A stretch of DNA of 64,000 nt from contig JAXMNT010000001.1 in the NCBI GenBank assembly GCA_034670305.1, positions 288,001 through 352,000 of the forward strand. The letters run 5' to 3'. Below, one piece after another: positions 1 to 64,000 of the stretch. The notes under the pieces were generated by a model. The model had not been told where the DNA came from and made no database searches. It worked only from the letters and a program-made list of their open reading frames with translations. Source of the DNA: Deltaproteobacteria bacterium. GTDB taxonomy: Bacteria; Myxococcota_A; Polyangia; Polyangiales; Houyiibacteriaceae. Position numbers and translations under genes: made by a program. Each line of letters starts with the position of its first letter. Position 1 is the first letter of the stretch.

Positions 1-181
1 TCCGGACTTCGTAGAGCTGCACGACCCGGGCGCCTACCGCGAGCGCGATCGTCGAACCCACACACGCCAGCGCGCACGTCGTGAACCGTTCGACGCCGGC
101 CCGGCTCCAGCCCCGCAGCGGTTCGGGCACGGGGGTCTCGGCAAGCACAGGCGCATCCACGGCGGTCGAAGGCGAGTCCAT
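1..181 (-). CDS. Hypothetical membrane protein, N-terminal part (runs off window start)
   Basis: ATG at 181 preceded by GGGAGG; open frame MDSPSTAVDAPV... with hydrophobic stretch ALACVGSTIALAVGA; not in supplied ORF track. Confidence 0.5.
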   Translation of the reverse strand, partial: MDSPSTAVDAPVLAETPVPEPLRGWSRAGVERFTTCALACVGSTIALAVGARVVQLYEVR

Positions 182-355
182 GAAGTGTGTACGCCTCCCG
201 CGAAGCGCGCATTCCTCACCCCTGAAACCCACTGCGTTTCGCAAGGACAGCGCTGCGATTCCCGAGGCACTGCACCGCGTTCGTCAGGCGCTCCAGAACG
301 ACCGAAGCCGCGACCCCAGAGGATCGCGGCTTCCACGGATGGCGTCTGGCGACGA

Positions 356-1681
356 CTACGCGACGAAGGCGCGCAGGGTGTCGCTCTGGGCGACCTGCCG
401 CAGTTTGCGAAGCGCGAGCGCCTGGAGTTGCCGGATCCGTTCGCGGCTCAGTCCGAACTCACGTCCGATCTCTGCGAGGGTGTGGGCTTCCTGGTCGCCG
501 ATGCCGAAGCGCATGCGCAGGATCTGTTGCTCGCGTTCACTCAGGGTCTCGAGCGCCCCGAGCACGGTCGTGTTCAGGTCGTCTTCCACCAGCGCATCCA
601 TCGGCGAGGCGGTGCGTTCGTCCGCGATGAGATCGCGCAGCTCGCTGCTGCCGTCCGAACCCACGGGGGTCTCGAGCGAGACGGTGTCGCGCGCGATGGC
701 CAGCAGGTTGCGGACCTTCTCGACCGGAAGCTGCATCGCCGCAGCCACTTCGCCGGGCGTGGGATCCCGCCCGAGGCGACCGGTCAGTCGTCGGCTGGTA
801 CTCATCAACTTGGTGAGCAGTTCGTGGGCGTGGACTGGGACCCGGATCGTCCGGCCCTGATCGGTCGCCGCCCGCGCCATCGACTGCCGAATCCACCACG
901 ACGCGTACGTCGAGAGTTTGTAGCCGCGGCGGTAGTCGAATTTGTCGATGGCCCGCATGAGGCCCATGTTGCCTTCTTGAATCAGGTCGAGGAGCGGCAG
1001 GCCCCGCTTGAGGTACTTCTTCGCGGTGGCGACGACCAATCGAAGGTTCGCTTCGACCATCTCGGCTTTGGCCCGTTCGACGAGGGCGTCGGCGGCTTCG
1101 ATCGTGGCGTAGGTGTCCTTGATCACCCGCGCCTTGGCGCCCGCTTGCTTCTCGGCGATGTCGCGGTCTGCCTTCTTGCGGGTCTCGAGCAGCTGGACCC
1201 ACTTCGCGAGTCGCCGCCGGAGTTTCATGAACGGGGCGGAGATGACCGCGTCCTGAGGTCGGATCTCTTCGGCCGCGACACGGATGCCCACTTCGGCAAC
1301 CGCCGGCGCTTTGATCTTCGACGCGAGGAAGGTCGCCCAGATGACGTTGCGGCCCTTCTCGATCTGTCGGGCGAGTTCGACTTCGCCTTCGCGGGTGAGG
1401 AGACTGACCGATCCGATCCAGTCCAGGTACGACTGGATGGTCTCGTTCGCGCCGCCACGGGTCGAGCGCGAGGACGAACGTCCGCTGCTCTCGGTCTGGG
1501 TCGCCCGTTCTACCAGGCGCACACCCGCCGATTCGATCTGGCGCAGGAGGCGCTGAATGTTGAGGGGAGAAGATGCGCCCTTCGCTGCCAGGGCATCACT
1601 CACCTCCGCGAAGGTGAGAAATCCGCGTTCTCGTCCCTGCTGAATGAGCTCGTCGAAACGAGCGTTGCCGCCTTGGGTCAA
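356..1681 (-). CDS. RpoD-like (sigma-70 family) RNA polymerase sigma factor, divergent paralogue
   Basis: Region 1.1-like [19 protein letters not shown], 1.2 [17 protein letters not shown], 2 [40 protein letters not shown], 4 [22 protein letters not shown] start at 1681 inferred. Confidence 0.9.
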
Positions 1682-2139
1682 AGTGTCCGCCTTTCGGTGA
1701 TTAAGCCATCGATGTAAAAGAGAGATCGTCGGCCCAAGAGCAGAACGCCCGAGGAACGAATTCCTTGGGCTGCTTTTGAACCATCTGCGCTCTGAAGGTT
1801 CGACCCCGCAGGCTGAGTTGCCCGCGGACACACCGGTCGTTCATCCAGAACTCCCGAATACGCGCGCGCAGACCAAGCCGTCCCCCCACCGCTGGGAGGT
1901 GCTGTACAGGTGTTGGCGACTACGTCGGTTCGGGTCATGAAAAGTGTCTGCCCGCCACGCGATAACTCACGCGCCGTGCAGGATGCGTACAGAAGAAGGT
2001 GGGGACTTGTTTCGACTTCCGCCAGGTTTTTTTTCGGTTGACGAAATTCGTCAACGATTTCGATGCATGGATCACGGATGATCCCCGCGATCCGAACACC
2101 TGAGCAGTGCAAAATCGCCCCTCCAGGCCAGATCGCTTC

Positions 2140-2545
2140 CTAGCAGGTGTCACCGGGACGGGGTTTGGGGGCTGTGCCCCCAAGAATATTGTCTCTCGCG
2201 CGGGAGGCTCTGGGCCCGCGCAGGAGCGAAGCGACGAGCAGGTCCGGAGCCGCTTTCGAGGGTTCGGAAAGCCGAAGGCGTCCGAGCCCGTAGAAACCCC
2301 GCGAGAGACCAGCAATATTCGACAGCGTGCAGCCTCGCGAAGCGAGCCAGCGGTGTCACCGGGACGGGGGGCTGTGCCCCCAAGTAATATCGAACGGGCT
2401 CTCGCCCACCTCGAGCAGGTCGTCGCGATGCTCGTCGCGCCGATCAAGCGATCTGACCGCCGATCCGCGGGCAAGGGCAAAGGCAAGGGCAGGGGCAAGG
2501 GGCAGGCTGCGAGAACGCCCGCAGGGCGTTCTCGCAGCCTGCTAG
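2140..2545. mobile_element. Non-autonomous CTAG-flanked miniature element (variant of the 10445-11114 element) with nested insertion
   Basis: CTAGCAGG...CCTGCTAG ends; 2315-2545 is a near-identical reverse complement of 10445-10683; terminal 19-bp hairpin and (GGGCAA)-type array. Confidence 0.75.
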
Positions 2546-3612
2546 GGCCGGGAGGTCTTGGCCATGCCACCGACGATGCCGACCAGCGCACGCACTTCTC
2601 GCGCCGCCGTGGGCACCAGATCCAACACGGTCGATTGACCGGTGTGGGAGTAGGCCCCGGTGATGAACAGCTCGGCGTGGGGGATCGCCTGGGCGAGGGC
2701 GGCGCCTTGCTCCCACGGAATGACGTCGTCGTCGCGGCCGTGTGCCACCACGGTGGGGATTGCGATGCGGGCGCAGTCGGGGAGCGGGTCGAGGCTCTCG
2801 ATGCGCGCGCGGCCTCCCTCGAGACACTGCTCGAGCATCTCGTGCACCCCTGGCAGCACGCGGGTGCCCTTCAGGAAGAGTTCTCGATCGGCGAGGTCCT
2901 CTGCCAGTCGGTGGGCCACCGGCGCGAATGCCTCGTTCGATTTCATGTACGGCCGCCCCCACGTCAGGCGGATGAAGTCCATCCAGGCTTGGCGCAGCTG
3001 CGGCGCGTTCTTCGGATCCAGGTGTTCGACGAAGTTCAGTAGCACCGCGCAGCAGTTGAGCGGGTCGTGCGCGCGTCCGTCCGGGGCGCCTTCCACCGCG
3101 AACTCGAGCGTGTCCCGAAACACCGCGAAGCCACCGAACAACATCAGCCGGCCGACCTCTGGGCGGCGCGCGGCGACATCCAGTGCCGGAAGGGATCCGA
3201 ACGAGATGCTGAAGAGCCCGACCTTGTCCGTGTCCATCGACCGGCGCTCGGGCAACGCCAGAAGCAGGTCGAGCGCGCGCTCGAGGTCGACGCCCAGATC
3301 GTGGGTGACTTGCATGCGGCGGAAGTCCGGCAAGAAGGGACAGACCACCAGGATCCCGGCCTCGGCGAGCACGCGACAGAACCGGTCCAGCCGGCAGTCC
3401 GCCGGGCCGAGGTAGTGCAGGCCCGGGGTCACCACCATCGCGCCGGTCGGCGCGCCGTTGGAGTAGACCCAGACGTCCATCTCCGGTCGGCCTGCCTCGG
3501 CTGGAACCACCATCGGCCGCCAGGACACGTGCCGCGGTACCAAGTCGTCGTCGGTCCAGGGTCCGAGCCATTGCGCCAGGCGGGCGGACATTCGCAGCGT
3601 CTCTCTATCCAC
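2542..3612 (-). CDS. Alpha/beta-fold hydrolase
   Basis: Nucleophile-elbow-like FSISFGS, VAHGRDDDVIP, late His (GAYSHTG). Confidence 0.75.
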   Translation of the reverse strand: MDRETLRMSARLAQWLGPWTDDDLVPRHVSWRPMVVPAEAGRPEMDVWVYSNGAPTGAMVVTPGLHYLGPADCRLDRFCRVLAEAGILVVCPFLPDFRRMQVTHDLGVDLERALDLLLALPERRSMDTDKVGLFSISFGSLPALDVAARRPEVGRLMLFGGFAVFRDTLEFAVEGAPDGRAHDPLNCCAVLLNFVEHLDPKNAPQLRQAWMDFIRLTWGRPYMKSNEAFAPVAHRLAEDLADRELFLKGTRVLPGVHEMLEQCLEGGRARIESLDPLPDCARIAIPTVVAHGRDDDVIPWEQGAALAQAIPHAELFITGAYSHTGQSTVLDLVPTAAREVRALVGIVGGMAKTSRP

Positions 3613-3689
3613 CGGCGGAGACTACCTGTTCGGGGCCGCGACTCGGTCCGTTTGTTGGCGGTGTCGACGCCTCGACCCGCCCATCGGCG

Positions 3690-5456
3690 TCACTCGTCGA
3701 CCGGCTCGTTCACCCGCAGCACCGTCCTCGCCGGAACGTCGAAGAAGTTCTGGATCTGCCCGCTGCGGGGCCATCGAACTTCCACCCGCGCCACCGTCTC
3801 GTGTGTGCCCAGTCCGAAGTGGGGACGGCCGGGGTCGTTGCCGAGAAACCCGCAGCCGTTGCCCGCCAGCCGCACCATCGGGGTCGCGTCGGCCGTCGGC
3901 CAGACCCGCACTTCGGCGCCGTAGCCATCGCGGTTCGACGACGTGCCGCGCGGGTCCACGACAAGCCAGCTTCGGATTTCGGCGGCGTCGTTTCGCCAGA
4001 CGAGGGGCGGGTCGAGGGTGTGGGTGACAACCAGATCCAAGTCGCCGTCGCCGTCGAGGTCGACCGGCACCACCGCGCGGCCAACCCCGTCGTCGACGAG
4101 GCCGAGCTCGGCCGCCACGTCGACGAAGGTGCCGTCGCCTTCGTTCCGCCAGAGTTTGATCGGGTCGGTTTCGTACCCGGTGTCCGGCGTGGTGTGGCGG
4201 ATGCCATTGGTCGCGACGAGATCGAGGTCTCCGTCGAGGTCGAAGTCGAAGAAGCGTGCGCCCCATCCCCAGCCGGCGTCGCGCACCCCGGCCGCGTCGG
4301 TCACGTCGACGAACCGCCGCCCGCCTTCGTTTCGGAACAGGCGGTTGCCGCTTCGGCCCCAGTAGCAGTCTTCGCCGCGGCGGCAGTCGTCGTCGAAGAT
4401 CGCGGTCACGAAGTAGTCGAGGTCGCCGTCGTTGTCGTAGTCGCCGAACGCGGCGCCCATGCCGTTCTCCTCCGTGCCCACGCCGGCTTCGGACGTGCCA
4501 TCCAGGAACGCCATGCCGTCTTCGGGCGCGGCCTCGTTCCAGAACAGGCGCGAGGTCTCGAAGTCCGCGGTCTGCACGAACTCCGGTCGACCGTCGCCGT
4601 CGAGGTCGACCAGCGCGGGCGTGAACCCCCACGCCCCTGGGACCCCGAGCGCGCGGGTGTTCTCCGCCCGCAGTCCGAGCGCGTCCGTGACGTCCGAGAA
4701 ACTGCCCGGTGCCATCGCGCCCAGGTTGCGAAAGAGGCCGTTGCCGGTCCGCTGATCGGTGTCCGAGACCGGGCGCCACGCGCTGGTGGTCAGATCCAGA
4801 AACCCATCGAGGTCGTAGTCTCCGAAGCACTGGCTCATCGACGCGTGCAGGTCGCCGGTCGGCAGGGCCACGCCCCGCGCCTCGCCTTCTTCGACGAAGT
4901 GCAGCGGCGCGTGCTGCACGAAGAGCTGCGTCTGGGCATCGCCCATCACACCGACCACCAGATCGAGGTCGCCGTCGTTGTCGATGTCGGCGAACGCGGC
5001 GCCGTTGCTCAACCGCGCGTCTTCGAACGCCGGCACGTGCTGTCGTTCGAAGACGAAGTCTCCACGGTTCAGGTACAGCGCGTTCGGTGCGTCGAAATGG
5101 GTGAACAGCACATCCGGCAAACCGTCCCCGTCCACGTCGCCGACCGCCACACCGCCAGCGAAGCGCAGCGCCGCGCACGCCACCACGTTGTCCAGGTAAC
5201 AGGGCACGGGGTACCGCTCCGCCCATTGCGGTTCGGGGAACACCATGGGCATGGCGGTGAAGCCGCGGGGTGGGTCGAACCAGGCGTCGGCTTCGGCGGC
5301 AGCATCCGCGCCGACATCGACGGTCCCATCGTTGGACGCCCCGCCATCGCGTGTGCGTGCGTCGGGCACCGACGCGTCCGCCAGGTCCACCTCGCCTGTC
5401 GGGCTCGAACACCCCAGGACCAAGAGCCATCCGAGATGGAGGCAATGCGCGCGCAC
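3690..5456 (-). CDS. CRTAC1-family FG-GAP repeat lipoprotein with C-terminal ASPIC/UnbV domain
   Basis: Lipobox LVLGC; repeated D-x-D-x-D-G-D-L-D motifs; C-terminal HFGLG..VEVRWPRSG. Confidence 0.85.
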   Translation of the reverse strand: MRAHCLHLGWLLVLGCSSPTGEVDLADASVPDARTRDGGASNDGTVDVGADAAAEADAWFDPPRGFTAMPMVFPEPQWAERYPVPCYLDNVVACAALRFAGGVAVGDVDGDGLPDVLFTHFDAPNALYLNRGDFVFERQHVPAFEDARLSNGAAFADIDNDGDLDLVVGVMGDAQTQLFVQHAPLHFVEEGEARGVALPTGDLHASMSQCFGDYDLDGFLDLTTSAWRPVSDTDQRTGNGLFRNLGAMAPGSFSDVTDALGLRAENTRALGVPGAWGFTPALVDLDGDGRPEFVQTADFETSRLFWNEAAPEDGMAFLDGTSEAGVGTEENGMGAAFGDYDNDGDLDYFVTAIFDDDCRRGEDCYWGRSGNRLFRNEGGRRFVDVTDAAGVRDAGWGWGARFFDFDLDGDLDLVATNGIRHTTPDTGYETDPIKLWRNEGDGTFVDVAAELGLVDDGVGRAVVPVDLDGDGDLDLVVTHTLDPPLVWRNDAAEIRSWLVVDPRGTSSNRDGYGAEVRVWPTADATPMVRLAGNGCGFLGNDPGRPHFGLGTHETVARVEVRWPRSGQIQNFFDVPARTVLRVNEPVDE

Positions 5457-5516
5457 CGGTGCAGTCTAGCAGCCGCACAACCGGCTGGTGGCGCGGTGAC
5501 TGCGCTTGCGCGCCGT

Positions 5517-5978
5517 TCAGTCCGGCGCGGTCACGAGTCGGAGTTCGGCGCCGGCGGGCAGTCCCACTTCGAGGACGGACTGCGCTTCACCTTCCCCCGC
5601 CTCTTCGTCGACCTCGGCGACTCGCACGATGAGTCGGTTGTTCTGCCGGCGGACGATGATGTGGTGACCTGCCCCCGCCCACCAGCAGTTGGCCCGCAGC
5701 AGATCGGGCGGGTGGGCCGTCTCGTGCGAACACACGCCGAGGTAGGTGCCGATCGGCGTCACGTCGCGGCTCCCCTCGGCGGCGATGACGGCCAGCGCCA
5801 GGTTCGAACGCGGCATGTCCTGTTCGTTCACGCCTCCGTCGAGGATCCGCAACGAGACCGTGACCTCGGGTGCGGTTTCGGGCGGTGGCGCGGCGACCGG
5901 TTCGGGGGTGTGCGCACACCCCATCCAGGCGACACAGGAGAGAGACAAGGCGGACAACCGCATCGAGGAGAGGGTCAC
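5517..5978 (-). CDS. Hypothetical lipoprotein
   Basis: Signal-like N-terminus ending AWMGC; start overlaps stop of upstream regulator. Confidence 0.6.
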   Translation of the reverse strand: MTLSSMRLSALSLSCVAWMGCAHTPEPVAAPPPETAPEVTVSLRILDGGVNEQDMPRSNLALAVIAAEGSRDVTPIGTYLGVCSHETAHPPDLLRANCWWAGAGHHIIVRRQNNRLIVRVAEVDEEAGEGEAQSVLEVGLPAGAELRLVTAPD

Positions 5979-7318
5979 TGGGCTTCGATTCCGTAGGCGC
6001 GGAGTTTGCGTTGCAGGGTTCGGCGATCGATACCGAGCGCGACGGCCGCTTTGGTGATGTTGCCGTCGAACGAAGAGAGCACCCGCTCGATGTGGGCGCG
6101 TTCGATCTCAGCGAGCGAGGTGGTCTCGGGCAGAGAGGCGGTGGCGTCGGTGCGCTTCTCGCTCGTTCCCCCGAGGTGCCCGAACACACTCCCGGCGATC
6201 ATGCGGCGCGCGAGGTCGGCGTCGATGACGTCTCCGTTCGCGAACAGCGCCGCGCGCCGGAGCACATTGAGCAACTCGCGCACGTTGCCCGGCCAGTCGT
6301 ACGCGCGAAGCGCGGCCAGCGCGGAGGGTTCGAGCGTCGTCGCTGCCGAACCCACCCGTCCCAGCAGATGCTGCGCGAGCGGTTCGAGGTCGCCGGGCCG
6401 GTCCCGCAGCGGGGGGACCACGACGGGGAACACCTGCAGCCGGAAGAAGAGGTCTTCGCGAAACCGGCCGGCCGCGACTTCCTCGCGCAGGTCGCGGTTC
6501 GTCGCGGCGATGATGCGGGCGTCGACGTCGTGTTCGCGACTCTCGCCGATCGGTCGCACCTTCCGGGTCTCGAGGGCACGCAACAACTTGGCCTGGCTCT
6601 CGATCGGAAGCTCGGCGAGCTCGTCGATGAACAGGGTGCCGCGGTGGGCCTCGCGAAAGAGCCCCTTGCGGTCGGACGTGGCGCCGGTGAATGCGCCCCG
6701 CTTGTGTCCGAAGAGTTCGCTCTCGAACAGTTCGCGCGGCACACACGCCGCATTCATGGCGACGAAGTTCTTGTCGGCGCGTGGGCTCCGGCGGTGCACG
6801 TGGCGCGCGACGACCTCTTTGCCCGTCCCGGTCTCTCCGGAGATGAGCACGGTCTCGTCGGTGGGGGCGACGGTGTCGATGAACCGGCGGATGGCGTCCA
6901 TCGCGCCGCTCGTGCCGATGAGGGGTGGCACGTCGTCGCCGCCGGGCGCGTTGGTGCCGCCCTCGCGGACCGCTTGTTCCAGCAGCGGTCCGAGTGCGTC
7001 GGCGTCCACCGGCTTCTCGAGGAACGAGAACGCGCCGAGCTGCATCGCGACCACCGCTGCCTGCACTGTGCCGTGACCCGTCAGCACGACGATGCGGGTC
7101 GGCGAGGCGCCGCGCCGGCGGAGCACCTCGAGCCCGTCCATGCCGCGCATCCTCAGATCGAGCAGCGCGGCGTCGGGCGCTGCGTCGCCGGTGAGGAGCG
7201 GGAGGGCTTCTTCGCCGCTCGCCGCTTCGGCGACCTCGAACTCGAGCCGCCGCAGCGCTTTCGCGATCGCGAAACGAAACGCCTTGTCGTCGTCGATGAC
7301 GAGGATCCGGCCCTTCAC
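5975..7318 (-). CDS. Sigma-54-dependent response regulator (NtrC family)
   Basis: Receiver ILVIDDD..LLDLRM; Walker A GETGTGKE; GAFTGA; WPGNVREL; Fis-type HTH. Confidence 0.95.
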   Translation of the reverse strand: MKGRILVIDDDKAFRFAIAKALRRLEFEVAEAASGEEALPLLTGDAAPDAALLDLRMRGMDGLEVLRRRGASPTRIVVLTGHGTVQAAVVAMQLGAFSFLEKPVDADALGPLLEQAVREGGTNAPGGDDVPPLIGTSGAMDAIRRFIDTVAPTDETVLISGETGTGKEVVARHVHRRSPRADKNFVAMNAACVPRELFESELFGHKRGAFTGATSDRKGLFREAHRGTLFIDELAELPIESQAKLLRALETRKVRPIGESREHDVDARIIAATNRDLREEVAAGRFREDLFFRLQVFPVVVPPLRDRPGDLEPLAQHLLGRVGSAATTLEPSALAALRAYDWPGNVRELLNVLRRAALFANGDVIDADLARRMIAGSVFGHLGGTSEKRTDATASLPETTSLAEIERAHIERVLSSFDGNITKAAVALGIDRRTLQRKLRAYGIEAQ

Positions 7319-9078
7319 GCGCCGCCTCCGGCCGCGAGCCGCAGAATCGCTTCGGTGCCGCCGCTCTCGCGCGCTTCGAGTTCGAGTCGTCCGCCCATCG
7401 CCGTGACGAGCATATAGGACGTGTAGAGCCCGAGCCCTGTGCCTTCGCCGGGGGGCTTGGTGGTGGCGAAAGGTTCGAAGAGCCGGCCCTGCATCGATTC
7501 GGGCAGGCCGGGGCCATCGTCCAGCACTCGGATGATCACGTGTTGCCCGTCGAGGGCCGCGTTCACTTCGATCGTCGAGCCCGTGTGTGCGCGGATCGCG
7601 TCGTAGGCGTTCTGAAGAAGGTTCACGAGTACTTGGACGAGGCGATCCATGTCCGCCGCGACCTCGAGGTGTGAGACCGAGTCGTCCACCCGCACCTCCG
7701 GTCCCGAACGTACGCCCGCGAACACGATCGCTCGGGCGCGCTCCACCACCGCCGCCAAAGGAACCTGCCCGTCGATCCGTGCCCGCACGAGATCGCCGCC
7801 GGCCAGCAGCGCTTGCGTGATGCGTCCGAGCCGATGGGTCTCGTCCCGAATGAGATCCGCGGACTCGTCGAGGTCCCGCGCGAGCTCTTCGTCCATGCCC
7901 TCTTTGGCGAGCGACTGCAGCGCGCGGGCCATGTCGGTCGCCAGGGTACGGATGGTGGCGAGCGGGGTGTTGAGTTCATGCGCCACGCCTTGGGCGACCC
8001 TTCCGAGGCTCGCGAGTCGTTCGGCGAGCAGCAGCTGTCGCTCGGCGATCGTGGCCTGGGTGCGGTCGACGTACAGGTTCATGACCCGCGGCTCATCCGG
8101 CGAGGGGTGCCGGTTCGAGGACGGGCTCTCGGCTTCGATCGGGAACGCGAGCATTTCGTACACCCGCTCCGGTGTATGCAAGTCCTCGCTGGGGACCGCG
8201 AATCGACATCGACCGCTCAGCCCTTCGGCGCGCGCGAGCGCCACAGGGCACGCGCCGCCGTCGCGTTCGCACGGCCGCCGATCCCCCGCGCACTCCCAGA
8301 GCGCACCGACGGGGCACCAGGGTGCGAGCTCCTCTGCCCGCTTGTTGCGCCACAACACCCGGCCGTCTCCATCGACGACTTCCAGACCGGCGTCGAGTTC
8401 GTCGAGGGTGTTCGAGAGCAACTGGTACTCGAGCGCCGCCCGATCGCGCGCACGGGCCAGCGCGCGCTCCCGGTCGCGCAGTTCGTTCACCGCGTGGGTC
8501 ACGATGTAGGCCGCGCCCGAGACGAGCATTGCGAACGCGGCGACCTCCGAGATCGTGTCGAAGGGTGGGGTGGGCGCCCACACGCCGAGCCTCAGCGAAG
8601 GGGTCGACTGGGCGAACGCCAAGAACCCCGCGCCGGCAAAGGCGCCGCCGGTGGCGACGACGGTGCTGCGTGGTCCGCCCAAGATCGCGATGAGCGCCAC
8701 ATGGAACAGGTAGAAGCCGATGAACGGGCAGTCGACGCCGCCCGCCGCCCACAGCAACACCGTCAACATCGTCAGGTCGAAGAGCGCCTGAAAGAGGGCT
8801 GGCTTCGGACCGCTCGTGGCGACGCCGGCGCGGTGGCTGCGCCAGAGCAAGAAGTTGTAACTGGTGCCGAACGCCGCGACTCCAGCCATCACCGGCCAAG
8901 CGGTGCCCGGAAACAGACCGGAGCTTGCGAGTGCGGTGGCGGCCCAGACCCCGAGCATCGCCACCCAGCGCAGCCGCATGAGCCACCGCATCCGGTCGAG
9001 GGTGAACGCGTCGCCGCGCCCCGGCTCGAACAGCGCGTCTCCTCCGTAGCGCCCCTCGGTGATCTTCACCCTTCGCAC
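7315..9078 (-). CDS. Membrane sensor histidine kinase
   Basis: Several TM helices; H-box VAHELNTPL; N-box NLLQNA; G-boxes DDGPG, GTGLGL; translationally coupled to regulator. Confidence 0.92.
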   Translation of the reverse strand: MRRVKITEGRYGGDALFEPGRGDAFTLDRMRWLMRLRWVAMLGVWAATALASSGLFPGTAWPVMAGVAAFGTSYNFLLWRSHRAGVATSGPKPALFQALFDLTMLTVLLWAAGGVDCPFIGFYLFHVALIAILGGPRSTVVATGGAFAGAGFLAFAQSTPSLRLGVWAPTPPFDTISEVAAFAMLVSGAAYIVTHAVNELRDRERALARARDRAALEYQLLSNTLDELDAGLEVVDGDGRVLWRNKRAEELAPWCPVGALWECAGDRRPCERDGGACPVALARAEGLSGRCRFAVPSEDLHTPERVYEMLAFPIEAESPSSNRHPSPDEPRVMNLYVDRTQATIAERQLLLAERLASLGRVAQGVAHELNTPLATIRTLATDMARALQSLAKEGMDEELARDLDESADLIRDETHRLGRITQALLAGGDLVRARIDGQVPLAAVVERARAIVFAGVRSGPEVRVDDSVSHLEVAADMDRLVQVLVNLLQNAYDAIRAHTGSTIEVNAALDGQHVIIRVLDDGPGLPESMQGRLFEPFATTKPPGEGTGLGLYTSYMLVTAMGGRLELEARESGGTEAILRLAAGGGA

Positions 9079-9100
9079 CTGGGTCTAGGCGCCATGTGGA

Positions 9101-9646
9101 TCAAGTCCCAGAGAGAAACGCACGGATGTCCTTGCGGCTGACCCGCCACGCGATGAACAGATGGGCACCCAGGTTGATGAGCGAGGCGACGATCATCGAG
9201 ACGATCATCCATTGCATGTCGCCACCGCCCTGGGCGGACCCTCCGAGCAGATCGGACAGCCGCGCAGAATGCAGGTGCGTGTTGTAGAGCCAGCTCCCGA
9301 GCTTGAGCGCGATCCAGACGACGTTGGCGAGGATCGCCTGCTTCACCAGCCACAGCGCCGTGGGCCGGCGGGCGAGCAAGAACAGTCCGCCGAGCACCAA
9401 GAGCACGCTGACGACGATGTTTGCCGCGGCCAGGGGTCGCCGGTTGGGTTCGTTGTAGAGGGTCCGTTGGATCTCGACCATCTGCTCGGCGAGCTCGGCC
9501 TGATCCGGGGCGACCTGCTCGGTGGCGCGGGTCGAGAAGTGCACCCCCTCCAGGTCGGCCACGCCGTGAAACACGCCGCACGACCCCATGAACACGAGCA
9601 GGGTTGCGAGCACGAAACTCACCCGTGCGCCGTGGTTTGGGGGCAT
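9101..9646 (-). CDS. Hypothetical integral membrane protein
   Basis: About four hydrophobic segments; ATG at 9646 with TATCCT 7 nt upstream. Confidence 0.65.
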   Translation of the reverse strand: MPPNHGARVSFVLATLLVFMGSCGVFHGVADLEGVHFSTRATEQVAPDQAELAEQMVEIQRTLYNEPNRRPLAAANIVVSVLLVLGGLFLLARRPTALWLVKQAILANVVWIALKLGSWLYNTHLHSARLSDLLGGSAQGGGDMQWMIVSMIVASLINLGAHLFIAWRVSRKDIRAFLSGT

Positions 9647-9890
9647 GCCCGGGAGGATAGGCGGGATCGGCGGCCCTCGGTAGCGGCGCCCTCGCGAAGC
9701 ACGAGGTCGGTTTTGGAGGCGAACCGGGCCGCAGGGCAAGAAAGGGAAGGAACGTTGGCGGCACTCGGTATGCTTTTCTGTGAGCGCCTGGAACATTTCC
9801 TGGAACTTTTCTCCGAACGCGGTGTCCACACCGGGCTGAGATGACTCCTTTGGTTCACCCACGTCGATTGTTGGTTGGTCGGAGCGTTCC

Positions 9891-10448
9891 GTGGAACTGA
9901 AGCTGAATGTTGCGCTGCTGGTGGGTTTGGCGTTCGTTTGGGCCCACCTGACCGCCTCCACGACCGTCTCGCCGCTCGACGCGGACGACCCCGGCACCCT
10001 CGAGCTTCAGCGGCTCGAAGACGAGTTCGCCCTCCACCGAGACGATCCCCAGCTCGGCCGCACCCTGGCCGAGGCCTACATCGACCTCGGCCGACCTGGA
10101 CTGGCCATTGCCGTTTTGCGGGCCGGCGATCCAGCGCTCATCGAACACCCCTTGGTCGCCCACCGGCTGGCTCAGGCGTACGAAGCGTCTGGCCGATTGC
10201 TCGACGCGCTTGCGACCGCGAACCTCGCCTCGGCCCGCTGCGCCCGCTCGCTCGGCACCGTAGACGCGCCGAGCGGCACCCCCGTCCCGCGCTACACCTG
10301 CAACGCCCACCAGCACGCGGTGCTCTCCACCCACCGGGTGGCACTGAGCCACATGGTCGACTGGGGCGTGACCGCACCCGGCACCGACCCACGCGCCCAA
10401 ACCGCCTACGACCTCGCGATGCGCCGCGCGCGCATCGCGCTTTACTAG
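9891..10448 (+). CDS. Hypothetical exported protein with TPR-like helices
   Basis: GGAG upstream; N-terminal hydrophobic segment; LAEAYIDLGRPGLA and LAQAYEASGRLLDA helices. Confidence 0.65.
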   Translation: MELKLNVALLVGLAFVWAHLTASTTVSPLDADDPGTLELQRLEDEFALHRDDPQLGRTLAEAYIDLGRPGLAIAVLRAGDPALIEHPLVAHRLAQAYEASGRLLDALATANLASARCARSLGTVDAPSGTPVPRYTCNAHQHAVLSTHRVALSHMVDWGVTAPGTDPRAQTAYDLAMRRARIALY

Positions 10449-10528
10449 CAGGCTGCTGAAGAACGCCCGCAGGGCGTTCTGGCAGCCTGCCCCTTGCCCC
10501 TGCCCTTGCCTTTGCCCTTGCCCGCGGA

Positions 10529-10885
10529 TCAGCGGTCAGATCGCTTGATCAGCGCGACGAGCATCGCGACGACCTGCTCAAGGTGGGCGAGAGCCTGTTC
10601 GATATTTCTTGGGGGCACAGCCCCCAAACCCCGTCCCGGTGACACCGCTGGCTCGCTTCGCGAGGCTGCACGCTGTCGAATATCGGGCCTCGATGCCTCG
10701 GCCGACGGTCCGTGATTTCGAGCCAGGAGACGACCTCGATCGCGGAGCGCCGGGACATCCGATAGAAGCGGGCCTTCTCCTTGGGACTGAACTCGCCTGC
10801 GCCCTCGGCGATGTTGGCGACGACGGAAGTCGCAGCGCGATCGATCTGGTCTCGGAGGTGAGCACGGCCTCGCGGGAGGCGGACG
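10529..10885 (-). pseudogene. Four-helix-bundle (23S rRNA IVP/Avd-like family) gene fragment, 5'-truncated, frameshifted and interrupted
   Basis: LPRGRAHLRDQIDRAATSVVANIAEGAGEFSPKEKARFYRMSRRSAIEVVSWLEI in one frame and IEQALAHLEQVVAMLVALIKRS in another; 74-bp insertion at 10606-10679. Confidence 0.8.
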
Positions 10886-10892
10886 CACGACA

Positions 10893-10963
10893 CAGTTCGC
10901 CGCCTGGCCGGCGCCGCATACAACCTCCTACGCGTCGCGCGGCTGCGGAGCTGCGCCGCGTAG
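10893..10963 (+). pseudogene. C-terminal remnant of an IS5-family DDE transposase
   Basis: Combining this copy with 31420-31492 reconstructs QFAAYLAGAAYNLLRVARLRSCAA*, resembling the AAYNLxR C-terminus of IS5-type transposases; lies upstream of the right TIR. Confidence 0.6.
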
Positions 10964-11110
10964 CACCGACCGATGCCCGGCGGCTTCGTCCCGCTGGGCA
11001 TCGGGCTCCGATTCGCGGCCTCGCCGTCGCGAAACACACGGCGTCCACGACGCGGGCAAGGGCACGGGCAAGGGCAACGGCAAGGGAGCAGGTCGCTTTT
11101 CAGCACCCTG

Positions 11111-11845
11111 CTAGAAGCCGACGCGGCGCATGACGGCTCGGGGGAGGTGGCGGATGACCGTCATCACCAGCCTCCAGGGCGCGGGCGCGTAGACGACGGG
11201 GTCGCCGCGATCGATGGCGCCGAGCACCGTCTTGGCCACGTCGTCGGCTTCTCCGGCGAAGGGTGGCGGCTTCAGGCCCGCGGTCATCGGCGTCTTCACG
11301 AAGCCGGGTTTCACGGTCACGACCCGCAGTCCCTGCGAGCGGAACTTGTGGTCGAGGCCCTCGAGGTAGGCGGTCAACCCCGCTTTGCTCGCGCCGTAGA
11401 TGATCACGGGTTTGCGCCCGCGCTCGCCCGCGACGCTGCTGAATGCGCACAGGGTGCCGCCGCCATCTTCGAGGAGGCGAAGTCGCGCCGCTTCACAGAA
11501 GACCACGGTGTTCGTGAAGTTCACCCGCGTCAGTCGTTCCGCGAGCGCCGGGTCCGCTTCCAGCTCGTCCTGCGAGGCGAAGAGCCCCGCGGTGACCACG
11601 ACCGTGTCGACCTTGCCGAGCGACTCCCACGCGGCGTCGAGCGCGTCGGCGAATCCTTCGGGGGCTTCCAGATCGCAGCGGTGGTGCCCGACCAAGGGCG
11701 CGCCGCGCACCTCGAGATCCCGGGCGGTGTCGGCCAGCGTGGCGCTCGTGCGACCGAGCAAGAAGAGCGAGTCGCCGCGTGCGGCCATGCGACGCGCCAG
11801 CGCCTGTCCCATTCCACCCGTGGCACCCAAGAAGACGACGTTCAT
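11111..11845 (-). CDS. Short-chain dehydrogenase/reductase (DprE2-like subfamily)
   Basis: GATGGMG Rossmann motif, FSSVAGERG, YGASK, KPGFVKTPMT. Confidence 0.9.
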   Translation of the reverse strand: MNVVFLGATGGMGQALARRMAARGDSLFLLGRTSATLADTARDLEVRGAPLVGHHRCDLEAPEGFADALDAAWESLGKVDTVVVTAGLFASQDELEADPALAERLTRVNFTNTVVFCEAARLRLLEDGGGTLCAFSSVAGERGRKPVIIYGASKAGLTAYLEGLDHKFRSQGLRVVTVKPGFVKTPMTAGLKPPPFAGEADDVAKTVLGAIDRGDPVVYAPAPWRLVMTVIRHLPRAVMRRVGF

Positions 11846-11941
11846 GAGCGCGGTCTAGCAGGCTCGCGCGAAAGGGCGACTGCCGCGCGGAGTTGCGGCT
11901 CGGCGCAACTGCTGGGACGCTGTTCGTTTGGGAGGGTTCTT

Positions 11942-12847
11942 GTGAAGCACTTGGTTTGTCTTGTTCTGGTGTTTGGGGTGGCGTGCGGCGACGACGACGT
12001 GCCGACGGAAGACGCGGGCGCGGACGCTGCGACGTCCGATGTGGGCGCGGATGCGCCGGCGATCGATGCGCCGGTGGACGCGTGCGGATGCCCAGCGCCG
12101 GGGCCCAGCTGCTTCTACGCCGAACCCTGCGCGTGTGATTCGTTGGTCTGCGGCCACGACGCCGCCATGCCTCCGATCGACGGCGGTCCCGAAGACGGCG
12201 GTGGGGTCGACGCCTGCATGCCGCCTCCGTGCGCCCCGCCCCCCGATGGCTGCCGCTACGTGACGGACGACCCGTGCAACGAATGCGGCGACCTCGTGTG
12301 CGAGTGCACCGAAGACGAAGACTGTGCGCCCGACGGATTCTGCCGCGCGGTCGATGCCGACGTGTCCTCACGCGAGTGCCACGGTTGGGCCCAGGAGCGA
12401 GACCGGTGCGGTGGTTTTGTACTGCCCCATCATGAGGAACGCTGTGACCCCGTGCTCGGCTGTTTCTCCGATCCCCGCATCGCGGATGCGCCCGGCAGCT
12501 GCGCACTCCCGGCCGAAGTCAGAGACCTGGTGGAGAGCGAAGATCCTTTCATCGGTCACTTCATCGCGGCGACCGGCGGCGTGATCGAGGTGCTCAACCG
12601 CGGCTGCACCCGGCGGGCGTGCACCGAAGAGATGCCGTGCTGCAACGATTGCAACGGCGTTCAAGTCCTCTCGGTGGAAGGCGGCTCCGTGCCGCTGCTG
12701 CATCCCGATGGCACGCCATACACCTGCACCGGCAACGAGTGCGAGTGGACCTCGTGCGACACCGAACCCGGCCCCAACTTCACGGTGGTCGGCGACTACG
12801 ACGGAGACGGGCTGCGGGTGACGTCGATCTTCGGCCGCGGATTCTGA
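11942..12847 (+). CDS. Cysteine-rich lipoprotein
   Basis: GGGAGG upstream, GTG start, lipobox FGVAC, DAG-rich linker, many paired Cys. Confidence 0.8.
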   Translation: MKHLVCLVLVFGVACGDDDVPTEDAGADAATSDVGADAPAIDAPVDACGCPAPGPSCFYAEPCACDSLVCGHDAAMPPIDGGPEDGGGVDACMPPPCAPPPDGCRYVTDDPCNECGDLVCECTEDEDCAPDGFCRAVDADVSSRECHGWAQERDRCGGFVLPHHEERCDPVLGCFSDPRIADAPGSCALPAEVRDLVESEDPFIGHFIAATGGVIEVLNRGCTRRACTEEMPCCNDCNGVQVLSVEGGSVPLLHPDGTPYTCTGNECEWTSCDTEPGPNFTVVGDYDGDGLRVTSIFGRGF

Positions 12848-12854
12848 CCGGAGC

Positions 12855-12990
12855 TTCGGGTTCGGAGTCGGCTTCGGGTTCGGCGTCGGCTTCGGCTACG
12901 GCGTCGGCTTCGGCTTCGGCGTCGGCGTCGGCTTCGGCTGCGGCGTCGGCTTCGGCGTCGGAGTCGGAGTCGGAGTCGGCTTCGGCTTGG
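12855..12990. repeat. Degenerate hexamer tandem array (TCGGCT/TCGGCG/TCGGAG)
   Basis: About 22 consecutive 6-nt units between convergent genes. Confidence 0.9.
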
Positions 12991-13028
12991 GTTCCCGAAG
13001 GCTCCCGAACTCTCTCCTCAACGAAGAA

Positions 13029-13056
13029 CGCGCCCGCGAAGTGCTTCGCAGGCGCG
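13029..13056 (-). terminator. Probable intrinsic terminator of metK
   Basis: GC-rich stem CGCGCCTGCGAAG/CTTCGCGGGCGCG followed by TTCTTC on minus strand just after metK stop. Confidence 0.55.
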
Positions 13057-13078
13057 CCGTTCGGGTTCGGGCCGTCGG

Positions 13079-14344
13079 TCAGTTCGCGGTGGCGGACTTG
13101 GCCTTCGAGCGCTTGCTCTTCTTTTTGGCGGCCTTCTTGGCCTTCTTCGGTGCGCCGTTCGCAGCGCCGTTGGCCTTGGCCTTCGGCATCAGCGCCTCGG
13201 CGAGCTCCTCGGCGCGGTCCGTCTTCTCCCAGGTGAACGACTTCTCGGTGCGGCCGAAGTGGCCGTACGCGGCGGTCGGGGAGTAGATCGGGCGCAGTAG
13301 GTCGAGCGTCTCGATGATCGCGCCCGGGCGGAAGTCGAACATCCCCTGCACGACCTTGGCGATCTTCGCGTCGCTGACGACGCCGGTGCCGAACGTCGTG
13401 ACGTACACGCCCATGGGCTTGCTGACGCCGATGGCGTAGGCGACCTGGACCTCGCAGCGGCGCGCGAGTTTGGCTTTCACGATGTTCTTCGCGACGTAGC
13501 GGGCGAAGTACGCCGCGCTGCGGTCGACCTTCGACGGGTCCTTGCCCGAGAACGCGCCGCCGCCGTGGCGACCCATGCCGCCGTACGTGTCCACGATGAT
13601 CTTGCGACCGGTGAGCCCTGCGTCGCCGCACGGTCCGCCGATGACGAAACGACCGGTCGGGTTCACATGGAACTTGGTGCGTCGGTCGACCATCTTCTTC
13701 GGCAGCATCGGAAGAATGACGTGCTCGATGATCTCGCTCTTGAGCGTGCGGTGCGAGACCCCTTCGGCGTGCTGCGAAGAGACCACGACCGCGTCGATGC
13801 GGAAGGGTTTGTCGTCGCGGTACTCGACCGTGACCTGGCTCTTGCCGTCGGGCCGGAGGTACTCGAGCGTGCCGTCCTTGCGGACCTTCGACAGGCGCTT
13901 GGTGAGCTTGTGCGAGAGGTCGATCGGCATCGGCATCAAGTTGCGCGTCTCATCGACCGCGAAGCCGAACATCAGGCCCTGATCGCCCGCGCCCTGGTCC
14001 TTGTCGATGCCCGCGCCGACGTCCACGCCCTGCGAGATGTCGGGGCTCTGCTCTTCGACGGCCGAGAGCACCGCGCAGGTGTCGGCGTCGAAGCCCATGC
14101 CGCTGCTCGTGTAGCCGATCTTGCGGATCGTCTCGCGGACGATGGCCGGGATGTTCACCCACGTCTTCGTCGTGATCTCGCCGGCGACGATCGCGTAGCC
14201 GGTCTTGACCATGGTCTCGCACGCAACGCGCGAGGAGGGGTCGTCTTTGAGGCAGGCATCCAGGACCGCGTCGCTGATCGCGTCGCAAATTTTGTCGGGA
14301 TGTCCTTCGGTGACGGACTCGGAGGTGAAGAGTTGGCCGGCCAT
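13079..14344 (-). CDS. metK: S-adenosylmethionine synthetase
   Basis: [51 protein letters not shown]. Confidence 0.98.
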
Positions 14345-14496
14345 GTTGTTTCCTTGTTCGTTCGGCGTGTCTGGTCGGCTCGGGTTCGAGCCGCGTCGTT
14401 GTCGCAGGCTGCGGGGCGCGTGGTTCGCGGCGGGCAGCGGGGTTGCAGCGCGGGGAATAGTCGCAGCCGACTCACACTGCAACCGCCCGGCTCGGC

Positions 14497-16323
14497 TCAG
14501 AGCGCGTCTTCGGCTGCTTCTTGTCGGAGGACGTCGGCCCAGCGGATCCAGGCGCTGCCGCCGTGCTGCACGAAGTCGTTGCGACAGCTCAGATCCACGG
14601 GGGATCCGGGCATGCCGCCGTGTGCGCCCACCGGGTCGGCCAGGAGATGGGTCGGTCCCGGTGCCCAGCGCCACCGCAGGAGCTGTCCGAGGCCACGCTC
14701 GATCAGCGCCCGCACCTCGGTGGTGTCGTGTCCGTGGTGTTTCATCAGGAGGTAGGTGTTGATGAAGGCTTCGGTCCGCGAGCCCACCGGCGTCAGGCGC
14801 GGCACGATGACCGGGCCAGCGCCGTACCCGCCTTCGACCCGCCACGGGGTCTCGCCTTCGCGGTACTGGAGCTCGTCGTTGAAGCCGAACCAGCGCTCGC
14901 AGAAGTCCACGGCTTCAGGAGAATCGACCCGTCCGCGTGCTTCGCCCGCCGCGATGCAGGTCCAGTGTTCTTCGCCGTAGTAATAACGGCTGCCGAGGAA
15001 GTCCCAGCCCGAGCCAGTGAGGTGGCCCATCAGGACCCGCGCCGCTTCGAGGTTCGCTTCGTCGCCGAGCACCTCGTGCGCCTTGAGCAGCGCGAACGCC
15101 GCCTCGCCGCTGTAGTACATGTGCTGCACATCGATCGGTTCCTGTTCGCGCAGGTCGTACTCGTGCATGAGCTCGCCGTCGTCGCGTTGCTGCGCGCGAA
15201 TGAACCCTGTGAGTCCGACCACGAGTTCCCGCGCAACCGGGTCGTCGTCCTTGGCGAGCACCTCCGCGGCGGCCACGACCGTGAGCGCCGCCGAGCCGAT
15301 GTCGGCGCGACCGAACGACTCGACGCACGGGTGTTCCCCACAGCGGCGCAGCTTGTGCCGCTGGATCCACCGCAGGGCGCGCAGCGCACCCGACCGCGCC
15401 GCGGGCATGCCGTGCAGGCGATCCACCTGCGCAATGAAGTAGGTCGTGCCGCTGTGCCGCGGGATGTTGTACGGCTCGAGGCGTTCGGTGCCGGTGGTGC
15501 CGTCCCACACGTAGGTCCACCGCCCGTCCCGGTGTTGGTGCCGCAGCAAGAACGTCGCCCCATCGACCGACGCCGCGCGCAGGTTCTCTTCGGTGACCGC
15601 TTCGTCGCGTGGGTACTCGGACTCCGCGATCGTGTGCGAGCGGACCCGCCACACGTCTCCGTCCGACAGCAGCGTCTCCCGATCGGTGCCGAGCGTACGC
15701 GCCAGCCGACCGAGCAGACCCGGTACCGGCGCGCCGAAGGCGAGGTCGGGAATCGGCGTGGTCACGCCACCGTCGTATGCGCTGCCCGAGCGCAGTTCCT
15801 CCGGCATGAGGTAGGCCTCTTCGTCCTCGAAGCGGGCCCCGAGCCCTTCTTGCAGGGGTACGAGTCCGAGTTCGGTGACCCAGGGCAGGTCCGGCACGAG
15901 CGGGCCGGTGCCGAGCGGGACCTCGACGGTGAACCGCATCCGCCGCGAGTCCTCGACCGCGGCCCAGGACTCGAGCTCGTGAAGGGCGTCGTCCGACGCG
16001 AACGCCTCGATGGCGGCGTGCACCGATTCGACCAGCGTGCCGCGGTGGGCGAACGTTCGGATCGCGACGCCGTGGTGCCACGCCGTGACGACGATCGCGG
16101 CCCGCCAGTCGTGGTCGTCGGCGGGGGGTTGCCAATCGCCCGGCGCATCCGCGCGGGGTTGGCCGAGCCGCCCCGCGTCGAGCTCCTCGATCGCCCAGGC
16201 GCCGAGCTCGGCCGAAGGTGGTTCGACGGGGTCGATGTGGGTGTTGCAGTGCGCCCCCGTGGTCACCAGCGCGACGAGGCCGAGCGCGCCGAAGACGCTG
16301 CGCACGAAGCGGCGCCGAGTCAT
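14497..16323 (-). CDS. Exported hypothetical protein with AMMECR1-like N-half and alpha/alpha-toroid-like C-half
   Basis: TRRRFV twin-arginine-like N-terminus; [27 protein letters not shown] helical-repeat motifs; domain labels by resemblance only. Confidence 0.6.
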
Positions 16324-16898
16324 TGTTCTTCGCCCGAACCCGTCGACTTCGACTTCGACTTCGACTTCGATTCCGACTTCGACTTCGACTTCGGTTCCGG
16401 CTCAGGCTTCTTCTTGGGCACGTTCCGCCGCGGTCGGGGTTTGTCGACCGCGACCGGTGCGTCGGGCTTCGGTGCGTTCCGGGCGGGCAGCAGGAAGTAC
16501 ACCTGCGCGGCGGGAAACACGATGAGGTAGGGGAGGAGCAGCGCGGCGACGATCGCCAGGATGGTGGCGCCGCCCATGCCGACCGGACCGTAGAGCCCAC
16601 TGAGGCTGCCCACCGTGTAGCCCAGCGCGGTCACGAAGCAGAGCCCCACCACGAGCGTCAGCGAGGCGACGTAGAGCGCGACCTTTTCTGCCCACGGCTG
16701 CTGGGTCAGGAGCCCCACGCCGCTCGCGGCGAGCAACATCGCCAGCAACGTGAACCCGGCGTCGATCGGCATCCATCGGGCGGGCAGGGCGATCCAGACG
16801 CATCCGAGCATGAAGACGGCACCGAGCACGTCGAGCGCACCCATGACAGTACGCTTCTGGGCCGGGCGCTCGGGCGGATTCTGAGGCTCTTTGGTCAT
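16320..16898 (-). CDS. Hypothetical four-TM membrane protein with (KS)n tail
   Basis: Four hydrophobic segments; stop overlaps next ATG; tail encoded by GAAGTC repeats. Confidence 0.7.
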   Translation of the reverse strand: MTKEPQNPPERPAQKRTVMGALDVLGAVFMLGCVWIALPARWMPIDAGFTLLAMLLAASGVGLLTQQPWAEKVALYVASLTLVVGLCFVTALGYTVGSLSGLYGPVGMGGATILAIVAALLLPYLIVFPAAQVYFLLPARNAPKPDAPVAVDKPRPRRNVPKKKPEPEPKSKSKSESKSKSKSKSTGSGEEQ

Positions 16899-16967
16899 CG
16901 AGCGCGGGACACTAGTACAAGCGGTGCGAACTTCGTACCCGCGGGCACGGCTCCGCCACGGAGCCGG

Positions 16968-17654
16968 TCAGAAGCGGGTGCGCGCGTTGTGGGCGGCTTC
17001 GGGGCCGACCCGCAGGAACTCGTAGTAGTGCCCGAGCACCCGGCGCACGTAGCGCTGGGTCTCGGCGTAGGGCGGAATGCCTTGGTGGCGCATCACGGCG
17101 CCTTCCCCGGCGTTGTACGCCGCGACGGTCAACACGAGGTCGCCGTTGAAGAGGTTCGCCAAGATGCGCAGGTAGCGGGCGCCGCCGAGGATGCTCTGAC
17201 GCGGATCGAAGGGATCGCGCACCCCCATCGAGGCCGCTGTGCGCGGCATCAGCTGCATCAGCCCCATGGCGCCGGCGTGGCTGACGACCGTGTGTACGAA
17301 ATCGCTTTCGACCTTCATGACGGCGCGGATGAAGGCCTCGGGGAGCTGGTAGAGCTGCGCGGCTTCGCGAATGTGGGCGTCGTAGCGGCGGTAGCGGTGG
17401 GGATCGGTGGGGCCGCGGCGGGGCGCGCGGGTGGCCGCGGCGGTTGCCGCAGGGGCGCTGCGCCGGCGCCGCGCGTCGCTCTCGCGGACGAGTACCCGGC
17501 AGTTCTGACCGCGCGCCCGGACGTTCGTGAAGTGCACCGCCCCGTCGGCGCCGCGGCACTCGAAGATGTCGGCGCGGGCGGGGGCTGCCGTCAGGAGCCC
17601 GAGCCCCATCGCGCTGAGGAGCCAGAGGGTCGGTGTGGAGCGGGCGGACAACAT
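16968..17654 (-). CDS. Lytic transglycosylase (SLT domain) with N-terminal DUF4124-like domain
   Basis: AVMKVESDF, SHAGAMGLMQLMP, AAYNAGEG, PPYAETQRYV; ADIFECRGADGAVHFTN. Confidence 0.92.
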   Translation of the reverse strand: MLSARSTPTLWLLSAMGLGLLTAAPARADIFECRGADGAVHFTNVRARGQNCRVLVRESDARRRRSAPAATAAATRAPRRGPTDPHRYRRYDAHIREAAQLYQLPEAFIRAVMKVESDFVHTVVSHAGAMGLMQLMPRTAASMGVRDPFDPRQSILGGARYLRILANLFNGDLVLTVAAYNAGEGAVMRHQGIPPYAETQRYVRRVLGHYYEFLRVGPEAAHNARTRF

Positions 17655-17752
17655 GCGTCGTCCGCAGCCTATCGAGCCTGGGCCGAAGGCGCCAAAAGAC
17701 CGCGAAGCTTGCGATTGCGCCACCGAGCCGACGGATTCATTGTGCCGCCCCC

Positions 17753-18709
17753 ATGAACGCCCCCTCCGCTCCGTCGTTCTTCGAAGGTCCCGAGAAGAAG
17801 CTGGAACTGGCCGTGCTTCCGACCTTTGGATCCCTTCGCGCGCTGGGGGACGACTTCTGGAAGCAAGTGGTCGTGGCCGCCGACGCCCAGGTGCTCTCGA
17901 TCCTGCGGTCGGACGAGTGCGACGCCTATCTCTTGAGCGAGAGCAGCCTCTTCGTGCAGGACGGCTTTCTCACGATGATCACCTGCGGGCGCACCCGGCT
18001 GGTCAACGCGGCCCGGACCATCCTGCAGAAGGTGCCCGCCGACCAGATCGCGCTCGCGATCTACGAGCGGAAGAACGAGCACTTTCCCGAGCGGCAACAC
18101 ACCACCTTCTACGACGACGTCTCGAAGTTGAACGCGCTGCTGCCCGGCCGCGCCCTTCGGTTCGGCGACGAACACGATCACCACATCCACCTCTTCCACT
18201 CGACCCGCCCGTTCGTGCCGGACGGACTCGACACGACCCTCGAGATCCTGATGCACGGCATGCCGCAAGAGACCGCGGACCTGTACGTCGGGGCCTCGGG
18301 CGCACTCGCCGAGTCCACCGGCATCGCCGCGATCCTTCCCGGCTTCGAGATCGACGAACACGTCTTCGAACCGGCCGGCTACTCGATGAATGCGCTGCGC
18401 GGCGCGAACTACGCCACCGTGCACGTCACCCCGGAGACGATCGGCTCTTACGTCAGCTTCGAGACCAATGTGGACTGGCGCGGTCGCTTGCCCGAGCTCG
18501 TGCGCCAGGTCGTGGACGTCTACCGCCCGCGCAGTTTCGACGTGGTCGCCTTCGCGCCGAGCGGCGCAGACGATGAGCGCCTCGGCCTCGAGCGCCACCG
18601 CATCAAAGACCATGTCCGCACCGAGCTCGCCGGCTACCAAGTCGACTTCTGGCACTGCTACGAGCAGCTGAAGGACGCCCGCGACCCGGTCGAGCTGGCC
18701 ATCGGCTAG
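17753..18709 (+). CDS. speD: S-adenosylmethionine decarboxylase proenzyme, eukaryote-type (class 2)
   Basis: [21 protein letters not shown] (E-S self-cleavage site), [24 protein letters not shown]; 318 aa. Confidence 0.9.
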
Positions 18710-18721
18710 ACGAAGGAAGCT

Positions 18722-19018
18722 CGGAAGCGGAAGCAGACGCGGAAGCAGAAGCAGAAGCGGAAGCGGAAGCGGAAGCGGAAGCAGAAGCGGAAGCGGAAGC
18801 GGAAGCGGAAGCGGAAGCGGATTCGGGATCGGATTCGGGATCGGCTTCGGCTTCGGGATCGGCTTCGGGATCGGCTTCGGCTTCGGGATCGGCTTCGGCT
18901 TCGGCTTCGGGATCGGCTTCGGCTTCGGGATCGGCTTCGGCTTCGGCTTCGGGATCGGCTTCGGCTTCGGCTTCGGGCTCCTCGGGGCACGGGCACGGGC
19001 ACCGGCAAGGGCAAGGGG
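18722..19018. repeat. Composite hexamer array: (GCGGAA/GCAGAA)n + (TTCGGC/ATCGGC/TTCGGG)n + (GGGCAC/GGGCAA)n
   Basis: Three abutting blocks of 6-nt units directly after the SAMDC stop codon. Confidence 0.92.
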
Positions 19019-19068
19019 CCTTGCGGCCAGCCTTTGACGCCTGTGCACCCGTACTCCATATCCTCTCG

Positions 19069-20172
19069 ATGGCCCTCTCTCTCGAAGAAGCGACCACCCT
19101 GATCGGCGAGGTCGTCGACCCCACGTTCGAGCGCACGCTCGCCGCCCTCGGCACGTTGTCCGACGTCGCGATCGACGGCGCGCGCGTGAACTGCACCGTC
19201 CAGCTCAGCTCGCCCTCGGAACCGATCCGCGTGAAGGTGAAGGCCGCGATCGAAGCCAAGCTCGCGCCGCACGGAGTGGACTTCGTCGAGGTGGAATGGA
19301 GAGTGCGCGTGCCGACGCGCGAGGCCGTGAGCGGCGATCCCATCCCGGACGTGCGCAACGTCATCCTGGTGATGAGTGGCAAGGGCGGCGTCGGCAAGAG
19401 CACGGTCGCGACCAACCTCGCGCTCGCGCTGCGGCGCGCGGGCACGCGGGTCGGATTGCTCGACGCGGATCTCTACGGGCCGTCCCTGCCGACCATGCTC
19501 GGCATCCAGGGCCAGCCGAGCAGCCCCGACGGCAAACGCATCACGCCGCTGCAACGGTTCGGCCTGAAGCTGATGAGCATCGGGTTTCTGCTCGAGGATC
19601 CGAAGCAGGCCGTCATCTGGCGCGGCCCGATGCTGCACGGTGCACTGCAGCAGTTCATCTCGGACGTGGACTGGGGCGAACTCGACTACCTCGTGATCGA
19701 TCTCCCGCCGGGCACCGGCGACGTGGCGCTCACACTTGCGCAGAAGATGCGCGTGACCGGCGTCGTGATGGTCACCACCCCCCAAGAGGTCGCACTGGCC
19801 GACGTCTACAAGGGCGTCTCGATGTGCAAGAAGCTCAACCTACCGATCGTCGGTGTGGTGGAGAACATGAGCTGGTTCGTGGACAGCGCCGGCGTGAAGC
19901 ACGAGATCTTCGGCGCCGGCGGCGGCGCCAAGATCGCCGAGGCCTGCGACGCGCCTTTGCTCGGCCAAATCCCCATGCACACCGATGTGCGCGAATGGGG
20001 CGACAAAGGCACGCCCATCGTCCAGGCCGACCCGGGCGGCACCGCCGGCCTCGCCTTCGCGGCCATCGCGGAAGCCTTGGCGGACCGCATCGCCGCCCTT
20101 CACTTCGCCGCCACCGAGAGCGAAAAGGCCCCGCGCGCAGACGGCCGCAAGCGACTGAAGATCCTGCGCTAG
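19069..20172 (+). CDS. mrp: Mrp/NBP35 (ApbC) Fe-S cluster carrier ATPase
   Basis: [39 protein letters not shown]. Confidence 0.95.
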
Positions 20173-20385
20173 CAGACGGCCGAAGGCCGGCCTGCTCCCT
20201 TGCCCCTGCCCTTGCCCCTGCCCTTGCCCTTGGTTCGCTGGGGGGCATCGGCGTCGGCGTCGGCGTCGGCTTCGGCGTCGGCGTTGGCGTCGGCTCCGGC
20301 GTTGGCGTCGGCTTCGGCTCCGGCTTCGGCTTCGGCGTCGGATTCGTGTGATCGGGCACGGGCACGGGCACGGGCACGGGCCCTT
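20169..20385. repeat. Composite hexamer array with MITE-like left end: (CCCTTG/CCCCTG)n + (GGCGTC/GGCTTC)n + (GGGCAC)n
   Basis: Starts CTAGCAG at the Mrp stop; CCTGCTCCCTTGCC matches the MITE subterminal sequence. Confidence 0.88.
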
Positions 20386-20419
20386 CGGCTTCAGCGCCGC
20401 CGCTTCGCTGCGTGCCGCC

Positions 20420-21283
20420 CTACTGCATCATCTCGCGCGCCAGCTCTGTCGCGGGGCCCAGCGGGCGGACGGCGCGGATGAGGGCTTCGTCGCCGGCGAG
20501 GGCGCGCACGTCGAGGAGCGCTTTCTTGGCGTCTTCGTCCTTGCCCTGACTCGCGAAGGCGTGGGCCCGGACCACGCCGTAGCTGGCGGCGATGGCGGCG
20601 TCTTCCGGATCGTCGAACGCGTCGGCGCGGGAGAGGGCTTCTTCGACGTTCCCTTGGATCGCGAAGAGCAGCGCTTCGGTGGCGTTGAGCCAGCGCTCGA
20701 CTTCGGCGTCGGCGGGGCGCTTGATCTGTGCGAGTGCGTCCTGCGCCCCTTCGAGGTCGCCGTGTTCGAGCCGGAGCGTCGCGAGCGCTTGCAGCACCCG
20801 CTCCCGCAGAGGCGAGACGAGGGCGTCGATCTCGATGCGCTCCACGTGATCGGCAGCCGCCCGCCACTCGCCGATCCCAGTGAGGGGGACGCTCGCGAAG
20901 AGCGCGACCTGCGCGTAGCCGGCCGGGGTGAGCCGGTCGGTCATCACCTTCAGCCGCGCGTCGAGCACACGCATGGCTTCTTCCTGGTTGTCCGGTTGGG
21001 TCAGCCGGTAGCAGAGCAGGGCGGTGCCCCGGAGGTAGCGCGATCGCCGCGCTGCGCTGAACGCCAACAGACCTCCGATCCCCGCGCCGATCGCCGCCGC
21101 GATGTGGGGTTCGAACGCGAGCATGCAGAGGGCACCGGCGACGAGCGTGGTCAGTGCGGCGCCGATGATCGCGCGCAGGACCATGGCCCACGAAAACATC
21201 GTGAGGGGCACCCCCCACGCCGCGCTGCGGGAGACGGGCGCAAGAAGGCCGATCGCGACGGCGGCCAACGAGACGATCCACAT
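20420..21283 (-). CDS. Hypothetical membrane protein with TPR-like C-terminal helices
   Basis: N-terminal TM segments then helical repeats; TAGACC 7 nt upstream of ATG. Confidence 0.65.
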   Translation of the reverse strand: MWIVSLAAVAIGLLAPVSRSAAWGVPLTMFSWAMVLRAIIGAALTTLVAGALCMLAFEPHIAAAIGAGIGGLLAFSAARRSRYLRGTALLCYRLTQPDNQEEAMRVLDARLKVMTDRLTPAGYAQVALFASVPLTGIGEWRAAADHVERIEIDALVSPLRERVLQALATLRLEHGDLEGAQDALAQIKRPADAEVERWLNATEALLFAIQGNVEEALSRADAFDDPEDAAIAASYGVVRAHAFASQGKDEDAKKALLDVRALAGDEALIRAVRPLGPATELAREMMQ

Positions 21284-21293
21284 GGACGGCGGT

Positions 21294-21842
21294 CTAGTCT
21301 GCGTCGGCGGCGGCCGCACGCGCCTCGCGGCGCTGGCGCACGGCGGCGGCCGTCGTGTCGAGCGCGGAGATCGCTTCGAGCGCCCGCTGCATGCCGGCTG
21401 AGACTTCGGCCGGGAGCACGGTCGGGTGGGTCTGACTGAACGTCACGAGCGCCGCGACCGCCTCGCGTGCCTCGCGCCCGTTCGAGTCGATCAGCAGCAC
21501 CCGTGCGGTGTTGAGCAGACCACGGCCTTCGTGCAGCGGGTCGCCGGCCTGCCGCGCGAGTCGGGCGCAGGTGCGAAACGACTCGAGCGCCGGCCCGTTC
21601 TGCTCCTGACGCAACAGCGCGGTGCCCAGATGGCAGTGGGCCGCTGCGCTGCCCGGGTTCGCCGCTGCGGCGGTTCGCAACGCCGAGATGGCTCCGTCCA
21701 CGTCGCCGGCATGAAGCTGCTCCACCGCGGCGCGCACTTGCGTGACGTACTCGGAGGCGCCGGGCGCGGGTGCTTCGGTTTCGTCGTCCGCGAAGGCGAC
21801 GGAGGTCAGACAGACGAGAAGACCCACGAGAGAGGCACGCAT
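21294..21842 (-). CDS. Secreted tetratricopeptide repeat protein
   Basis: Signal peptide ending [20 protein letters not shown] motif; TACGCT 6 nt upstream. Confidence 0.7.
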
Positions 21843-21889
21843 GGGCTCAGCGTACCAGGAAGCCGATGCCAGAGCCGAACCAAAGGCCT

Positions 21890-22161
21890 CTTGCCCTTGC
21901 CCCTGCCCGTGCCCTTGCCTTTGCCCGTGCCCGTGCCCGTGCCCGTGCCCGTGCCCTTGCCCTCCCTTGCCCTTCTTGGACCCCGAAGCCGATTCCGATT
22001 CCGAAGCCGAAGCCGAAGCCGAAGCCGATGCCGAAGCCGAAGCCGAAGCCGATGCCGATGCCGACGCCGATGCCGAAGCCGCTGCCGAAGTCGAAGCCGA
22101 AGCCGAAGCCGATGCCGAAGCCGATGCCGATGCCGACACCGACGCCGAAGCCGACGCCGAG
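21890..22161. repeat. Composite hexamer array: (TTGCCC/GTGCCC)n + (GCCGAA/GCCGAT/GCCGAC)n
   Basis: Two 6-nt-period blocks between divergent genes. Confidence 0.92.
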
Positions 22162-22215
22162 CCCGCGCCGAAAAGGCGTGGGACCGGATGGCAGGGGCGG
22201 GGTAGATTGCGGGGC

Positions 22216-23832
22216 ATGCGTGTTGAATGCGATCTCCTCGTCATCGGATCCGGTGTGGCCGGGCTCACGTTTGCGCTCGAAGCGAGCAAACACGCGAAGG
22301 TCACGATCCTCACCAAACGGTCGCGCTTCGAGTCCAACACGAACTACGCGCAGGGCGGGATCGCAGCGGTGCTGGACCCGGAGGACTCGATCGACGCCCA
22401 TGTGGCGGACACGCTGGCGACCGGCGGCGGGCTCTCGGATCCGGAGGTCGTGAACATCGTCGTCGGGGACGGTCCGCTCCGGGTGAAGGAGCTCATCGAG
22501 CTCGGCGCGAAGTTCAGCCGGCGGGAGAGCGACGGCGAACTCGATCTCACCCGAGAGGGAGGCCACAGCGCCCGCCGCGTGATCCACGCGGGCGACATCA
22601 CGGGCCGAGAGGTACAGCGCGCGCTGCTCGATGCGGTCGCGCAGAACGACCAGATCGAGATCCTCGAAGATCACATGGCGATCGATCTCATCGAGCAGAG
22701 CCGCTTCGGTGGGCCGTCACGCCGCGTGGTGGGGGCCTACGCGCTGCACGAACCGACCGGCGACGTGCACACGTACATTGCGAAGGCGACCATCTTGGCG
22801 GCGGGCGGTGCGGGCAAGGTCTACCTCTACACCTCCAACCCAGACGTCGCGACCGGCGACGGGGTGGCGATGGCGTACCGGGCCGGCGCGCAGATCGGGA
22901 ACATGGAGTTCTTCCAGTTCCACCCGACGAGCCTCTACCACCCCGAAGCGAAGAGTTTCCTCATCAGCGAAGCGCTCCGAGGAGAGGGTGGCGTGCTCCG
23001 GCTCGGCGACGGCACCGCCTTCATGGAGAAGCACCACGAGATGAAAGATCTCGCGCCGCGCGATGTCGTGGCCCGCGCGATCGACTGGGAGATGAAGCGC
23101 TCCGGTGAGGATCACGTGTTCCTCGACATGACGCACCTCGAAGACAGCTACGTCGCGGAGCGTTTCCCGAACATTCACGGGATGTGTCTGCGCTACGGCG
23201 TCGACATGACCAAGAAGCCGATCCCCGTGGTGCCGGCGGCGCACTACATGTGCGGCGGCGTGGTGATCGACCACGAAGGCCGAACGAGTCTGCCGGGCTT
23301 GTGGGCGATCGGCGAGGTGACTTGCTCGGGGCTGCATGGCGCGAACCGACTCGCCAGCAACTCATTGCTGGAAGGGCTCGTCTACGGGCACCGCGTGGCG
23401 CAGACGCTGGCGGCGTGCAACCTGCCCGCGGGTCCCGTCGGCGAGGTGCCGGACTGGGATGTCGGCAGCGCAGTCCGCAGCGACGAGGCGGTCATCGTCA
23501 CCCAGAACTGGGACGAGATCCGGCGCTTCATGTGGAACTACGTCGGCATCGTCCGCACGGACAAACGGCTCAAGCGCGCCGCGCGCCGCATCGCGATGCT
23601 CCAAGACGAGATCCGCGAGTACTACTGGGCCCACCTGGTCAACCGCGACATGCTCGAGTTGCGCAACATCGCGGACGTCGCCGAACTCATCATCCTCTGC
23701 GCGATCGCGCGCAAAGAGAGCCGCGGCCTGCACTACACGCTCGATCACAAAGACGTGGACGACGAGAACTTCGGCGACGACACCCTGATCGAACGCGGGC
23801 TGCCCGCGTACATCCGCCAGCGCGGCGACTGA
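22216..23832 (+). CDS. nadB: L-aspartate oxidase
   Basis: [65 protein letters not shown]. Confidence 0.97.
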
Positions 23833-23933
23833 GCGCCGGCCAGCGGCGTCGACTGCGGGCGCCGCGTCTAAGAAGGCGGGGCTCGTTTGCTGGATAGGGC
23901 GGCCGAACTCCGGCTTATGCGAAGCGCACTGAC

Positions 23934-24371
23934 CTACTCCTCGCGCCCGACCGACTTCAGGTACACCGCGTAGTCGGTGTCGCGCTCGACCGCGACGATC
24001 TCGACCACGCGCGCTCCCTGCTCGAGCCGAACGCCGCGCACGAGCTGGCGGTCGGGCGGGCTCCACCAGGCCAGCGGCTCTTCGGGCAACATCGGGTGGG
24101 TGTCGTAACCGCGCTCAAGCGCGCCGTCGGTCGTTCCGCACGACTCGAGCATGCCGGGCAGCTGCTCTTTCGGGATGACCGTCTTGGCGTGTACGACGAA
24201 CTGTTCGGCGTCGCCACCGATGTGGTCGTGGACGCGCACAGCACCGGACGGAACGTGGCACCCGGTGAACGCGAAGATGCGTGCGCGTGGGCCTCCGCTC
24301 GAGTCTTCACCGCCGCACGCACCAAAGAGCAGGGCACACGCGAGCAGGGCCCGCCGCACTCCCATGCTCAC
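23934..24371 (-). CDS. Hypothetical lipoprotein
   Basis: Lipobox FGAC; coupled to ACP stop. Confidence 0.6.
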   Translation of the reverse strand: MSMGVRRALLACALLFGACGGEDSSGGPRARIFAFTGCHVPSGAVRVHDHIGGDAEQFVVHAKTVIPKEQLPGMLESCGTTDGALERGYDTHPMLPEEPLAWWSPPDRQLVRGVRLEQGARVVEIVAVERDTDYAVYLKSVGREE

Positions 24372-24610
24372 TCGGCCGCTTGGGGCAGGCGCGCTTTCAC
24401 CTTCTCGTAGACCGCGTTCAGGTTGGTCAGCTCCTGAAGTTCTTCCTCGGGGATCGACAACTTGAACGTGCGCTCGACGTCCGCGACGATCTCGATCGCC
24501 ATCATGCTGTCGATGCCGAGGTCGGCGAATGGCGTCGCGTCGGGCACTTCGTCGATCTCCGCGACCTCCGCGATGATCTCCCGGAGCTGCTGTTTCAGTT
24601 CGTCAGACAT
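24368..24610 (-). CDS. Acyl carrier protein
   Basis: 80 aa, acidic, DLGIDSM phosphopantetheine site. Confidence 0.92.
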   Translation of the reverse strand: MSDELKQQLREIIAEVAEIDEVPDATPFADLGIDSMMAIEIVADVERTFKLSIPEEELQELTNLNAVYEKVKARLPQAAE

Positions 24611-24670
24611 TCGTTCCCATCCTCATTGGTTCCACGGCTCGTACGCCGGGGTTTCGATCGTGCGGACGCA

Positions 24671-26395
24671 TCACCCTGCGTCCAGTGTGGGGTCGGGGGC
24701 GTGCTCGGCGAGCGCGCCCGCTTCGAAGAGTTGTTTGGTCTTGCGCCGCTGGGCTTTGCCGCTGCTCGTCTTCGGCAGGGTACCCACGGGGCAGATCGCG
24801 ACATGGGCGGGAGAGAGACCGAAGTCCTGTTGCACCTTGCGGGCGATCTCGACCCGCAAGCGCTCGGCGTCGCCGCTCACCGCCTCGGCCGCCATGACCA
24901 GCTGCTCGGTTCCGTCCTTCATCACACTGAACGCGAACACGTTGCCTCGGCGCACGCCCTCGATGTCGGCCACGGACCATTCCAGGTCCTGAGGATAGTG
25001 GTTCGCGCCTCGAATGATGATGAGGTCTTTCACGCGTCCACAGATGAAGAGCTGCGGGCTCGGCGGCGCGTTGGGATCGCCGGCGTCGCTGGCGAAGTAG
25101 CCAAGGTCTCCGGTTTGAAGCCATCCCTCGCGCAGCGCCTCGGCCGTGGCATCGGCGGCTTCGAAGTAGCCCGGCGTGACACTGGGTCCGCGTGCGACGA
25201 CCTGCCCGACCCGGCGCTCCGGCAACGGCTTGCCCTCGGGGTCCACGACCTGCACGTCGTGGTCGGGGAACCCGCGGCCGCAGCCCATCACCTCGAGCGC
25301 GTCGTCCGCGTCGCTCGGACGCGCGACGCCATCTTGCATCGCTTTCGGATCCACCCGGTCGACCACCATCTCGGTGCCGTGCGGATGAAACGTGATCGCG
25401 AGCGTGGACTCCGCCATGCCGTAGCTCGGCAAGAACGCGTTCGAACGGAACCCAACCGGCGCGAACTTGGTCGCGAACTCTTGCAGTGTGCGGGCGCGGA
25501 TCGGTTCGGCGCCCGAACCGGCGACCCGGAGCGTGCTCAGATCCAGCGACGCGAGCTGCCGCTCTTTCACCCGCTTCGTCACGAGCTGGTACGCGAAGTT
25601 CGGTGCGTAGGTGATCGTGCCGCGGTGTTTGGTGATGGTCTCGAGCCAGAGCCCCGGGCTGCGCGCGAAGGTCTCGGTGGGCAGCACCACCACCGGGATG
25701 TCCATCACCAGCGTGCCGAGCACGAAGCCGATGAGGCCCATGTCGTGAAAGAGCGGCAACCAGGAGACGCCCTTGTCGTCGTCGTTTCGGTCCAGTCCGT
25801 GCGGCCCGAGGAACGCCGAGGCATTGGCGACCAGGTTGCCGTGCGTGACCATCACGCCTTTGGGTTTGGACGTGCTCCCGCTCGTGAACTGAAGAAAGCA
25901 GAGGTCGTCGGGCGTCAGCGCCGGGGCGGTGAACGAAGGCGCGGTGTCGTCGAAGACGGAGACGTCGCAGATCCGCGCGGTCGATCCGCGTTCGGCGATC
26001 CGCGCGACGACCTCGCGGTTGCTCGCCATGCAGAAGACGACCTTGGCCCCGCTCGTGCCGACGATGTGCGCGAGTGTGTCGACGTAGCCGTCCACGTTCT
26101 TGAAACTGGCGCGGGGGTAGATCGGGACCGGGACGACCCCCGCCACCGCGGCGCCGAGGAACGTGAGCACGAATTCGTGCGGCTCCGGAATCACGAGCGC
26201 GACCCGGTCGCCCTTCGAGAGACCGAGCCCCTGGAGGAAGGCCGCGCGCCGGTGGGCTTCGCGTTCGAGATCCCCGTACGCGAAGTACTGCTCTTCGCGT
26301 TTCGTGCTGACGAAGGTGAACCCGCGGCCTTCGCCCTGGCGAAGCGACCCCATCGCGGAAACCAAGGTTGCCTTCGGGTGGGTGCGCAACTCCAT
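24671..26395 (-). CDS. Fatty acyl-AMP ligase (FAAL)
   Basis: LQFTSGSTSKPKG, SWLPLFHDMGL, PNFAY, YGMAESTL, TGDLG, GRVKDLIIIRGANHYPQDLE, PKTSSGK. Confidence 0.93.
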   Translation of the reverse strand: MELRTHPKATLVSAMGSLRQGEGRGFTFVSTKREEQYFAYGDLEREAHRRAAFLQGLGLSKGDRVALVIPEPHEFVLTFLGAAVAGVVPVPIYPRASFKNVDGYVDTLAHIVGTSGAKVVFCMASNREVVARIAERGSTARICDVSVFDDTAPSFTAPALTPDDLCFLQFTSGSTSKPKGVMVTHGNLVANASAFLGPHGLDRNDDDKGVSWLPLFHDMGLIGFVLGTLVMDIPVVVLPTETFARSPGLWLETITKHRGTITYAPNFAYQLVTKRVKERQLASLDLSTLRVAGSGAEPIRARTLQEFATKFAPVGFRSNAFLPSYGMAESTLAITFHPHGTEMVVDRVDPKAMQDGVARPSDADDALEVMGCGRGFPDHDVQVVDPEGKPLPERRVGQVVARGPSVTPGYFEAADATAEALREGWLQTGDLGYFASDAGDPNAPPSPQLFICGRVKDLIIIRGANHYPQDLEWSVADIEGVRRGNVFAFSVMKDGTEQLVMAAEAVSGDAERLRVEIARKVQQDFGLSPAHVAICPVGTLPKTSSGKAQRRKTKQLFEAGALAEHAPDPTLDAG

Positions 26396-26780
26396 CTGGG
26401 CCGAAGTACGGCAGCGTCTGGATCGGGTCAAGCAAGTCCTGAGGCGGTCGCCCCGCGTCGGAATCCTGGTGGACAGCTGTTCGCCGATCGACCTGCGCGC
26501 CTTGCTTCGCGTGCGCCTGGGCGCTTCGCAAAACCGGCCGCCTGGCCGAGCCATTTCACGCACACCCGTCGCCCAACGGTCACATGTGGCAAGGCACGAA
26601 TGGGGCGTCTGCCGCGTTTTTTGGCTGGCTCGGCGATTGCTCTAGGTGCGGCGTGTTCGGAGGCTTCGCCTTCGTCTGCCAGGCCGCGGATCCCGAGTCG
26701 AAAAGCTGGCCGCGTGGCCTATTTTTGAATGATGTCGCTTAGTTGCGTGGGCCCGGCCGGAATTCTATAGGGAGACCGCA

Positions 26781-28079
26781 GTGAGTACGGAACAACAGAA
26801 AGGCGCGCAGCGCGTCTTCGTCACCGGCGTCGGTGTGGTCAGTCCCATCGGATTCGGTCGGGTCGAGTTCGGACGCGGTCTCGTCGCAGGCAAGAGCGGC
26901 GTCGCGCCGATCCAGCTCTTCGACACCCATGGTCTCGACCGAGACCTCGCGTGTGAGGTGAAGGACTTCCGCCCGCGCGATTTTCTGACCGCCGCTGAAG
27001 CTCGGCGCACCGGTCGCTGTTCGGCGATGGCCGTGGCCGCGGCCCGCATGGCGGTCGAAGACGCGGCCATCTCCGCGGCGGATCTCGGGGGACCTCGGAC
27101 CTCGGTGATCCTCGGCACCACGATGGGCGAAGCCAACGTGCTCGGCGAACTCGAGGCCGCTTGGATCCACGACGGCGAAGCGTCGGTGGAACAGAGCGCG
27201 CTGCCCCGCTACGGCACGACCCTCCTCCCCATCCACGTGGCGCGCGCGTTCGGTGCGCGCGGCATGGTGCAGACCCTCCCGGCGGCCTGCGCGGCGGGCA
27301 ACTACGCGATCGGGTACGCGACCGACCAGATCCGCGCCGGGCGAGCCGACGTGGTCCTCACCGGCGCGAGCGAAGTGATCGAGAAGCTCCAGTTCGCTGG
27401 CTTCTGCCGGCTCGGTGCGATCGCACCCGAGCTGTGTCGTCCCTTCGATCAGGGCCGGCAAGGGCTCATGTGCGGCGAAGGCGCCGCGATCCTCGTGCTG
27501 GAGAGCGAAGCCTCCGTGGTCCGCCGCGGCGCGACGGTGCTCGCGGAGATCGGTGGCTACGGGCTCGCCTGCGACGCGCACCACATCACGCGGCCGCACC
27601 CCGAAGGGTCGGGCAGCGCGCACGCGATGCGACGGGCGATCGCCACGAGCGGTTTGCGTCCAGACGACATCGACTACGTGAACGCGCACGGGACCGGCAC
27701 GTCCGCCAACGACAAGGTCGAAGCGAAGGTTCTGCGCGACGTGTTCGAGAACCGCCAACCCGCTGTGACCAGCGTCAAGAGCATGATCGGTCACTGCATG
27801 GGCGCCGCGAGCGCGATCGAAGCGGTGAGCTGTGTGCTCACGCTGCAAGACGGAGTGATCCCTCCGACGATGAACTACGTGACGCCCGACCCGGAATGCG
27901 AGGTCGACCTGGTCGCGAACCGTCCGCGTTCGGCCAAGGTGCGGATCGCGCTCAACAACGCGCTCGCGTTTGGCGGCTACGACGCGGTCGTGGCGTTCGC
28001 GCAGCCGGGCGTGTTGCCGCCCATCCCGGATCCCAGCCAGATCGACCCCGGTTTCGTTTCCGCACCCGCGGCGCTTTGA
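26781..28079 (+). CDS. Beta-ketoacyl-ACP synthase (FabF-like, catalytic)
   Basis: AACAAG Cys, NAHGTGT His, KSMIGH His. Confidence 0.93.
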   Translation: MSTEQQKGAQRVFVTGVGVVSPIGFGRVEFGRGLVAGKSGVAPIQLFDTHGLDRDLACEVKDFRPRDFLTAAEARRTGRCSAMAVAAARMAVEDAAISAADLGGPRTSVILGTTMGEANVLGELEAAWIHDGEASVEQSALPRYGTTLLPIHVARAFGARGMVQTLPAACAAGNYAIGYATDQIRAGRADVVLTGASEVIEKLQFAGFCRLGAIAPELCRPFDQGRQGLMCGEGAAILVLESEASVVRRGATVLAEIGGYGLACDAHHITRPHPEGSGSAHAMRRAIATSGLRPDDIDYVNAHGTGTSANDKVEAKVLRDVFENRQPAVTSVKSMIGHCMGAASAIEAVSCVLTLQDGVIPPTMNYVTPDPECEVDLVANRPRSAKVRIALNNALAFGGYDAVVAFAQPGVLPPIPDPSQIDPGFVSAPAAL

Positions 28080-29236
28080 TGCGTCTCGCGATCACTGGTC
28101 TCGGGGTGGTGAGCCCCTTCGGAGTGACGCGTTCGGCGTGGCAAGACGCGTTGAGCGGCTCGGACGATGCCGCGCGCGCGAACGCCTTCCGAGCGTCCGA
28201 AGTCGTCGAGGGCGCGCGGACCGCGGAGGTGTGGGGCTTCGATCCGAACGAAGTCCTCGGTCCGAAGGGCCACCGGAGTTTCGATCGGCTCACCAAGTAC
28301 TTGATCGCCGCCGCGAAACACGCGCTCGAAGACGCCGGCCTCAAACACGACGGGGCCTTCGTCGGCCCGCTCACCTCGGAGCAGCTCGGCATCTGCAGCG
28401 CGACCGCGTACGGATCGCTCGACGCGATCACCGAACTCAACCGCGTCGCGGAGCTCGAAGCGCCGCGGTACATCAACCCCGCGCGCTTCCCGAACACCGT
28501 CATCAACGCGGCCGCGGGCTACGTGAGCATCTGGGAGGATCTGCGCGCGCCCAACACCACCATCGTCGATGGCAACTGCGGTGCGCTCGATGCGGTGTTG
28601 ACCGCGGCGACCCACTTGCACCACCGGCGCGGCGACGGATTCTTGGTCGGCGGCGGAGAGGTCATCAGCGAACCCCTCTATCGAGCGCTCGCCAAACTCG
28701 GCGTGCTCTCGATGGACGGCAAGCCCGGCGTCGAGATGGGCGAGGGCGCGAGCTACGTCGTCGTCGAACGACCGGACCAAGCCGCGGCGCGCGGCGCCCG
28801 AGTGCTCGGTGAGTTCGTCGGGTACGGGACCGCGTTCGAACCGCCCGAGTCCGAAGCGCTGCTCGTGCACGCCTCGCAGGAATCCACCGAGCGCGCGGTT
28901 GGCCAAGCGCTCGCAGAAGCGGGCGTGGACGCGTCGGACGTCGACGTGGTGGTCGCGGCGCGCTGTGGGCTGGCGGAGATGGACCGCGCCGAAGACCAAG
29001 GCCTCAAGGCCGCGCTCGGCGAAGACGTCGCGGTGGTGGGCCTCAAGCGCGTGCATGGCGAGACGTTTGGCGCCGCGGGCGCGTTTGGGATCGCGGCGGC
29101 GCTCGCTTGGATGAACGGCGTTCCCGTCGGATCCTTGGTTCGTGGACGCGCGCCCCAAGAGGTGCGCCACGTGGTCATCTCGACCGTGGGTTTTTACGGC
29201 AACTGCAGTGCCGTCGTCTTGCGACGCGGGGGCTGA
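28079..29236 (+). CDS. Chain-length-factor-like non-catalytic ketosynthase subunit
   Basis: KS fold (AITGLGVVSP, PARFPNTVINAAAG, GEGA) but by manual alignment the catalytic Cys/His/His positions are N, A, E; TGATG coupling to KS. Confidence 0.8.
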   Translation: MRLAITGLGVVSPFGVTRSAWQDALSGSDDAARANAFRASEVVEGARTAEVWGFDPNEVLGPKGHRSFDRLTKYLIAAAKHALEDAGLKHDGAFVGPLTSEQLGICSATAYGSLDAITELNRVAELEAPRYINPARFPNTVINAAAGYVSIWEDLRAPNTTIVDGNCGALDAVLTAATHLHHRRGDGFLVGGGEVISEPLYRALAKLGVLSMDGKPGVEMGEGASYVVVERPDQAAARGARVLGEFVGYGTAFEPPESEALLVHASQESTERAVGQALAEAGVDASDVDVVVAARCGLAEMDRAEDQGLKAALGEDVAVVGLKRVHGETFGAAGAFGIAAALAWMNGVPVGSLVRGRAPQEVRHVVISTVGFYGNCSAVVLRRGG

Positions 29237-29276
29237 TCGACTTGCGATTGTTTCCGCAATCGGACAGAGGCGCGCG

Positions 29277-30539
29277 ATGACTTCGACGAAGATTCCGAAG
29301 GCGGAGAGCTGGGCGACGGCCAAAGCCCGCGTGGGGCTCGAGCGCATTCGGGAGGCCCAGGACAAGCAGGTCTACCCGTACTTCAAACAGTTCGAGTCCG
29401 GTGGTCTGCACAGCACGATCGACGGCAAACCGGTCCTGAACTTCAGCTCGAACGACTACCTCGGACTGACCACCCATCCAAAGGTCAAAGAAGCGTCGAT
29501 CGAAGCGGTGAAGAAGTTCAGCTGCGGCCTCAGTTCGTCGCGGGTCCAGGCGACGACCACCGCCCACGTCGAACTCGAGGAACGGCTGGCCGCGTGGTTC
29601 GGGTACGAGAGCTGTCTCGTCTTCACCACCGGCTACCAGGCGATGCTCGGCACGTTGATGTCGCTGGCCGACAAAGACACCACCATCATTCTCGACAACC
29701 TCGCGCACGCCTGCATTCTCGACGGCACGTTCCTCGCCGCCGGCGTGCCGCGCAACGGCTGCGAGATCCGATTCTTCAACCACAACAGTGCACGTTCGCT
29801 CCGCCGCTGTTTGAAGACGCGCGAGCGCAAGAACGCGCTCGTCTGCATCGAGGGCATCTACTCGCTCGATGGAGACGAAGCGAAGATCCTCGAGCTCGTC
29901 GAAGCGTGCGAAGAAGATCCAGGCGCGGTGCTCATCGTCGACGACGCGCACGGCACGGGCACCCTCGGCCAGGGCGGTCGGGGCATCCACGAGAAGTACG
30001 GCCTCGACGACACGCAGATCCCGATCGTGATCAGCACGTTCAGCAAGACCTTCGGCGGCATCGGCGGCATCTTGCTCGGCGACCGCGAAGTCGTGGACCA
30101 CGTCAAACACATGGCCCGCAGCTTTCTGTTCAGCGCCAGCTTGCCGGTGCCGGTCGTAGCGGCGGCGGCGACCATTTTGGACATGCTCGAAGACCACGGT
30201 GAAGAACTCGTCGCCGAGCTGCACGAGAAGGCGGCGTACATGCGCAAGTCGCTCTTGGAGATCGGTTTCGATCTCGGCATGAGCGACACCCACATCATGC
30301 CGGTGATGTGCAACGAGGAACGCAAAGCGCTCTTCACGCACGTGGCGATGCTCGAGAGCGGCGTGATGATGGTGCCGATCACGTACCCAGGCGTGAAACT
30401 CGGCGAAGAACGGCTGCGCTTGAACGTCACCCGCGGACACTCGCGCGAAGACATGGACCAAGCGCTCGAACTCCTGCAGATCTACGGCGAAGCGTTCTTC
30501 ATTCTGAGCGGCGACGAACTCGACCCCATGGAGAGTTGA
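29277..30539 (+). CDS. Alpha-oxoamine synthase (serine palmitoyltransferase-like, PLP)
   Basis: VYPYF, FSSNDYLGL, TTGYQA, HACILDG, DDAHG, TFSK (PLP Lys), RLRLNV. Confidence 0.88.
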   Translation: MTSTKIPKAESWATAKARVGLERIREAQDKQVYPYFKQFESGGLHSTIDGKPVLNFSSNDYLGLTTHPKVKEASIEAVKKFSCGLSSSRVQATTTAHVELEERLAAWFGYESCLVFTTGYQAMLGTLMSLADKDTTIILDNLAHACILDGTFLAAGVPRNGCEIRFFNHNSARSLRRCLKTRERKNALVCIEGIYSLDGDEAKILELVEACEEDPGAVLIVDDAHGTGTLGQGGRGIHEKYGLDDTQIPIVISTFSKTFGGIGGILLGDREVVDHVKHMARSFLFSASLPVPVVAAAATILDMLEDHGEELVAELHEKAAYMRKSLLEIGFDLGMSDTHIMPVMCNEERKALFTHVAMLESGVMMVPITYPGVKLGEERLRLNVTRGHSREDMDQALELLQIYGEAFFILSGDELDPMES

Positions 30540-30559
30540 GCCGAAGCAAAGCAGAGGCT

Positions 30560-30684
30560 CCCCTTGCCCTTGCCCGCGGTCCCCTTGCCCCTGCCCTTGC
30601 CCCTGCCCTTGCCCTCGGGTCGGAGTGAAGCCGACGCCGAAGCCGACGCCGAAGCCGAAGCCGAAGCCGAAGCCGAAGCCGAAG
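30560..30684. repeat. Composite hexamer array: (CCCTTG/CCCCTG)n + (GCCGAA/GCCGAC)n
   Basis: Two blocks shortly after the AOS stop codon. Confidence 0.9.
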
Positions 30685-30735
30685 GCCGGGCACAACGCGT
30701 TGCGGCCTGGGGCGCGTGGTACAGAATGCGTTTCC

Positions 30736-31287
30736 ATGAGCCACCCGTTTTCCGGAGCTACGTTTGAACGCGTCATCGCGATGCCCCGTGCAGAGCTCGA
30801 GCAGGTGATGCTCGAGGGAGCGACGCCGCAACGCGCGCATCTGGCCGGGTTCGAGTTTCGCGGCTTCAACCCGCCGGCGTTCGCGAAGGCGCTTGGGTTT
30901 CAGAAGTTCATCAAGGGCTTCTTCGTCGACGCGGGCGATCAGCTGGCCGGATACAACCTCTTCGTCCGCGACGCGCGCAAAGGCCCTTCGGCGCCATGGG
31001 TCGCGAAGAAGGATGGTGGCCCATCCACCCGGCATGGCTTCTACGACGTGGTGCCGGTCAAGTCGGGCGGGCGCTACAGCGACTTCCCGAACGCGGTGCT
31101 GCTGGACTACGGGAGCGGGCGCAACAAACCGCTCGATCCGGAAGGGCGCATCCGCGACTTCCTCGTGCAGGTGGATCCGGACAACCCGGACCTCTACCTC
31201 GGCAAGGCGTTTCTCGACCTCGGGCTGACCCGCGTGTTCGCCAACTTCTTCATCATCGAGCGGCTGCGCGAAGCACCGCCTGGCTAA
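30736..31287 (+). CDS. Hypothetical protein
   Basis: Typical codon usage; FQKFIKGFF, LLDYG, IRDFLVQVDP, LYLGKA. Confidence 0.7.
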   Translation: MSHPFSGATFERVIAMPRAELEQVMLEGATPQRAHLAGFEFRGFNPPAFAKALGFQKFIKGFFVDAGDQLAGYNLFVRDARKGPSAPWVAKKDGGPSTRHGFYDVVPVKSGGRYSDFPNAVLLDYGSGRNKPLDPEGRIRDFLVQVDPDNPDLYLGKAFLDLGLTRVFANFFIIERLREAPPG

Positions 31288-31626
31288 CTGGCAGCCTGCC
31301 CCTTGCCCCTGCCCTTGCCTTTGCCCTTGCCCGCGGATCAGCGGTCAGATCCTGATCAGCGCGACGAGCATCGCGACGACCTGCTTGAGGTGGGCGAGAG
31401 CCCGTTCGATATTTCTTGGTTCGCCGCCTACCTGGCCGGCGCCGCATTACAACCTCCTACGCGTCGCGCGGCTGCGGAGCTGCGCCGCGTAGCTGCCCGG
31501 CGGCTTCGTCCGCTGGGCATCAGGCTCCGATTCGCCGTCGCGAAAACACACGGCGTCCACGACGCGGGCAAGGGCACGGGCAAGGGCAACGGCAAGGGAG
31601 CAGGTCGCTTTTCAGCGACCTGCTAG
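31288..31626. mobile_element. Internally deleted copy of the 10445-11114 IS5-like element
   Basis: Near-identical to about 10479-10612 joined to about 10896-11114; right end TTTTCAGCGACCTGCTAG; left TIR lost. Confidence 0.8.
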
Positions 31627-32291
31627 AGGCGAACGGCGTCGAGCTCGACTTCGGCGAAGCTGCCGGTGTCGCTGATGCGGACGCGGCGTGCGAAGAAGTC
31701 GACGTCCACCGCCGGGTCGCCGTCTGAGTCGGTGTGGCTGGTGTCGAGCGCGCGGGTGGGCACGCCGTCTTCGATCTCGCACGGCGCGTAGCCGGCCGAC
31801 TGACCTTCGTCGGGGTAGAGCACGACGCCATCGCACATCACGCGCACCAGACAGTTGAACTGGCGGGCACGCACCGGCAGCACGCGCACACTGCACATGG
31901 CGCCATGCGACGGCCCGATCCCGTTCGCGGTCGTCAAGCGCCCGCGGATGGTGGTGGGTCCGAACGGCGCGCCGGTCCCCGCGTCCTGGGTACCGTAGCT
32001 CCGGCGCATCGCGAACATCTGGGGGTCTTCGGTGGTCTCGTTGGCTGCCGCGTAGTTCGCCGGATCGCCGTGCATCGGTCGGCCGGTCGCCGAGGACACG
32101 CCGCCCGTGGCGCCTTGCCAAGGCACGCCTGCGTCGAGGTCGCCGGTTCGCCACGCGAGCTCGGTGTCGTCCACTGCCGCACCACGTTCGCTGACCATGT
32201 CGGAGCCGAGCACCAACCACAGACTCGATCCGATCCCTGCGAGCACCAGAAGTGCGAAGGCCCAGAGGGAAGGTCGGATGGAATCATTCAT
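31623..32291 (-). CDS. Hypothetical membrane-anchored protein
   Basis: Single N-terminal TM, Cys-containing C-terminal domain. Confidence 0.6.
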   Translation of the reverse strand: MNDSIRPSLWAFALLVLAGIGSSLWLVLGSDMVSERGAAVDDTELAWRTGDLDAGVPWQGATGGVSSATGRPMHGDPANYAAANETTEDPQMFAMRRSYGTQDAGTGAPFGPTTIRGRLTTANGIGPSHGAMCSVRVLPVRARQFNCLVRVMCDGVVLYPDEGQSAGYAPCEIEDGVPTRALDTSHTDSDGDPAVDVDFFARRVRISDTGSFAEVELDAVRL

Positions 32292-32470
32292 GAGGTGACA
32301 GTGAGACAACGCGCAGGTCGAAGAGTTCTTTCACCCAATGGAACGTTTCTTCCCCCACACCTTTGTTCCCTGCGGCCCGATGCCAAGACCGCATCCCTCT
32401 CGAACGCTCGCGCCCGGCGATTTTTGAGATGTGTTCTGGCCTGGCCGACCGTCCACGCTAGCATGCGCCC

Positions 32471-33283
32471 ATGTCTCTCGTGACCCTTCGAACCAGCGCT
32501 TTGTGCGCGCTTCCCCTTCTGCTCGTCAGCTGCCGCTCGGCCGAGCCCCGCGAGACGCCGCGCGTCATCGAGGATCCGGAAACGGGACAGTCGGGAATCG
32601 TCGCGCCGCAGACCCCCGCCCACATGATCGGGGCGCCGCAGCGGCCGACTCCGCCCCCGCGCGCCGATCAAGCCAACCACTTTCAACCGACCCAACAGCC
32701 GGCTCAGGCGGCACCGCATCCGGGGTTGCGCAACCCTTCGCTCGCCACCGAGCAAGCGCCCGCCACCTACGCGGTCGAGCTGAACACGACCAAGGGACCA
32801 GTCGTCATCGACGTCACCCGGAGCTGGGCGCCGAACGGGGCCGACCGCTTCTACAACCTCGTGCGGGTCGGGTACTTCACGGACGTCGCGTTCTTCCGGG
32901 TCATCGAAGGGTTCATGGCCCAGGGCGGCCTCTCAGGAGACCCGGCGTTGAACCGCGTGTGGCGTGCCGCCTCCATCCCCGACGATCCCGTTCGTCAGAG
33001 CAACCTCCGCGGCATGGTCACCTTCGCGACCAGCGGACCGGACTCGCGCAGCAACCAGTTCTTCATCAACTTCGGCAACAACGCGCGACTCGACGACATG
33101 GGCTTCTCGCCCTTCGGTCGCGTGCGCGACATGGCGGCGGTCGATGGCTTCTTCAAGGGGTACGGCGAAGGCGCGCCGCGCGGTCGCGGCCCGAACCAGG
33201 CCCTCATCCAAGAGCAGGGCAACACCTACCTGCGCGCCCAGTTCCCGAACCTCGACTACATCCGCAGCGCCCGCATTCTCTAG
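32471..33283 (+). CDS. Cyclophilin-type peptidyl-prolyl isomerase (lipoprotein)
   Basis: TTKG..WAPNGADRFYNLV, FFRVIEGFMAQGG, SRSNQFFIN, GFSPFGRV. Confidence 0.93.
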   Translation: MSLVTLRTSALCALPLLLVSCRSAEPRETPRVIEDPETGQSGIVAPQTPAHMIGAPQRPTPPPRADQANHFQPTQQPAQAAPHPGLRNPSLATEQAPATYAVELNTTKGPVVIDVTRSWAPNGADRFYNLVRVGYFTDVAFFRVIEGFMAQGGLSGDPALNRVWRAASIPDDPVRQSNLRGMVTFATSGPDSRSNQFFINFGNNARLDDMGFSPFGRVRDMAAVDGFFKGYGEGAPRGRGPNQALIQEQGNTYLRAQFPNLDYIRSARIL

Positions 33284-33370
33284 GGAGTGTCTTCAAAGCC
33301 GGGCGAAGCCGGGCGTACGTAGACGCGCACGTAGGCCGGGCCCTACGGCCCGACCCGTTGAAGACACTCC
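33284..33370. mobile_element. 87-bp miniature inverted-repeat element
   Basis: Perfect TIR GGAGTGTCTTCAA / TTGAAGACACTCC, flanked by CTAG (cyclophilin stop) and CGAG. Confidence 0.6.
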
Positions 33371-33439
33371 CGAGTCGGCGAAGCTCAACGGTGCGGGACA
33401 GTCCGCTGGTCGAGCGTCCACCTCTGATACAATCGCGCG

Positions 33440-34450
33440 GTGTTTCCGCGGATCGTCCTGCTCTTGGGGGCTTCGGTGCTGGCTGCATTCGGCGCAGAGG
33501 CACGCGAAGGGGAGGGTGACCAAGGTGTCGACGCTGAAGTAGACGTCGCTGAGTCCGCCGCTGAATCCGACGCCGTAGCCGAAGCCGATGCCGATGCCGA
33601 ATCCGACGCCGATGGCGAAGCCGAAGCCGATGCCGAAGCCGAAGCCGCAGCCGAAGCCGATGCCGATGCCGATGCCGATGCCGATGCCGATGCCGATGCC
33701 GACTCTTTGGAGCGTGCTTGGTTGCCGGAGACGCGAGACTGCCGCCGGCGGGGGCGAAGGCGCTACTGCGATGGGCCGCGGATCATGCCCGCGCCGCAGG
33801 GCGCTGCGGCCGAGCGGGCCCGCACTTGGAACCTGAACACGCGCGACAGCTACTACGAGATCCTGGGCCACGCGGCCGATCCCAACCTGCTCGCGAGCGT
33901 CCAGGGCACCGCCGAAGAGACGCTGCAGTGGCCGGTGCCGCGCGGGTTTCCTGGTCGCGGTTTCGGGTACACGCGGCGGGCGCGCCTCGCCGACCGCATC
34001 CACCGGGGACTCGACATTCCGGCGGACGAAGGCGCCGACGTGTTGGCCGCGAACGCCGGCTTGGTGATCTACGCGGACAACCAGATGCGCGGGTACGGCA
34101 ACTTGATCGTCCTGCTGCACCCCGACGACACCCGCACGCTCTACGCCCACCTCTTGGACGGGCAGGTGGCCGCGGGGGAGTTCGTGGAACGCGGTCGGTT
34201 GATCGGGCACGTCGGGGAGACCGGGCTCGCGCGCGCACCGCATCTGCACTTCGAGTATCGAAAGCGCGCGGTGCCCCGCAATCCGATTCGCCGGTTCGCG
34301 GACCGGCCCGATGCCGAGACCGTCGATGTGCTGCAACGTGAACAGGCGGCGCGCCGTCGCGAGAGCGAAGCCCGACTCGCGGAAGCCCGCGCCCGAGCGG
34401 AACGGAACGCTGCCCGCCGCGCCGCCCGAGCCGCTTCCCCAGGCAGCTGA
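33440..34450 (+). CDS. M23-family metallopeptidase with acidic (AD/AE)n linker
   Basis: HRGLD, GYGNLIVLLH, YAHL, PHLHFE; signal peptide. Confidence 0.88.
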   Translation: MFPRIVLLLGASVLAAFGAEAREGEGDQGVDAEVDVAESAAESDAVAEADADAESDADGEAEADAEAEAAAEADADADADADADADADSLERAWLPETRDCRRRGRRRYCDGPRIMPAPQGAAAERARTWNLNTRDSYYEILGHAADPNLLASVQGTAEETLQWPVPRGFPGRGFGYTRRARLADRIHRGLDIPADEGADVLAANAGLVIYADNQMRGYGNLIVLLHPDDTRTLYAHLLDGQVAAGEFVERGRLIGHVGETGLARAPHLHFEYRKRAVPRNPIRRFADRPDAETVDVLQREQAARRRESEARLAEARARAERNAARRAARAASPGS

Positions 34451-34634
34451 CCGGCAGCTGACCAGGCACCTGACCCGCGCAGCCACGCAGCGCCACGCAG
34501 CGTCACGCAGCGCAGCGGATCCACGCGGCGGTCGACCCTGCCGGCTCGACGGTCCGGTGTCGTATGCTATCCCACACGCTTGGCCGCCAAGGCGGCCGGC
34601 TGCCCGAGGTTTGGGAGCCATTCGAGGTCATTTC

Positions 34635-36392
34635 ATGCGTTCCCTGTTCCGCTACTGCCTTTCCTTCGCTCTTCTTGCGGGCTGCGTCGCCGATGCGGCG
34701 CCCGAAGAAGCGGGGTCCATCGTGCCGCTGGTCGACGGCGGGAGCCCGGAGGAAGCCGGCATCGTCGCGTTCCTCAACGATGCGGCGACCACGCAGGTCC
34801 TGCTCGACGACGACGTGGGGCTCGACCGCCGCGCGGCTTCGAACCTCATCCGCCGCCGCGACGACGCACCCTTCGAGAACATCGAGCAGGTGGACGCGGT
34901 CGCGTACGTCGGCCCGACCGCCCTGCAGAAGCTGCTCGACTGGGCCCGCAACGAAGGCTGGATCGAGACCGAGACGACCGACCGCGACGCGGCCATCCTC
35001 GCGCTCGTCAACGACGCCGACACCGATCTGGTGTTGCTCGACGACGACGTGGGGCTCGATGCCCGGGCGGCGCGGAACATCATCGACGCGCGTGCCGGCG
35101 CCGACCTGACCCTCGGCACCGCGGACGACGAGACCATCGCCAGCATCGCGGCGCTCGACGCGATCTCCTACGTCGGGCCAAGTGCGCTCGACAAACTCGC
35201 GACCTACGCGCTCGCGAACGGCTACGGCGAAGGGGAACCGCCGCCGCCCACCGGAACGGGCTGCGCGATCATCAGCGAGTACCTCGAGGGCTCCGGCAAC
35301 AACAACAAGGCCGTCGAGGTCTTCAACTGCGGCACCGACGCGCTCGATCTCTCGACCCTCTCGCTCTGCCTCGTGCGCAACGCGGACACCACCTGCGGCG
35401 CGACCAGCGCACTCGGCAGCGGCATGCTCGCGCCGGGGGCGGTGTGGACCGTCTGCCGCACCTTGGAGGGCACCCTCAACGATCCGTACACGTCGCTCAC
35501 CAACCGCTGCGACCAGCCGGTCGGCAGCGCGGTCTACTTCAACGGCGACGACCGCTTGGTGCTCTTCGACGACCTCGACACCGACGGCGCGCTCGGTGGT
35601 GAAGACACCGTCTACGACGTCTTCGGCGACACGATGGTGCGACCGAGCGACACGATCTGGGCGGAGCGCAGCCTGCGCCGATGCCGCCTCGAGCCGCACG
35701 CGGACGGTCCCTTCGACATGGACGACTACTTCACCCAGCACGGCTCGAGCGACTCGACCCACTTCGGTCTGCCGCCGAACGACGACTGCGGCGAGCGGCA
35801 CGTCGGCGCGGAAGGCGACGACTGCCTCGCGCACGAGGGCTGCGCCGAAGGACTGCGCTGCTACGGCCGGCCGAACGACGGTTCGACGCCGTACGGCAAG
35901 TGCATCGACACCACGCCCATTCCGGGCGAAGGCGCGACGTGCGACCAGTACACCCCGTGCGCCGAGGGACTCATCTGCGCTGGCTGGACGCTCTGGGGCG
36001 AAGGCAACTGCAACCCCGGCTGGATGGCGGGCCGGTACCGCTCCGAAGGTCCGGCGCCGATCCACGATCCGCCCTCCGGTGGCATCGCCCCGTCGGTGAC
36101 GGTCTACGGACTCGCGTCGGTGCCCGTCGACATCGAGGTGATGCTGCACATCGACCACCCGCGGCCGCAGGATCTGCGTGTGACGCTCTTGGATCCTTCG
36201 GGGACCGACGCGGTGCTCTGGGACCAGACGACCGAGCTCGAGGAGTGGAGCCGCAGCTTCGTCACGACGGGCAACATCTCCCGCGACGACGAGGTCAATG
36301 GACGTTGGCACCTGCGCATCGAAGACCTGGTCGCGGGTCAGACCGGCGTCTGGCACGAGTGGTCGCTCTTCGTCGTCTCGCGCTGGGACTGA
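34635..36392 (+). CDS. Multidomain lipoprotein: two HhH-like repeats, lamin-tail domain, Cys-rich region, proprotein-convertase P-domain
   Basis: Lipobox LAGC; duplicated LLDDDVGLD.RAA.NI/L...D.V/I.YVGP.AL.KL; IISEYLEGSGNNNKAVEVFN; HPRPQDLRVTL..NGRWHLRIED. Confidence 0.8.
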   Translation: MRSLFRYCLSFALLAGCVADAAPEEAGSIVPLVDGGSPEEAGIVAFLNDAATTQVLLDDDVGLDRRAASNLIRRRDDAPFENIEQVDAVAYVGPTALQKLLDWARNEGWIETETTDRDAAILALVNDADTDLVLLDDDVGLDARAARNIIDARAGADLTLGTADDETIASIAALDAISYVGPSALDKLATYALANGYGEGEPPPPTGTGCAIISEYLEGSGNNNKAVEVFNCGTDALDLSTLSLCLVRNADTTCGATSALGSGMLAPGAVWTVCRTLEGTLNDPYTSLTNRCDQPVGSAVYFNGDDRLVLFDDLDTDGALGGEDTVYDVFGDTMVRPSDTIWAERSLRRCRLEPHADGPFDMDDYFTQHGSSDSTHFGLPPNDDCGERHVGAEGDDCLAHEGCAEGLRCYGRPNDGSTPYGKCIDTTPIPGEGATCDQYTPCAEGLICAGWTLWGEGNCNPGWMAGRYRSEGPAPIHDPPSGGIAPSVTVYGLASVPVDIEVMLHIDHPRPQDLRVTLLDPSGTDAVLWDQTTELEEWSRSFVTTGNISRDDEVNGRWHLRIEDLVAGQTGVWHEWSLFVVSRWD

Positions 36393-36414
36393 TGCGGAGC
36401 GAGGCAACCGTTCG

Positions 36415-37284
36415 ATGAGGTACGAAGGCCGCATCTACCGTCCGCCCTCGGAGGCGGACGCGTTCATCCTCCAGGCGACGATCGGGTGCAGCCACAACCT
36501 CTGCACCTACTGCGACATGTACCGGGCGAAGTCGTTCCGGGTGCGCGACCTGCAAGAGACCTTGGCCGACATCGACGCGGTCGCGGCGGAGGTCGGGGAC
36601 CGGGTCGAGAAGGTCTTCGTCGCGGACGGGGACGCGCTCGTACTTCCGATGGACCACTGGGTCCCCATCCTCGAGCGCTGCCGCACGTCGTTCCCGCGCC
36701 TGCGCCGGGTGAGCTGCTACGCGATGGCCCGCAACGTCGCCGGCAAGACCGACGCTGAGCTCTCGCAGCTCCGGCAGCTCGGGCTCACCACGCTCTACAT
36801 CGGTCCGGAGAGCGGCGACGACCGGACCCTGAAACGCATCGTGAAGGGCGACACCTTCGACGGTCACGTGGAAGCAGCGCGCCGGGCCCACGAGGCGGGT
36901 TTGAAGCTCAGTGTGATCGCCCTGCTCGGCATCGGCATGGACCGCTCCGACGAACACGCGCGCGCGACCGCGAAGCTGGTCACCGAGATGGACCCGGCGT
37001 ACTTCGCCGCGTTGACGGTCACTGTGGTCCCGGGCACGCCGCTCGCGAAGTTGAGCCAGAAGGGCCGCTTCGAAGTGCCCCCGATCGAAGGCCTGCTCGG
37101 CGAGCTGCGGACCATGGTCGATCTGGCCCGCCCGACGGACGCGATCTTCCGAACCAACCACGCCAGCAACTACCTCCCGCTCGGCGGCCGGCTCCCTCGC
37201 GACCGGGCGCGCATCGTCGAAGTCATCGACGCGGCCCTCGCCGGCACCATCCCGCTGAGACCCGAACGCCACCGCGGGTTGTAG
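36415..37284 (+). CDS. Radical SAM protein
   Basis: YRPPSEA..GCSHNLCTYC (CxxxCxxC), GPESG, FRTNHASNY. Confidence 0.92.
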   Translation: MRYEGRIYRPPSEADAFILQATIGCSHNLCTYCDMYRAKSFRVRDLQETLADIDAVAAEVGDRVEKVFVADGDALVLPMDHWVPILERCRTSFPRLRRVSCYAMARNVAGKTDAELSQLRQLGLTTLYIGPESGDDRTLKRIVKGDTFDGHVEAARRAHEAGLKLSVIALLGIGMDRSDEHARATAKLVTEMDPAYFAALTVTVVPGTPLAKLSQKGRFEVPPIEGLLGELRTMVDLARPTDAIFRTNHASNYLPLGGRLPRDRARIVEVIDAALAGTIPLRPERHRGL

Positions 37285-37294
37285 CCCCGCCACG

Positions 37295-37440
37295 GGGTCG
37301 GCTTCGGGGTCGTCGGGTTCTGGTTCGGCTTCGGCGTCTGCTTCGGCTTCGGCTTCGGCATCGGGGTCGGCATCGGCATCGGCATCGCGGTCGGCATCGG
37401 CCTCGGCATCAGCATCGGCATCGCGGTCGGCCTCGGCGCC
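37295..37440. repeat. Degenerate hexamer array (TCGGCT/TCGGCA/TCGGGG)
   Basis: 6-nt period directly after radical SAM stop. Confidence 0.88.
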
Positions 37441-37603
37441 CCTTTCCGCACCGAATCCTGTTCTGACGTAGGCTCCCGGCTGGGCTGACCGCTCTCTGAA
37501 AGGGCGGCGGGGAAGGGCTCAGACCTCCTTGGGAGGCTGGGCCGAGACGCGGATCGAGAAAATCCGGTCACGAAGTTCGGACACGTGGCCACGTGGGGGT
37601 GTG

Positions 37604-38176
37604 ATGGCAATCGAATCAGGATCCGCGTCCAGCGGAGTCGAGGCGGACCCGATCGCGGTCCTCATCCACGCGGGGCGGCATCGCGAAGCCATCTCCGAGT
37701 GCGTGAGGCACCACGGGGCACCGGTGGGTCGGATGTGCATGGCGCTCTTGGGGGATCAGGCGGAAGCCGAAGAGACCCTCCAGGAAGCCATGCTCGCGGC
37801 CTATCAATCCATGGCGACCTGGCGCGCCGAAGGCAGCGTGCGGGCGTGGCTCTACGGCATCGCCCGCCGCATGTGTGCGCGGCGACTTGCCAAACGGGTC
37901 CGCCGAGAACGCCGCCTTCGGCTCGTGCACGACGCCGGCACCACCGCCGCCCTTCCGGACGCGGTGGTCGAGACGCGTCGGCGTGCCGCAGCGCTGAGAG
38001 AAGCGCTCGAGGAACTCAAACCCTCTGACCGCGAAGCACTCCTGCTTCGCTACGAGAGTGGTTTGAGCTTCCGGGAGATCGCCGCGGTCTGCGGCATCGA
38101 TGAACCCGCGGCCCGCAAACGCGCCAGCCGTGCCCTCGTGCGCCTCCGCACCCTCCTTCCCCAAACCGAACTGTGA
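37604..38176 (+). CDS. ECF-family RNA polymerase sigma factor
   Basis: AEETLQEAM..SVRAWLYGIARR; REALLLRYESGLSFREIA..RKRASRA. Confidence 0.92.
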   Translation: MAIESGSASSGVEADPIAVLIHAGRHREAISECVRHHGAPVGRMCMALLGDQAEAEETLQEAMLAAYQSMATWRAEGSVRAWLYGIARRMCARRLAKRVRRERRLRLVHDAGTTAALPDAVVETRRRAAALREALEELKPSDREALLLRYESGLSFREIAAVCGIDEPAARKRASRALVRLRTLLPQTEL

Positions 38177-41100
38177 GCCGCGCCATGAGTGACCTGGAAA
38201 CCTTCAAAGACGAGCTCGCCGCCGTCGTCGACGGAGACGCCGCGGCCCTCGAACGTTTTGCCGACCTGCTCGCCGACTCGGACGAAGCCCGCGATCTGCG
38301 CCACGAAGCCAGCCGCGCCGCTGAGAAGGTGCGTGAGGCCGGGGCCGACTTCGAGATGCCCGCCGATCTCGAAGCGCGGGTGCTCGCGGCGATCGACGCC
38401 GTCGCCCATCCCGAAGCCACGCCGGCAGAGCCGGCCGCCGGGCAGACCGAAGTCTCGGGATTTGCGCCCACCGGTGCGATGCCGGTGACCGAATCCCCGC
38501 ACGTCGCCGAGCCCGTGGCGGCCGCGAAGTCGCCCTCCATTCCGGAAGCCGACGCCCGCTGGGCCGGCGGCAAGACCGCGCCCCCCGCGGAATCACAGGC
38601 GCCCCAGACTGCGTCGTCGTCGGCCGACACGCAGGTGGACGCGGCGCCGACGCCCATCACCAAGAAGCGCCCGCGTGCGCCGATGATCTTCGGCGGGGTC
38701 GTGCTCGCTGCCGCCGCATCGGTCGGTCTGTACTTCGGCATCGACGCGATGAATGGAGACACCTCCGAGACGGTCGCGGCTGGCGACGGACTCACCGGCA
38801 CCCTCGCTCGGGTCGCGCGCTCCGCCGACGACCAGGTGAGTGGCGTGAGCCTCGACGGCGCGCCGATGGGTGAAGGCCAGGCCATCGCGGCTGGCAGCAC
38901 CATCGTCACCGACGCCCGCTCCCGGGCGCGCATCGATCTCAGCGACGGTTCGCAGATCGTGGTCGACCAGGACAGCGCGGTCGTCATCGGCGCGAACGGA
39001 CGCAGCGTGAATCTGCAGCGTGGGCAGTTGCTCGCCGAGGTCGCGCACCTCGAAAACGGCCCGCTGGCCACCTACGAGACGCCCTCCGGCGTCGTGCAGG
39101 TGCTCGGCACGAAGTTCCTGCTGACCGCGAGCGACGACCGCGCGTCGGTGCGCGTGACCCGCGGCGCGGTGCGGGTGCACGCGAACGGCGAGAGCGTCGA
39201 AGTGAAGACCGGCCAGGAAGGCCTGATGCGCGCGGGCGGCAACCCCCACGTCGTACCGGCGGTCGACCTCGCCGGCAGCGTGGCTTGGTCCGAACTCGAC
39301 CCGAACCAAGCAGACGATGTGCCGGTGCCGGGCATCGGCGAACTCCGCGCCCACAAGCCGGGCGAGCGCGAGGACTCGGAGCGACCGCTCACGCTCGCGC
39401 ACCACCGGGTGAGCGTGCGCATCGTTGGCAACGTCGCGCGCACGGAGATCGAAGAGACCTTCCGCAACGACAGCACCGACGAACTCGAAGGCGTGTACCG
39501 CTTCCCGCTCCCGCCGGATGCGCGCATCGCCTCGCTCGGCCTCGAAGTCGACGGCCGCTGGGAACAGGGCGCCTTCGTCGCGAAGGACCGCGCCCAGCAG
39601 ATCTGGCGCGGCGTGATCCGCAACGCGACGCCGGAGAGCCAGCGTCAGCAAGAAGAGTTCATCTGGGTCCCCGGTCCCTGGCACGACCCGGCGCTGCTCG
39701 AGTGGCAGCAGGGCGGACGTTTCGAACTCCGCATCTTCCCGATCGGTGCGCAGAGCGAACGCCGCGTGCGCATCTCCTACGAGCAGACGATCGCACCCCA
39801 CGGCGAGGGCCGCCGCTACGTGTACCCGCTCGCGCACGCCGAAGACGAGTCGACCCGCGTGGGTCACTTCGAAGTCGACATGCGCATCGCCGGCGACGCG
39901 CAGCCGAAGGCGCGCGGCTACGAGATGACCCGCGAAACCGAACGCACCGGCAGCGCCACCGCCGAACGGATGCGGTTCAGCGCTCAGAACTTCCGCCCTT
40001 CGGGCGACCTCGTGGTCGACTACCAGACCCCGGGCGACGACGCGGAGATGCAGTACTGGACCTATCGGGGCCAGGCGACCGCGGCTCCGGTCGAGCAGAG
40101 CCGCGAAGGCGACGAAGCGGTCATCCGCGAACAGCGCCGCCTCCACGAAGACGGCCGCGGGTACGCGGTGTTCGCGCTGCGTCCCGAGCTTCCGGGCTGG
40201 GCCGCCGCCGAGTCGCGCGACTACATGATTCTGGTCGATGCGTCTCAGAGCATGATCGGCGAACGCTACGCCCGGGCGCAGCGCCTGGTCGAAGGCATGA
40301 TCGGCGAGATGGATCGGCGCGACCGCGTCACGGTCCTGGCCTGCGACGTGGACTGCCGCGCGCCGGACGGCCCGCTTGCGGTGCCGAGCTCGGCGACCGC
40401 CGCCGCGATGCGCGAGTTCCTCGAGAAAGAAGACCCGGCCGGCGCGTCGGATCTCGTCGCGTCGCTTCGAAGCGCGCTCGAACACGCCAGCCGCATTCGC
40501 GGCCAGGGCAACGATCGCGAGCTGCACGTGGTGTACGTCGGTGACGGCATGGCATCGGTGGGTCCGCGCCACGCGGGTTCGCTCGGTGCCGAGTCCGAAG
40601 CGATGATGGCCGGTCGGGGCAGCTTGACCACCGTCGGCATCGGCCAGGACGCGGACACGAACGTGCTCCGCGAGATGGCCCGCGGCGGTGCCGGACACTA
40701 CGTGCCCTTTGTGCCCGGACAGCGCACCCGTGCGGCGGCGCTCGCCGTGCTCGAGACGACCTACGGCGTCGCACTCGAACGGGCGACCATCGAGATGCCA
40801 TCGGGCGTCGCCGAGATCTCGCCGGCTCAGCTGCCGACGATTCGCTCGGGCCAAGAAGTGCTCGTGGCGGCCCGACTCGACCGCAACGACGTCGAGGGCG
40901 AAGTGGTCCTCCGCGGCAAGGTCGGCGGCCGGCCCTTCGAGCAGCGCTACCCGGTGAACCTCACCGCGAGCACCGCCGCGGGCAACGCGTTCGTGCCGCG
41001 CCTCTGGGCCGCGGCCACCATCGAAGCGCTCGACCTGAAGGGTCAGAGCGAAGACACGTCCCGCATCGTGGCGCTCTCCAAGGGGTTCGGCGTGATGTCG

Positions 41101-42459
41101 CGCCACACCTCGCTGCTCGTCCTCGAGAGCGAAGCGATGTTCCGCGCCTTTGGCGTCGACCGCGCGCGCCCGACGCTGCAGTGGACCGGCGAAGAAGACA
41201 TGGAGTTCGGAAGCACGCAGGGGCAACTCAACGCCTTGGGGTACACCGGGTCGGGCGCAGGCGGTGGAGGGGTGGGCTCCGGACGCGGCTCACTGGGTGG
41301 GCTCGCGACTGGCGCCTCGGCTCGGCCAGCGCGCGCGCCCGGGCGTACTCGGACCGCGAGCGCGCGGGCCGCGGGCAACCTGGACGACATGCTCGCGGGC
41401 GCGCTCGGTGGGGCCGACGAAGAGGCGCCGCGCGAACAGGAGCGACGCGACAACGTCGGTGTTCGTCAGGGCGTCGCGGAATCCGCCGTGCCGGATGCCA
41501 CCGTGGCGCCGGTCACGCGCAGCAGCAGGCGCCGTGGCCCCGGTCAGTGGATGCGCAAGATCTGGTACCGCGAAGGACGGATCAACACGGGCGGCCGCTC
41601 GACCGAACGGGACATGGAAGCGGTGCGCGAAGCAGAGACCCTGCTGCGCGCCCAGCCGGACAGCCGCGACCGCCATCGGTCGCTCGTGCGGGCCCTGTCC
41701 CGAGCGGGTGAACTCGAGCGGGCCGAAGAGGTCGCCCGCGACTGGATCGAACGCGACCGCCTCGACCCCGAAGCGCTCACCTACCTGAGCGACGTCGTTG
41801 GACGTCAGGGCAAGCGGGACCTCGCGCTGCGGCTGCTCAGCGGCATCGTGGATCTCGAGCCGGACAACGTGACCCTGCAAGAGCGCATGGCGAATGCGTT
41901 CGAGCGGGCGGGCAAAGCGGAGCGGGCCTGTGCCCACCGCGTGGCCCTGGCAGAGATTCGTCCCGGCGACGAGGATCTGGTCGCCGACGCGATGCGCTGT
42001 GAACGCGCGCTGGGGCGGAGTCCCGCTGCGGAGCGACTGCTCGGCCGCGTGGACGGTGACGACCGAGACGATGTGCGCTCGGCATCCGAACGCGCACCGA
42101 CGCCGGAACGGGTCCGGGGCGATTTGCTCCTCACCGCGAACTGGACCGGAAGCAGCGATGTGGACCTCACGCTCGTGACCCCGCAAGGCACGCGCTTGAG
42201 CTGGATGGGTGGTCGCACCAACGTCGTCGGCGACGACGCGGAGCGCATCGGCCGCGAGCGCCTCGGGCTGCGCCGGGCAGGCGTCGGCACCTACTACATC
42301 GAGGTCAACCGGGTGGACCCGACCGACCGCACGCCCATCCGCGGACAGATCGAAATCCGCGCGCTGGACGAACGCCGCACCATCGACTTCGACCTGCAAG
42401 GCCTGAACACGACGGCGGGCAGCGTGCGGGTGGTGAGGCGTTGGAGAATGGGCCGCTAG
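38173..42459 (+). CDS. Large anti-sigma-like fusion: TM-FecR-VIT-vWA-TPR protein
   Basis: TM MIFGGVVLAAAASVGLYFGI; FecR VQVLGTKF/VTRGAV; VIT ARTEIEETFRN..LEGVYRFPLP; vWA DASQS, GDG; TPR-like C-terminus; GTGA overlap with ECF gene. Confidence 0.85.
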   Translation: MSRAMSDLETFKDELAAVVDGDAAALERFADLLADSDEARDLRHEASRAAEKVREAGADFEMPADLEARVLAAIDAVAHPEATPAEPAAGQTEVSGFAPTGAMPVTESPHVAEPVAAAKSPSIPEADARWAGGKTAPPAESQAPQTASSSADTQVDAAPTPITKKRPRAPMIFGGVVLAAAASVGLYFGIDAMNGDTSETVAAGDGLTGTLARVARSADDQVSGVSLDGAPMGEGQAIAAGSTIVTDARSRARIDLSDGSQIVVDQDSAVVIGANGRSVNLQRGQLLAEVAHLENGPLATYETPSGVVQVLGTKFLLTASDDRASVRVTRGAVRVHANGESVEVKTGQEGLMRAGGNPHVVPAVDLAGSVAWSELDPNQADDVPVPGIGELRAHKPGEREDSERPLTLAHHRVSVRIVGNVARTEIEETFRNDSTDELEGVYRFPLPPDARIASLGLEVDGRWEQGAFVAKDRAQQIWRGVIRNATPESQRQQEEFIWVPGPWHDPALLEWQQGGRFELRIFPIGAQSERRVRISYEQTIAPHGEGRRYVYPLAHAEDESTRVGHFEVDMRIAGDAQPKARGYEMTRETERTGSATAERMRFSAQNFRPSGDLVVDYQTPGDDAEMQYWTYRGQATAAPVEQSREGDEAVIREQRRLHEDGRGYAVFALRPELPGWAAAESRDYMILVDASQSMIGERYARAQRLVEGMIGEMDRRDRVTVLACDVDCRAPDGPLAVPSSATAAAMREFLEKEDPAGASDLVASLRSALEHASRIRGQGNDRELHVVYVGDGMASVGPRHAGSLGAESEAMMAGRGSLTTVGIGQDADTNVLREMARGGAGHYVPFVPGQRTRAAALAVLETTYGVALERATIEMPSGVAEISPAQLPTIRSGQEVLVAARLDRNDVEGEVVLRGKVGGRPFEQRYPVNLTASTAAGNAFVPRLWAAATIEALDLKGQSEDTSRIVALSKGFGVMSRHTSLLVLESEAMFRAFGVDRARPTLQWTGEEDMEFGSTQGQLNALGYTGSGAGGGGVGSGRGSLGGLATGASARPARAPGRTRTASARAAGNLDDMLAGALGGADEEAPREQERRDNVGVRQGVAESAVPDATVAPVTRSSRRRGPGQWMRKIWYREGRINTGGRSTERDMEAVREAETLLRAQPDSRDRHRSLVRALSRAGELERAEEVARDWIERDRLDPEALTYLSDVVGRQGKRDLALRLLSGIVDLEPDNVTLQERMANAFERAGKAERACAHRVALAEIRPGDEDLVADAMRCERALGRSPAAERLLGRVDGDDRDDVRSASERAPTPERVRGDLLLTANWTGSSDVDLTLVTPQGTRLSWMGGRTNVVGDDAERIGRERLGLRRAGVGTYYIEVNRVDPTDRTPIRGQIEIRALDERRTIDFDLQGLNTTAGSVRVVRRWRMGR

Positions 42460-42480
42460 CGCTAGAAGCGAACTGTGAGG

Positions 42481-42516
42481 AAGGGGGGATGCGCCGAGAC
42501 TGGTGCGTCCCCCTTT
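42481..42516. terminator. Probable intrinsic terminator hairpin
   Basis: AAGGGGGGATGCGCC / GGTGCGTCCCCCTT stem about 20 nt after stop. Confidence 0.55.
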
Positions 42517-42524
42517 CTGCGTCA

Positions 42525-42790
42525 GCGTTGGCGGTCGCTGCTGTTGCGGTTGCGGTTGCTGTTGCTGTTGCTGCCACTGCCACTGCCACTGCCACTGCCA
42601 CTGCCACTGCCACTGCCACTGCCACTGCCACTGCCACTGCCTCCGATCCGACACCGAAGCCGAAGCCGAAGCCGAAGCCGAAGCCGAAGCCGAAGCCGAA
42701 ACCGAAACCGAAACCGAAGCCGACACGGACACCGACACCGACACCGACGACACCGACACGGACGACACCGACACCGACGACACCGACGCT
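42525..42790. repeat. Composite hexamer array: (GTTGCG/GTTGCT) + 11 perfect CTGCCA + (GCCGAA/ACCGAA/ACCGAC)
   Basis: Successive 6-nt unit blocks, ending in 9-nt GACACCGAC variants. Confidence 0.92.
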
Positions 42791-42866
42791 GCCGAGGCCC
42801 AATCCGACCTGACGTGCGATCGAAGCCTAAGGCTCGCCTGTCCCGGTTTGGGGTAGGCTCGCGGGG

Positions 42867-44276
42867 ATGACTCGAACGCTCTGCAGGTGTGCTGCTCTCT
42901 CCCTCCTCCTCGCGCTCGCCGCCTGCGGCGACGACGACACGTCGGCCGCCGATGCCGGGACGCGCGATGCGCCTGGCCTGGACGCGCCTGGCGTGGACGC
43001 GCCTGGCACCGACGCGCCCGGCGTGGACGCGCCCGCTGTCGACGCACCTGGTGTCGACGCGTTCGTACCGCCCACGTTTGGGTGCGGGGTGCTTCCGCCT
43101 TCGACCGGCACGGAGATGCGCATCGGGCCGGACCGCGCCGACGAACTTCCGCAGATCGTGCGCGACGCGCCGACCGGCACCGTGATCCTGCTCGAAGACG
43201 GCACGTACCGCATCGGGCCCGATGGCGAAGGCAACCGGCGGCTTCAGTTCCACACCCCAGGCGTGACGCTTCGGTCCGTTTCCAACGACGCGACCACCGT
43301 GATCCTCGACGGCGAGTACCGGACCAACGAGACGATCTTCATCGACGCGGACGACGTGACCATCGCGCACATCACGGTCACGCACGCGATCGATCACGGC
43401 ATCCACGTCACCGGCGCGGCGCCCGGCAACACCGAACGCACCATCCTTCATGGATTGCGGATGATCGACCACGGCGAACAGTTCGTGAAGGTGAACGCCA
43501 ACGGAGAGCGCACGGCGTTTGCGGACGACGGCGTGCTCGCGTGTTCTCACTTCGAACTCACCGATGCGGGCCGACCGAACATCGAGCGCTCCCCGGGAGG
43601 CTGCTACACCGGCGGCATCGACACCCACGGTGGGCGGGGCTGGCACATCTACGGCAACCGGTTCGAGGACATCTACTGCGCGGGCGAAGGGCTCGCCGAA
43701 CACGCGATTCACTTCTGGAGCGCGAGCCGAGACACGCTCGTCGAGCACAACGTCATCGTGAACTGCGCGCGCGGGATCGGGTTCGGTCTGGTCGAGAACG
43801 GAGGGGAGCGCGACTACGCGGACAACCCGTACCCCGATGTCTCGACGTACATCGGCCACTACGACGGCATCATCCGCGGCAACTCGATCTTCGCCGACAT
43901 CGACTTCTACGACACCGGCATCGAGCTCGCTCAAGCGCGGGGCGCGCGGGTGCTTCACAACACGGTGGTCTCGAGCGCCGACGCGTCCGGGTTCTTCAGT
44001 TCGATCGACTACCGGTTCCCGAGCACCGACGTCGAGATCCGAAACAACCTCGTGCGGCGCATCACGCGGCGCGGCGACGCGAACGGCACGGTCGAGAACA
44101 ACCTCGAAGCGGCGCCGCTCGATCTCTTCGTGGACCCCGCCGCGGGAGATCTGCATCTGCAGGCCAGCGCGGCCGCGGCGATCGACCAAGGCGTCGCCAC
44201 CCCAGGGGCCGGCCTGGATCTCGACGGCGAGACCCGCGACGATGGCGCACCGGACCTCGGGGCGGACGAGCACTGA
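42867..44276 (+). CDS. Right-handed parallel beta-helix lipoprotein with DAPG-x repeat linker
   Basis: Lipobox LAAC; 15-nt DAPGV repeats; Asn-ladder beta-helix motifs; C-terminal DLHL..AIDQG..PDLGADE. Confidence 0.8.
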   Translation: MTRTLCRCAALSLLLALAACGDDDTSAADAGTRDAPGLDAPGVDAPGTDAPGVDAPAVDAPGVDAFVPPTFGCGVLPPSTGTEMRIGPDRADELPQIVRDAPTGTVILLEDGTYRIGPDGEGNRRLQFHTPGVTLRSVSNDATTVILDGEYRTNETIFIDADDVTIAHITVTHAIDHGIHVTGAAPGNTERTILHGLRMIDHGEQFVKVNANGERTAFADDGVLACSHFELTDAGRPNIERSPGGCYTGGIDTHGGRGWHIYGNRFEDIYCAGEGLAEHAIHFWSASRDTLVEHNVIVNCARGIGFGLVENGGERDYADNPYPDVSTYIGHYDGIIRGNSIFADIDFYDTGIELAQARGARVLHNTVVSSADASGFFSSIDYRFPSTDVEIRNNLVRRITRRGDANGTVENNLEAAPLDLFVDPAAGDLHLQASAAAAIDQGVATPGAGLDLDGETRDDGAPDLGADEH

Positions 44277-44441
44277 CGGCGGTTCTTGGGCACGGACCAC
44301 GAACGAGTTCGCACCGGCGGCCTACGGTCGACCGACATGGCGGGACCGCCGGCTGAGCCCGCGAGACGGGGTCGGCGAGATCACAATGGACCGAGCGCCG
44401 GCGTGACCGGACTGGCACGGAGGATGCTCTGTGGTGTGGCC

Positions 44442-45161
44442 ATGCGTCGTTGGCACATTCTGACCCTGCTCGTTCTGCTCGGCTCGGCCTCCGCGGCCTA
44501 CGCCTGTTCCCTCGCGCCGGAAGCGAGCCCAGGTGAAGTGCTCGGCTACGCGCAGTACGTGCCGGCCGACTCCGCGGGTGGGGTGCTGCCGGCGAACGTC
44601 GCTGGGCGCGTGGATGTTGGCGAGTCGTTCGTCAGCGAAGGCATCGAGTTCTTCCGCTACCCGGAAGGCACCCGAACCGTGGACGTGGGCGGCACCTCGA
44701 TCGAGGTAGGCACCACCGCAGACACCACGCCGCCCAGCACACCCATCGTGCGCGACGCGAACCTGAGCGCGAGCGGTTCCGGCTGCGGGGCCTACACCTG
44801 CGGCCGCATCCAGACCTTCCACTTCGACATCGAAGCGACCGACGACGTCGCGCCAAACGAGCGGCTGACCTACGCGATCTACCTGGCCGATGCGCCCGGC
44901 CGTTTCGTGCCGGAGCCGGACCATCTTCTGGTGCGCGACAACGGCGACATCTGGGCGTTCGGCAACGACGACGACGAAGGCGCCACCACCTACGTCCAGG
45001 TCCGTGCGATCGACCAGGCGGGCAACGTCAGTGCGTTGAGCGAGCCGTTCCTCGTCGACACGGGGGAGGGTGGCTGCAGCGCGGCCGCGAGGCCGCGGGC
45101 CGGGTTGGGGATCCCGGTGCTGTTCGCGCTCCTTTGGCTGCGGCGGCGACGCACCAGGTAG
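44442..45161 (+). CDS. Secreted protein with MYXO-CTERM sorting signal
   Basis: Signal peptide; VRAIDQAGNVS; C-terminal GGCSA..hydrophobic..LRRRR. Confidence 0.8.
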   Translation: MRRWHILTLLVLLGSASAAYACSLAPEASPGEVLGYAQYVPADSAGGVLPANVAGRVDVGESFVSEGIEFFRYPEGTRTVDVGGTSIEVGTTADTTPPSTPIVRDANLSASGSGCGAYTCGRIQTFHFDIEATDDVAPNERLTYAIYLADAPGRFVPEPDHLLVRDNGDIWAFGNDDDEGATTYVQVRAIDQAGNVSALSEPFLVDTGEGGCSAAARPRAGLGIPVLFALLWLRRRRTR

Positions 45162-45165
45162 GCGC

Positions 45166-45350
45166 GGGCTGCCGTGGTCTCTGCCGGTCGCTGCCACTGC
45201 CTCTGCCGCTGACTCTGCCGCTGCCGCTGCCGCTGCCCGCTGCCGCTGCCGCTGCCACTGCCCGCTGCCGCTGCCGCTGCCGCTGCCACTGCCACTGCCA
45301 CTGCCACTGTCACTGCCTGCTGCCGCTGCCGCCGCCACTGCCGCTGCCGG
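45166..45350. repeat. Degenerate hexamer array (GCCGCT/GCCACT)
   Basis: 6-nt period immediately after TAG stop. Confidence 0.88.
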
Positions 45351-45430
45351 GAACCGGCGGCAGTCGCATTCGCCCGCCGGCATGACGCGGTGCGTTGAAT
45401 GGGGTTCGGGTCGGTGGTAAGTCCATCGGC

Positions 45431-46618
45431 ATGAGCCTTCCCCTCTCTCAGCGGCTGGGGCGCATCCAGCCCTCCGCCACGGTTGCCATCACGCAAAAGG
45501 GTCGCGAGCTGAAGGCGAAGGGCATCGACGTGCTCTCGTTCAGCCTTGGCGAACCGGACTTCGACACGCCCGCACACATCCGCGAAGCGGCGAAGAAGGC
45601 GATCGACCAGGGCGCGACTCGGTACACCGCGGCGCGCGGGACCGACGAGCTCCGTCTGGCGATCGCGGCGCGTTCGGCGAAGCGGCGCGGCATCGAACAC
45701 ACCGCGAACGAAGTCGTCGTCTCGGTCGGCGCGAAGCACACCCTCTTCAACCTGGCGCTCGCACTCTACGATCCGGGCGACGAGGTCGTCATTCCGGCGC
45801 CGTACTGGGTGAGCTACCCGGAGCAGGTGAACTTCACCGGCGCGACGTCGGTGATCGTCGAGACGACGGCGGACAGTGGCTACCGCATGAGCGCGGCGCA
45901 GCTGGAAGCCGCGCTCACCCCGAAGACCAAAGCGGTCATTCTCTGCAGCCCGAGCAACCCGACCGGCGCCGCCTACACCGAGGCGCAGCTCAAAGCGCTG
46001 GCCGACGTGCTCGAGCCGCACGACTGCTGGATCTTGGTCGACGAGATCTACGGTGAGCTCGTCTACGGCGACTTTCAGCAGCGCTCCATCCTCGAGGTCG
46101 CGCCCCAATTGCGCGACCGGGTCGTGATCGTCGACGGCGTCAGCAAGACCTACGCGATGACCGGATGGCGCATCGGCTGGATGCTCGCGCCTGAGCACCT
46201 CGCCAACGCGTGCAACAAAGTCCAGGGACAGTCGACGACCAACCCGACTTCGAACGCGCAGGTCGCTGCGATCGCAGCGCTCGAGGGCCCGCAGGAATGC
46301 GTCTCCGACTTTCGCGCGGCGTTCGAAGCGCGGCGGGGTCGCCTCGTTGCGGGCGTCAACGCGATCGAAGGGCTGAGTTGCCCGACGCCGGACGGGGCGT
46401 TCTACGTGTTCGTGAACGTCGAGCCGCTGCTTGGACGCGGGCCGCTCGCGACCGACGTGGACGTGTGCAGCTACCTGCTCGAGAAAGCGCACTGTGCGCT
46501 TGTGCCGGGCAGCGCGTTCGGTGCGCCTGGCCACTTCCGCATGAGCTACGCCTGCAGCGAGGCCCAGATCGACGACGGCCTCGGCCGCATCCAGCGCGCG
46601 CTGGCGTCGCTCGCATGA
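45431..46618 (+). CDS. Class I PLP-dependent (aspartate-type) aminotransferase
   Basis: GEPDFDTP, PYWVSY, SPSNPTG, DEIY, SKTYAMTGWRIG. Confidence 0.95.
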   Translation: MSLPLSQRLGRIQPSATVAITQKGRELKAKGIDVLSFSLGEPDFDTPAHIREAAKKAIDQGATRYTAARGTDELRLAIAARSAKRRGIEHTANEVVVSVGAKHTLFNLALALYDPGDEVVIPAPYWVSYPEQVNFTGATSVIVETTADSGYRMSAAQLEAALTPKTKAVILCSPSNPTGAAYTEAQLKALADVLEPHDCWILVDEIYGELVYGDFQQRSILEVAPQLRDRVVIVDGVSKTYAMTGWRIGWMLAPEHLANACNKVQGQSTTNPTSNAQVAAIAALEGPQECVSDFRAAFEARRGRLVAGVNAIEGLSCPTPDGAFYVFVNVEPLLGRGPLATDVDVCSYLLEKAHCALVPGSAFGAPGHFRMSYACSEAQIDDGLGRIQRALASLA

Positions 46619-47889
46619 AGATCTACGAACGCGGCGACGCAGCCTACGCGAAGACCCTTGCGCAGCTCTCCCGCCGCGGTGACGCGGACCTGGCGCGGGT
46701 GGAGACCGCCGTGCGCGCGATCCTCAACGAGGTGAAGAGCGACGGCGACGACGGTGTGCGGGCTGCGACCGAGCGCTTCGAGTCCCGCCTTCAGACCGAC
46801 GTGCGCTTGGACGAGGCCGATTGGCGGGCCCGCGCCGAAGAGACACCCGACGCCGCGAAAGCAGCGCTGCGCGAAGCGGCCGATCGGATCCGGCGCTACC
46901 ACGAACACCAGGTGGATCACGGCTTCCGCTACACCGAGGACGGCATCGAACTCGGTCAGCGGGTGCGGCCCATCGGCGCGGTCGGGGTCTACGCACCCGG
47001 CGGCAAAGCGCGCTACCCGAGCACGGTGCTGATGACGGCGGTCGTCGCGCAAGTGGCGGGTGTGCCGCGCATCGTACTCGCGACGCCGAACCCGACGCCG
47101 GAGCTGCTCTACGCGGCGCTCGTCTCCGGCGTGACCGAGGTCGTGGACGCGGGCGGTGCGCAAGCGATTGGCGCCTTGGCGTACGGGACCGAGACGGTCA
47201 CCCGCGTCGACAAGATCGTCGGGCCCGGCAACCTCTACGTCGCATGCGCCAAGCGACTCGTGTTCGGCATCGTCGACATCGACTCGATCGCCGGGCCCAG
47301 CGAGATCCTGGTCGTCGCGGACGACGACGCGAAGCCGAACGTGGTCGCCGCGGATCTGTTGAGCCAAGCCGAACACGACGAAGACGCGTACCCACTGCTC
47401 GTCACGCTCAGCCGCAGCCACGCCGACGCGATCGCCGCCGAGGTCGAACGGCAGCTGGCGTCGTTGCCGCGCCGGGCCATCGCCGAGGCGAGCGTGCGCG
47501 ACAACGGTCACTGCTTCGTGGCGGGGTCGCTGGAAGAAGCGGCGCGCGTGGCCGACGCACTGGCGGCCGAACACCTCGCGCTCGCGGTCGCGGATCCGGA
47601 CGCCCTCTTGGCCAACATCGGCGCGGTGGGCGCGGCGTTCCTCGGGTACCACACCCCCGAAGCCGCGGGCGACTACGCCGCCGGCCCAAGCCACGTGTTG
47701 CCCACCGGCGGTGCGGCGCGGTTCGCGAGCCCGCTCGGGGTCTACGACTTCATCGTGCGCACCAGCCTCATCCGCTACGACGCGGCCTCGATCAACGCGC
47801 AGGCCGATCTGCTGGAGGGCCTCGCCCGTCTCGAGGGGCTCGAAGCCCACGCCCGGGCGGTGGCGGCCCGGCGATCGTCACCAAAGTGA
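46615..47889 (+). CDS. hisD: Histidinol dehydrogenase
   Basis: YAPGGKARYPS, GGAQAI, GPGNLYV, AGPSE, QAEHD, AEHL, GPSHVLPT. Confidence 0.97.
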   Translation: MKIYERGDAAYAKTLAQLSRRGDADLARVETAVRAILNEVKSDGDDGVRAATERFESRLQTDVRLDEADWRARAEETPDAAKAALREAADRIRRYHEHQVDHGFRYTEDGIELGQRVRPIGAVGVYAPGGKARYPSTVLMTAVVAQVAGVPRIVLATPNPTPELLYAALVSGVTEVVDAGGAQAIGALAYGTETVTRVDKIVGPGNLYVACAKRLVFGIVDIDSIAGPSEILVVADDDAKPNVVAADLLSQAEHDEDAYPLLVTLSRSHADAIAAEVERQLASLPRRAIAEASVRDNGHCFVAGSLEEAARVADALAAEHLALAVADPDALLANIGAVGAAFLGYHTPEAAGDYAAGPSHVLPTGGAARFASPLGVYDFIVRTSLIRYDAASINAQADLLEGLARLEGLEAHARAVAARRSSPK

Positions 47890-48080
47890 CGTCAGCCATC
47901 TGACACCGCGCCCTTCTGCGCCCGAAGATGGGCGCAGCATTGGGAAAAACGTGGTGTTTCCTGGGAACACCGCCAAGGCTCGGCGCGTGCACGCTTCTTG
48001 CTCTGTCCTTGGCCAGTGTGTGACTGGGCGCGCTCGTCGCGTCCGATTCTCTCTCTCATAGACAAACCCAACCCAACCCT

Positions 48081-48121
48081 GAGCGGGCCTGCTTCGTGTG
48101 GAGGCAGGCCTGCTCTTAATT
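48081..48121 (+). terminator. Intrinsic terminator-like hairpin
   Basis: 15-bp stem GAGCGGGCCTGCTTC/GAGGCAGGCCTGCTC (two G-U) followed by TTAATT. Confidence 0.55.
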
Positions 48122-48191
48122 CTGGGGCCGGACGCTGGCGCCACGCACGGCGTTGACTCGCTCAAATGGGTCACCTACATGTGGCCGCCTG

Positions 48192-49691
48192 ATGAGCAGC
48201 CTACGTTTGTACGACACGCTGAGCGGTGAGAAGAAGCCGTTCGAGACCGAGGAGCCCGGCAAGGCGAAGGTCTACGTGTGTGGACCGACCGTCTACGACT
48301 TCGCGCACCTCGGGCACGCCCGCTGCTACATCGTGTACGACGTGCTGGTCCGGCACCTGCGCGCGACCGGCGTCGAGGTGAACTACGTCCGCAACATCAC
48401 GGACATCGACGACAAGATCATCAAGCGGGCCGCCGAGAACGGCGAGGAACCGGACGTCTTGGCGCAGCGGTTCACGCATGCGTTCCAAGCCGACATGCGC
48501 ACGCTCGGCAACGTGGACCCGGACATCGAGCCGAAGGTGAGCGAACACCTGCCGCAGATCCACACCATGGTGCAGGCCCTCATCGACAAGGGGCACGCCT
48601 ACGAGTCGGACGGTGACGTCTACTTCTCGGTCGAGTCGTACGCCGACTACGGCAAACTCTCCCACCGCAAACTCGACGCGATGGAGGCCGGTGCGTCCGG
48701 TCGACTCGACGAGGCGCAGGCCCAACGAAAGCGCCACCCAGCCGACTTCGCGCTCTGGAAGAAGTCGGCCGAGGGCGAAAAGGGCTGGGACAGTCCCTGG
48801 GGAGCGGGCCGACCGGGCTGGCACATCGAGTGCTCTGTGATGTCGACCGAACACCTCGGCCACACGCTCGACCTTCACGGCGGTGGTCTCGATCTGGTGT
48901 TCCCGCACCACGAGAACGAACTCGCGCAGGCCGAATGCGCGACGGGGCATACGTTCGCGCGCCACTGGATGCACAACGGGTTCGTCGAGGTCGACAAGAC
49001 CAAGATGAGCAAGAGCCTCGGCAACTTCTTCACGGCGCGCGAACTCTTCGAGCGCATGGAACCGGAGGCGATCCGCTACTTCATGATGACGGTGCACTTC
49101 CGCGCGCCGCTCAACTTGGACTGGACGATCGACGACGAAGGCAACGTCACCGGCTTCCCGCAGTTCGAAGAAGCGGAGCGCCGGGTGGAGTACCTCTACG
49201 CCACGCGCCGCCGCCTCGACACGTTGCCCAAGAAGCGTGTCGTGCCGCGCTCGGACATCGCCGCCCCGGAGATCCAGAACTTCCCAGCCGCGCTCCGAGA
49301 GGCGCTCGACGACGACCTCAACATGCCGGTCGCGCTCGCGCATCTGGCCGAGTTTCTCAAAGCGGTGAACGAACTCTGCGACGCCGCGCTTCGCAAGAAG
49401 GGCGTCATCGGTCTCAACGTCGTCGAAGCCACACTCGAGGGGTTCACGGCATTGCACGCAGAGCTCGGACTCGGTGGCCAGAAGGCGCTTCATTTGCTCG
49501 AGCGGATCCGCGACCGGCGCGCTGCGGCCGCGGGCATCACCCCCGAGTTCGTCGAGGGCCAGATCGTGGCGCGCGCGGACGCACGGGACGCGAAAGACTT
49601 CGAACAAGCGGACGCGATTCGCACCGAGCTCTCGGCCCGGGGCGTGGAGCTGCACGACAGCCCCGACGGCACCACCTGGTCGATGAGCTAG
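48192..49691 (+). CDS. cysS: Cysteine--tRNA ligase
   Basis: [37 protein letters not shown]. Confidence 0.98.
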
Positions 49692-49697
49692 GCGCAC

Positions 49698-50345
49698 ATG
49701 CCGAGCTACCGCTACGCGTACTTCCATGGGTTCGGATCGAGCCCGAAGGCACACAAGGGCCTGGAGCTGCGGACGCGGTACAAATCGCGCGACGTCGACC
49801 TCTGGTTGCCCGATCTCAACCGTCCTTCGTTTGGCCGGTTGAGCCAGCGGGCGATGCTCCGGTACCTGGAAGAGGTCGACGGCGGCAAAGGCCCGACGTG
49901 GCGCATCATCGGCTCTTCTCTTGGCGGGTGGCTCGCGGCGGCGTTCGCCGAGAAGCACCCCGACCGGGTGGATGCGCTGGTGCTCCTGTGTCCAGGCTTC
50001 GGCCTCGCCAAACGGTGGGGCACGATCATGGGACCGGAGGCGATGAAGGAGTGGGGTGAGAAGGGAGAGCTGCCGATCCCGAACGGCGCCGGCGAGCTCA
50101 TTCCCGTGCACTTCGGCTTCTTCCTCGAAGCGCAAGAGATGCCGCCCGCGCCGCGGGTCTCGTGCCCAACCCTCATCATTCATGGCAGCCGCGACGAGAC
50201 GGTGCCGGCCGAGTCCTCGCGCCGATACGCGGGCCCGCGCGCCCACATCCGTCTGATCGAAGTGGACGACGACCACAGCCTCCACGCCTCGATCGACGTG
50301 ATCGACATGGAGTCCTGGCGGCATTTCGAGCGCACCTCTTCCTAA
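49698..50345 (+). CDS. YqiA/YcfP-family esterase
   Basis: HGFGSSP, GSSLGG, IIHGSRDETVP, DDDHSL. Confidence 0.88.
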   Translation: MPSYRYAYFHGFGSSPKAHKGLELRTRYKSRDVDLWLPDLNRPSFGRLSQRAMLRYLEEVDGGKGPTWRIIGSSLGGWLAAAFAEKHPDRVDALVLLCPGFGLAKRWGTIMGPEAMKEWGEKGELPIPNGAGELIPVHFGFFLEAQEMPPAPRVSCPTLIIHGSRDETVPAESSRRYAGPRAHIRLIEVDDDHSLHASIDVIDMESWRHFERTSS

Positions 50346-50422
50346 GAAGCATGTCGAACGCAGCCCAGTCCTTCTTCTGAGACTGGACGAGTGCACCACC
50401 GGTGAGAGACCATGTGCTCCGG

Positions 50423-52048
50423 ATGACCGCGCCTCAGGCGATCGCTCAGGGGAGCCTTCAGAAAACACCGCTCGCGCACGTCCTGTTGAGCGTGGAAGCG
50501 AAAGCGCTCACCGGAACGCTGGTGGTGTGGCGCGACGACGGTGGCGCCGGTCAGGATCGGGTCCGCATCGAGTCCGGACATCCAGTCGCGGCTCGGCTGC
50601 TCGAACCGGCGCAGACCCTCGAGCGCGGTCTGCTGCCTCTCTTCTCCCGCACCTCCGCGTACGCGTTCTACGAAGCGGACCTGGTCGGCGAGGTCGGACT
50701 TCGTGGCGAAGTGGATGCGTGGGCCCTCATCCTCGCGTCGCTGCGGGGCGGCGCCCGCAAAGACGCGATGGAGGCCGTGCTCACGGCGCACGGGGAGGCG
50801 CGGCTTCGTCTCCGCTCCGGCATCTCGCTCGCGCGCTTCGGCCTCATCGGCAAGGAACGTGCGTTCCTCGACGTACTTCGCGCGGAGCCTGCGCGCGTGG
50901 ACGATCTCGTGCGACAAGCGGCCGACCCACGGGTGCCGCGTCGCATGCTCTACCTGCTGACCATCACCCAGTGTCTCGAGACCTTCGAAGGAGAGTTCAG
51001 CCGCACGTCGATCACGGAAGTGGCCCGCGGGGTCGGGGAGCGGTTCAGCGAGGTCACGCGCGAGATGGCCTCGGAAGCACGGCGGCGGAAGATCAGGCGC
51101 ACGGGCGAGGACTTCGATCTGCCGGGGCTCCCCTCCGACATGCCGCCGCCGCCCAGTTCGGCGTCGGTTCCCGCGTCCGCATCCGCTCCGCGCGCCGCGA
51201 CCCCGACCCCGGTCGCATCGGGTACTCGGGCCGATGGCCCCGAGTTGCCGCCGCCCCCGCCGGCCGGACTGAGCGACGACGACCGGACCCGCTGGGAAGA
51301 AGTGAGCGCATTCTGCGCGCGCATGGACGACCAGAACTACTTCGAGATGCTGGGCATTCAGCAGAGCGCCAGTCAGAGCGCGGTGCAGGACGCGTACTTC
51401 AAGCTCATCAAGAAGTACCACCCCGATCGCCTGGGGCCGGACGTGCAGGCGCTGCGCCCATTCGCGGATAGGATCTTCCAGCACCTCACCGAAGCCAACG
51501 AGACCCTCTCCGACGAGGAGAGCCGGGGCGCGTATCTCAAGACGGTGCAAGGCGGCGGCGGCACGCCGAAGGCCGAGCGCGCGATGAACGCGGTGCTCAG
51601 TGCCGCGATGGAGTTCCAGAAGGTCGAAGTGCTCGTCCGCCGCAAGGACTACGAAGGCGCGCTGCGCATCCTCTCGCCCATCCTCCTCGAGCAGCCCGAC
51701 GAGCCGGACTACCACGCGATGAAAGGGCTGATCCTGTTCCGGCTCTACGGAACCGAGAAGAAGGGCCAAGTCGACGCCGCGCTCGCATGTCTCGACGAAG
51801 CGCTGAAGCTCTACCCGAAAAGCGAACGCGCGCTGCTGACCAAAGCGCAGATCCTCCAACGGACCGGCAAAGCCGAAGAGGCCGTGGCGCTCTTCCGCGC
51901 GGTCATCGAAGTGAACCCGAAGAACGTCGACGCGCAGCGGCAGGTGCGTCTCGCGGACATGCGCTCTGGCGACGGTCCCGCGAAGAAGAAGTCGAAGTCG
52001 AAGTCCGAGGACGGGCTCTTCTCGAAGTTCTTCGGCAAGAAGAAGTAA
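50423..52048 (+). CDS. DnaJ-domain protein with C-terminal TPRs
   Basis: NYFEMLG..AYFKLIKKYHPDR (HPD); Pro-rich linker; TPR helices; start could be 50402. Confidence 0.85.
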   Translation: MTAPQAIAQGSLQKTPLAHVLLSVEAKALTGTLVVWRDDGGAGQDRVRIESGHPVAARLLEPAQTLERGLLPLFSRTSAYAFYEADLVGEVGLRGEVDAWALILASLRGGARKDAMEAVLTAHGEARLRLRSGISLARFGLIGKERAFLDVLRAEPARVDDLVRQAADPRVPRRMLYLLTITQCLETFEGEFSRTSITEVARGVGERFSEVTREMASEARRRKIRRTGEDFDLPGLPSDMPPPPSSASVPASASAPRAATPTPVASGTRADGPELPPPPPAGLSDDDRTRWEEVSAFCARMDDQNYFEMLGIQQSASQSAVQDAYFKLIKKYHPDRLGPDVQALRPFADRIFQHLTEANETLSDEESRGAYLKTVQGGGGTPKAERAMNAVLSAAMEFQKVEVLVRRKDYEGALRILSPILLEQPDEPDYHAMKGLILFRLYGTEKKGQVDAALACLDEALKLYPKSERALLTKAQILQRTGKAEEAVALFRAVIEVNPKNVDAQRQVRLADMRSGDGPAKKKSKSKSEDGLFSKFFGKKK

Positions 52049-52060
52049 GCTGGCGCCCGC

Positions 52061-53314
52061 CTACTCGGCGGTGACGATGGCGTGCACGTGCCGGTCGTCG
52101 CTTCCGATGAGCAGCGTGCCGTCTCCGATGATCACCGGGTTGGCGTCCACGTCGCCGCCGACTTCGTGGACCCAGCGAAGTTCGCCGGTCGGCGCGAGCG
52201 AGTAGAGGTAATCGTCGTGCGCGCCGAAGTAGATGTTGCCCTCGCGGTCGACCGCCGCGCCCGAGGCGATGCCGAGTTCGCGGGTGCCGCTCAGGGTCAC
52301 CGGGAAGTACCAGCGGAGCGCGCCGTCGTCGGCGTTGAGGGCGACGAGCCTCGGCCGCGGTCCGAACACGCCGACGAGCACGCCGCCGTCGAGCGTCAAC
52401 GCGACTGGTGCGCGCACCATGCCTTCGAGGTCGACGGACCATCGCAGGTCGCCGTCGCGGGTCAGCGCGTAGACGTGGTCGTCGTCGGACCCGAAGTAGA
52501 TCGTGCCATCGTCGCCGAGCACCGCGCTGCCGTCGTTGTCGCCACCGGTGCGGTAGGACCAACGCTGCTCTCCGTCGGCCGCGATCGCGTAGAACTGGTC
52601 GTCCTGCGAACCGACGTAGACGGTGCCGTCGTCGTCGACCACGGGGGTCGTGAAGATCTTGCCGCCGGAGCGGAAACGCCAGAGCACGGTTCCGTCGGGC
52701 TGCACCGACCAGAGATCGGAGCCCGCGCCGAAGTGGATGTTGCCGGACGGTGCGATCGTCACGCCGGTGTCGGCGTCGCCTTCCGTCTCGAGTCGCCACC
52801 GCAGGGTGCCGCCCCGGTCGTAGGAGTCGAAGACCTTCGCGTCCGAGCCGACGTAGACGTTGCCCGCGTCGTCGATGGCCGGCGTGGAGTAGATGGCGCC
52901 GCCCAGGTTCTTCTGCCAACGCGGCCGGCCCGAGGCGGTCAGCGCGTACAGGATGCCGTCGTGGCTTCCGACGTACACGTTGCCGGCCCGGTCGGCGACC
53001 GGCTGCGCCGTGATGCGTCCCGCGGTCTCGTGGGTCCACGCCGTGGCCGGTCGGGCGGGGCCGACGAATGGGCTGCGGCCGGTGTGTCGGCGGTCGGCCT
53101 GGAACGTGGTGGGTGGGCCCTCTTCGGGCGGTGCCACCGGTAGGTCGGCGCGGCGTTCGGCGGCGCGGGTACCCGGTTCGGCGCGGATCGGAACGCCGGG
53201 GGCGGGCTGCGCTGGTGCGAGGCTGGCTTGCTCGTCGCGGGCCATCCAGAGGTAGACCATCGCCGCGCCCGCACCGAGCCACATCGCGATCAAGATCATC
53301 GTGCGCCGAGTCAA
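52061..53314 (-). CDS. PQQ-like (BamB-type) beta-propeller repeat protein
   Basis: Repeated VYVGSxD..YAL..G..RW blades; N-terminal TM; start TTG 53314 or ATG 53299. Confidence 0.85.
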   Translation of the reverse strand: MTRRTMILIAMWLGAGAAMVYLWMARDEQASLAPAQPAPGVPIRAEPGTRAAERRADLPVAPPEEGPPTTFQADRRHTGRSPFVGPARPATAWTHETAGRITAQPVADRAGNVYVGSHDGILYALTASGRPRWQKNLGGAIYSTPAIDDAGNVYVGSDAKVFDSYDRGGTLRWRLETEGDADTGVTIAPSGNIHFGAGSDLWSVQPDGTVLWRFRSGGKIFTTPVVDDDGTVYVGSQDDQFYAIAADGEQRWSYRTGGDNDGSAVLGDDGTIYFGSDDDHVYALTRDGDLRWSVDLEGMVRAPVALTLDGGVLVGVFGPRPRLVALNADDGALRWYFPVTLSGTRELGIASGAAVDREGNIYFGAHDDYLYSLAPTGELRWVHEVGGDVDANPVIIGDGTLLIGSDDRHVHAIVTAE

Positions 53315-53500
53315 GGGCCCCTGATAGCCCCGTTGCGCATTCGAAGCCAATGGAAGGCCGGAACGCCCGGGCTGGCGGGCTGGCGGGCGGGCGGTCTGGC
53401 GGACCGGCACCCGCGCGCCGCCACTCCGCCACCACTGCGTCGCCAAGTACCCGAAACCACGGCTCGGGATGGCGGCACGCCCAGTGCGAGGCACCCCTTC

Positions 53501-54226
53501 ATGTCGCAACCCCGTGAACGCCTCATTGACCGTGGCCCCTCCGCCCTCGAAGACGCCGAACTGCTCTCGGTCCTGCTCGGTACCGGGATCGTGGGCGCGG
53601 ATGTGCACCGGGTGGCCGCGCTGCTCTTGCAACGCGTGGGCAGCCTCGAAGAACTCGCGCGGGCCGATGTCCGGCAGCTCGCGCGGCTCCCCGGGATTGG
53701 ACAGAGCAAGGCCGCACGGGTCGTGGCAGCACTCGAACTCGGTCGGCGCGCGCTCACGCGGCCTTTGCTCCGTGGCCGACCCATCCGTTCGAGCTTCGAT
53801 GTCGACGCGGCGCTGAGGCCCAAGCTGGCTCGGGCGTCGGTCGAGCATTTCCTGGCGATCCCACTCGACGCCAAACACCGGCCCACCGGCGAACTCGAGC
53901 TGGCTCGAGGTTCTCTCACGGCATGCCCGGTGGATTCGGCCGAGGTGTTCCGGGCGCTCCTGCGCGCGGCCGCGGCGGCGGTTGTCTTCGTGCACAACCA
54001 CCCCAGTGGGGTGCCCGACCCTAGCTCGGAGGACATCGCGTTGACCCACCGACTGCGGCGGGGAGCGGCGCTGCTCGGAATCGATGTGGTGGATCACGTG
54101 ATCATCGGGGCGGAGGGCTATTTCTCCTTTCTGGACGCGGGTCTGTTCGAGGAACATCCAGTGTCGGCTTCGGAAACCGCGGTGCTGGCTTCGGAAACCT
54201 CGGGCACCGCAGTCGAGGGCGCGTAG
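53501..54226 (+). CDS. radC: RadC/JAB-domain protein
   Basis: PRERL..G..AL.DAELL, HhH GIGQSKA, HNHPSG.P.PS.ED, DHVII. Confidence 0.93.
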
Positions 54227-54453
54227 ATGGATCCGCCAGCATTCGCCGGGTCGATAGCGGACGGTCCAGCCGTTCGCGGCGGTCACTCGGGGCCGCCGAC
54301 CTTCACCAGGCGATTCGAAGGCCCCTCGACCGCTTGACTCGTCCAGAGGTGCGTGCTTACTTCCGCGCTCCTTTTCGGAGGGGATTCCCTCACGGCGCAC
54401 CCCATCGCGCCTCGCCCCGGGACGAATTCCCGAACGAACGCCGGACAGTCATC

Positions 54454-54603
54454 GTGAAGCGCACCTACCAGCCCAGTCGTACCCGTCGCCGTCGTAAGCA
54501 TGGCTTCCGCGCCCGTCTCAAGACGAAGTCGGGCCGAAAGGTCCTCGCGCGTCGTCGTGCGAAGGGCCGCGCCCGTCTCGCCGCGGCTTCGTACCAGAAG
54601 TAA
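54454..54603 (+). CDS. rpmH: 50S ribosomal protein L34
   Basis: [27 protein letters not shown]. Confidence 0.97.
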
Positions 54604-54643
54604 GCGCTCCGCTGACTGACCCGCTGAGCGGGTCGGACACACC

Positions 54644-55075
54644 GTGGAGACCTACGCTGCAGCCGACCGCGTCAAACGGCGCGGTGAGTTCCGACGCATC
54701 CAATCGGGTGGCGTGCGCGTCCACACGCGTCGCTTCATCCTGATGATCCACCCGACTCTGGTGGACGGTGCCCACGTTGCGTCGGCGCCCAGCCGGCTTG
54801 GCATCACCGTCACCAAGAAAGTCGGCAACGCGGTCGCCCGCAACCGCATCAAGCGGGTTCTGCGGGAGGTGTTCCGGCTCGAACGGCGACTTTTCCCGCC
54901 CGGCTTCGACTACGTCGTCGTCGCGAAACGCGGGCTCGATCCGGTTCACCTGGACGATGTGCGGCAGGAGCTTCGAGGCACGCGCACCGCGATCGAGCGC
55001 GCCACACGAAAAGCTCTGCAACGATTCCGGGACTCCGAGGCGCGCCGAGCGGCTTCCGTTTCCTCCTCACCTTAG
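54644..55075 (+). CDS. rnpA: Ribonuclease P protein component
   Basis: RLGITVTKKVGNAVARNRIKRVLREVFR. Confidence 0.96.
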   Translation: METYAAADRVKRRGEFRRIQSGGVRVHTRRFILMIHPTLVDGAHVASAPSRLGITVTKKVGNAVARNRIKRVLREVFRLERRLFPPGFDYVVVAKRGLDPVHLDDVRQELRGTRTAIERATRKALQRFRDSEARRAASVSSSP

Positions 55076-55159
55076 ACAAACACACGGGAGAAACGGTCCC
55101 AACACCAGTCGTCCACTTGCGCACACGGCGCTCTGGATGCAAACGGGACCTTCGGCCTC

Positions 55160-56992
55160 ATGGACGATCCGAAGCGGCAATTCATCATCTTGGGCGTCAT
55201 CGGCGCAGTCGTCGCGGGTGTCTACCTCGCTGGTGAGCTGGCGCGCGACGACGAACCCGCCGCCGAGACGGCTCAGACCGCCGGTGCCGATGGCACCGAG
55301 CCGGCCGAAGACGCACCCGAAGCGGATTCGGACGAGGGGTCCGACGCGCCGGAAGTCACGGCGGCCGATCCCGCGGCCCAGCCGGCGCTCACCGCGGCCG
55401 ACCGGGCCGCCCGGCTCGAACAGCAGCAGCTCTTCAGCGTGGAGACCGATCGGTTTCGCGCCGAGTTCAGCAACCTGAACACCGGACTCGTCCAGTTCAT
55501 CCTCCGCGACGAGCGGTTCGTGAACGACGGGGAAGAGATGCAGCTGGTCACGACCGACCAGGAAGCGTACTTCCCGCACCAGCTCGAAGTGCGCGGGGTC
55601 GCGATCCCGGCCGACGCGATCTGGACGGGCGAACAAGTCTCCGAGCGTTCGGTTCGTTTTCGATGGGAGGGCGATGGCTTCGTCGTCACCCGCAACATTC
55701 GAGCGGGCGAAGGCCCCTTCCAGCTCTGGTCGACCATCGACATCGAGAGCCGCAGCGACGTGACGCGTCCGGTGCGTGTCGTCATGCACACCTCGCACTA
55801 CGTGAGCCGCGAAGAAGAGGACGCCGGGTTCATCGGCCGCCCCTCGACCGCGATGAGCTTCGGTCTGTGCCGATGGGGTGAAGAAGACGACGTCGAGCGC
55901 GAGGACGGCAAGGAACTGCTCGATGCCCGCGGCTACGGCGGCAACGTCACCTGGACCGGGCTCGTCGACTCGTACTTCTCGAACATGGTCGTCGCGGACT
56001 CGGTCGCGGGAGACCGGTGCGTTCTGAGCGCGGAGCTCCGAGGCGGCACGCTCGAAGAACCACACGGCACGCTCTACCACGCGACCCTGCAGCTGCCGCG
56101 GGTGGAGCTCGGGCCCGGTGAGTCGAACCGCAGCCGCATTCTCTCCTACGTCGGGCCGAGCGATCGCGAAGCGCTCCGGACGGCCGGACACGCGCTGCCG
56201 CAGGTGATCGATCTCGGCTGGTTCAGCTTCATCGCCGATGGGCTGACCGAAGTGCTCAGTGCGATCCAGGGCGTCGTGGGCAACTGGGGATTCGCGATCA
56301 TCCTCCTGACCCTGCTCGTGAAGCTCATCTTCTACCCGCTGACCGCGAAGAGCTTCGCGTCGATGGCGGCGATGCGCCGCCTCAAACCGAAGATCGATGC
56401 GATCACGGAGAAGTACGGGGACGACCGGGAGAAGCGCGGCCAGGCCACCATGGCCTTGTACAAGAAAGAGAAGATCAACCCAGCTGCGGGTTGTCTTCCG
56501 ATGCTGCTGCAGATGCCGGTGTGGTTCGCCCTCTACCGCTCGCTCTCGACGAACATCGAGCTGTACCACGCGCCCTTCATCCTCTGGTGGACGGACCTGT
56601 CCGCGCCGGACCCCTACTTCGTTCTGCCCGTGATCGTGGCCGGCTTGATGTTCCTGCAACAGCAGCTGACGCCCAACACGATGGATCCGACGCAGGCCAA
56701 GATGATGAAGTTCGGCATGCCGCTCGTCTTTGGTGCGTTCATGCTCTTCCTTCCGGCTGGATTGTGTGTCTACATCGTCACCAACTCCACACTCAGCATC
56801 ACGCAGCAACGATTGCTGTACGCCCGCCTCGATCGCGAGGCGGCCGCCCGCGAAGAAGCCCCCACTCCGGTCGACGGAGAAGATTCAGACGACGACGACT
56901 CCACCAGTGGAGATCTTGAACCAGCAGCCGTTGCGGCTGGGGGCAGTGGCTCCCGGCGCCGGCTCAAGAAGAAAAAGCGAACGCGCCGATAG
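55160..56992 (+). CDS. yidC: Membrane protein insertase
   Basis: NWGFAIILLT..YPLT, GCLPMLLQMPVWFALY, DLSAPDPYFVLP. Confidence 0.96.
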   Translation: MDDPKRQFIILGVIGAVVAGVYLAGELARDDEPAAETAQTAGADGTEPAEDAPEADSDEGSDAPEVTAADPAAQPALTAADRAARLEQQQLFSVETDRFRAEFSNLNTGLVQFILRDERFVNDGEEMQLVTTDQEAYFPHQLEVRGVAIPADAIWTGEQVSERSVRFRWEGDGFVVTRNIRAGEGPFQLWSTIDIESRSDVTRPVRVVMHTSHYVSREEEDAGFIGRPSTAMSFGLCRWGEEDDVEREDGKELLDARGYGGNVTWTGLVDSYFSNMVVADSVAGDRCVLSAELRGGTLEEPHGTLYHATLQLPRVELGPGESNRSRILSYVGPSDREALRTAGHALPQVIDLGWFSFIADGLTEVLSAIQGVVGNWGFAIILLTLLVKLIFYPLTAKSFASMAAMRRLKPKIDAITEKYGDDREKRGQATMALYKKEKINPAAGCLPMLLQMPVWFALYRSLSTNIELYHAPFILWWTDLSAPDPYFVLPVIVAGLMFLQQQLTPNTMDPTQAKMMKFGMPLVFGAFMLFLPAGLCVYIVTNSTLSITQQRLLYARLDREAAAREEAPTPVDGEDSDDDDSTSGDLEPAAVAAGGSGSRRRLKKKKRTRR

Positions 56993-57055
56993 GTGGTTCG
57001 CCCAGGTCGCCAGACGCTGCAAAGCGCAGCGTCACGACCAGGAGACGAGGTAGTG

Positions 57056-57610
57056 ATGAGCAATGAAGATGCGCCCCGTGGGGCCAAGACGGATTCCGAA
57101 GGCAAGCTGGCGGACGGCGCTCTCCTGGTCGAGGGTGGGGACAAGCGGGCAGCGACGGGCGGCGACGGCAAGGCCGAAGAGGCGCTCGACCTGCTCGACG
57201 AGATGTTCGACCTGATGGATCTGGACGTCGAGATCGACATTCGCGAAGACGACGAGCGGATCGTGCTCGACGTGAGCGGGCGCGACGCAGGCCGGGTCAT
57301 CGGCAAGAAGGGACAGACGCTCGATGCGCTTCAGTTCCTGCTGAACAAGATCCTCAACCGCTTCCCCGAAGGACGCCGACACATCGTCGTGGATTCTGGC
57401 GACTACCGGGACCGCCACGACAAGGGCCTCGAGACCCTGGCGCAGCGGGAAGCCGAGCGGGCGCTCGAAGAGGGCAAGACCGTGACACTGCAGCCGATGA
57501 CACCGCGCGACCGCCGCGTGATCCACCTCTCGCTGGCCAAGTTCGAGGGGGTCACGACCGCCTCGCAGGGCCAGGGCGCCAAGCGCCGCATCCAGATCAT
57601 CCCGAACTAG
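57056..57610 (+). CDS. jag: Jag/KhpB KH-R3H RNA-binding protein
   Basis: IGKKGQTLDALQFL, DYRDR, PMTPRDRRVIH; follows yidC. Confidence 0.92.
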   Translation: MSNEDAPRGAKTDSEGKLADGALLVEGGDKRAATGGDGKAEEALDLLDEMFDLMDLDVEIDIREDDERIVLDVSGRDAGRVIGKKGQTLDALQFLLNKILNRFPEGRRHIVVDSGDYRDRHDKGLETLAQREAERALEEGKTVTLQPMTPRDRRVIHLSLAKFEGVTTASQGQGAKRRIQIIPN

Positions 57611-57672
57611 CCAGCAGGGAGCGGAAAGCGACCTGCTCCCTTGCCCGTGCCCTTGCCCGTGCCCTTGCCCTT
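57611..57672. repeat. Isolated degenerate MITE end with (CCCTTG/CCCGTG)n array
   Basis: CAGGGAGCGGAAAGCGACCTGCTCCCTTGCCC closely matches reverse complement of about 11053-11110; follows CTAG stop of jag. Confidence 0.75.
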
Positions 57673-57877
57673 GGGTTCAAGGGGCCTCTGGAGGGCGCCG
57701 GATATATCCAGACGCGTGCAGCCGACCGCTGCGGCCCTCGGTTCGTCGCTGATCAGCAACCGCAGCCGTGCATGTTCTCGATGCGACACTTCGCCGCTGC
57801 GGCAGAAGGCCGTGCAGACGAACGCCCGGGCGCACCGAACTCGGACCCGTGCGCGCGACTGCGTTACCATCCGCCCG

Positions 57878-59170
57878 GTGTTCGAGCCGGGGCAACGCGT
57901 CGGAGAGTATGAGCTCGTCCGTGGTGTCGCCGCGGGCGGCATGGCGCACGTCTTCGTGGCGCGGCGGGACGGCGACGATCGTCCTTTCGCGATGAAGGTG
58001 ATCCACGAGCATCTGTCGACCGACTGGCAGGCGATGCGCTGGTTCGTGGACGAGGCGCTCATCTCGATCCGCATCCGGCACCCCAACGTGGTTCGGGTGG
58101 ACGAGCTGGGGGAGCAGGATGGGCTCTACTACCTCGCGATGGAGTACGTGCACGGCTGCAGTCTGGCCGAGCTGATGGTGGTGCTCGGCCGACGTGGCCG
58201 TCGCATCGACCCGTGGATCTCCGCCTGGATCGCGGCGCGTGTCGCCGAGGGGCTGCACGCCGCGCACGAACTGCGCGGAGACGATGGCGAACTGCTGAAC
58301 GTGATCCACCGCGACGTGAGTCCGCAGAACATTCTGCTCAGCTCGATGGGTGAGGTGAAGCTGACCGACTTCGGCATCGCGAAAGCGAAAGGGCGCGCGA
58401 GCCGCACGATGGCGGGCGAGCTGCGTGGCAAGTTCCGTTACATGGCGCCCGAACAGATCGTCGACCGGGACGCACAGGACCGGCGCGTCGACATCTTCAC
58501 GCTCGGTGTGGTGCTCTGGGAGCTGCTGACCCAGACCCGGCTGCACGCGAAGATGGACCACGTCGATCTGCTGGAGCGGTTGAAGAAGCCGGAAGTGGAG
58601 CGCCCGTCGTTGGTGCGCCCGGACGTGCCGCCCGCGCTCGACGGGGTCGTGCTCAACGCGGTCGCCGCGAGCCCGGCGGAGCGTCCAGAGACCGCTCAGG
58701 TGTTCCAGCGCGAACTCGACGAAGCCCTTTCGCTCGCCCGCATCGATCCGCAGGAAGCGCTGCGCGAGCTCATGCTCGAGGTGCTCGGCCAGCGGCTCCT
58801 CGAGAGCGCGCAGGCGCTGCCGGCGGATCTCGCCCATGCGATCGGGATCGAACACTTCGAACCGACCGATCCGCGCGGGTTGGACTCGGGCGCTGCAGCG
58901 GCGGCGGCGGCCGCACAGATCGAGCGCGACGATCCGAGCGCCCCGTTCGTGTTCGAGGAGCCGCTGGTCGTCGAGTCTCCACCGGAGACCGCGGCGGCGC
59001 CCATGCCATCCACGCGCCCGGTCCAGCCGCTGCGAAGCGAACCCAGCCAGCGGGTGCGCACGAGCGTCGCGCCGCCGAGCACGAGCGCGGCGTGGCTCAG
59101 CGTGGCGCTTCTGCTCGGCGGCTTCTTTGTGATCGCTGTGCTCGCCGCGTGGCTCGTCCTCTCGGAGTAG
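57878..59170 (+). CDS. Serine/threonine protein kinase with C-terminal TM
   Basis: AGGMA, AMK, HRDVSPQN, DFG, YMAPE, DIFTLG. Confidence 0.95.
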   Translation: MFEPGQRVGEYELVRGVAAGGMAHVFVARRDGDDRPFAMKVIHEHLSTDWQAMRWFVDEALISIRIRHPNVVRVDELGEQDGLYYLAMEYVHGCSLAELMVVLGRRGRRIDPWISAWIAARVAEGLHAAHELRGDDGELLNVIHRDVSPQNILLSSMGEVKLTDFGIAKAKGRASRTMAGELRGKFRYMAPEQIVDRDAQDRRVDIFTLGVVLWELLTQTRLHAKMDHVDLLERLKKPEVERPSLVRPDVPPALDGVVLNAVAASPAERPETAQVFQRELDEALSLARIDPQEALRELMLEVLGQRLLESAQALPADLAHAIGIEHFEPTDPRGLDSGAAAAAAAAQIERDDPSAPFVFEEPLVVESPPETAAAPMPSTRPVQPLRSEPSQRVRTSVAPPSTSAAWLSVALLLGGFFVIAVLAAWLVLSE

Positions 59171-59522
59171 ACGGCCGAAGAAGCGGCAGGCGGAAGCGGA
59201 AGCGGAAGCGGAAGGCGGAAGCGGAAGGCGAAGCCGATGCCGAAGCCGAATCTGAAGCAGAAGCCGACTCCGACGGCGAATCCGAAGCAGAAGCCGAAGC
59301 AGAAGCAGAAGCAGAAGCCGAAGCCGAAGCCGAATCCGAAGGCGAATCCGAAGGCGAATCCGAATCCGAAGCCGACTCCGAATCCGACTCCGACGCAGAA
59401 GCCGAATCCGAATCCGAAGGCGAATCCGAATCCGAAGCCGACTCCGAAGCCGATGCACTCGAAGGCAGGGCAAGGGCAGGGGCAAGGGCAGGGGCAAGGG
59501 TAGCAGGGCTTGCGCCCTGCTA
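59171..59522. repeat. Composite hexamer array with MITE-like ends: (GCGGAA) + (GCCGAA/TCCGAA/GCAGAA) + (GGGCAA/GGGGCA)
   Basis: Between convergent stops; left AGACGGCCGAAG as at 20175; right end CCCTGCTA. Confidence 0.9.
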
Positions 59523-60005
59523 ACGGATGTCGCGGAGGTGCCATTCGGTGATGGCCATGGTCACCCGCGCGATGTCGACTGGTTTTGCGAGCAGGCGGTC
59601 TCCGCCGTAGCGGCGCAACTCCGTCTCTGCGTACTGCTCGGCCCGCTGACTCACGAGCAGGATCGGAACATCCAGGGCGGGCAGGCTGCGCGCGAACGGT
59701 GGCAATGCTTTGTCGGGGACCCGCTGCCGCAGGATCCGCGTGAGGAGGATTCCGTCGAGCACCGATCCAGGCAAGTCGATGTCGAGAAGCACCGCCACCA
59801 GATCGGCGCCGTAGGTACGGATCAACTCGCAGGCTTCCCGATCGTGGTCCGCGCGCAGCAAGCGGTACGCGCGTCGCAGGTTGTCCCCTGCGACCTGCCA
59901 GCTCTGGTCGTCGACATCCACGTAGAGCACGAGCGCACGCCCATCCACTTCGGTGGCGGGCGGTGCGGTCCAGCCGGGCGCCGGCGATCGAACGTCAGTC
60001 GTCAT
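59520..60005 (-). CDS. Stand-alone response regulator receiver
   Basis: VLYVDVDD, LLDIDLPG..DG, LAKPVD. Confidence 0.8.
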   Translation of the reverse strand: MTTDVRSPAPGWTAPPATEVDGRALVLYVDVDDQSWQVAGDNLRRAYRLLRADHDREACELIRTYGADLVAVLLDIDLPGSVLDGILLTRILRQRVPDKALPPFARSLPALDVPILLVSQRAEQYAETELRRYGGDRLLAKPVDIARVTMAITEWHLRDIR

Positions 60006-61590
60006 GGTCGATGCCGATCGGGCGAATCGTCAGGAGCCGAACGGTCGCGGTACCGGCCTCTTCGTCGGGTTCGTCCATCTTGGTGCGGTCGTCTTCGTCC
60101 CAAAGCGGAAGCTCGACGCTCTCGGACATGGGCGCGTCGTCCGCGGCCTCCACGGGTTCTTCCGCGGGCGAGGGTCCGGAACTCATCCGGAGGGTCGGGG
60201 TGCCGGCTGGGATCCGAGACGAAGGCGGAAGGCCGTCTTCGATCAGCTTCTGGATCGACTTCGGCATGACGATGTCCGGCATCGTCGCGTCCACCGGCAG
60301 GTCGACCACGGCGGTGACCTCGTCGTTGAATGCGGCCAAGGGCAATTCGGAAGAGGGCACCGGTTTGGTCACCTCCTCGAACGAGCCGACACGGGCGGCG
60401 GCGGCCCGCTCGAGCGCCTCGACGTCAACCGGTTTCGGCGGGACCGGGGTCTGCGGTCGGCTCGCCTCGCGCAAGGCCTCCGAGATGTCGACCGATTTGG
60501 TCTCGTCTTCGAAGACGCGCATGGGATCTGCCATGCGGGTCACCTCGTCGGTGACCGCGGGTCCGGGCGGGACCATGTCCTTCTTGAGGCCCTCCGATCC
60601 CAGCCGACCGATGGCCGTCTTGGACGCGAACACCGGCAAGCCGATCGCTTTGTCCAGGTCGGCTCGGCTTTCCGTGGCAGCTCCGGGCGGCGGCTCCATC
60701 GGGGGCGGCGGAAAACTTCGATCGACGACGGGCAACCCTTCGAGGACCCGCATCACGCCGCGCACCGCGTCCAGCAGGTCGTGCGTCTCCGATTCACCCG
60801 GACGCTGTTGCAGGAGTTTGGTGTAGATGCTGCGCGCGCCTTTGAGGTTGAGCATGCGCAACTGCATCGCGGCCGCCGGACGTCCGAACACCGGGATCGT
60901 TTTGGCCGACATCACATCGAGCCCCACGCCGCTGTCGCGTTCTTCGATCAAACGGGCCAGGAACTCGGCCACCGCCGGCGCATCGACATCGGTCGGGTGG
61001 GTTTCGGCGAACTCGAGCGCGCCGGCCCGCATCTTCTCGAGGCTCCGCTCACTGACGCCCCGTTGGAGTACCGTGGCGAGCTCGGAGGAGCTCGCTTCGA
61101 CCGGTTCTTCGGGCGCGCTCTGCGCATTGTCGAGAAGCATCCAGCGCAAGAGCGCGAGCCGCCGCTCGGCCCATATCGGAAGCGCGGACTCGCGGCGTCG
61201 ATCTTCCAGGGTGGTCAACGCGACGGACGCCGCACCCCGAAGCAGGTGCCGGTGCGCCAACACGAACGGCTCTTCCGCGTGGGCGGGCACCGGCGCCAAC
61301 AGTTCCCCCAGGACGGTGGCCCACTCGGCGGCGGGTCCACCGAAGTCGAGGCCGGCGAGGAGCGCGAGCGCTTCGACCAACATGCCTTCCCGGATCCACG
61401 CGTCGACGATTGGGAGCTCGAGTGCCGGGCCGGTGGCGGGCACCGATCCCTGCTCGAGCTCACGCAGGAGGGCGCGCGCCGGTCCGTGCGCTGGGTCCCG
61501 GGCGAGCGTGCCACGCAACACCAACTCCGCTTCGCGAACCGATCCGCGGGCGGCCAAGGTTCGGGCTGCATCTACGGGCTCAACGGTCAT
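59995..61590 (-). CDS. Hypothetical protein, helical-repeat N-terminus and acidic Pro-rich C-terminus
   Basis: Long ORF with normal codon usage, co-oriented with neighbours. Confidence 0.65.
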   Translation of the reverse strand: MTVEPVDAARTLAARGSVREAELVLRGTLARDPAHGPARALLRELEQGSVPATGPALELPIVDAWIREGMLVEALALLAGLDFGGPAAEWATVLGELLAPVPAHAEEPFVLAHRHLLRGAASVALTTLEDRRRESALPIWAERRLALLRWMLLDNAQSAPEEPVEASSSELATVLQRGVSERSLEKMRAGALEFAETHPTDVDAPAVAEFLARLIEERDSGVGLDVMSAKTIPVFGRPAAAMQLRMLNLKGARSIYTKLLQQRPGESETHDLLDAVRGVMRVLEGLPVVDRSFPPPPMEPPPGAATESRADLDKAIGLPVFASKTAIGRLGSEGLKKDMVPPGPAVTDEVTRMADPMRVFEDETKSVDISEALREASRPQTPVPPKPVDVEALERAAAARVGSFEEVTKPVPSSELPLAAFNDEVTAVVDLPVDATMPDIVMPKSIQKLIEDGLPPSSRIPAGTPTLRMSSGPSPAEEPVEAADDAPMSESVELPLWDEDDRTKMDEPDEEAGTATVRLLTIRPIGIDHDD

Positions 61591-61638
61591 CGTGTGCGTG
61601 CCGAAGGGTCGAACACCCCCCCGGGCGCGTCGAGCGTA

Positions 61639-62271
61639 TCAGCGTGCTCCGTACTGCACCAATCTCCGGGGACTTCCACTGGGCAGGGCGTACGCGAGTT
61701 GCCGCTGCAACGTCCAGCGTTCATCGCTCGGCGCCTCGTTCTGACCGAGCAGCACGAGGCAGACATCCGACATGCCCACCGCGCGGTCGAGCCACTCGGC
61801 AGGCGCGAAGGTGGCGCGGGACAACGCCACATCGAACGTCGCGGCGTCTTCCGCCGGTGGTTCCTCGACCCTCACCCGCGTGGCCAGCCCCAGCGCGCCC
61901 GCGGCGTGACGCATGAACGCGAGCCGTTTTCGACGCAGTTCGCGCAGCACGAACGTGCGGGATGGACTCAGCAGCGCGAGCGGGATGGACGGTGCGCCGG
62001 CACCGGCGCCCACGTCCACCCAGCGCTCCTTGCGCGCGTCGGGGGTCCCCCCGTCTTCCATGAAGAGGTGCAGGTGAAAGGCGTCGACGAACAGCACTTC
62101 GAGGAGCTGGTCGACCGACGCGCCGGCCACCAGATCGGTCTTTCGGCCCCACTGGCTCACGAGCTCCGCGAACCGAAGCAACCCCTCGCGCTGCTCGGCG
62201 GTCAACCGGAGCGCGGAGGGAATCATCGGGTCGAGGGCGGCGCCATGGCGTTTGGCGTCGAAGACGATCAC
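61639..62271 (-). CDS. rsmG: 16S rRNA m7G527 methyltransferase (GidB/RsmG)
   Basis: WVDVGAGAGAPSIPLAL SAM motif, E..RKRLAFM, FDVALSRA. Confidence 0.8.
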   Translation of the reverse strand: MIVFDAKRHGAALDPMIPSALRLTAEQREGLLRFAELVSQWGRKTDLVAGASVDQLLEVLFVDAFHLHLFMEDGGTPDARKERWVDVGAGAGAPSIPLALLSPSRTFVLRELRRKRLAFMRHAAGALGLATRVRVEEPPAEDAATFDVALSRATFAPAEWLDRAVGMSDVCLVLLGQNEAPSDERWTLQRQLAYALPSGSPRRLVQYGAR

Positions 62272-62987
62272 TCCCGGATCACCTCGACCGTGGTGCCGCC
62301 GTCGCCGGGCTCGGCGTTCTGGGCAGGGAGGTTGGCGCGGCGGTCCTCACAGAACCCCGACCAGGTGCGCAGGCCGGCGCGGCGCCGTCCGTTGAGGTGG
62401 CACGCGCGGTACGCGCGATTGGCATGGTCCAGGTAAGGCGTGGCCTGCGACTGCACGATCTCGCGGTAGATGGTCGCGATGTCCGGCTCGTTCGCGAGCT
62501 CGCGAGGCACCGGCACGTTGAGCAGGATGCGCGCGAGGTCTTCGTACATCAGGCCGACGAGCGCCCCGGCCCAGACCCGCTGGCGGTGGTTCTCTTCCGC
62601 CGCGACGTTCAACTCCGAGCGGGCGGCTTCGACCAGCGCGTTCTTCTGTTCCAGCCAGCGACGCAGCTCGGACTCCGACCATTGTTCGACTTCGCGGTGC
62701 GACCCGCCGGCCGGCGGTGGATGCGGGGGCGCGAGCTGGAAACTCTGCTCGGTGAGCAGCCACGCGAACTCCATCTTCTCCGTGAAGCGCCCCGGGTCGT
62801 GGTCGGGAAGCGCTTCCATGCTCGGCGGCGCGAACGCGTCTCCGGGACCGGTCGGGCCCGGGGTCTGCGTCCCCGCACACGCGGTCAGGGCGACCATCGC
62901 CGCCCCGACGAGCAAGGCGGATCCGAACCCGCAGACCGATCCAAGCCAGTGAACCGACGAGCGCACAGGCTGAGCATACACCGTCAT
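62268..62987 (-). CDS. Hypothetical lipoprotein
   Basis: Hydrophobic N-terminus ending LTAC; coupled to both neighbours. Confidence 0.65.
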   Translation of the reverse strand: MTVYAQPVRSSVHWLGSVCGFGSALLVGAAMVALTACAGTQTPGPTGPGDAFAPPSMEALPDHDPGRFTEKMEFAWLLTEQSFQLAPPHPPPAGGSHREVEQWSESELRRWLEQKNALVEAARSELNVAAEENHRQRVWAGALVGLMYEDLARILLNVPVPRELANEPDIATIYREIVQSQATPYLDHANRAYRACHLNGRRRAGLRTWSGFCEDRRANLPAQNAEPGDGGTTVEVIRE

Positions 62988-63829
62988 GCGCAGGCCGAGG
63001 TGAAGGCCGCCGCCGCTTGCTCCACGCCCCCGTACCGTTCGGCCCGTTTGGCCGCCATCGCTTGGTGGACGACCTGTGCGACCGCCAGCGGTACGTCCGG
63101 ACAGAGGCTCTCGAGGGCGATGCCCTGCCCGAGTACGATCTGGTAGAGCAGCTTGCCAGGGTTGCGCTCCGAAAACGGGATGTCGCCGGCCAGCGCCTGG
63201 AACATCAGCACACCGAGCGCGTAGATGTCGATGCTGTCGCTGACCTCTTCACTGCCGGTCAGAAGCTCCGGGGCCATGTAGATCGGGGTGCCGATGACTT
63301 CGCCGGTTCGGGTCAGTCGATCGAGCCCGAGCACCTTGGAGGTGCCGAAGTCGACGAGCTTGGCCCGGACCGCATCCCCCTCGGCGATGAGGAACACGTT
63401 GCCAGGCTTGAGGTCGCCGTGGATCACGCCGTGGGCGTGGGCGGCAGCGAGACCGGCGCCGATGTCCTCGACGATCGGCTGGAGTTGCGCCGGGGTGAGC
63501 CTTCCCAGGCGTTCGATGTGGGCTTCCAGGGTCTCGCCTTCGAGCAGCTCCATCACCGTGAACGACCGACCGAGCGCATCGGTCCCGACGTCGAAGACCC
63601 GGACGACGGAAGGATGGCTCAGCGCTTGGAGAATCGAGCCTTCCCGCTTGAATCGGCGGTGCATCTCCTTCTCGTGGGCGAGCTCCGGGTGAAGAAACTT
63701 CACCGCCACTGGCCGCTGCATCTTCTCGTCGATGGCGTGGAAGACCGCGCCCATCCCGCCGGCCGCGAGCTTGCCCACGACGCGGTAACGCTCCGCGAAG
63801 AGCTCTCCAGGCTCGGGGAGGGGGGTCAC
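62984..63829 (-). CDS. Serine/threonine protein kinase (kinase domain only)
   Basis: AGGMGAV, VAVK, HGDLKPGN, DFG, GTPIYMAPE, DIYALG. Confidence 0.93.
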   Translation of the reverse strand: MTPLPEPGELFAERYRVVGKLAAGGMGAVFHAIDEKMQRPVAVKFLHPELAHEKEMHRRFKREGSILQALSHPSVVRVFDVGTDALGRSFTVMELLEGETLEAHIERLGRLTPAQLQPIVEDIGAGLAAAHAHGVIHGDLKPGNVFLIAEGDAVRAKLVDFGTSKVLGLDRLTRTGEVIGTPIYMAPELLTGSEEVSDSIDIYALGVLMFQALAGDIPFSERNPGKLLYQIVLGQGIALESLCPDVPLAVAQVVHQAMAAKRAERYGGVEQAAAAFTSACA

Positions 63830-64000
63830 TGGCCCACCATACTGCCCCAGCCCTTCCCAGCAAAAGTTCCCCGCGTCGCGCAGCCACCACGGGCACCGGT
63901 ACTGCCAGCAGGCGCTTTTCAGCGCCGACTGGAAGAAAAGTGGGAATGGGTCCGGCAGCCAGCCGTTGAACCACTGAACCTCGCGGGCGTGAGCGACCCC

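Follow-up and report, generated by a model that had tools for sequence, protein, structure and literature searches.

A divergent alpha-oxoamine synthase encoded with a ketosynthase pair as a candidate long-chain-base synthase in Polyangiales

Gene content of the locus

Within the window (the whole stretch of 64,000 nucleotides that was analyzed), two divergent operons, one beginning with a gene for a fatty acyl-AMP ligase (FAAL) and the other with a gene for a ketosynthase (KS), are separated by a presumed shared promoter region and flanked by housekeeping genes (Table 1). Every gene named in the original prediction for this DNA is present, in the order and on the strand given there. A GC3 scan returned a coding signal for all genes of the cluster except the lipoprotein-like open reading frame (ORF) and the KS-like gene, the stop-to-stop frame of the latter being longer than the gene. 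As had also been noted there, no reductase or dehydratase gene occurs within 23.9-31.3 kb, and the closest SDR gene lies at 11111-11845.

Table 1. Features of the cluster (positions are those of the window)
Feature	Position	Strand	Remarks
Lipoprotein-like ORF	23934..24371	-	145 aa; lipobox LFGAC
Acyl carrier protein (ACP)	24368..24610	-	80 aa; DSM serine motif; PP-binding, 60.8 bits
FAAL (candidate)	24671..26395	-	574 aa from the Met of MELRTHPK; AMP-binding, 241.5 bits, plus DIP2-like C-terminal domain
Intergenic region between divergent FAAL and KS operons	26396..26780	.	Presumed shared promoter region
KS, FabF-like, catalytic	26781..28079	+	432 aa; both ketoacyl-synt domains (Pfam)
KS-like partner (KS2)	28079..29236	+	Translationally coupled to KS
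Alpha-oxoamine synthase (AOS), divergent; proposed long-chain-base synthase	29277..30539	+	Aminotran_1_2 (PF00155), 163.5 bits
Hypothetical protein	30736..31287	+	183-aa core; possible start at 30625 with PKPT repeat

The FAAL gene encodes a candidate fatty acyl-AMP ligase or AasR-like acyl-ACP synthetase: its best NCBIfam model is NF006624 ("fatty acyl-AMP ligase"; 504.5 bits; cut-off, 600), it shares 35-38% identity with the FAAL-like genes of alpha-type spt/cerR/bcerS loci, and the next-best paralogues in the source genome are 24-28% identical, with none closer. The adjoining ACP, which scores 38 bits on housekeeping ACP models (far under their cut-offs of 70-71), appears to be a dedicated acyl carrier protein. 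It is the most constant neighbor of the AOS, including in a genus that lacks the KS pair (four loci), and most relatives encode a second ACP within the cluster.

The Cys-His-His triad of the KS is invariant in all 13 orthologues, and the protein scores 395.5 bits on the FabF/KAS II model TIGR03150 (cut-off, 493.75). A housekeeping-type paralogue on contig C11 is only 37% identical to it, and its best solved relative is chain B of 9s5h (404.8 bits; FabF structures reach at most 296). The KS stop codon is overlapped by the ATG of KS2 (TGATG), whose product has lost both catalytic His residues in 16 of 16 sequences, the first position being variable and the second Glu. This agrees with the original prediction of a catalytic KS and a coupled noncatalytic one. 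KS2, a predicted non-decarboxylating KS-like partner, has an AF2 model with a thiolase fold (pLDDT of 86.0) and is closest among solved proteins to chain C of 9s5h (127.7 bits), where the Glu is likewise found and Thr takes the place of the Cys. The description of the pair as "KS-CLF" stands as regards the loss of both His residues and the TGATG coupling, but KS2 does not appear to be a classical CLF, as 14 of 15 sequences keep the active-site Cys (Pro in L128). In aromatic CLFs, this position is occupied by Gln.

Neither the lipoprotein-like ORF nor the hypothetical protein matches a Pfam or NCBIfam family. Homologues of the former adjoin the cluster in close relatives only (L004, L005, L009, L010, and L013) and lie near it at 4 of 80 KS2 loci; the latter has 99 homologous clusters, none of them named, and adjoins the cluster only in L005, L009, and L010 (1 of 80 KS2 loci). 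The AF2 model of the hypothetical protein (pLDDT of 96.6) is a closed beta-barrel whose best structural match is 4mve (Z score of 11.3), followed by lipocalin-like entries. Both had been counted as parts of the cluster, and with linkage confined to close kin, the membership of either in the system is doubtful.

Linkage, distribution, and exchange with SPT-like genes

We retrieved 80 loci through the KS-like gene and counted adjacency wherever the flank was sufficient. The AOS gene lies directly downstream of the KS-like gene at 57 of 67 loci and the KS gene directly upstream at 55 of 69, and because of this regularity, the gene arrangement is not due to chance; the core genes are co-conserved, as their joint assignment to one pathway presupposes. 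KS is not adjacent to KS2 at 14 of 69 loci, and in three such genomes that were checked, KS and FAAL are located elsewhere. A hotdog thioesterase gene is an optional member (20/57 loci). One genus has KS2 in none of 18 genomes, keeps the ACP and the AOS, and has a FAAL-like gene that is only 35-39% identical; because this genus retains ACP and AOS without the KS pair, the pair is not obligatory, and neither it nor FAAL is the fixed part of the system that had been supposed.

In a phylum-wide sample of 301 genomes, AOS orthologues (defined by at least 64% identity and E<=7e-168) occur at 64-88% identity in the source genome and in 36 others. They are confined to the order of the window, being present in 17 of 17 genomes of its family and in 19 of the 31 others; in the other 12, the AOS match reaches only 36-39% identity. 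An order-level sample of 151 genomes contains the KS-like gene in 105 and an AOS resembling serine palmitoyltransferase (SPT) in 18, and the two sets are disjoint. The whole cluster is retained in genomes of 1.8-2.9 Mb (two loci).

The other AOS genes of the order are SPT-like, scoring 437-568 bits on the SPT model NF047600 versus 299 for the cluster AOS, and they adjoin genes for a 376-aa protein and an epimerase-family protein in the order spt-bcerS-cerR. The same 376-aa family accompanies FAAL-like, epimerase, and AOS genes at five loci from Alphaproteobacteria and Desulfobulbaceae. On the basis of this synteny and a weak GNAT match (22.4 bits), we regard the family as a putative bCerS-like acyltransferase that is kept with either type of AOS: it is present in 46 of the 48 sampled genomes of the order, as well as in the source genome, and in 34 of the 36 that carry the cluster-type AOS. 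The source-genome copy (46-53% identity) lies at C24:26383-27513, unlinked to the cluster, and no clear CerR orthologue was found in this genome, in which the best epimerase-family candidates are 33-37% identical (C23:17154-18131). The cluster AOS takes the place of the canonical SPT-like enzyme in genomes that still have the bCerS-like gene, in keeping with the sphingoid assignment of the original prediction.

Neither LpxC nor LpxB turned up in the source genome, and LpxC was detected in 12 of 105 KS2-positive genomes versus 13 of 18 genomes with the SPT-like AOS. The literature that we searched contained no lipid data for these organisms.

The divergent alpha-oxoamine synthase

The protein belongs to the alpha-oxoamine synthase superfamily by its PF00155 score (cut-off, 19.7 bits) and by its catalytic residues. 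It has the PLP Lys, the stacking His, the Asp/His, and the carboxylate Arg, and in alignments with SPT, Kbl, and BioF, the segments HACILDG, DDAHGTG, STFSKTF, and RLRLNV fall at the catalytic positions. The SPT-like VYPYF and the atypical SSSRVQATT motifs reported from the initial reading are both present and conserved among orthologues.

The AOS reaches no NCBIfam cut-off. Its scores on three SPT models are 298.1-298.9 bits (NF047600; cut-off, 640), 275.3 bits (NF047599; 500), and 210.6 bits (NF047603; 670), and the Kbl of the source genome outscores it on NF047600, an SPT-CFB model (314.8 versus 298.1 bits). The highest score is on the BioF model TIGR00858 (322.5 bits; cut-off, 426.45), and those on the Kbl models are 238.4 (TIGR01822; 493) and 274.8 (NF005394; 460).

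The source genome holds only three AOS genes. A Kbl gene (654.8 bits; cut-off, 493) adjoins a Tdh gene (586.9 bits; cut-off, 380), and a second AOS gene scores best as BioF (391 bits). Because both functions are accounted for elsewhere in the genome, the cluster AOS is neither Kbl nor BioF, which leaves it as the sole candidate for the long-chain-base synthase. In phylogenetic trees whose tips were labeled from synteny and HMM scores, with no experimentally characterized sequence among them, a split supported at 95 in a quick tree and at 94/96 in a careful one separates BioF/Kbl from the SPT clades together with the AOS clade (support, 100/99). The AOS clade lies outside the SPT clades, and the node for its sister relationship has a support of only 19/0. 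The placement apart from BioF and Kbl agrees with the reading of the enzyme as a sphingoid-type synthase, as does the close relative P0222 (50% identity), in which an SDR domain is fused to the AOS.

Proposed pathway, alternatives, and known systems

On balance, we judge it likely that the cluster is a long-chain-base (sphingoid-base) synthase module, a noncanonical serine palmitoyltransferase replacement that feeds bCerS for membrane sphingolipids. What is observed here is which genes are present and how they are conserved, the catalytic residues, the mutual exclusion with SPT-like genes, and the joint occurrence with the bCerS-like gene; all of the chemistry, the amino acid, the part played by the KS pair, and the reductase are inferred. 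FAAL would adenylate a fatty acid and load it onto the dedicated ACP, and KS, in a heterodimer with the non-decarboxylating KS2, may then condense acyl-ACP with malonyl-ACP, so that the chain is extended or defined. The divergent PLP enzyme would join the acyl-ACP thioester to an amino acid, most likely L-serine, with decarboxylation, yielding a 3-keto long-chain base that the unlinked bCerS-like acyltransferase could N-acylate; with reduction, ceramide-type lipids would result, probably as structural lipids of the outer membrane in these mostly LpxC-less bacteria. This retains from the original prediction the loading by FAAL and ACP and the off-loading by the AOS to a sphingoid-type lipid, which fit the data, while dedicated elongation by the KS pair is put forward as an inferred step. 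The notion of an unusual or alkaloid-like secondary-metabolite lipid gives way to a core, clade-wide pathway that probably serves membrane lipids.

The choice of serine is the point at which an alternative fares best. The same architecture could serve an AOS that uses glycine, alanine, or cysteate, so that a 1-deoxy-, sulfono-, or headgroup-modified base is N-acylated into a membrane lipid. All synteny-supported SPTs aligned with the cluster AOS carry the loop GSRxxNG[TS], whereas 12 of 12 AOS orthologues, as well as the near relatives P0220, P0222, and P0223, have CGL[SG]SSR-xQAT, one residue shorter. Its counterpart in solved relatives lines the pocket for the amino acid side chain, and the cysteate enzyme has this pocket shaped by the corresponding Gly81/Ala82 of the neighboring protomer (PMC13692747). 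Because this side-chain-pocket loop is remodeled and shortened in 12 of 12 orthologues, serine is not assured as the substrate; the separation of the AOS clade from all SPT clades and the presence of the cysteate acyltransferase 28eh among the top PDB matches (198.7 bits) point the same way. Against this, the best PDB match is a serine enzyme, the SPT of Sphingobacterium multivorum (239.6 bits), the AOS retains the catalytic His, Asp, His, and Lys as well as the carboxylate-binding Arg, and it swaps one-for-one with the SPT-like gene where the bCerS-like gene remains, all of which leave a nonserine substrate rather unlikely.

A role outside membrane sphingolipids, in a specialized-metabolite or signal pathway (leading, for instance, to an autoinducer of the alpha-hydroxyketone type, a precursor of alkyl-pyrroles or alkaloids, or an amino-polyketide), is suggested by the resemblance of FAAL, ACP, KS/KS-like pair, and AOS to a natural-product gene set, by the optional thioesterase and the missing reductase, and by the nearest AOS representatives, many of which carry fused FAAL-ACP, PKS, luciferase-like, or thioesterase domains. 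This we hold to be decidedly improbable, given the occurrence throughout the sampled family and in 105 of 151 genomes of the order with AOS identities of 64-88%, the retention in small genomes, the housekeeping surroundings, the exclusivity with the SPT-like AOS, and a score of 165.4 bits on the autoinducer-synthase model (cut-off, 428). A housekeeping function for the AOS, as an enzyme of the BioF or Kbl type beside unrelated fatty-acid genes, for which its top NCBIfam score (on BioF) and the RLR before the conserved Arg (as in BioF/Kbl) could be cited, is contradicted by the subthreshold BioF score, the Kbl-Tdh pair and BioF-best gene elsewhere in the genome, the split in the trees, and the tight KS2-AOS and ACP-AOS linkage and can be set aside as extremely unlikely.

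Bacterial sphingolipid producers are at present predicted through homology to Spt, bCerS, and CerR. If the long-chain-base module that we favor is real, a large radiation of soil, freshwater, and marine myxobacteria (105 of the 151 genomes sampled from the order and, in addition, the genus with ACP and AOS only) uses a long-chain-base enzyme that fails SPT models, and such organisms would have been overlooked or misannotated as "BioF/Kbl family." The module would bring a ketosynthase pair newly to the long-chain-base step, amount to a third route to sphingoid bases beside free-standing or ACP-dependent SPT and type I PKS plus AOS, and provide a defined gene set for asking what replaces LPS in LpxC-less diderms; FAAL, the ACPs, the KS pair, and the AOS also form a compact set of discrete enzymes toward amino-alcohol lipids. 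A bolder version, which we think fairly unlikely, is that the AOS receives from the KS pair an acyl-ACP with an extended chain, possibly still beta-keto or desaturated, that the loop selects a nonserine amino acid, and that most LpxC-less Polyangiales lineages build their outer membrane from an undescribed class of polyketide-like sphingoid base, one that Spt-homology surveys would leave undetected.

Among known systems, the AasR/AcpR/SPT set of Alpha-, Beta-, and Gammaproteobacteria (CC_1165, CC_1163, and CC_1162 in Caulobacter; PMC9386255), one of two published precedents for the proposed module, likewise encodes a dedicated AMP-binding acyl-ACP synthetase and a specialized ACP beside a long-chain-base AOS whose product passes to bCerS and CerR. 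The cluster described here differs in having an AOS from another, unnamed clade with a remodeled substrate loop, a putative heterodimer of KS and KS-like protein between loading and off-loading, and a bCerS-like gene that is unlinked in the source genome, where a clear CerR was not found; most of its relatives have a second ACP and some a hotdog thioesterase.

The PKS-derived sphinganines of Pseudomonas fluorescens MYb115 (PMC12134224), the other precedent, are made by SgaA, an iterative type I PKS, and SgaB, an AOS with SPT activity, and share with our proposal ketosynthase chemistry on a carrier protein, release by a separate AOS, and bypass of the canonical SPT route. The hallmark of an SgaAB-type cluster, an iterative type I PKS beside the AOS, is missing here. 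Instead of a multidomain PKS, the cluster encodes separate, type-II-like proteins, among which there is no KR/DH/ER or AT; the starter would come from FAAL, and the pathway is core and clade-wide, whereas SgaA/SgaB form an accessory cluster.

The canonical Bacteroidota/Myxococcota-type SPT (NF047600; PDB accession numbers 3a2b and 8guh) is the best solved relative of the AOS, shares its PLP-binding and catalytic residues, and in sister lineages occupies the corresponding genomic "slot," but the window AOS is 36-39% identical to the SPT-like enzymes of those lineages, has SSSR-VQATT in place of GSRFLNGT, and lacks the N-terminal extension of about 160 aa found in the Polyangiaceae enzymes. Finally, the KS/CLF heterodimers of type II PKS-like systems (actinorhodin, 1tqy; ishigamide Iga11/12, 6kxd) and the heterodimer 9s5h/9s5i resemble the KS pair in combining a coupled KS with a homologous partner without His-His, most closely in 9s5h, whose chains B and C best match KS and KS2. 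They differ at the Cys site, where KS2 mostly keeps Cys and 9s5h_C has Thr, and in the context of the pair, since the window cluster has no KR, DH, or cyclase and would be off-loaded by an AOS.

Gene content and conservation of the cluster

An ORF and family search of the region recovered every gene named in the original prediction and none besides and, in agreement with it, found no reductase or dehydratase inside the cluster. The window has a G+C content of 65-72%, the expected third-position bias is seen in most cluster frames, and the surroundings are of a housekeeping nature (SAM synthetase, SAM decarboxylase, an Mrp/NUBPL-type ATPase, NadB, cyclophilin, CysRS, and YidC).

Genes of the cluster and their positions in the window
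Feature	Position	Strand	Remark
Lipoprotein-like ORF	23934-24371	-	145 aa
Acyl carrier protein (ACP)	24368-24610	-	80 aa
Fatty acyl-AMP ligase (FAAL)-type adenylating enzyme	24671-26395	-	
Divergent spacer	between minus-strand and plus-strand genes		385 bp
Ketosynthase (KS)	26781-28079	+	
KS-like gene	28079-29236	+	
Alpha-oxoamine synthase (AOS)	29277-30539	+	start is Met 45 codons into ORF
Small hypothetical	30625/30736-31287	+	

Just 3' of the AOS (30560-30700) lie short-period repeats rich in G+C, which translate as PKPTPKPKPKP from one strand and as GFGFGLG from its complement; similar repeats accompany the BioF and bCerS-like genes at other sites of the genome (L003:333-1242 and L040:5976-9533), and they lengthen ORF predictions artificially, for example at the 5' end of the hypothetical. 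A radical-SAM gene is situated 5.8 kb downstream of the AOS (36298-37284), and a 65% identical homologue adjoins the AOS in one MAG locus (L023:6891-7763) and was not seen in other loci.

A search with the KS-like gene yielded 80 loci, from which we counted neighbors wherever the flank was long enough. The AOS lies immediately 3' of the KS-like gene in 57 of the 67 loci whose flank reaches at least 2.8 kb (it is more distant or inverted in 5 and not in the locus in another 5), and the KS lies immediately 5' in 55/69. In the other 14 of these 69, the link of the KS-like gene to the AOS has outlasted its link to the KS. Among the 57 loci with 5.5 kb or more upstream, 41 have an ACP, 32 a second ACP, 31 a FAAL, and 20 a hotdog (4HBT) thioesterase, which has no close orthologue in the window's genome (25-36% identity). 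The arrangement AOS-KS2-KS / FAAL-ACP2-ACP(-TE), in which KS2 is the KS-like partner, is intact even in genomes of 1.8 and 2.9 Mb (loci L126 and L127), and three genomes without an adjacent KS carry the orthologous KS (67-70%) and FAAL (64-65%) elsewhere. The co-conservation on which the original prediction staked the pathway thus holds for the AOS/KS/KS-like core but not for the lipoprotein (4/80 loci) or the hypothetical (1/80), both of which are neighbors only in the window's closest relatives. A genus of 18 genomes from the same family as the window has its AOS (70-72% identity) divergently paired with an ACP only, with no KS-like gene at an E value of ≤1e-50 and a FAAL-like gene at only 35-39%; we therefore regard ACP plus AOS as the smallest unit, to which the KS pair is a frequent but dispensable addition.

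The window's genome does encode an orthologue of the second ACP, outside the cluster (contig C9:119328-124281, locus L222; 61% identical to that of locus L016); a gap of 10 bp separates it from the next gene downstream, a member of the acyl-ACP desaturase family (PF03405, 71.9 bits). The desaturase family occurs within the cluster in three other loci (L146, L191, and L200), and the C9 locus may represent an arm of this pathway that modifies the chain. On the other strand nearby are an ERG4/ERG24-family reductase (230.5 bits) and a CMAS-type methyltransferase (172 bits). In one sub-lineage (L016-L019, L145, L147, L154, L162, L183, L190, and L196), the thioesterase is followed by a glutathione S-transferase-like gene, and the KS-like gene is separated from the AOS by an outer-membrane beta-barrel-like gene. 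The hypothetical is predicted to form a closed beta-barrel (pLDDT of 96.6); Foldseek returned no match at an E value of ≤0.001, and the best VIA-align hit was 4mve, of unknown function (Z of 11.3, rmsd of 3.0, 136 residues aligned), followed by lipocalin-like and ordinary barrels. On this modeled fold, a lipid-binding role is possible.

The ketosynthase and its partner

The pairing of a catalytic KS with a noncatalytic, chain length factor (CLF)-type partner that the original prediction proposed survives in modified form. The Cys-His-His triad of the KS is intact in all 13 orthologues compared, and its partner has lost both His residues, the first position being variable and the second Glu in 16/16, so that the partner is predicted to be unable to decarboxylate malonyl-ACP. 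Classical CLFs have Gln in place of the active-site Cys; the partner, however, retains the Cys in 14/15 sequences (Pro in L128) and is not a CLF of the Gln type.

The solved proteins closest to the KS and to its partner are chains B and C of a single entry (PDB 9s5h/9s5i), a heterodimer of two "3-oxoacyl-ACP synthases" that is by far the nearest structure to both. The KS scores 404.8 bits against chain B, versus 296 or less against FabF, and the partner scores 127.7 bits against chain C, in which Thr replaces the Cys and the Glu is conserved. Because both proteins match chains of one entry, a homologous KS/KS-like heterodimer has already been solved, and such a pair is evidently being studied by someone, although we found no literature account of 9s5h/9s5i. 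Searched against the ESM Atlas, the KS-like protein matched generic ketosynthase clusters only.

An oxoamine synthase lineage beside the SPTs

All of the expected catalytic residues of the AOS are present (the PLP lysine, stacking His, Asp/His pair, and carboxylate Arg). Its loop, CGL[SG]SSR-xQAT in 12/12 orthologues, is one residue shorter than the GSRxxNGT of serine palmitoyltransferase (SPT), and the remodeled loop is common to the near relatives P0220, P0222, and P0223. In a solved cysteate enzyme, equivalent loop residues from the neighboring protomer line the side-chain pocket (PMC13692747).

Three AOS genes are encoded in the window's genome (7.9 Mb in 105 contigs; 96% complete). One is a glycine C-acetyltransferase (654.8 bits; cutoff, 493) adjoining a threonine dehydrogenase (586.9; cutoff, 380), another is best matched by BioF (391.1 bits; cutoff, 426), and the third is the cluster gene. 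The neighbor of the BioF gene has no NCBIfam match at an E value of ≤1e-40, and its P-loop suggests a BioD. The cluster AOS reaches no NCBIfam cutoff: its scores are 322.5 for bioF (cutoff, 426), 298.9 for SPT-CFB (640), 275.3 for SPT-beta (500), 274.8 for Kbl (460), 210.6 for SPT-alpha (670), and 165.4 for autoinducer synthase (428). The best solved relative is the SPT of Sphingobacterium multivorum (239.6 bits), followed by a Thermus BioF/Kbl enzyme (211.5 bits) and a cysteate acyltransferase (198.7 bits).

For phylogenetic placement, we combined the best 150 representatives from a search of 1.84 billion proteins with fusion-protein domains, synteny-supported SPTs, and the Kbl and BioF of the window's genome; the rows are thus the query's own best matches, labeled by NCBIfam score, with biochemically characterized SPT and BioF sequences, ALAS, and CqsA absent. 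A quick tree of 110 rows gathers the window's clade into a single 12-row branch (SH-aLRT of 99), which together with four near relatives makes up a 16-row clade (99). The latter is nested in a group of 59 rows (95) that includes every synteny-supported SPT of either type and excludes BioF and Kbl. A careful tree of 66 rows recovers the window's clade at 100/99 and splits it from BioF/Kbl at 94/96, but the node uniting it with the SPT group reaches only 19/0. Given a well-supported clade and so weak a joining node, we consider the AOS a separate lineage beside the SPTs rather than a member of them. The grouping with BioF/Kbl that would have spoken against the original prediction is not seen, as the AOS lies across the 94/96 split from those enzymes.

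One metagenomic relative (P0222; 744 aa, 50% identity) is a natural fusion of a window-clade AOS with a short-chain dehydrogenase (SDR) domain, a layout that would be expected of a keto-base synthase coupled to its own reductase, although the SDR domain is not diagnostic: it matches generic SDRs, with the ketosphinganine reductase TSC10 among the top five, tied with FabG-type rows. The genome collection holds no close relatives of P0222 (matches of 28-36% only), and no SDR matching its domain was found near any cluster locus. Among SPT-like AOS proteins, many bear a PilZ domain (P0236, P0248, P0249, P0257, P0272, and P0337), in some cases with additional fusion to FemAB-like/GNAT domains, and in Polyangiaceae, the SPT-like genes (loci L033/L034) are extended N-terminally by ~130-200 aa, a segment that in L034 has no Pfam match. 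The PilZ domains hint at c-di-GMP control of long-chain-base synthesis.

Exchange with canonical SPT and lipid context

Identity is 74-100% throughout the first 120 AOS matches listed in the large protein search, and the named rows among those listed carry Myxococcota, Polyangiaceae, or Sandaracinus labels with generic protein names. A phylum sample of 301 genomes adds 36 carriers of an orthologue (at least 64% identity) to the window's genome, all within its order, Polyangiales (17/17 in the family and 19/31 elsewhere in the order). The best AOS match in the remaining 12 genomes of the order is only 36-39% identical and of the canonical type (437-568 bits on the SPT-CFB model), and its neighbors encode a 376-aa protein assigned to no Pfam family and a member of the epimerase family.

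When the best 80 of 579 relatives of the 376-aa protein from an alignment-based scan were viewed as loci, 17 had an AOS and 28 an epimerase-family gene in the flanks. The order is AOS, 376-aa gene, epimerase in Polyangiaceae and FAAL-like, epimerase, AOS, 376-aa gene in Alphaproteobacteria/Desulfobulbaceae (L097, L101, L103, L107, and L115). Because this neighborhood follows the spt/bcerS/cerR (+aasR) arrangement described in two publications (PMC11087976 and PMC9386255), the 376-aa protein is probably bCerS-like, in agreement with its weak GNAT match (22.4 bits). The window's genome has a single, unlinked copy (contig C24:26383-27513; 46-53% identity), whose 20 closest loci (58-75%) have neither an AOS nor an epimerase as a neighbor; in three cluster-bearing MAGs, the gene is likewise on a different contig (L004/L065, L013/L069, and L014/L090). 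The family is present in the window's genome and in 46/48 genomes of the order in the phylum sample, including 34/36 with the window-type AOS (missing from G110 and G280).

Another sample, drawn from the order alone (151 genomes), contains 105 with the KS-like gene (counting G384, flagged as unpublished), 18 with a canonical SPT-like AOS, and none with both. Since these sets are disjoint and the bCerS-like gene stays, the variant system and canonical SPT appear to replace each other.

Neither LpxC nor LpxB was detected in the window's genome, where controls respond. Lipid A synthesis appears to be missing from most of the order, judging from LpxC, which was detected in 27/151 genomes (12/105 with the KS-like gene and 13/18 with the canonical SPT-like AOS) and in 0/18 of the genus with ACP and AOS alone. 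Sphingolipids take the place of LPS in Sorangium cellulosum. In 2011, Keck and coworkers reportedly described this species as devoid of LPS, with an outer membrane of unusual lipid composition.

Taken as a whole, the variant cluster is probably a long-chain-base synthase route, in which the FAAL would load the ACP, the AOS would condense the acyl-ACP with an amino acid, and the bCerS-like protein would N-acylate the product. Serine is the somewhat favored candidate substrate of the AOS; that the KS pair elongates the chain by one or more rounds we consider slightly less likely than not.

The literature covered (main texts, mostly non-subscription) yielded no account of a long-chain-base pathway that includes a discrete KS/KS-like pair and no description of the window-type AOS clade. 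Nor did literature searches find a chain length factor together with an oxoamine synthase; a KS heterodimer combined with FAAL, aminotransferase, and lipid; or FAAL, AOS, KS, and ACP as one system. The sole match for Sandaracinus and sphingolipid was an unrelated amplicon survey, and a review of FAALs (PMC11837247) is silent on both sphingolipids and PLP enzymes. Among known systems, the window cluster has its loading logic in common with AasR/AcpR/SPT and its ketosynthase-plus-AOS logic in common with SgaA/SgaB.
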